Assembly (NCBI RefSeq): GCF_003334405.1
Contig: NZ_QOWM01000070.1
Source of the DNA: Escherichia coli
GTDB lineage: Bacteria; Pseudomonadota; Gammaproteobacteria; Enterobacterales; Enterobacteriaceae
Strand: one strand, 5' to 3'
Length of the DNA stretch: 284 nucleotides
A program made the translations under genes and the position numbers. The notes beneath the pieces are model-generated. The model was not told the origin of the DNA. It saw nothing but the letters and a program-made list of their open reading frames with translations, and made no database searches. Numbering within the stretch: position 1 is the first letter of the stretch; the number at the start of each line of letters is the position of its first letter. Shown here piece after piece: positions 1 to 284 of the stretch.

Positions 1-75
1 GGTCGTTAGCTCAGTTGGTAGAGCAGTTGACTTTTAATCAATTGGTCGCAGGTTCGAATCCTGCACGACCCACCA
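1..75 (+). tRNA. tRNA-Lys (anticodon UUU), 5'-partial: first G of the gene lies outside the window
   Basis: Seen in sequence: 1-75 is identical to 209-283 and matches the E. coli-type tRNA-Lys(UUU) sequence I recognise (GGGTCGTTAGCTCAGTTGGTAGAGCAGTTGACTTTTAATCAATTGGTCGCAGGTTCGAATCCTGCACGACCCACCA). Anticodon loop CUUUUAA at 31-37 with anticodon TTT at 33-35; T-loop TTCGAAT at 53-59 flanked by stem gcagg (48-52) / cctgc (60-64); acceptor 3' strand acgaccc (65-71), discriminator A (72), encoded CCA (73-75). The paralog (lysT/W/Y/Z/Q/V) cannot be assigned because the copies are identical. Confidence 0.96.
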
Positions 76-82
76 ATTTAAA
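76..82 (+). promoter_or_regulatory. AU-rich 3' trailer (ATTTAAA) immediately after CCA; candidate RNase E cleavage site
   Basis: Seen in sequence: atttaaa at 76-82, and the same a follows the second CCA at 284. Established knowledge: RNase E separates polycistronic tRNA precursors by cutting AU-rich single-stranded sequence a few nt downstream of CCA. The assignment to this site is inference. Confidence 0.45.
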
Positions 83-113
83 GGTGGTTACTGGTAGAGA
101 ACGTGAAGGATAA

Positions 114-129
114 CGTTGCGTTAGCAACG
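114..129 (+). other. Hairpin: 6-bp stem cgttgc / gcaacg with GUUA loop
   Basis: Seen in sequence: 114-119 cgttgc is the exact reverse complement of 124-129 gcaacg, with loop gtta at 120-123. An overlapping alternative is taacg (111-115) / cgtta (119-123). Not followed by a T-run, so not an intrinsic terminator. Confidence 0.5.
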
Positions 130-140
130 GCCCGAAGGGC
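130..140 (+). other. Short GC hairpin gccc-gaa-gggc
   Basis: Seen in sequence: gccc (130-133) pairs with gggc (137-140) around loop gaa (134-136). It abuts the previous hairpin and is not followed by a T-run. Confidence 0.4.
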
Positions 141-156
141 GAGACGAAGTCGAGTC

Positions 157-174
157 ATCCTGCACGACCCACCA
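157..174. repeat. Exact 18-nt copy of the tRNA-Lys 3' end (atcctgcacgacccacca) inside the spacer
   Basis: Seen in sequence: 157-174 is identical to 58-75 and 266-283, so the 18-mer occurs three times in direct orientation. The flanking bases differ (c at 156 versus a at 57), which bounds the repeat. Confidence 0.92.
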
Positions 175-207
175 TCCTGAATGATTAAGGCAGCATAATC
201 CCGCAAG

Positions 208-283
208 GGGTCGTTAGCTCAGTTGGTAGAGCAGTTGACTTTTAATCAATTGGTCGCAGGTTCGAATCCTGCACGACCCACCA
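208..283 (+). tRNA. tRNA-Lys (anticodon UUU), complete 76 nt with encoded CCA
   Basis: Seen in sequence: 208-283 is gggtcgttagctcagttggtagagcagttgacttttaatcaattggtcgcaggttcgaatcctgcacgacccacca. Acceptor 5' strand gggtcgt (208-214) pairs with acgaccc (273-279); anticodon loop cttttaa at 239-245 with anticodon TTT at 241-243; discriminator A at 280; CCA at 281-283. Identical to copy 1, so the paralog cannot be assigned. Confidence 0.97.
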
Positions 284-284
284 A
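209..284. repeat. Second copy of a perfect 76-nt direct repeat (first copy 1-76), period 208 nt
   Basis: Seen in sequence: 1-76 and 209-284 are identical base for base, comprising the tRNA gene plus the first trailer base. Confidence 0.95.

Follow-up and report, generated by a model that had tools for sequence, protein, structure and literature searches.

An internal copy of a tRNA-Lys 3' end in the lysT operon of Escherichia coli as the probable tail of an RtT-family repeat unit

Background

Why should the 3' end of a tRNA occur once more between two tRNA genes? This question is raised by the stretch of DNA analysed here (the window), which comprises 284 nucleotides (nt) of Escherichia coli contig NZ_QOWM01000070.1. 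A search of the window located the 18-nt sequence ATCCTGCACGACCCACCA three times, at positions 58-75, 157-174 and 266-283, each time on the plus strand and with 0 mismatches; there was no fourth match in the window with up to 3 mismatches allowed. In 200 dinucleotide-preserving shuffles the expectation was 0.00 matches, which rules out a chance origin of the repeat. The triple direct repeat had been described in an initial annotation, whose three coordinates proved to be exact.

Copies 1 and 3 are the genuine 3' ends of two identical tRNA-Lys genes; therefore, only copy 2 needs an explanation. Our preferred reading, to which we assign a probability of roughly 0.7, is that copy 2 is the 3'-terminal segment of an RtT-family unit spanning positions 76-174, i.e. 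of a structured spacer module that the lysT operon can do without and that is homologous to the 178-bp repeats of tyrT, which give rise to rtT RNA. Copy 2 belongs to an already described family and is real but ordinary.

Results and Discussion

The window within the lysT operon

A self-comparison of the window showed that positions 1-76 and 209-284 are identical. The features of the window are as follows.

1-75, plus strand: tRNA-Lys(UUU) gene lysZ, without its first G at the window edge; annotated as tRNA-Lys in NZ_CP026361.1
58-75, plus strand: copy 1 of the 18-mer, the true 3' end of lysZ (last 2 nt of the T loop, 3' strand of the T stem, 3' strand of the acceptor stem, ACCA)
76-174, plus strand: RtT-family repeat unit (Rfam RF00391), short form, 99 nt; exactly this block is missing in strains ECNB21-M121 and E47
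76-101, plus strand: leader of the unit, variable and A/U-rich; alignment of the five operon copies gives two leader subtypes
102-111, plus strand: 5' strand of helix P0, CGUGAAGGAU, complementary to the first 10 nt of copy 2 with one A.G mismatch
114-129, plus strand: hairpin P1, CGUUGC-GUUA-GCAACG; 99% of cells paired in the 34-element alignment, also found by RNAalifold
130-140, plus strand: hairpin P2, GCCC-GAA-GGGC; 98.5% of cells paired, lies inside the genome-scan pattern
143-151, plus strand: hairpin P3, GAC-GAA-GUC; 100% of cells paired in the 34-element alignment, changes on both sides in two of three pairs
152-156, plus strand: conserved linker GAGUC, which reads GAGUA in other classes
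157-174, plus strand: copy 2 of the 18-mer, the tail of the unit; 157-166 is the 3' strand of P0, and 167-174 (ACCCACCA) copies the tRNA acceptor end
175-207, plus strand: basal lysZ-lysQ spacer, 33 nt; this is the entire spacer in strains without the unit (L123, 1519-1551; L124)
208-283, plus strand: tRNA-Lys(UUU) gene lysQ, identified by ARAGORN, by the Rfam tRNA model (208-280, 79.2 bits) and by annotation; 266-283 is copy 3 of the 18-mer

For lysZ, the Rfam tRNA model matched positions 1-72 with 71.1 bits, the match being 5'-truncated by one base at the window edge. The window constitutes the lysZ-lysQ interval of the lysT tRNA operon and is 100% identical to K-12-type chromosomes (NZ_CP026361.1, 781370-781653); in the annotation of this record, the operon is flanked by cpoB and nadA. 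The initial annotation had suggested a search for further copies of the 18-mer outside tRNA-Lys genes. The whole lysT operon contains the 18-mer ten times, namely as the 3' ends of the five tRNA-Lys genes and five times outside of them, in each case at the end of a spacer or trailer element. A 304-nt tandem duplication (1.9 copies, 97% identity; L001, 1874-2451), which comprises valT/valZ, lysW/lysY and the next RtT unit, indicates that the operon grew by duplicating blocks consisting of tRNA genes plus unit.

Copy 2 terminates an RtT-family unit

In the window, the Rfam model RtT (RF00391) scored 60.0 bits against a gathering score of 45, with a match ending at position 174. Note that the reported span of 7-174 overstates the element, as the 5' half of the model was fitted to the T-arm of lysZ by means of a 43-nt insertion; the information in the match comes from 100-174. 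Behind each of the five tRNA-Lys genes of the operon there is an RtT match of 46.7-60 bits, which ends in the 18-mer. An alignment of the five Lys copies gave 24 invariant columns, from CGAGTC through the tail, whereas loops and leaders vary. RefSeq (PGAP) labels as "RtT sRNA" only the copy following lysQ in this operon, plus four copies at tyrTV; the unit of the window is probably unannotated because the model match overlaps lysZ.

Further properties are in agreement with this assignment. The unit lies directly 3' of a tRNA gene within a tRNA operon, its tail is the 3' end of the upstream tRNA (157-174 equals 58-75), and a closing helix surrounds internal hairpins in a conserved secondary structure. 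The tyrT copies have the common core ...CGTTGC-N4/5-GCAACG-R-CCCGAAGGG..., but their tail is the 3' end of tRNA-Tyr; a BLAST search with the core hit 8 places in MG1655. According to published work, RtT RNAs derive from tyrT and other tRNA operons, and homologues located beside tRNA genes are expressed in Pasteurellaceae. The likeness to the 3'-end repeats of tyrT, to which the initial annotation had pointed, is thus one of homology, given the RtT score above the gathering score.

The two types of repeat share the P1-P3 core, the closing helix, the position behind a tRNA, the terminal 18-19-nt copy of the 3' end of their own tRNA, and tandem amplification. They differ in length, as the tyrT repeats (RF00391, gene rttR) comprise 175-178 nt and the Lys unit only 99 nt, and in the extra hairpin bearing a cognate GGTTCGA half T-arm, which is missing in the Lys unit. 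In addition, the Lys unit carries a tRNA-Lys tail and is located between tRNA genes, whereas the tyrT repeats carry a tRNA-Tyr tail and form a distal array.

Several weak Rfam matches (Plastid-ycf2, SpF41, YrlA, permuted tmRNA) were rejected; they are below threshold and caused by the tRNA genes themselves.

Fold of the unit and its conservation

Folded as a single sequence, the 99-nt unit reached -34.3 kcal/mol (z = -2.67). Helix P0, formed by 102-111 and 157-166, encloses the three hairpins P1-P3. In the predicted fold, GGUGG (83-87) can pair with CCACC (169-173), which among the operon copies holds only for the one between lysZ and lysQ.

For a comparative assessment, 34 distinct short forms located behind tRNA-Lys or tRNA-Arg(ACG) genes of several genera were aligned, taken from the matches listed in the genome scan described below. 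With controls that ignore the kinship of the sequences, 94.6% of the cells were paired in the four helices, compared to 87.8% after shuffling (0 of 500 shuffles reached the observed value) and 28-50% for slid partners. RNAalifold independently predicted the same four helices from this alignment. P1 and P2 lie partly within the pattern used for collecting the loci; consequently, P0 and P3 bear the weight of the argument. Among the matches listed, P3 occurs with 26 distinct stem sequences, and 319 of 336 cells are paired, the maximum in shuffles being 279.

Searches for other functional elements gave no candidates. No promoter-like sequence was found in the spacers of the lysT operon, ARAGORN and the Rfam tRNA model detected neither a tRNA nor a tmRNA within 76-207, and the open reading frames (ORFs) comprise only 25-42 amino acids, all of them without support. 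One of these is a GTG-start ORF of 25 codons (103-180, plus strand; MKDNVALATARRARRSRVILHDPPS), for which there is no evidence of translation. The conserved core encodes its arginine-rich part, which is reminiscent of tpr, the small basic ORF of the tyrT repeats. Terminators predicted on the minus strand of the operon (L001, 2614-2629, 2393-2408 and 1800-1815) were rejected as artefacts of the element structure, which arise because the P1 hairpin precedes the T-rich complement of the partner strand.

Gain and loss of the unit within E. coli

At least 80% of the 132-nt lysZ-lysQ spacer is kept in 1996 of 5426 complete E. coli genomes; by this criterion, the unit is missing in about 63% of them. 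In ECNB21-M121 and E47 (L123, L124), lysZ is directly followed by TCCTGAATGATTAA(A/G)GCAGCATAATCCCGCAAG and then by lysQ, which corresponds to the window minus 76-174. In ECNB21-M121, the units that follow lysT, lysW and lysQ are missing as well, with breakpoints that coincide exactly with the repeat boundaries, such that four of its five units are gone. In Citrobacter youngae (L094), the unit and with it the internal 18-mer are present in the orthologous spacer, the 3' flank of which is still recognisable. The unit consequently predates E. coli, and the simplest reading of the strain pattern is repeated loss via slippage or recombination between the 18-bp repeats.

These findings bear on the proposal of the initial annotation that the internal copy is a scar of past rearrangement in the tRNA array. 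Units have indeed been gained or lost between the direct repeats, as the precise absence of 76-174 in two strains and the retention of at least 80% of the spacer in only 1996 of 5426 genomes illustrate. An isolated recombination scar is not supported, because a conserved and structured 99-nt element ends with the 18-mer. At the DNA level, identical 18-bp repeats 99 bp apart would allow loss of the unit by slippage or recombination, and unequal crossing-over would let the tandem array of tRNA genes plus units grow. Since the unit is missing in most E. coli genomes, any function must be dispensable.

Other repeats of enterobacteria share some of these properties. REP/BIME and ERIC elements are short, form hairpins, occur in multiple copies, vary between strains and are cotranscribed with their neighbours. 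In contrast to them, RtT units are tied to genes of stable RNAs and possess a gene-specific tail. Gain and loss of units between 18-bp repeats within E. coli bears on the annotation of tRNA operons as well as on the mapping of tRNA and Term-seq reads.

Cognate tails behind tRNA and 5S rRNA genes

Species-representative genomes were scanned with the core pattern, which gave at least 120 loci. About 15 of the matches listed are due to chance; these occur in GC-rich genomes, have no tRNA gene nearby and lack the flanking features of the element. The remaining listed loci are from Gammaproteobacteria and belong to many genera of the Enterobacterales and to Gilliamella, Zophobihabitans, Marinobacterium, Amphritea and Photobacterium. 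Among the listed matches with flanking sequence, the core was found downstream of seven tRNA species, namely Lys(UUU), Tyr(GUA), Arg(ACG), Arg(CCG), Pro(CGG), Pro(UGG) and Gln(UUG); one further listed match lies behind tRNA-Ser(UGA) and has no tail.

The tails of these units correspond to the respective tRNA. In 102 of 125 cases among the matches listed, the 18-nt tail, which begins 11-17 nt past the core, is exactly the last 18 nt of the upstream tRNA. With at most 1 mismatch, a cognate tail is present in 111 of the 125, whereas non-cognate tails differ at a median of 7 positions. Among these matches, the tails even track lineage-specific tRNA variants, as is the case in Hafnia, Citrobacter youngae and some Tyr loci. 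The pairing partner of the tail likewise differs between tRNAs: it is CGTGAAGGAT for Lys, GGGGAAGGAT for Tyr, GGGAGGAT for Arg, AGAGGAT for Pro and ACGGCAGGAT for Gln. The partner strand was placed by means of anchors in the conserved flank, as placement by best complement is noisy for tRNA-Pro. Cognate pairs of partner strand and tail had on average 8.42 of 10 positions paired among the matches listed, a value slightly depressed (like the other P0 figures) by a few mis-anchored rows; in 2000 shuffles of the tails, at most 7.78 was reached.

The core also occurs just 3' of 5S rRNA genes in Superficieibacter, Pantoea, Siccibacter, Pseudocitrobacter, Rahnella, Phytobacter and an E. coli-labelled genome (L014, L030, L034, L036, L037, L056 at 297-450, L071, L072, L085 and L109). 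Here, the tail consists of AACTGCCAGGCAT and 5-6 trailer bases, which together reproduce the 5S 3' end over 18-19 nt and have no CCA end; ahead of the core lies GGCAGTT, complementary to the stretch with which this copy begins. None of the 5S-linked elements reaches the gathering score of the Rfam RtT model. The E. coli-labelled strain SCPM-O-B-8794 (L084, L085) carries both Arg(ACG)-linked and 5S-linked units.

Short and long forms and the origin of the units

Among the matches listed, two size classes can be distinguished. Short forms of about 98-135 nt are those of the window, of other lysT operon spacers and of Arg(ACG) arrays; units behind Tyr, Pro and terminal Lys genes are long forms and measure about 155-178 nt. 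Long forms carry an extra hairpin with the cognate T-stem strand and GGTTCGA. In short forms, identity ends at 18-19 nt, and there is no flank homology beyond. For long forms, we compared the 40 nt past the tRNA with the 40 nt past the tail. The median identity within a genome was 0.80-0.97 for the Tyr, Pro(CGG) and Lys classes (8-21 members each), and it was lower, 0.56, for the four Pro(UGG) long forms; between genomes, identity was 0.28-0.47. The long-form repeat spans the terminator and reaches about 55-60 bp.

At operon ends, long forms show a doubling of the intrinsic terminator together with the tail, which leads to the order tRNA, terminator, unit, tail, terminator (L005, L011, L024, L027, L041, L060 and others; L001, 2784-2975). 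The doubled terminators are near-identical within a genome and different between genera, a pattern that hints at evolution in concert or at a recent repetition of the duplication. A further peculiarity concerns the tyrT loci of Citrobacter, Phytobacter and Kosakonia (L009, L021, L111, L120), where a nearly full tRNA-Tyr-like 5' part is fused to the RtT core at GGTTCGA. Its anticodon position reads GCA, and the core is followed by ATCCTT and unrelated sequence. This fusion looks like a deletion between the T arm of the tRNA and the half T arm of a long form.

Could the unit be a decayed tRNA-Lys pseudogene, which originated from a tandem duplication and retained the 18-mer as its surviving 3' end? 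Growth of the operon by tandem duplication would agree with such an origin, as would the cognate T-stem 5' strand and GGTTCGA in long forms, the tRNA-Tyr-like fusions at GGTTCGA, and the leader GGTGGTTACTGGTAGAG, which resembles the 5' end of tRNA-Lys when read by eye. However, ARAGORN and the Rfam tRNA model recognised no cloverleaf in 76-207, and the core of about 50 nt (P1-P3) is not tRNA-like. Moreover, this core is common to units of different tRNA identity and to those of 5S rRNA, which makes a separate decay from each tRNA impossible, and the compensatory changes in the hairpins indicate constraint rather than decay. We therefore regard a pseudogene as highly improbable.

An alternative origin relates to the remark of the initial annotation that tRNA 3' ends are classic integrase attachment cores. 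The unit would then be a miniature integrative or mobile element that brought along its own copy of the tRNA 3' end, and the 18-mers would be attL/attR-type or target-site duplications resulting from its insertion into the tRNA gene, either in the T loop or at the 3' end. Integrases that target tRNA genes classically leave an identity block which extends from the T loop to CCA, and the 18-mer has precisely this geometry. Presence and absence with exact repeat boundaries are likewise compatible with mobility, and so is the fact that the same core occurs with a cognate 18-19-nt tail and a similar block length at seven tRNA species plus 5S rRNA, in short forms without flank homology beyond the block. 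On the other hand, neither an integrase nor a transposase is encoded near the operon, whose neighbours are cpoB and nadA, and the insert between the repeats comprises just 81 nt. Eight unrelated targets are improbable for a single recombinase; an internal partner strand that complements the tail and varies with it is not expected from target duplication; units occupy orthologous positions in different genera; and the repeat of the long forms covers the terminator. There was also no bona fide carriage by phages or plasmids: in the phage and plasmid collections, the core matched only chromosomal contigs or chromosome-sized (misfiled) records. In view of the absence of an integrase, the size of the insert and the range of targets, an attachment core is not supported, and we consider insertion of a mobile element quite improbable. 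The att repeats of tRNA-integrated islands and prophages do resemble the arrangement in the window, as a direct repeat of the tRNA 3' end from the T loop onwards bounds a strain-variable segment; they differ in that the Lys unit has no integrase, consists of a conserved structured insert, is found with many tRNAs and 5S rRNA and is absent from phage and plasmid records. In place of an integrase scar, there is now a concrete RtT-family unit, which is unannotated in RefSeq at lysZ-lysQ.

One property of the tails is not covered by our preferred reading of copy 2 as the end of an RtT unit. In the consensus, the last 8 nt of the tail have no pairing partner, yet they are kept identical to the tRNA, and the short forms offer no flanking homology in support of gene conversion, so that this identity is unaccounted for. 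A broader proposal is that RtT units are one family copying the 3' ends of stable RNAs. Its core of about 50 nt would have spread behind at least seven tRNA species and 5S rRNA, each time with an 18-19-nt copy of the end (for 5S, with the first trailer bases) and an internal strand complementary to the beginning of this copy. The block has the same length at unrelated targets, and its tails follow changes in the tRNA even where the flanks are not homologous; both would speak for an undescribed templated mechanism (insertion or repair) or for a common function of the units in maturing the 3' ends of stable RNAs. As a whole, we advance this proposal only tentatively and consider it more doubtful than plausible. 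We found no paper describing such a pattern of copied stable-RNA ends, some aspects of which may already be contained in older work (Komine 1990, Rudd 1999, Bosl and Kersten 1991). The cognate tails behind many tRNAs and 5S rRNA are the only part of the present results that could lead to something new.

RNA evidence and a possible processing route

The lysT operon is expressed as a single transcript of about 1100 nt, which is cut by RNase P from the 3' end; the pre-tRNA-Lys trailers of up to about 150 nt are trimmed by exonucleases (PMC4176162). In the same study, which makes no mention of the repeats, probes for the lysZ-lysQ spacer detected full-length RNA only, exclusively in RNase P mutants, and no small species. 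Note that the lysT processing experiments were done in K-12, which carries all five units, while many strains have fewer. The claim of the initial annotation that copy 2 places a second tRNA-like 3' end in the polycistronic transcript is borne out.

Term-seq data (PMC7815308) list 3' ends at 781447/781448 of MG1655, i.e. at 78-79 of the window. These are located 3-4 nt past the CCA of lysZ at the A/U-rich start of the spacer and are consistent with an endonucleolytic cut that would also make the 5' end of a released spacer fragment. An RNA end at or near position 174, for which the initial annotation had proposed to look, does not appear: the tables contain no 3' end at 781540-781549 (174 corresponds to 781543) or at the other Lys tails, where multi-mapping or peak thresholds could hide one. 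The homologous copy in the tyrT-tyrV spacer does have such an end, an "orphan" at 1287359, 4 nt past the pseudo-CCA. The two refuting outcomes named in the initial annotation thus give a mixed picture, since the internal 18-mer does occur in orthologous spacers, while the tables show no RNA end at 174. In the tyr unit, a tRNA-like end therefore defines an RNA end, whereas none is listed for the Lys unit. Together, the Term-seq tables and the spacer Northern data argue against the part of our preferred reading that concerns RNA, and a discrete Lys RtT RNA therefore stays a proposal.

If the unit is an RtT-family module, the following route may be envisaged. The unit would be transcribed within the polycistronic lysT transcript, and cleavage by RNase P at the 5' end of lysQ would leave it as the 3' trailer of the pre-tRNA-Lys of lysZ. 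An endonucleolytic cut 3-4 nt past the true CCA would then release it, and due to its tRNA-like end the same trimming machinery might set its 3' end, as in the tyr copy. The resulting Lys fragment would probably be short-lived.

Alternatively, the fragment could act as a functional regulatory RNA or decoy, which imitates tRNA-Lys in its top half and at its 3' end and titrates 3' exonucleases, RNase P or ribosomal RelA, or which sponges small RNAs. According to later papers that cite Bosl and Kersten (1991), overexpressed rtT RNA of tyrT is reported to affect the amino-acid starvation response; RtT homologues give Northern signals in Actinobacillus according to published data; and strong structural conservation, the cognate tail and the defined 3' end of the tyr copy also speak for a function. 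Against it stand the lack of a stable Lys fragment in Term-seq or Northern data, the absence of the unit from lysZ-lysQ in most E. coli genomes and of four of five units in one strain, and the 5S-linked variants without a CCA end. On balance, we deem a decoy unlikely. By-products of polycistronic tRNA processing which base-pair with small RNAs are known from 3'ETS-leuZ and the internal spacers of metZWV, which lie between or after tRNA genes and are not known to contain a copy of a tRNA 3' end. The Lys unit is similarly part of a polycistronic tRNA transcript; the copy of a tRNA 3' end is specific to it.

A last observation concerns the tyrT locus. A supplementary table of PMC7815308 lists position 1286692 (minus strand; about 3693 in L002) with a value of about 65 and a very small P. 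This position lies about 18 nt beyond the last RtT repeat of tyrT and might mark Rho-dependent termination.

Follow-up and report, generated by a model that had tools for sequence, protein, structure and literature searches.

The lysZ-lysQ junction of the Escherichia coli lysT operon and the RtT-family module in its spacer

Two identical tRNA-Lys(UUU) genes stand 208 nt apart, measured start to start, in a 284-nt stretch of Escherichia coli DNA (the whole of which is called the window here). This raises the questions of what sets the spacing between the genes, and of whether their identity records a recent duplication. An earlier note on this DNA had described a perfect 76-nt direct repeat of the tRNA-Lys gene with a period of 208 nt. 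A repeat search of the 284-nt window gave the same result, positions 1-76 and 209-284 being 100% identical with a start-to-start distance of 208 nt; a chance origin is impossible for an exact 76-nt repeat within 284 nt. The assignment of the repeat to the tRNA-Lys gene is also real, but the repeat lies one base out of register with the gene, the complete copy of which occupies 208-283. The first copy lacks G1 because the window starts within lysZ, and for this reason ARAGORN reports one gene only, tRNA-Lys (ttt) at 208-283, while Rfam (RF00005, threshold 29 bits) scores the second copy at 79.2 bits and flags the first, with 71.1 bits at 1-72, as 5'-truncated. The 76th base of the repeat (positions 76 and 284) is the A found directly 3' of both genes; in the K-12 genome the maximal repeat is 78 nt, consisting of G1, the remaining tRNA and AT.

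The repeat search also revealed a third, partial copy that the earlier note had overlooked, along with the composite nature of the period that follows from it. The last 18 nt of the tRNA, ATCCTGCACGACCCACCA, occur again at 157-174, with spacings of 99 and 109 nt. The period of 208 nt is thus made up of a 109-nt part (the 76-nt tRNA and a 33-nt leader) and a 99-nt part (a short RtT-family module), and it is 208 rather than 109 nt because the spacer contains this RtT-family element with its 18-nt tRNA-derived end. The features of the window are as follows.

1..75, + strand: lysZ, tRNA-Lys(UUU) positions 2-76 (Rfam tRNA 71.1 bits, 5'-truncated; exact match to K-12 locus L001 2371-2445, within the annotated lysZ at 2370-2445)
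58..75, + strand: 3' 18 nt of lysZ, ATCCTGCACGACCCACCA, the left bracketing repeat (repeat family D2), composed of the T-loop end, the T-stem 3' strand, the acceptor 3' strand, the discriminator A and CCA
76..174, + strand: 99-nt short-type RtT-family module, a unit present or absent among strains (RF00391, 60 bits, gathering score 45; filled and empty alleles); because of the 18-nt repeat its limits can equally be written as 58-156
102..111, + strand: 5' strand of the module closing helix, CGTGAAGGAT, with 9 of the 10 possible pairs to 157-166 formed in the minimum-free-energy fold
114..129, + strand: hairpin 1, CGTTGC-GTTA-GCAACG, with an invariant stem and a loop that is hypervariable among copies
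130..140, + strand: hairpin 2, GCCC-GAA-GGGC, from the predicted fold; invariant
143..151, + strand: hairpin 3, GAC-GAA-GTC, with a compensatory middle pair and loops GAA, AAA, GTA and TTCG
157..174, + strand: repeat of the last 18 nt of tRNA-Lys, divided into the closing-helix 3' strand (157-166) and a free tRNA-like tail, ACCCACCA (167-174)
175..207, + strand: 33-nt spacer tail and 5' leader of lysQ, which is the whole spacer in module-less strains; RNase P site for lysQ at 207/208 (RNase P processing is described in PMC4176162)
208..283, + strand: lysQ, complete tRNA-Lys(UUU) with encoded CCA (ARAGORN; Rfam tRNA 79.2 bits; K-12 annotation)
284, + strand: start of the 3' trailer of lysQ (one base), followed in the genome by the terminator

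Identity of the junction and origin of the fragment

The window matches K-12 MG1655 exactly and at a single place, 781370-781653 (L001 2371-2654), running from base 2 of lysZ to one base past lysQ and so containing lysZ, a 132-nt spacer and lysQ. The lysZ-to-lysQ distance is the sole 208-nt spacing in the K-12 operon, lysY-to-lysZ being 222 nt. [quoted passage not shown] Sequence, 208-nt spacing and 132-nt spacer are the same as in K-12, the only differences being that the window starts at base 2 of lysZ and has no flanks. When 5,426 complete E. coli genomes were searched by megablast, 100% full-length matches were found under two adjacent tRNA-Lys genes, and 1718 records were at least 99% identical over the window. 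Each of the matching complete-genome loci that we opened lies between cpoB and nadA. Because the flanks of the window itself are absent, its genomic context is taken from these identical sequences and is presumably the same. We conclude that the window is very probably the ordinary lysZ-lysQ junction of the E. coli lysT operon, with an RtT-family module in the spacer, recovered as a repeat-bounded contig of a k=77 assembly. Earlier work has described the genes as well as the operon, the way it is processed and the RtT family, and the feature is an ordinary one; the locus has little weight as a discovery, and the main addition made here is the resolution of the 208-nt period into a 109-nt unit and a polymorphic 99-nt RtT-family module.

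The form of the fragment can be accounted for by short-read assembly, which the earlier note had expected to truncate or collapse this locus. The length of the window equals the period plus the repeat. When the K-12 locus was represented as a de Bruijn graph with 77-mers as vertices, the spacer edge was exactly the window, and this was not so at k = 55, 75, 76, 78 or 79. A k of 77 is a common largest value for 150-nt reads, and the correspondence indicates that the window is most likely a stand-alone short-read contig. Among the matches listed from draft genomes, the module lay no more than 600 nt from a contig end at 26 of 101 loci, which agrees with assembly breakage at such sites. Whole contigs consisting of module and tRNA fragments were seen in three species-representative drafts (L059, 272 nt; L061, 246 nt; L087, 448 nt), and in L050 the module falls at the very start of a contig of 5,124 nt, within its opening 410 nt. 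Like the window, these are fragments bounded by the repeat. The same 76 nt at both ends are a signature used to recognize circular contigs and, together with the coincidence with a k=77 graph edge, might be read as marking an artefact of assembly, or else a small element of 208-nt units, circular or in tandem, rather than two adjacent chromosomal genes. We consider this extremely improbable, since in complete, largely long-read genomes the 284 nt occur once per chromosome with distinct flanks (the lysY-lysZ spacer upstream and the terminator downstream), and the terminal repeat is simply a tRNA gene. Identical contig ends at this locus should not be taken for circularity or for a tandem array.

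The spacer module and its relation to RtT RNA

The RtT RNA model (RF00391) matches across the window spacer with 60 bits against an Rfam gathering score of 45, a value that is partly a register artefact because the 5' half of the model is aligned to the T-arm of lysZ across a 43-nt insertion. True RtT homology in the window extends from about 100 to 174. This borrowing of the T-arm in the Rfam alignment indicates that the window module is a truncated relative rather than a full-length RtT element. In the K-12 operon each of the five tRNA-Lys genes is followed by an RF00391 match, with scores of 46.7-60 bits; the type locus tyrT-tyrV, which carries rttR, gives 133-137 bits. The module is predicted to fold into a 9-bp closing stem (102-111/157-166) that encloses three small hairpins and leaves ACCCACCA as a free tail. 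The predicted energy is -28.5 kcal/mol (z = -3.58), and none of 200 shuffled sequences was as stable.

The module shares with the RtT elements of tyrT-tyrV a place in a tRNA operon 3' of one of its tRNA genes, a common core (CGTTGC..GCAACG, CCCGAAGGG and GAGTCATCC), and an end formed by an 18-19-nt copy of the 3' end of the upstream tRNA including CCA (in the window, 157-174 repeats 58-75). In both, a complementary 5' strand pairs with the tRNA copy as a closing helix (9 of 10 pairs between 102-111 and 157-166), and both are bracketed by direct repeats and vary in copy number. The two differ in size, the window module being about 73 nt from closing stem to CCA and the tyrT type about 119 nt, and in score (60 versus 133-137 bits). 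The window module is a short type without the 5' domain of about 40 nt (a T-arm-like segment and an extra hairpin; helices 2-4 of alignment A2) that is present in tyrT and in long-type lys modules. Its tRNA-derived parts come from tRNA-Lys and not from tRNA-Tyr.

The RtT RNA of tyrT is annotated (rttR) as a 171-nt RNA, the 3' end of which is the CCA end of the module. The four intergenic RtT-family copies of the lysT operon also pass the Rfam threshold but are unannotated in both K-12 records checked, which exposes an annotation gap; the PGAP label 'RtT sRNA' is found on the copies after lysQ only. After lysQ (K-12, L001 2654-2845; also L004 and L007) the terminator and a long-type RtT module together form a 156-nt unit, of which strains have 0, 1 or 2 copies. 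A direct repeat of 54 nt, in which the 18-mer is joined to terminator sequence, brackets the unit.

We examined the predicted structure by comparison of related modules. The core of 32 short lys modules was nearly invariant, with 99.9% of cells paired and one covarying pair, so that covariation within this group is nearly uninformative. Among the 27 scorable sequences this pair, the middle one of hairpin 3, is A-U six times and G-C 21 times. RNAfold had paired 143-145 with 154-156; this was replaced by 143-145/149-151, the only one of the two with a compensated A-U/G-C change. Hairpin 2 is invariant, and sequence comparison speaks neither for nor against its pairing. For the closing helix a wider set of 167 modules was used. 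At least 9 of 10 pairs could be formed between the 10 nt upstream of the tail and a 5' strand in 82% of these, compared with 8% of shuffled controls. The 5' strand tracks the host tRNA, being CGTG.AGGAT for Lys and GGGGAAGGAT for Tyr, with further compensated variants.

The long-type modules were more informative. When 83 distinct long-type modules were aligned with MAFFT, 96.7% of cells were paired in the tested structure, as against 39-56% with the partners slid; the percentage for the closing helix is biased upward because the 5' strand, and with it the start of each sequence, was picked by complementarity. Nine pairs showed compensatory change, four of them in the closing helix, where the covariation is largely a two-class contrast of Tyr versus Lys. 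We counted 155 doubly changed cells compared with 54 in shuffles, a number that none of 500 shuffles reached. Compensatory changes in hairpin 1 were found in these relatives at pairs 72-81 and 73-80 of alignment A2. RNAalifold did not return the closing helix from the long-type alignment, and the helix was for this reason tested explicitly. The long-type modules (alignment A2; for example L120:4224-4333 and L009:1067-1185) also contain a second host-specific piece, GCAGGTTCGA in Lys-linked and AAGGTTCGA in Tyr-linked modules, which is the 5' half of the T-arm of the host tRNA. A long-type module can be read as the 3' third of a tRNA whose T-loop holds an insert of 65-70 nt, the 3' strand being repeated in inverted form ahead of it.

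Several other readings of the spacer were considered and rejected. The window contains four open reading frames of 25-42 amino acids. One of these, an Arg-rich frame of 25 codons with a GTG start (103-180, + strand), recalls tpr of tyrT; its frame is a different one, and B-type modules, whose length differs by 2 nt, disrupt it. It is probably not coding. A search of the operon gave no promoter-like site, and the terminator-like matches in the spacers were only minus-strand readings of hairpin 1. An internal promoter or terminator in the spacer was thus rejected, in agreement with the single transcript described in the lys-operon passages of PMC4176162. Rfam matches to Plastid-ycf2, Plastid-psbI-rps4 and YrlA fell on the tRNAs, far under their gathering scores, and are spurious.

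Gain and loss of modules and tRNA units

Comparison of complete E. coli genomes indicated that each tRNA-Lys site of the lysT operon exists in two states, filled and empty, with the following spacers.

After lysT: filled 135 nt, empty 35 nt
After lysW: filled 149 nt, empty 51 nt
After lysY: filled 146 nt, empty 48 nt
After lysZ (the window): filled 132 nt, empty 33 nt
After lysQ: filled, one or two copies of the 156-nt module-plus-terminator unit; empty, none

The breakpoint invariably falls right after ...CCACCA, so that what varies is the module together with a single copy of the 18-nt repeat. The window-type spacer was present, at a coverage of at least 80%, in 1996 of the 5426 complete E. 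coli genomes (approximately 37%) and absent from approximately 63%; the lysY-lysZ spacer was present in 4,068 of the 5,426. In 377 of the 5426 genomes there was no megablast match to the 131-nt spacer of the window at all, including its 33-nt tail and the related module of the lysT site. The tRNA genes vary as well. If tRNA-Lys is written as K and tRNA-Val as V, the operon reads KVKKK in O157:H7, KVKVKK in XJW9B277, KVKVKKK in K-12 and KVKVKKKK in E2348/69, the last of which has two consecutive 109-nt periods, that is, an extra identical unit of tRNA plus 33 nt. Variation in both tRNA units and modules makes the locus recombination-prone at two scales, and the description of it as recombination-prone in the earlier note is well founded, given the four operon orders and the precise gain and loss of modules. 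Our search of the literature, outside which the older primary papers on tyrT and rtT fall, found no description of presence/absence polymorphism of the lysT-operon modules. Modules and tRNA units are common length polymorphisms of E. coli, a point that bears on tRNA gene counts taken from draft assemblies.

The distribution of modules in other genera provides information on the age of the junction. A scan of species-representative genomes with a pattern comprising the module core and CCACCA returned at least 120 loci. Among the matches listed, most were from Enterobacterales and a few from unrelated phyla, the latter probably due to chance. The identifiable upstream tRNA among the matches listed was tRNA-Lys(UUU) or tRNA-Tyr(GUA), to which the scan is skewed because CCACCA was required in the pattern; the one exception was tRNA-Ser(GGA) in a Thioglobus MAG. 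With few exceptions among the listed matches for which an upstream tRNA could be recognized, the last 18-19 nt of the module were a copy of the 3' end of that tRNA. The lys operons of other genera showed a similar mosaic of filled and empty sites, consistent with the statement in the earlier note that the arrangement is an ordinary feature of enterobacterial tRNA clusters. For example, the last Lys-Lys spacer is 131 nt in Silvania hatchlandensis and 32 nt in S. confinis. Orthologues of the window module in Citrobacter, Kluyvera, Superficieibacter and Silvania carry the same 5' arm, GGTGG..AC.GGTAGAGAACGTG, and the same 33-nt tail, TCCTGAATGATTA..., and Klebsiella aerogenes gives a full-length match of 90% identity. 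The shared 5' arm and tail indicate that the filled lysZ-lysQ junction predates Citrobacter, Kluyvera, Superficieibacter, Silvania and Klebsiella.

These data bear on the identity of the two tRNA genes, which the earlier note had read as the product of a recent tandem duplication of the tRNA-Lys unit or of ongoing gene conversion. Recent gain and loss of units is real, as seen from the extra identical unit of E2348/69 and the units missing from XJW9B277 and O157:H7. The module tail follows acceptor variants in Budvicia and some Citrobacter although it lies outside the closing helix, which suggests some homogenization, and the module at the window-orthologous site of Enterobacter sp. JUb54 is of a different subtype. 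Three results argue against recent duplication at this junction: the lysZ-type junction is conserved with its own 5' arm and 33-nt tail across several genera, the lysY-lysZ and lysZ-lysQ spacers are unlike, and 119 of 132 tRNA-Lys(UUU) genes (46 loci, many genera) match the 76-nt tRNA of the window exactly. The last of these means that purifying selection is sufficient to explain the identity of lysZ and lysQ. We therefore think it unlikely that the identical copies reflect recent duplication or ongoing conversion; concerted evolution is not required, and the identical tRNA paralogues at lysZ-lysQ should not be taken as a sign of recent duplication. The preferred reading is thus an old, filled junction, the empty alleles of which would most simply represent recurrent precise deletions between the 18-nt repeats, the direction of change (deletion over insertion) resting on parsimony across genera and not on a dated phylogeny.

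The opposite direction, in which filled sites are insertions, would make the 18-nt repeats and the 99-nt insert the att-site scar of an element integrated at the T-loop/3' end of tRNA-Lys. The repeat does run from T-loop to CCA, like the partial tRNA copies that flank integrated elements (PMC9897764), presence and absence are precise, and the long-type modules resemble a tRNA 3' third with a T-loop insert. There is, however, no integrase or other gene at the site, the insert being about 81 nt with no conserved open reading frame. None of 50,697 phage records contained the module, phages carrying only tRNA-Lys look-alikes. All 20 matches filed under 'plasmids' were non-mobilizable, and several of the 12 listed of these 20 were chromosome-sized. 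Neither adjacent element genes nor carriage by a phage or a mobilizable plasmid was thus found. In addition, each site keeps its own module subtype together with its flanks across genera, and the RNA structure is conserved with compensatory changes. An att-site scar is accordingly very unlikely, and we retain deletion from a filled ancestor as the preferred reading.

The following sequence of events could give rise to the observed pattern. Strong purifying selection on the tRNA would keep both copies identical, with gene dosage as the likely purpose of the multiple tRNA-Lys copies. Unequal exchange between the 76-nt tRNA repeats would add or remove tRNA units, and slippage or recombination at the 18-nt repeats would precisely delete the module, converting an ancestral 208-nt period into one of 109 nt.

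Additional observations were made on modules of other genera. Where tRNA-Lys has the acceptor variant GGGGCG...CGCCCC (L031, L032 and L072 of Budvicia; L010, L052 and L069 of Citrobacter), the module tail is CCCCACCA and not ACCCACCA; the location of this tail outside the closing helix suggests homogenization between tRNA and module, or selection for mimicry. In Enterobacter sp. JUb54 (L126:1195-1292, tail TCCTGAATAATTAAAGC...) the module belongs to the other 5'-arm subtype, with a TTAACATC...GATGTTAA hairpin, and this subtype swap indicates exchange of modules between sites. The loci L100 (Sedimenticola), L111 (Aquisalimonas), L073 (Budvicia aquatica) and L053 (Thioglobus) contain core-pattern matches that lie between tRNA-Tyr and tRNA-Gly(UCC), some of them outside Enterobacterales, or, in one case, 3' of tRNA-Ser(GGA), the 3' end of which is matched over 12 nt. 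The RtT-type family may be wider than the enterobacterial Lys and Tyr operons.

Processing of the spacer and a possible role for its RNA

According to the passages of PMC4176162 that deal with the operon, lysT is transcribed as one RNA of approximately 1100 nt, from which RNase P removes the terminator and then cuts the 5' end of each tRNA in the 3' to 5' direction. In this process lysZ keeps the 132-nt spacer as its 3' trailer, lys trailers being trimmed by RNase II/PNPase and then by RNase T; cleavage by RNase E in the long spacers is described only when RNase P is defective (PMC4176162). A term search of the same paper returned no mention of RtT or of repeats, and its passages on the lys spacers contain no report of a stable spacer-derived RNA. 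The rtT RNA of tyrT is cited in passages of PMC4986893 and 10.1101/2024.07.17.603846 as being released as a discrete stable species and as having an effect on the stringent response. RtT-family RNAs beside Lys and Asn tRNA genes were seen on Northern blots of Actinobacillus (PMC4986893). In these sources the release of a stable RNA is documented for tyrT (annotated rttR) and the Actinobacillus relatives only (PMC4986893).

Regulatory RNAs are cut from tRNA precursor spacers in other cases, such as the 3'ETS of leuZ and the metZ-metW-metV spacers. By analogy, the lys spacers are likewise transcribed spacers of a polycistronic tRNA precursor and might survive processing. We know of no target or Hfq binding for the lys spacers. 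The short RtT-type modules might act as mimics of the tRNA 3' end that compete for 3'-processing enzymes or for sensors of uncharged tRNA, with recurrent module loss tuning tRNA-Lys maturation or the starvation response. We regard this as a speculative proposal that is quite unlikely to be correct. The form of such a mimic would be a stem closed by tRNA T-stem/acceptor sequence and a tail, ACCCACCA, that is left unpaired and changes along with variants of the tRNA. If the proposal were true, loss through the 18-nt repeats, which would account for the approximately 63% of E. coli without the window copy, would amount to heritable tuning.

Follow-up and report, generated by a model that had tools for sequence, protein, structure and literature searches.

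Some tRNA operons, argX-hisR-leuT-proM, glyW-cysT-leuZ and metT among them, reportedly depend on RNase E, which is said to cut single-stranded A/U-rich segments at motifs of the RN↓WUU type. Final trimming of the tRNA 3' end is carried out by RNase T. For the RNase E-dependent tRNA operons, the usual RNase E cut is placed a few nucleotides past the CCA (Clarke et al. 2014). The lysT operon of E. coli K-12, which comprises seven tRNA genes, was investigated by Agrawal, Mohanty and Kushner (NAR 2014, PMC4176162) in rph-1, rne-1, rnpA49 and rne-1 rnpA49 strains. RNase P was absolutely required for separation of the tRNAs and worked in the 3' to 5' direction along the operon. In the rne-1 strain alone the large precursors were "barely visible", and RNase E was assigned a "very minor" or "very minimal role" when RNase P was present; since the rne-1 allele is leaky, this wording could understate the part of RNase E. 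Long spacers, including that between lysZ and lysQ, were cut by RNase E only when RNase P was inactive. Two of the probes (10 and 11) lie inside the lysZ-lysQ spacer, and both detected the full-length transcript. The RNase P sites mapped were those of valU, valX, valY, lysV as well as lysW; the lysQ site is not among these five. In the model of these authors (Fig. 7), RNase II and PNPase are proposed to remove the long lys trailers, after which RNase T acts.

The other system closest to the present locus is the RtT family (Rfam RF00391), with RttR (rttR, b4425) of the tyrT-tyrV region. The facts on RttR used here come from the K-12 annotation, Rfam hits and secondary citations. Secondary sources citing Bösl and Kersten (1991) describe RtT RNA as being set free from the tyrT transcript and as having a link to amino-acid limitation. 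Secondary sources also place RtT-family RNAs beside Asn and Lys tRNA genes in Pasteurellaceae. In the literature searched for RttR, RtT or small RNAs of the lys spacers, no primary functional study was found.

The window analysed here is a 284-nt stretch of E. coli DNA exactly identical to positions 781370-781653 of E. coli K-12 MG1655 (NC_000913.3). Its content is lysZ and lysQ, the final gene pair of the lysT operon, separated by a 132-nt spacer, with 1 further base after lysQ. Both ARAGORN and Rfam recognise lysZ and lysQ as identical tRNA-Lys(UUU) genes, in agreement with the K-12 annotation. On the plus strand, lysZ occupies positions 1-75, cut at its 5' end so that the first G is missing, with the CCA at 73-75 (Rfam tRNA score 71.1 bits); lysQ extends from 208 to 283 on the same strand (79.2 bits). 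The spacer, 76-207, has an A+U content of 49% and consists of two parts, an RtT-like module of 99 nt (76-174) and a lysQ leader of 33 nt (175-207). The tRNA parts of the window were matched in all of the 5426 complete E. coli genomes, and this particular spacer, with at least 80% of its length, in 2451 of them. Among complete E. coli genomes the spacer 76-207 had from 1 to 13 matches per genome, so the number of tRNA-Lys/RtT modules differs between strains.

Taken as a whole, the window is probably best explained as a junction of the lysT operon with a composite spacer, at which RNase P separates the two tRNAs, the lysZ trailer is shortened to CCA+3/+4 and the spacer is mostly degraded. Published work shows that the operon is transcribed whole, beginning at the lysT promoter (TSS 780512) and ending at the terminator that follows lysQ. 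Cleavage by RNase P at 207/208 would then leave lysZ with a 132-nt trailer. This trailer would be shortened to CCA+3/+4, where 3' ends are mapped (positions 78 and 79), either by RNase II and PNPase, as in the published proposal, or by a cut in AUUU↓AAA by RNase E, the enzyme named in the preliminary description of this DNA. RNase T would finish the lysZ 3' end, and the spacer would most likely be degraded rather than kept.

With its first base directly behind the lysZ CCA, the module adjoins a tRNA in a tRNA operon. Its assignment as a short variant of RF00391 is based on Rfam hits, an 18-nt repeat, an indel and the fold. Over window positions 7-174 the RtT model scored 60.0 bits, with the 5' half of the model aligned to the lysZ T-arm and an insertion of 43 nt. 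The spacer alone scored 43.4 bits (E = 8.8e-8, model positions 47-130), which is 1.6 bits under the gathering threshold of 45 bits. The spacer element appears to be a 5'-shortened relative that lacks the 46 model positions found at the 5' end of the tyrT type. The K-12 lysT operon has five RtT hits, one after each tRNA-Lys. Elsewhere in K-12, RtT occurs once after lysV and four times at tyrT-tyrV, where the hits are strong (133-137 bits); the hit after lysV (L003 1030-1185) is weak.

The module is closed by a pseudo tRNA 3' end at 157-174, made up of the T-stem 3' strand, the acceptor 3' strand, the discriminator and CCA. This stretch is the second copy of a direct repeat whose first copy is the last 18 nt of the tRNA-Lys (ATCCTGCACGACCCACCA, 58-75), and the two agree at 18 of 18 positions, CCA included. 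The repeat family counts three copies, with 100% identity.

The structured core, delimited by MFE folds and pair counts, lies at 102-166. The MFE fold is compact and has four helices. Stem 1 joins 102-111 to 157-166, which belongs to the pseudo tRNA 3' strand, and leaves an A106/G162 mismatch. Inside it lie three small hairpins, A (114-119/124-129) with the loop GUUA, and B (130-133/137-140) and C (143-145/149-151), each with the loop GAA. Together with the ACC that comes after it, stem 1 loosely resembles a minihelix. The fold thus has the RtT consensus structure, namely an outer stem formed with the pseudo tRNA 3' strand and inner hairpins. Compared with shuffled sequences, the fold gave z = -3.2 for 80-174 and z = -3.6 for the core 100-174, and in the same comparison 76-102 and 175-207 were unstructured. 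In 23 distinct Lys- or Arg-linked elements of Enterobacterales, 94.8% of the cells were paired, against at most 47% in slid controls, the structure having been derived from one of these elements. Five base pairs were changed on both sides in this set, most clearly in hairpin C and stem 1, and the 5' strand of stem 1 varies along with the tRNA type.

Several features of the same segment can be recorded beside the fold. Hairpins B (130-140) and C (143-151) close on C-GAA-G triloops (GCCCGAAGGGC and GACGAAGUC), and their paralogues carry GCGAAGC. The latter is an unusually stable DNA mini-hairpin motif, which could be of consequence should the element fold as single-stranded DNA. The pentamer GGUGG at 83-87, just past the AU stretch that follows the lysZ CCA, can pair with CCACC at 70-74 or at 169-173. 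When paired with the real lysZ CCACC (70-74), it places AAUUUAAA in a hairpin loop; when paired with the CCACC of the pseudo 3' end (169-173), it closes the 80-174 fold. GGUGG is kept in the lysT-valT paralogue, and the lysW-valZ and lysY-lysZ spacers have another 5' hairpin instead.

Two candidates were rejected. The first was that 76-111 represents a 5' half of tRNA-Lys that has decayed; the two have TGGTAGAG alone in common (shuffle p ~0.04), and the other three spacers gave nothing. A 25-aa Arg-rich ORF (MKDNVALATARRARRSRVILHDPPS, GTG start) runs through the G+C-rich core at 103-180 of the plus strand and recalls the 'protamine-like' tpr ORF in rttR. It reads the shared core in a frame other than that of tpr, so that its many Arg residues seem to follow simply from the CGN-rich sequence, and the idea of a conserved Tpr-like peptide was dropped.

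Citrobacter werkmanii and a Pseudocitrobacter MAG have an orthologous Lys-Lys spacer (L010 6416-6524 and L117 4967-5075, minus strand, compared with window 58-207) that consists of a 32-33-nt leader only (TCCTGAATGATTAAG...CCCGCAAG), which directly follows the true CCA. In the alignment, these two genera have a clean gap of 99 nt, an empty site whose limits are set by the 18-nt repeat. Thus, 76-174 is a unit of gain or loss and 175-207 is a conserved leader; the latter, 33 nt long and unstructured, equals the entire inter-tRNA spacer of the module-less relatives. The comparison indicates that the module is dispensable for the downstream tRNA in Citrobacter werkmanii and the Pseudocitrobacter MAG. 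Inspection of flanking sequence by eye suggested that it is seemingly missing from the lysY-lysZ-type spacer of both species too.

A single pattern scan of species-representative genomes (loci L004-L123) found the core CCCGWAGGGCGAR...GAGTNATCC 3' of Lys, Tyr, Arg, Pro, Gln, Ser, Glu and Asp tRNA genes in Gammaproteobacteria. Examples are L012 and L013 for Arg-ACG, L023 and L080 for Tyr, L038 and L062 for Gln, L040 and L119 for Pro, L042 and L077 for Ser, L068 for Glu and L102 for Asp. Every tRNA-linked copy has, after ATCC, 14-18 nt that repeat the 3' end of the tRNA immediately upstream. The outer stem has a 5' strand that matches the tRNA type, being CGTGAAGGAT for Lys, GGGGAAGGAT for Tyr and CAGGGAGGAT for Arg. 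Tandem arrays of the core were present at tyrT, in Photorhabdus and in Pantoea. Three MAGs each contain many copies of the RtT core that lie away from any tRNA gene and have a tail beginning ATCCAG (L052-L057 in a Rhodanobacteraceae MAG, L103-L104 in a Thiohalobacter MAG and L106-L113 in the Gammaproteobacteria MAG JAKDMP01). These tRNA-free copies look like a dispersed repeat family with an RtT core.

Such a distribution bears on whether the module matters mainly as DNA, that is, as a repeat gained and lost at tRNA 3' ends through recombination between the duplicated 18-nt tails or some other targeting, and co-transcribed only to be discarded. This reading is less likely than not. Presence and absence of 99 nt are bounded exactly at the direct repeat, and the core follows at least nine tRNA types in Gammaproteobacteria, always with a copy of the local tRNA tail. 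The tandem arrays, the tRNA-free copies of some MAGs and the restriction of at least 80% of this spacer to 2451 of the 5426 E. coli genomes point in the same direction. The compensatory changes, seen in stem 1 as well as in hairpins A and C, weigh against it, as they point to selection on a folded single strand, unlike what is expected of a passive scar; selection on the fold could nevertheless act on single-stranded DNA. A role at the DNA level is compatible with RNase P separation and subsequent loss of the spacer RNA, and the two are not exclusive.

The preliminary description attributed the mature 5' end of lysQ at 208 to RNase P, and this attribution agrees with the published rnpA dependence of the operon (PMC4176162). 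The substrate is a canonical tRNA-Lys (208-283) with a 3' CCA and a 33-nt unstructured 5' leader. By the general rule for this enzyme, and with the tRNA start as given by ARAGORN and Rfam, the cut would presumably fall exactly at 207/208.

The A/U-rich stretch that had been described right after the CCA is there: AUUUAAA (ATTTAAA in the DNA) occupies 76-82, directly 3' of the CCA at 73-75. All 7 of its 7 positions are A or U, with a shuffle probability of 0.006 at that fixed position; a run of at least 7 A/U anywhere in the spacer appears in 36% of shuffles. In the fetched loci, the first 7 nt of tRNA-Lys trailers have a mean of 77% A/U, so A/U richness is general there. The partition-function fold of the whole precursor, which mispairs repeated tRNA segments and was used solely for the accessibility of 75-82, left 75-82 unpaired with p = 1.0. 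The only RN↓WUU motif of the spacer is AAUUU at 75-79, unpaired with a probability of 1.0. A candidate RNase E site that is single-stranded, A/U-rich and of the RN↓WUU type is therefore found at 75-79.

Mapped 3' ends coincide with this stretch. The Term-seq data of Adams et al. 2021 (PMC7815308) have ends at 781447 and 781448 of the plus strand, that is, at window positions 78 and 79 or CCA+3 and CCA+4. Elsewhere in the lysT operon, the same data place ends at CCA+3 and +5 of lysT and at the mature CCA of lysQ. For valT and valZ, the 3' end is exactly one nucleotide short of the tRNA that follows, which is where an RNase P product should end. The ends at 78 and 79 are compatible both with cleavage by RNase E and with exonucleases stopping near the acceptor stem, and so do not identify the enzyme. 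The supplementary RNase E site tables of Clarke et al. 2014 that were covered have no entry at this locus.

The preliminary description went further and supposed that RNase E regularly cuts in AUUUAAA (76-82) and, together with RNase P at 208, releases a free spacer RNA of 125-130 nt. This is rather unlikely, even though the length is correct arithmetic for cuts at 76-82 and 207/208. The sole RN↓WUU motif, predicted to be fully unpaired, the Term-seq ends at 78 and 79 and the RNase E cutting of lysZ-lysQ (species II) when RNase P is inactive (PMC4176162) all speak for the site itself. As the normal separating route it fits poorly with the strain comparison in PMC4176162: the barely visible precursors in rne-1 mean that RNase E is dispensable when RNase P is present, and no spacer-sized species was reported with probes 10 and 11. 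The Term-seq tables list no end at 207, and an unstructured tail at 175-207 would be trimmed. The candidate site, good by sequence and accessibility, is thus made a backup or auxiliary route by the published genetics. The comparison of rne and rnpA temperature-sensitive strains, once proposed as a check, is already contained in that study, with RNase P required and RNase E in a very minor role.

A persistent spacer RNA of 125-130 nt is accordingly unlikely. In the Term-seq tables (PMC7815308), there is no 3' end at 174, at 207 or elsewhere in the spacer body. The missing end at 174 is weak evidence, because reads ending there match the lysT-valT module identically over more than 50 nt, so that multi-mapper filtering may have removed them. 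Any piece that survived is predicted to be about 95 nt long (80-174) and to end at the pseudo-CCA rather than to measure 125-130 nt, since the unstructured 33-nt tail 175-207 would be trimmed. RttR extends in the K-12 annotation from CCA+8, after UCACUUU, to the pseudo-CCA, and by analogy the limits of any stable piece here would be about 80 and 174.

Excision of this piece (about 80-174) as a stable functional sRNA like RttR, acting for example in the stringent response or as a decoy or sponge, is improbable. The module belongs to the same family as RttR, its fold lies well below that of shuffles (z = -3.2 to -3.6) and its hairpins carry compensatory changes. Secondary sources describe release of RtT RNA during tRNA processing and its link to amino-acid limitation, and 3'ETS-leuZ demonstrates that a tRNA spacer may have a function (Lalaouna et al. 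2015, as cited in PMC8166272). Against these points stand the absence of a listed 3' end at 174 (PMC7815308), with the reservation that repeat-derived reads may be unmappable, and the fact that no corresponding Northern species was reported (PMC4176162). The module is missing from the orthologous spacer of Citrobacter werkmanii and the Pseudocitrobacter MAG and so is dispensable there, according to a 2021 review there is no report of a stable ITS, and the small Arg-rich ORF is out of frame with tpr.

A wider proposal, to which a comparably low probability is given, can be formulated from the spread of the core. RtT-type modules might be a widespread structured class tied to tRNA 3' ends (at least nine tRNA families in Gammaproteobacteria), whose locally copied tail and pairing 5' strand resemble a truncated acceptor/T-arm minihelix. 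Such modules would either spread by an as yet undescribed mechanism aimed at the T-loop and 3' end of tRNAs, or influence, in cis or trans, the metabolism of tRNA 3' ends, where they could for instance be decoys that occupy exonucleases, the CCA-adding enzyme or RNase P. Under this proposal the lysZ-lysQ copy would yield an RNA of about 95 nt.

Transcription of the whole operon from one promoter is supported by published data. A consensus scan of the spacer returned 0 promoter-like sites and, on the plus strand, 0 terminator-like sites. This promoter scan has low power: applied to the K-12 locus, it did not report the real lysT promoter (TTGCGC, 16 nt, TAATAT; TSS 780512), and the absence of a spacer promoter therefore rests on published Cappable-seq instead. 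In those data (Ettwiller et al. 2016), the lysT promoter TSS was detected, and plus-strand starts were found at the lysT promoter and in the lysT-valT spacer, then none until the nadA region. There was no plus-strand TSS from 779968 to 781225 of U00096.2 (780745 to 782002 of U00096.3), a range that includes the spacer and, within it, positions 180-207, where a start would have spoken against a polycistronic transcript. No -35/-10 pair at a spacing of 16-18 nt with a mapped 5'-PPP start occurs in the spacer. An intrinsic terminator, in the sense of a G+C-rich hairpin and a U-tract on the plus strand, is likewise absent from it: no U runs follow the module hairpins, and the one terminator-like site, at 129-114, is on the minus strand. 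Northern analysis (PMC4176162) revealed a species of more than 1100 nt that hybridised to the 5' leader probe and to the terminator probe, so that the lysT cluster is one transcript, and read-through to the terminator after lysQ was also seen. The earlier claim of polycistronic transcription with no internal promoter or terminator is borne out by these results.

That lysQ has its own promoter in the spacer, which would then be partly untranscribed or the 5' leader of a separate transcript, is very improbable: the four transcripts that EcoCyc gave for the cluster at that time (as stated in PMC4176162), the -10-like CATAAT at 194-199 and the insensitivity of the scanner favour it, but CATAAT is a lone hexamer with no acceptable -35 at 16-18 nt upstream, Cappable-seq has no TSS from 780745 to 782002 (U00096.3), and the full-length transcript is seen by both end probes and by spacer probes 10 and 11.

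Other ends and repeats in the operon were noted as well. The lysT-valT spacer (L001 1134-1245; NC_000913.3 780633-780744) has five Cappable-seq 'TSSs' with no promoter-like context. The strongest call, 780633 (score 24.8), equals lysT CCA+4 and adjoins Term-seq 3' ends at 780632 and 780634; it looks like an endonucleolytic cut, yet was enriched as a 5'-triphosphate end. A weak call at 780729 corresponds to the last A of the pseudo-CCA in the same spacer. The lysZ-lysQ spacer has no Cappable-seq calls equivalent to these. Downstream of lysQ, the terminator ATGTAAAAAAGCGCCCTAAAGGCGCTTTTTTGC is followed by a further RtT-like module that ends in a pseudo tRNA-Lys tail (L001 2154-2330), after which comes a second identical copy of ATGTAAAAAAGCGCCCTAAAGGCGCTTTTTTGC.

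The operon structure, the enzymes and the mutant strains once proposed for study were already known from PMC4176162, and the repeat belongs to a curated Rfam family. Of the earlier interpretation, polycistronic transcription and RNase P cleavage hold, while RNase E as the main route and a lasting 125-130-nt RNA do not; the composite, RtT-like nature of the spacer had been missed. The long spacers of the lysT operon are better read as an RtT-like module plus a short leader than as anonymous spacers. On that reading, a fragment that survived would instead be expected to measure about 95 nt and to have its end at the pseudo-CCA.

Compared with the RNase E-dependent operons argX-hisR-leuT-proM, glyW-cysT-leuZ and metT, the locus likewise has an unpaired A/U-rich segment a few nucleotides past the CCA. 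Unlike them, the lysT operon is little affected by inactivation of RNase E alone (PMC4176162). With 3'ETS-leuZ (Lalaouna et al. 2015, as cited in PMC8166272), the spacer shares the property of being a by-product of a tRNA operon that could persist as RNA. According to that citation, 3'ETS-leuZ is a 53-nt, terminator-containing, Hfq-bound sponge, whereas the lysZ-lysQ spacer is internal and has no terminator, U-tail or known partners. Among the RNase P-dependent operons (valV-valW, valU and lysT; PMC4176162), the window is part of the lysT operon itself, and no difference exists. For lysT, that study described a single transcript, separation by RNase P and exonucleolytic trimming of the trailers; the RtT-like nature of the long spacers was not discussed. 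In relation to RttR, an annotated 171-nt RNA, no stable product of the lysZ-lysQ module has been reported. Compared with the tyrT copies, the module is a short variant that covers model positions 47-130 only and scores 43-60 bits against 133-137, and its tail copies tRNA-Lys, whereas the tyrT/RttR tail copies tRNA-Tyr. Both lie directly 3' of a tRNA within a tRNA operon, share the core ...CGUUGC-loop-GCAACGGCCCGAAGGGCGAG...GAGUNAUCC and end in a copy of the neighbouring tRNA 3' end with its CCA, the annotated 3' end of RttR being the pseudo-CCA. The likeness to the RttR family extends to the repetition of the module after each tRNA-Lys of the lysT operon.

Follow-up and report, generated by a model that had tools for sequence, protein, structure and literature searches.

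[quoted passage not shown] An earlier note had taken the spacer for the remains of a degraded tRNA gene or for a tRNA-like element retained for another role. The window was placed in the lysT operon of E. coli, a cluster of seven tRNA genes, where lysZ adjoins lysQ; a repeat begins at 76, directly after the lysZ CCA, with lysQ next on the same strand (Table 1). The only gene found by ARAGORN in the window was that at 208-283; lysZ at 1-75 is cut by the window edge.

Table 1. Features of the 284-nt window, with positions counted from its first nucleotide.
Feature	Positions	Strand	Remarks
lysZ, tRNA-Lys(UUU) gene, first G missing (cut at window edge)	1-75	+	Identical to 209-283; Rfam tRNA, 71.1 bits
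Variable 5' linker of the repeat, holding the 83-99 block and A/U-rich AUUUAAA (76-82)	76-101	+	48% mean pairwise identity among 26 copies
GGTGG motif, complementary to CCACC at 169-173 and at the lysZ end (70-74)	83-87	+	RNA and DNA minimum-energy folds
Closing stem P1, 5' strand, CGTGAAGGAT	102-111	+	Predicted to pair with 157-166; nearly invariant in 26 copies
Core hairpin CGTTGC-GTTA-GCAACG	114-129	+	99.2% of cells paired in 41 Lys and Arg copies; loop variable
Mini-hairpin GCCC-GAA-GGGC with C-GNA-G triloop	130-140	+	98.8% of cells paired; invariant save A/T in loop
Variable, covarying hairpin GA / GAC-GAA-GTC / GA, possible tandem G·A flank	141-153	+	
Copy of the last 18 nt of tRNA-Lys, ATCCTGCACGACCCACCA	157-174	+	18/18 match, ending at exactly 18 nt; T-loop A59-U60, T-stem 3' strand, acceptor 3' strand, A73 and CCA
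P1 3' strand, within the 18-nt copy	157-166	+	
Tail, within the 18-nt copy	167-174	+	
lysQ 5' leader, outside the repeat	175-207	+	Between the repeat CCA and the mature lysQ 5' end
lysQ, tRNA-Lys(UUU) gene	208-283	+	ARAGORN; Rfam tRNA, 79.2 bits

Open reading frames of 25-42 aa overlap the spacer, but none was kept as a reading frame across copies because the copies differ in length by 1, 2 or 3 nt, in loops and in the last hairpin. No promoter-like site was noted in a promoter scan of the window, and a terminator scan returned one weak minus-strand match, which was merely the core hairpin. The leader at 175-207 also appeared behind other repeat subtypes, in E. coli genomes without the rest of this spacer.

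Assignment of the spacer to the RtT family

Comparison with Rfam indicated that 76-174 is a tRNA-linked repeat (TLR) of the RtT RNA family in a short form, a reading to which we give a probability of about 0.85. Positions 7-174 scored 60 bits against the RtT RNA model (RF00391, gathering score 45), the 5' third of this alignment being borrowed from the lysZ T-arm. The spacer alone gave a 5'-truncated match of 43.4 bits (E = 8.8e-8) to model positions 47-130, which was 1.6 bits under the gathering score because the spacer is a short form; its homology to RtT is significant. Both this E value and the architecture in common with tyrT RtT speak against a similarity of composition alone. RtT matches of 46.7-60 bits followed all five of the tRNA-Lys genes of the operon, and the four copies at the tyrT locus scored 133-137 bits. 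In the classical tyrT RtT, the first core hairpin is separated from the 5' strand of the closing stem by approximately 40 nt that the short form lacks, a segment that was also present in long-form Lys copies from other genera. The exact limits of this deletion were ambiguous, as the gap was set differently in MAFFT and by-eye alignments.

In RefSeq, the fifth copy of the operon was the only one annotated as RtT sRNA while the four short-form intergenic copies were unannotated, which constitutes an annotation gap. The annotated rttR of K-12 is attributed to a tyrT repeat unit. The copy after lysQ was flanked by an exact 54-nt direct repeat composed of the 18-mer plus a terminator.

The identity of this spacer as a TLR was already known, and the family is a catalogued one. 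Repeats that end in a copy of a tRNA tail were reportedly described at tyrT by Egan and Landy in 1978, and the RtT RNA, or rttR, of the E. coli tyrT-tyrV operon is also referred to Bösl and Kersten (1991). The catalogue for K-12 is that of Rudd (1999), as described by Stenum et al. 2021, and contains 22 TLRs at ten loci, each of which repeats the last 18-19 bp of the tRNA or rRNA upstream of it without a difference; in the strain table of the latter report, the five TLRs (T, W, Y, Z and Q) of the lysT operon are deleted along with lysW/Y/Z/Q and valT/Z (PMC8144298). With such repeats described in 1978, catalogued in 1999, modelled in Rfam and deleted together in a published strain, the assignment carries little weight as a discovery.

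Conservation and predicted fold of the repeat

The two parts of the spacer differed greatly in conservation. Among 26 copies from the genera sampled, mean pairwise identity was 92.6% for the unit at 102-174, as opposed to the low value for the linker in Table 1. The exact match of 157-174 to the tRNA 3' end, CCA included, had been recognized in the earlier note and was borne out by alignment to tRNA-Lys. This 18-mer was identical to that of its own upstream tRNA in 103 of 121 family members from other loci and, when the upstream tRNA was a variant, the repeat contained the matching variant in 12 of 14 cases. Recombination or gene conversion within the array probably keeps the 18-mer identical to the tRNA.

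The claim that the acceptor and T stems of the spacer cannot pair was mistaken as worded, as the partner of the 3' copy is 102-111 rather than 83-99. In the predicted fold, 9 of 10 positions of 102-111 and 157-166 were paired, with one A·G mismatch. The 5' strand reads as tRNA positions 5-7 (CGT), a T-stem 5' strand of GAAGG (GCAGG in tRNA-Lys) and AT, its first eight nucleotides (102-109) corresponding to positions 5-7 plus 49-53 with one change. The P1 strand was also specific for tRNA type. In counts of Watson-Crick pairs in a fixed register, cognate strands gave 8.3-9.3 pairs of 10 for Lys, Tyr and Arg and 8.0 for Ser (n = 2), whereas the same 5' strands with non-cognate 3' strands gave 2-7.3. 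A free-register search for the best duplex between 5' regions and tRNA 3' strands, with G:U allowed, did not discriminate because purine-rich strands pair promiscuously, and was replaced by the fixed register. In the model, P1 is a helix equivalent to the T-stem plus the three innermost acceptor pairs, the position of the T-loop is taken by three small hairpins, one of which covaries, and a CCA-ended tail of 8 nt is left free.

The core hairpin aligned to RtT model positions of about 66-85. The mini-hairpin that follows was part of the pattern by which the family was retrieved from other genera and showed no covariation because its stem is invariant. The middle pair of the hairpin at 141-153 was GC in 23 copies, CG in 9, AU in 7, UA in 1 and UG in 1, with 100% of cells paired. 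Both a tandem GA motif and, independently, significant covariation in RtT have been reported in the CaCoFold preprint. Over the whole fold, 85.3% of cells were paired across copies compared with 27-44% for slid partners, and the covariation score of 0.112 exceeded those of slid versions (0.049 or less) and was reached by none of 500 shuffles. Covariation was present in the closing stem and the last hairpin. In the closing stem, descent from a tRNA T-arm is a confounding factor. The fold energy was -34.3 kcal/mol, with similar z scores for RNA (-2.67) and DNA (-3.23), and G:U exceeded A:C combinations in stems by 11 to 5 cells, which are too few for a choice between RNA-level and DNA-level folding.

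Two subtypes of the linker were noted, one with a GGTGG(A)-loop hairpin and the other with a hairpin of TTTAACATC and GATGTTAA. The blocks on which the earlier note relied do exist at 83-99 as described, with GGTGGTTA matching GGTCGTTA at 7 of 8 positions and TGGTAGAG matching at 8 of 8 beyond a gap of 6 nt, but they were borderline against shuffles and absent from paralogues and orthologues. In the shuffle control proposed in that note, 34-58 of 1000 dinucleotide shuffles scored as well as 76-103 against the whole tRNA and 90-135 of 1000 as well as 76-156 (p about 0.03-0.13 for the blocks). Only 14 of 2000 shuffles were as good when the comparison was restricted to tRNA positions 1-30, a range chosen post hoc. 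In alignments to the 5' third of the tRNA, the window scored 22 and one Enterobacter copy 24, while other copies scored 8-16.5, at the level of the shuffle mean of 14 ± 2.5. Of the 26 distinct Lys copies of the short form, two, both from E. coli lysZ, contained TGGTAGAG and 12 contained GGTGG, while the GGTCG of the tRNA itself was absent from all. A comparison of orthologous spacers, also proposed in the note, indicated that the 3' 18-mer was kept and the 5' block was not. Positions 83-87 were paired with 169-173 in both the RNA and the DNA minimum-energy folds and may pair in the molecule, an interaction that covariation cannot test because CCACC is invariant.

Distribution of the core and origin of the repeat

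In other genomes, 161 matches to the core were found, 115 of which had a tRNA gene on the same strand within 600 nt upstream, and in 95 at least the last 18 nt of that tRNA (Lys, Tyr, Arg, Pro or Ser) were repeated exactly. Many genera had the same core behind tRNA genes for Tyr, Arg, Pro and Ser and behind 5S rRNA genes. In Pseudocitrobacter and Siccibacter, the core hairpin and CCCGAAGGG appeared behind 5S rRNA in copies that ended in the 5S 3' end; in Citrobacter, Kosakonia and Phytobacter, a tRNA-Tyr-like sequence ran into the RtT core at the T-loop; and in Pectobacterium the core occurred as intergenic tandem repeats of 73-74 nt without a tRNA. Short forms linked to tRNA-Arg had a nearly complete helix of 7+5 bp (GCACCAG-GGAGG ... 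CCTCC-CGGATGC-ACCA). Contexts of the core accordingly comprised the T-loop position of five tRNA types, sites behind 5S rRNA, the tRNA-Tyr-like fusion and tRNA-free tandem repeats. Matches in Shinella, Streptomyces, Actinacidiphila, Archangiaceae, a Clostridia MAG, Rhizobiaceae and Minwuia lay in GC-rich, apparently coding DNA without a nearby tRNA and were taken to be chance matches. In a phage collection there were no phage copies, the matches being Salmonella chromosomal contigs and one unannotated 7-kb record only. Of 5426 complete E. coli genomes only 1996 contained the complete spacer, and this copy is therefore dispensable. Copy number varied among strains.

The exact 18-nt 3' end, the blocks at 83-99 and the resemblance of 102-111 to tRNA positions 5-7 plus the T-stem 5' strand are all features expected if a whole tRNA-Lys gene had decayed, with loss of its anticodon arm and survival of 83-99 as a relic of the acceptor and D-arm. 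Since the Tyr-like sequence of Citrobacter, Kosakonia and Phytobacter joins the RtT core at the T-loop, a fusion of a tRNA body with this core also exists. Against this origin, neither ARAGORN nor the Rfam tRNA covariance model, even at E<=10, gave a tRNA match in 76-207, and colinear homology to a tRNA body (acceptor 5' strand, D-arm and anticodon arm) was not found in the spacer. The earlier note mentioned the absence of an anticodon loop, and the spacer contains no counterpart of an anticodon arm. The proposed likeness to acceptor and D-arm was at chance level, lay in the variable part and was specific to E. coli lysZ, whereas a tRNA has no counterpart of the conserved 112-156, a segment common to Tyr-, Arg-, Pro-, Ser- and 5S-linked copies; moreover, neutral decay would not keep 102-174 so nearly identical across genera. 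Descent from a decayed tRNA-Lys gene is very improbable on these results and is regarded as largely refuted, a correction to a reading that looked plausible and was in all likelihood wrong. The repeat is tRNA-derived at its edges only. The other suggestion of the earlier note, a tRNA-like element kept for another role, fared better in that 102-111 and the 18-mer rebuild a helix of the T-stem and inner acceptor together with a CCA tail, but it did not recognize the element as a TLR of the RtT family.

Integration of an element at the T-loop site of a tRNA gene duplicates the segment from T-loop to CCA, which is the segment spanned by the 18-nt copy, and this copy closely follows the tRNA as a direct repeat. 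That it is an attR-like scar of an integrase-type element once located in the T-loop is nevertheless scarcely credible, as the two copies are only 81 nt apart with no genes between them and no integrase or island, the same layout follows every Lys gene of the operon as well as 5S rRNA genes, the intervening sequence is a conserved structured core rather than arm-type sites, and no phage matches were found. Better placed, though still rather unlikely, is the view of the repeat as DNA that is selfish or a by-product and has no RNA function, a small structured module spread or copied to the 3' ends of stable-RNA genes and retained at them by unequal crossing-over and gene conversion. Consistent with this are the multiple and at times tandem copies, the differences in copy number among E. 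coli strains, the tRNA-free tandem repeats of Pectobacterium, the exact 54-nt direct repeat around the copy after lysQ, the construction of a strain without TLRs (see below) and the fact that the 18-mer follows its neighbouring tRNA even at unpaired positions, which fits homogenization at the DNA level. However, near-invariance of 102-174 beside so variable a linker needs purifying selection or else very frequent homogenization between species, which is unlikely, while the covariation of one hairpin points to a selected fold, discrete RNAs have been reported from relatives and phage copies are lacking. In a related and more doubtful version, the core of about 45 nt, composed of the CGTTGC..GCAACG hairpin, CCCGNAGGG and the variable hairpin, would be an independent structured module able to colonize stable-RNA genes at their 3' ends; TLRs would then be small non-autonomous mobile or templated-copy elements, with the tail a footprint of insertion or copying instead of a mimic, and the C-GNA-G mini-hairpins would act at the level of single-stranded DNA or RNA.

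Proposed processing of the spacer RNA and comparison with known systems

According to a study of the lysT operon, the spacer is transcribed within an operon precursor of ~1100 nt, spacer probes detect the full-length precursor, in the case of probes 10 and 11 in RNase P mutants, and RNase P cleaves at mature 5' ends; removal of long 3' trailers by RNase II and PNPase is proposed by its authors (PMC4176162). Release of a discrete RNA has been reported for tyrT. RtT members by Asn and Lys tRNA genes of Actinobacillus pleuropneumoniae have been detected on Northern blots (PMC4986893). Stenum et al. describe TLRs as without known function, the original claim of a role in the stringent response having been withdrawn, and a strain without all 22 TLRs was built (PMC8144298), so TLRs are not essential. 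The core of tRNA-operon TLRs is nearly as conserved as the adjoining tRNAs.

Because the repeat presents the 3' end of a tRNA together with a helix, the spacer RNA may be treated like tRNA by tRNA-processing enzymes. Taken jointly, the steps of this proposal are given clearly less than an even chance. RNase P would cut at 207/208, trimming would halt at or near the CCA at 174, and endonuclease cleavage or exonuclease trimming would take place within the A/U-rich 76-82. The spacer would be freed, or last for a while, as a structured, CCA-ended RNA of ~93-99 nt like the tyrT RtT. Any role would most likely be in cis, in the order, rate or protection of precursor processing or as a mimic of the tRNA 3' end. 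Action of the excised spacer in trans, as an sRNA sponge or regulator like 3'ETS-leuZ or by titration of a protein like RrA/B/F, has precedents in functional tRNA-spacer fragments and in the binding of Hfq and CsrA by rRNA-operon TLRs in vitro (PMC8144298), and the core is conserved. It is judged highly unlikely, as the 19 tRNA-operon TLRs scored below 0.01 in the CsrA-binder predictor used by Stenum et al. (PMC8144298), the majority of the conserved bases lie within hairpins with no obvious single-stranded seed, and a literature search for the lysZ-lysQ spacer found no report of a discrete or stable RNA species, partner, target or Hfq data. The relation of short to long forms, the type-matched closing stem and the tRNA-free cores may help to frame functional experiments.

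With respect to the TLRs of K-12 (Rudd 1999; PMC8144298), no difference was noted and the relation is one of membership rather than analogy, the five lysT-operon TLRs being among the 22. RrA, RrB and RrF, the TLRs behind 5S rRNA in rrnA, rrnB and rrnD, belong to the same family as the window copy. The copy after lysQ lies between two identical terminators, like the T1-TLR-T2 arrangement of rrn operons (PMC8144298), while the window copy lies between two tRNA genes, unlike terminator-flanked RrA/RrB/RrF. The latter contain GGA motifs, and in vitro they bind both Hfq and CsrA, whereas tRNA-operon TLRs are predicted not to bind CsrA (PMC8144298). Like the spacer RNA proposed here, 3'ETS-leuZ (Lalaouna et al. 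2015, cited in PMC8144298) is a by-product of tRNA-operon processing that might persist as RNA, but it pairs as a single strand with sRNAs on Hfq and has no sequence relationship to the spacer.

The window copy resembles the tyrT-tyrV RtT/rttR (RF00391) in the CGTTGC..GCAACG hairpin, CCCGAAGGG, the variable hairpin and GAGTNATCC, as well as in its same-strand site just 3' of a tRNA gene, a tRNA 3'-end copy with CCA and a closing stem. The two differ in that the 3' end and partner strand of the window copy are of tRNA-Lys type rather than tRNA-Tyr type and in that the window copy is without a tpr-like ORF and without the inverted T-arm copy, GGTTCGA segment and first GCGNAGC mini-hairpin (~40 nt). 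Absence of this part of the 5' half accounts for alignment to model positions 47-130 only and for the lower score of the spacer compared with the Tyr copies. The acceptor/T-arm minihelix of tRNA, a model substrate of RNase P and of the CCA-adding enzyme, likewise consists of a helix of T-stem and acceptor pairs followed by NCCA. In contrast with the minihelix, the Lys copy has a 45-nt insert in place of the 7-nt T-loop and one A·G mismatch in the T-stem and, because it keeps only three acceptor pairs, has 8 unpaired nt at its 3' end where the minihelix has 4.

Identity of the spacer element

The 284 bases of the window were 100% identical to E. coli chromosome sequence, and its two tRNA-Lys copies, lysZ and lysQ, were identical to each other. 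An Rfam scan of the window found RtT RNA (RF00391) above its gathering score (60 versus 45 bits), with the alignment ending exactly at 174; part of this alignment was borrowed from the T-arm of lysZ, and the spacer alone scored 43.4 bits (E=8.8e-8) over model positions 47-130 only. RtT matches were found downstream of all five tRNA-Lys genes of the operon, of which only the last repeat is annotated in RefSeq ("RtT sRNA"). At tyrT-tyrV, where RtT was defined, four copies scored 133-137 bits and each finished with the 3'-terminal 19 nt of tRNA-Tyr. Such elements are called tRNA-linked repeats (TLRs), and PMC8144298 traces their first observation to Egan and Landy (1978). Its strain table includes a Δ22 TLR strain, the first deletion of which comprised lysW/Y/Z/Q, valT/Z and five TLRs; as these five bear the letters T, W, Y, Z and Q, the element of the window has been individually catalogued. 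We put the probability that it belongs to the TLR/RtT family above 0.9. It is a short-form variant, without RefSeq annotation, of an already known repeat family; the finding as such is of low interest, and the window does not make TLR function newly testable.

When a single genome from each species was searched with the core pattern GCAACGRCCCGWAGGGYGA, at least 120 loci were covered and at least 161 core matches obtained. At least 115 of these lay no more than 600 nt downstream of a tRNA on the same strand, and at least 95 were terminated by an exact copy of 18 nt or more of the 3' end of that tRNA. Among the matches listed, linked tRNAs were Lys(UUU), Tyr(GUA), Arg(ACG), Pro(UGG/CGG) and Ser(UGA), and hosts included Enterobacterales, Gilliamella and Photobacterium. 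Repeats behind 5S rRNA ended in the 5S 3' end, and since the core hairpin and CCCGAAGGG recurred in two of these (L048 and L088), the core is common to 5S-linked and tRNA-linked TLRs. In 12 of the 14 cases in which a species had a variant tRNA tail, its repeat shared the variant, also at positions unpaired in the repeat fold, which points to homogenisation with the neighbouring gene at the DNA level. Among 5426 complete E. coli genomes, only 1996 had at least 80% of spacer 76-207; in many of the rest only 157-207, comprising the tail copy and the lysQ leader, was present and followed a repeat of another subtype. Strains therefore differ in how many Lys-gene/repeat units the operon has and in how these are ordered.

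Core matches outside Enterobacterales, in Marinobacterium (L016), Amphritea (L076) and Alloalcanivorax (L044), may be diverged family members. At the first two, tRNA-Arg(CCG) preceded the core by 121 nt, and an exact tail copy was looked for and not found; at the third there was no tRNA call upstream and the core match was cut by the locus end. Window positions 82-168 also matched Rfam RF02902 (Aggregatibacter sRNA 22) weakly, at 14 bits and E about 1. The consensus of that family has the same AACGUUG..CAACGgCcC..GgGcGAg motif, and the family may represent relatives of the RtT core in Pasteurellaceae.

Coordinates of features in the window and at labelled loci
Feature	Position	Sequence, strand or basis
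End of first tRNA-Lys gene	1-75	First G cut off; ARAGORN and Rfam tRNA model
Spacer between tRNA-Lys genes	76-207	132 nt
Possible pairing	83-87 with 169-173	GGTGG with CCACC
Closing stem	102-111 with 157-166	CGTGAAGGAT with ATCCTGCACG; 9/10 paired
Hairpin	114-129	CGTTGC-GTTA-GCAACG
Hairpin	130-140	GCCC-GAA-GGGC
Hairpin	143-151	GAC-GAA-GTC
Second tRNA-Lys gene	208-283	ARAGORN and Rfam tRNA model
5S-linked core, Pseudocitrobacter	L048:~300-440	Same core hairpin and CCCGAAGGG; end AACTGCCAGGCATCAAAT = 5S 3' end
5S-linked core, Siccibacter	L088:~200-360	As L048
Tandem cores, Pectobacterium peruviense	L120:725-919	
Tandem cores, P. zantedeschiae	L046:980-1187	
Tandem cores	L045, L121	
tRNA-Tyr-like/core fusion	L006, core at oriented position 9367	-
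tRNA-Tyr-like/core fusion	L020:1025-1165	-
tRNA-Tyr-like/core fusion	L050, 4645	-
tRNA-Tyr-like/core fusion	L068:131-275	-
54-nt direct repeat, E. coli	L001:2766-2819, 2922-2975	

Long and short forms of the repeat

The family comprised two forms. In the long form (all Tyr copies, Lys copies of Pantoea, Erwinia, Rosenbergiella and others, and Pro and Ser copies), a 5' strand complementary to the tRNA tail was followed by a hairpin of inverted and direct T-stem/T-loop copies (..GAACCTGC/GCAGGTTCGA..), a GCGNAGC mini-hairpin and the core. The short form was that of the window, of most Arg copies and of the remaining Lys copies located between genes in E. coli and its relatives; here the 5' strand was joined directly to the core, giving an element about 40 nt shorter. 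For 41 short forms linked to Lys or Arg, 85.3% of cells were paired, versus 27-44% with slid partners. Their covariation score of 0.112, which none of 500 shuffles reached, compared with at most 0.049 for the slid versions; at one pair of the last hairpin GC, CG, AU, UA and UG were all seen. An independent analysis (CaCoFold preprint) likewise reported significant RtT covariation, including a tandem GA motif.

The closing stem was matched to tRNA type. With their cognate tails, Lys, Tyr and Arg copies formed 8.3-9.3 of 10 Watson-Crick pairs, the two Ser copies 8.0 and the five Pro copies only 6.0-7.25; non-cognate tails gave 2-7.3. The 5' strand of the stem corresponds to tRNA positions 5-7 followed by the 5' strand of the T-stem, and in Arg copies the acceptor strand was almost complete, so that the element looks like an acceptor/T-arm minihelix with the core in place of the T-loop. 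This build is why the earlier note was wrong that the T and acceptor stems cannot pair, and why its alternative label, a tRNA-like element, came nearer the mark than a decayed tRNA gene.

The single A·G mismatch in the closing stem (107/161 region, A106 opposite G162) was kept in 24 of 26 short-form Lys copies and was U·G in one. It makes the 5' strand GAAGG, as in the T-stem of tRNA-Tyr, where tRNA-Lys has GCAGG, and hints that the Lys short form may have descended from a Tyr-type repeat by tail swap.

Alternative readings and a possible mechanism

The spacer had been read in the earlier note as a decayed tRNA-Lys gene or a tRNA-like element; the observation behind this was partly confirmed and the interpretation partly supported. 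Positions 157-174 were indeed identical to the 18 nt at the 3' end of tRNA-Lys, the match going no further, and the 5' alignment of GGTGGTTA-C-TGGTAGAG to GGTCGTTA-GCTCAGT-TGGTAGAG of tRNA-Lys was as described, but the 5' blocks were weak against dinucleotide-preserving shuffles and absent from most related copies. Equal scores against the tRNA were reached by 34-58 of 1000 shuffles for 76-103 and by 90-135 of 1000 for 76-156; the figure fell to 14 of 2000 with the tRNA limited to its first 30 nt, a limit chosen after the fact. Among 26 distinct spacers of the same kind (Escherichia, Citrobacter, Pluralibacter, Pseudescherichia, Phytobacter, Enterobacter and others), TGGTAGAG was present solely in two E. 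coli lysZ copies and GGTCG in none, and similarity of the other copies to the tRNA 5' end equalled the shuffle mean except in one Enterobacter copy (score 24). The 5' block lies inside the variable part, mean pairwise identity being 48% for 76-101 versus 92.6% for 102-174. Decay of a whole tRNA-Lys gene is largely excluded. A selfish element or by-product of recombination is a serious alternative, although awkward to reconcile with a near-invariant 102-174 beside a 48%-identical linker. A trans-acting sponge would be an improbable reading, and an integrase scar is unlikely.

The spacer is transcribed within a precursor of about 1100 nt, because spacer probes detect a species of that size, and RNase P cuts the mature 5' ends starting from the transcript 3' end, as described in the available text of PMC4176162. 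Discrete RNAs come from relatives, namely rttR of K-12 and, on Northern blots of Actinobacillus pleuropneumoniae, RtT members adjoining Asn and Lys tRNA genes (PMC4986893). With its tRNA-identical tail and helix, the repeat could have its 3' end taken for that of a tRNA by trimming enzymes, and a CCA-ended structured RNA of some 93-99 nt might be released or persist; the effect, if any, would most likely be on precursor processing or protection. This mechanism is tentative, and we hold the odds to be somewhat against it. The available text of PMC4176162 reports no discrete product of the lysZ-lysQ spacer and proposes that trailers are removed by exonucleases. Counted against the processing mechanism were the construction of a strain without any TLR, the statement that TLRs have no known function (both PMC8144298) and the limited distribution of the complete spacer (1996/5426).

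Unusual arrangements of the core

In Pectobacterium, the RtT core (CAACGTTGC-GCA-GCAACGG, CCCGAAGGG, TGA and a hairpin) occurred as 73-74-nt tandem intergenic repeats of 2.6-2.8 copies, downstream of protein-coding genes and with neither a nearby tRNA nor a tRNA-tail copy; these were not recognised in an Rfam scan at E<=0.001. In Citrobacter, Kosakonia and Phytobacter, the first gene past the tyrT promoter was tRNA-Tyr-like and fused at the T-loop to an RtT core (junction ..AAGGTTCGA|CTCGAGCG..), and its 3' end was decayed. Its GCA anticodon and D-loop changes were shared across genera, neither ARAGORN nor the tRNA model made a call, and the two loci scanned (L020 and L068) had RtT scores of 69-79 bits. 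The fusion looks to have arisen by deletion between two GGTTCGA segments, with the product conserved.

Just downstream of the lysQ gene of the window, a long-form repeat was bracketed by an exact 54-nt direct repeat consisting of the tRNA-Lys 18-mer and a Rho-independent terminator, ATGTAAAAAAGCGCCCTAAAGGCGCTTTTTTGCTAT. The layout around this copy, gene-T1-TLR-T2, resembles the one described for rrnA, rrnB and rrnD.

Follow-up and report, generated by a model that had tools for sequence, protein, structure and literature searches.

What are two adjacent hairpins doing at the centre of a spacer between two tRNA genes, and where do they come from? The stretch of DNA analysed here (284 nt, hereafter the window) consists of two identical tRNA-Lys(UUU) genes and a 132-nt spacer at 76-207, and represents the lysZ–lysQ spacer region of the Escherichia coli lysT tRNA operon. 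It was matched in 5426 of 5426 complete E. coli genomes, the best match being 100% identical, and the annotation at the matching site gives two tRNA-Lys genes; the lysZ sequence (1..75) is identical to 209-284. The original prediction had placed a 6-bp and a 4-bp hairpin next to one another in this spacer, and their sequence is exactly as it described. They sit within a larger element, whose anatomy is collected in the table.

Features of the window, with the evidence for each (all coordinates refer to the 284-nt window)
Feature	Position	Strand	Evidence or remark
tRNA-Lys(UUU) gene lysZ, first base missing at the window edge	1..75	+	Rfam tRNA 71.1 bits, 5'-cut; annotated tRNA-Lys in E. coli genomes
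Whole tRNA-linked repeat (TLR, RtT-like element)	76..174	+	Rfam RtT RF00391, 60.0 bits; strains and species differ in having or lacking exactly this stretch
GGTGG, predicted partner of CCACC (169-173) in the duplicated tRNA end	83..87	+	Consensus fold, 7 copies of this subtype, 4 genera
Closing helix, 5' strand, CGTG-A-AGGAT	102..111	+	Paired with 157-166 in all folds
Hairpin 1, CGTTGC-GTTA-GCAACG	114-129	+	Perfect 6-bp stem (114-119/124-129), GTTA loop 120-123; the <<<<<<____>>>>>> hairpin of the Rfam RtT model
Hairpin 2, GCCC-GAA-GGGC	130-140	+	4-bp stem (130-133/137-140), GAA loop, directly adjoining hairpin 1
Hairpin 3, GAC-GAA-GTC at 143-151 (143-145/149-151)	140..154	+	Has CGAG on either side, as a direct repeat
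Second copy of the last 18 nt of tRNA-Lys (ATCCTGCACGACCCACCA), which doubles as the closing-helix 3' strand	157..174	+	100% identical to 58-75 and 266-283
Ordinary spacer and lysQ 5' leader, outside the repeat	175..207	+	The 33-nt lysZ-lysQ spacer of E. coli Eco889
tRNA-Lys(UUU) gene lysQ	208..283	+	ARAGORN; Rfam tRNA 79.2 bits

The hairpins are real and evolutionarily conserved, yet they form the core of an already catalogued repeat. The Rfam RtT model fits window 7-174 (E = 1.5e-11) with a score above its gathering score of 45 bits, and the score is likewise 60 bits when this copy is taken in its genomic context. In the alignment 114-129 falls on the central hairpin of the model, 130-143 on GCCCGAAGGGCGAG and 157-174 on the model 3' end, which reproduces the consensus order of a central 6-bp hairpin, then gCCCGaAGggCGAg, and an ending in a tRNA 3' end (..CCACCA). 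The element also lies where a TLR should, following lysZ directly and preceding lysQ, both tRNA-Lys genes of the lysT operon, and its last 18 nt are those of the upstream tRNA (18/18 identical), identity of the last 18-19 bp to the upstream tRNA 3' end being the defining TLR feature (PMC8144298). First seen in 1978 by Egan and Landy as the 178-bp repeats of tyrT, TLRs were counted by Rudd in 1999 as 22 at ten E. coli K-12 loci; the 2021 description assigns them 'no known function', and an early claim tying RtT to the stringent response was withdrawn (PMC8144298). Five RtT matches are found in the lysT operon, one after each of lysT, lysW, lysY and lysZ and a longer one past the lysQ terminator. 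The window copy is the one directly after lysZ, and among the five only the long copy after lysQ carries the NCBI annotation 'RtT sRNA'. The hairpins are thus the rediscovered core of an element that is already known, and our literature search returned no study treating the lys-operon spacers as RNAs.

Both hairpins persist when the full precursor is folded, a check that the original prediction had called for: the MFE and centroid structures include them for the spacer alone as well as for the whole window, tRNAs included, and so does the fold of the core 101-167, where that one structure accounts for 51% of the ensemble (z = -3.8). Of 5000 dinucleotide-shuffled spacers, 501 contain a perfect 6-bp hairpin with a loop of 3-8 nt, a frequency at which the 6-bp hairpin by itself is unremarkable; one followed directly by a 4-bp hairpin is found in only 14. 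Across RNA/DNA and sense/antisense comparisons the folding z scores are -3.8, -4.4 and -4.3, the fold being equally significant with DNA parameters, and thermodynamics distinguishes neither RNA from DNA nor one strand from the other. That neither hairpin is an intrinsic terminator was rightly foreseen, with no T-run 3' of either one on the + strand and no terminator-like site on that strand at all; the sole terminator-like match in the window is weak and lies on the - strand (129-114 followed by TTATCCTT), where 0.3 such matches are expected by chance. The decisive support for the hairpins is instead their conservation and covariation among related copies.

A third hairpin and a closing helix, neither of which figured in the original prediction, complete the fold. 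The closing helix pairs 102-105 and 107-111 with 157-161 and 163-166 (CGTG-A-AGGAT with ATCCT-G-CACG) and encloses the three hairpins, an architecture shared by the consensus folds of both subtypes (7 copies from 4 genera in one, 8 copies in the other). Its 5' strand tracks the 3' end of its own tRNA, reading CGTGAAGGAT in Lys-, GGGAGGAT in Arg- and GGGGAAGGAT in Tyr-linked copies, and the Pro-linked copies differ accordingly. The additional pairing of GGTGG with CCACC is confined to the subtype of the window copy, in which a one-sided A-to-G change retains a U.G pair. The CGAG direct repeats around hairpin 3 could add tandem G.A pairs.

Related copies were assembled in two sets. For the enteric set, orthologous operons were located via the flanking gene cpoB in ten Enterobacteriaceae genera, with RtT matches at 7 of the 10 loci, varying in number and position; further copies came from the lysV and proK loci and, by way of phage and plasmid collections, from Yersinia, Providencia, Arsenophonus and the Klebsiella arg operon. 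The resulting 33 distinct cores, aligned with MAFFT, have 92.8% of cells in standard pairs, compared with 21-44% when the partners are slid by 1-3 columns, and their covariation score was reached by 0 of 500 column shuffles. Two-sided variation is seen at three of the three pairs of hairpin 3 (the middle pair being GC in 14 copies, CG in 11, AU in 2, UA in 1 and GU in 1) and at three of the five pairs tested in hairpin 1. In Yersinia the arms of hairpin 1 are swapped (CAACGC/GCGTTG), and long copies have tandem G.A/A.G in place of UU/AA; stems such as CGTTGC/GCAACG, CAACGC/GCGTTG and CGTCGCC/GGCGACG, among others, show that this stem changes with compensation. True orthologues of the lysZ-lysQ spacer, recognised by common flanking sequence, exist in Citrobacter and Kluyvera; here the hairpin 1 stem is kept around loops of GTTA, GTCA or TTTA, and hairpin 3 is GGC/GCC as against GAC/GTC in E. 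coli. Decayed copies are instructive too, one from Klebsiella with CGTTAC/GTAACG as hairpin 1 and one from Salmonella with CGCC-GAAA-GGCG instead of hairpin 2.

The second, more diverse set came from a pattern scan of viral and metagenome collections and holds 134 distinct copies, of whose cells 94.1% are paired in an alignment that was fitted to the structure by a covariance model and leans toward it; again 0 of 500 shuffles reach the score. Two-sided changes occur at 9 of 12 pairs, including five of the five tested in hairpin 1 and three of three in hairpin 3, counted among related and paralogous copies that exchange sequence by gene conversion, so that independent events are fewer than cells. 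The stem of hairpin 1 has G.U pairs in 10 cases and A.C in 1, around a hypervariable loop, an excess that speaks for folding of the single sense strand and not for a protein site on duplex DNA; hairpin 3 has no such excess (4 G.U, 7 A.C). An Atlantibacter copy carries two A-to-G changes in the duplicated end, both retaining U.G pairs, and the other subtype has G.U pairs in its 5' hairpin as well. A scan of genome contigs with CGGCCCGNAGGGCGA, a pattern too unspecific for this purpose, gave chance matches in GC-rich genomes only, among the matches listed. Taken together, the comparisons settle that selection acts on the pairing of hairpins 1 and 3 and of the closing helix.

For the two hairpins first proposed, the comparison of related spacers gives a divided outcome: hairpin 1 keeps its stem through compensation while its loop is free, and hairpin 2 cannot be judged in this way, three of its four pairs (the CCC/GGG core) never varying in the 33 enteric copies and its stem having been fixed by the search pattern in the 134. 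The outer G-C pair is A.C in four enteric copies and G.U in one, and the loops found are GAA, GTA, GCA, GGA, TTA and AAA, with a free middle base. Covariation neither supports nor refutes this near-invariant hairpin, and its invariance suggests sequence-specific recognition as much as pairing. The Rfam model gives the same bases another partner, a long-range helix between a T-loop-like UUCG and CGAA at 133-136. The window copy has no UUCG of its own: it is the short inter-tRNA form, and the Rfam fit takes its 5' part from the real tRNA, T-loop included, across a 43-nt insertion. Where copies possess a UUCG segment, TTCG is unchanged whatever the hairpin 2 loop (GAA in 55, GCA in 17, GGA in 10, GTA in 2). 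Because the UUCG stays constant when the loop base changes, a local hairpin 2 is at least as good a reading as the long-range pairing, a matter that bears on one helix of the model and not on RtT membership.

Where might hairpin 1 have come from? Its suggested descent from the anticodon arm does not survive the comparison, since the same hairpin is found in Tyr-, Arg-, Pro-, Ser-, Gln- and other-tRNA-linked repeats with differing anticodon stems. A Yersinia copy moreover has an intact tRNA-Lys anticodon arm plus hairpin 1 inside the T-loop. Neither ARAGORN nor the Rfam tRNA model detects a tRNA gene or pseudogene cloverleaf in 76-207. We also set aside a coding role for the 25-codon arginine-rich ORF at 103-180, which overlaps the hairpins; the compensatory stem changes fit RNA or DNA structure instead, and its frame differs from that of tpr, the 'protamine-like' ORF of the tyrT repeats.

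How much does the host depend on the element? In E. fergusonii the spacers equal those of E. coli minus exactly one repeat and one 18-nt copy, at three positions, and the long copy is absent together with a 54-bp repeat that includes the terminator. All seven tRNA genes are present in E. coli Eco889, separated by 35, 2, 51, 3, 48 and 33 nt, and no TLR lies among them. By spacer coverage, at least 80% of the lysZ-lysQ spacer is present in only 1996 of 5426 complete E. coli genomes, and in genomes lacking the TLR the window match passes from the tRNA-Lys 3' end straight into the 175..207 stretch (query 82-132). The TLR is dispensable: a natural TLR-free operon in E. coli Eco889, the missing units of E. 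fergusonii and the many genomes without the spacer together mean that it is not essential. It is gained and lost as a block at the 18-nt direct repeat, and the Citrobacter and Kluyvera copies, orthologous in position, hint that loss has been commoner than gain.

What, then, is the pairing selected for? The lysT operon is transcribed as a single polycistronic transcript of ~1100 nt, from which RNase P separates the tRNAs in 3' to 5' order, the long spacers being cut by RNase E only when RNase P is defective (PMC4176162). Our tentative preference, to which we give slightly less than an even chance, is that the TLR is a cis-acting folding module of the sense-strand RNA within the tRNA precursor. 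The repeat would be transcribed with the tRNAs inside the ~1100-nt precursor, where the sense strand may collapse into a compact domain in which the duplicated 18-nt tRNA 3' end pairs with its upstream complement and encloses the three hairpins. Such a fold could lock away the extra copy of the tRNA 3' end and spare the identical neighbouring tRNAs from mispairing with it. It would also give a long spacer a defined shape, leaving as its single-stranded part an A/U-rich linker past the true CCA end, and the spacer would presumably be discarded once RNase P and 3' exonucleases have freed the tRNAs. We infer both that RNA rather than single-stranded DNA is the target of selection and that the module sequesters and insulates. 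It would be helpful at most, with the block coming and going by recombination at the 18-nt direct repeat. Because the E. coli and E. fergusonii operons work naturally without TLRs, any benefit must be small or conditional. A second difficulty is that the same cassette occurs away from tRNAs, within elements bounded by inverted repeats, which a role confined to the precursor leaves unexplained.

It is these wider occurrences that lend weight to another reading, that the cassette is selfish DNA, mobile or formerly so, which enters or recombines at the T-loop to 3' end of tRNA genes, its hairpins being read by a recombinase or transposase in sense single-stranded DNA and the E. coli copies being immobile relics kept by gene conversion. 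The tRNAs that precede the cassette in metagenomes include those for Lys, Arg, Ser, Pro, Gln, Tyr, Thr, Asn, Glu and Val, and in environmental bacteria it follows at least 12 tRNA families. Where an upstream tRNA lies within 700 nt (75 copies, by a hand count from the listing), its last 18 nt are repeated exactly in 51 and at 16-17 of 18 positions in eleven more. About two dozen copies are not linked to a tRNA and lie between inverted repeats of 10-27 nt (such as CGTCATCCCGGCGCAGGCCGGA / TCCGGCCTACGCCGGAATGACG), with both strands represented in one contig; no Rfam family matches them. The Yersinia pseudotuberculosis element is a fifth tRNA-Lys gene, complete but for the cassette lying exactly between the TTCGA and ATCC of its T-loop, and the Rfam tRNA model even scores its 5' part; at one metagenomic locus (L155) a 72-nt cassette interrupts an otherwise complete stand-alone tRNA(CAU) gene at the same site, and Providencia offers a decayed example. 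Long Tyr-, Pro- and Lys-linked copies likewise retain tRNA-specific sequence just upstream of TTCGA. Mobile DNA would also fit the make-up of the hairpins (C-G-closed triloops, GNA for the most part, and tandem G.A pairs), the presence/absence polymorphism with exact boundaries within E. coli, and the significance of the fold under DNA parameters; moreover, 18 nt is a typical length for the att-site repeats of integrases that target tRNA 3' ends.

Set against this, the loci examined have no linked transposase or integrase gene, and the element is far too small to encode one. The E. coli, Citrobacter and Kluyvera copies occupy the same spacers and have acquired their compensatory changes in place, which fits selection at the level of the host, and recombination between the 18-nt repeats is all that precise loss requires. 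Complete T-loop-interrupted tRNAs account for just 2-3 of about 186 copies and could have been produced secondarily by deletion between T-arm sequences. Nearly all matches in the phage and plasmid collections are chromosomal fragments filed as plasmids or phages, and these collections provide no evidence of a phage or plasmid origin. In the window itself no inverted repeats bracket the TLR, as judged by a repeat search with a 6-nt seed and an 8-nt minimum that also missed the 6-bp arms of hairpin 1. On balance, we consider a mobile origin rather unlikely.

A bolder version, and in our judgement an improbable one, would make the three- to four-hairpin cassette an autonomous and widespread bacterial module whose primary home is the tRNA T-loop, between TTCGA and ATCC, with TLR/RtT elements, the window copy included, as the decayed remains of T-loop-interrupted tRNA copies. 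Were this true, an unrecognised mobile element or recombination system would be targeting the T-loop, or else an intron-like insertion would be removed from the tRNA or tolerated in it, an option we raise because the interrupted tRNA(CAU) gene stands alone. The repeats would then record an unknown mechanism aimed at the most conserved sequence in tRNA genes. The T-loop-interrupted tRNAs, the linkage to many tRNAs and the copies bounded by inverted repeats may be new, the older literature lying outside our search.

Could the spacer instead yield a stable small RNA acting in trans, as a sponge for other small RNAs like the leuZ 3' external spacer or as a binder of Hfq or CsrA like the TLRs behind 5S rRNA, with its hairpins protecting it from exonucleases? 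The founding member of the family, annotated rttR at the tyrT locus, can be detected as an RNA of 171 nt. In many environmental copies the loop of hairpin 3 is CAGGATG, which we take to resemble a CsrA/RsmA site. Hfq and CsrA are bound in vitro by the TLRs downstream of rrnA, rrnB and rrnD (PMC8144298), and RtT-family RNAs give Northern signals in Actinobacillus (PMC4986893). At the present locus the evidence runs the other way: Northern probes 10 and 11, which lie in the lysZ-lysQ spacer, detected the full-length transcript only, and only in RNase P mutants (PMC4176162), and these published blots give no sign of a stable excised spacer fragment, one of the roles that had been suggested for the hairpins. 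In a predictor of CsrA binders, the 19 TLRs of tRNA operons score < 0.01 (PMC8144298); the only GGA of the window copy (108-110) is buried in the closing helix, and the loops, usually the seed regions of such RNAs, are the least conserved parts. A trans-acting product is accordingly very unlikely here.

A neutral relic, in the form of a decayed tRNA-Lys duplicate whose hairpins are unselected and whose conservation reflects recent ancestry and gene conversion, would find some comfort in the ease with which the elements are lost and in variants common to the copies within one genome, such as the GGC/GCC of hairpin 3 in all Citrobacter copies. Window 82-106 is also weakly colinear with tRNA-Lys positions 2-31, a similarity reached by 110 of 5000 shuffles and absent in other subtypes. 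The stems, however, are >90% paired across Enterobacteriaceae, Yersinia, Providencia, Arsenophonus and unrelated environmental bacteria while the loops vary freely, and so many two-sided pair changes are unexpected unless pairing is selected; this reading is largely refuted and has little chance of being right. The operator-like DNA palindrome first suggested for CGTTGC-N4-GCAACG is scarcely credible as a binding site on double-stranded DNA: perfect and identical in most enteric copies as it is, its half-sites are elsewhere swapped or replaced by unrelated complementary sequences at spacings of 3 nt to >10 nt, G.U is tolerated and A.C is not, as expected of a folded single sense strand, and no promoter-like site lies near it in what is a constitutively transcribed tRNA operon.

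Taken as given, the finding adds little, the element having been on record since 1978, with a K-12 catalogue from 1999 and an Rfam model. Its added value lies in the selection for pairing seen in hairpins 1 and 3 and the closing helix, in one long-range Rfam helix that has no covariation support, and in the natural dispensability of the unit. A wider question has now become easier to test: why do bacteria ranging from enterics to those of soil and sediment share one hairpin cassette, attached to an exact copy of the 3' end of whichever tRNA is upstream?

Comparison with known systems places the window copy among the TLRs, at a locus whose five copies agree with the published range of 'one to five TLRs per locus' (PMC8144298) and in a form that shows no difference from them. 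With the RtT/rttR units of the tyrT-tyrV 178-bp repeats it has in common hairpin 1, CCCGAAGGG, a hairpin with a GNA loop, then GAGT(A/C)ATCC, the closing helix and an ending that repeats the final 18 nt of the neighbouring tRNA. At tyrT the units are longer (~130 nt of the model, 133-137 bits), carry an extra 5' hairpin and a T-arm-like GGTTCGA, and are located beyond both the tRNA and the terminator. The TLRs behind 5S rRNA (rrA, rrB and rrF), the sole ones with reported binding partners, differ in being without the CCCGNAGGG cassette, of which a pattern scan found none at the rrnB locus. The regulatory RNAs derived from the leuZ 3' external transcribed spacer and the metZWV internal spacers (Lalaouna et al. 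2015, cited in PMC8144298) are likewise by-products of tRNA-precursor processing from between or after tRNA genes, but they are non-repeat and act through single-stranded seeds, whereas the TLR conserves its stems and varies its loops.

Other likenesses are to repetitive and integrative DNA. REP/BIME-type and mosaic repeats are, like the TLR, short, highly structured, GC-rich palindromic intergenic modules, and the NIME units of Neisseria, flanked by dRS3 repeats, are mosaic intergenic repeats that may resemble the cassettes bounded by inverted repeats; in contrast to these, the window copy is without terminal inverted repeats and is tied to a tRNA 3' end, and the loci examined gave no link between the cassette and RAYT-type or other transposases. 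Lastly, the integrases of P4-like elements and genomic islands that target tRNA genes leave direct repeats of the tRNA 3' end as att sites; as with the TLR, the tRNA gene stays intact and is followed by a direct repeat of 16-20 bp that spans its T-loop to CCA end. The TLR departs from this pattern in having only ~80 nt between its repeats and no integrase, and in holding between them a conserved hairpin cassette that is common to many tRNA types.

The hairpin cassette that forms the core of the tRNA-linked repeat (TLR, or RtT) is also found inside tRNA genes, at the T-loop junction between TTCGA and ATCC. In Yersinia pseudotuberculosis, four tRNA-Lys genes precede a fifth, complete one in which a ~64-nt cassette lies between these two motifs; the 5' part of this interrupted gene scores 34.7 bits with the Rfam tRNA model. 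A 72-nt cassette of four hairpins likewise splits the T-loop of a stand-alone tRNA(CAU) gene on metagenome contig Ga0209536_100038466, where no intact copy of that tRNA was found within 330 nt upstream. If this is the sole gene for that tRNA, the insertion would need to be tolerated or removed. In Providencia alcalifaciens, a shortened cassette, comprising only CCC-GTA-GGG and ACC-GAA-GGT hairpins, sits at the T-loop position of a tRNA-Lys-like pseudogene whose anticodon arm has decayed.

Coordinates of the window features and of elements at the compared loci
Feature	Locus	Coordinates	Remark
Interrupted tRNA-Lys	L133, Y. pseudotuberculosis	1120-1262	
Interrupted tRNA(CAU)	L155, metagenome contig	~4920-5270	minus strand, reverse-complement coordinates
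tRNA-Lys-like pseudogene	L134, P. alcalifaciens	877-1000	
~54-bp direct repeat	L001, containing the window	2764-2820; 2922-2978	
TLR break point	L144, IMG/VR provirus contig	~11027-11054	
tRNA-Lys-like segment	window	82-106	
Arginine-rich ORF	window	103-180	plus strand
Terminator-like site	window	129-114	minus strand
CAGGATG/AGGAT third-hairpin loop	L130, Kosakonia	~5250-5300	
Thermometer RNA RF02782	L123-L132	3392-3530	100-153 bits
Thermometer RNA RF02782	L135	1-130	100-153 bits
tRNA-free cassette	L196, metagenome contig	4248-4414	
tRNA-free cassette	L233, metagenome contig	7923-8060	
tRNA-free cassette	L263, metagenome contig	3926-4090	

Within the window itself, GGTGGTTAC-TGGTAGAGAACGTGA is colinear with GGTCGTTAGCTCAGTTGGTAGAGCAGTTGA, positions 2-31 of tRNA-Lys, a weak likeness whose score is reached by 110 of 5000 shuffles, though it fits the idea that the repeat arose from a tRNA-Lys copy and then decayed. 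The hairpins are also spanned by a 25-codon arginine-rich ORF, MKDNVALATARRARRSRVILHDPPS, which differs in frame from tpr, the ORF of the tyrT repeats annotated as 'protamine-like'. The arginine-rich tail of tpr is encoded by a cassette homologous to that of the window, which suggests that tpr may owe its composition simply to the CG-rich hairpins. On the opposite strand, a simple scan finds hairpin 1 followed by TTATCCTT, a weak terminator-like site (0.3 expected by chance) that faces a strongly transcribed operon.

The third hairpin varies in its loop, which is CAGGATG or AGGAT in Kosakonia and in many environmental copies (L168, L196, L209, L228, L236, L240, L263), giving a likeness to a CsrA/RsmA binding hairpin, instead of the GAA of the E. 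coli lys copies. Separately, the CpoB/ybgF thermometer RNA is present at the pal-cpoB junction in every locus fetched, and is unconnected with the window hairpins.

Just beyond the window, a direct repeat consisting of the tRNA 3' end and the entire terminator lies on either side of the long RtT copy that follows lysQ. This unit stands in at least three tandem copies in Atlantibacter (L131) and in a viral-collection locus (L146), an arrangement like that of the 178-bp repeats of tyrT. On the provirus contig, the long TLR 3' of a Val-Val-Val-Lys operon ends abruptly just past GAGTCATCC, at the expected start of the duplicated tRNA end, and this cut-off may reflect integration into the pseudo-3' end. 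Finally, the tRNA-free cassette copies of L196, L233 and L263, which match no Rfam family, lie between inverted repeats, for example GTCATTCCGG/CCGGAATGAC; in layout they resemble MITEs and are reminiscent of the dRS3/NIME units of Neisseria.
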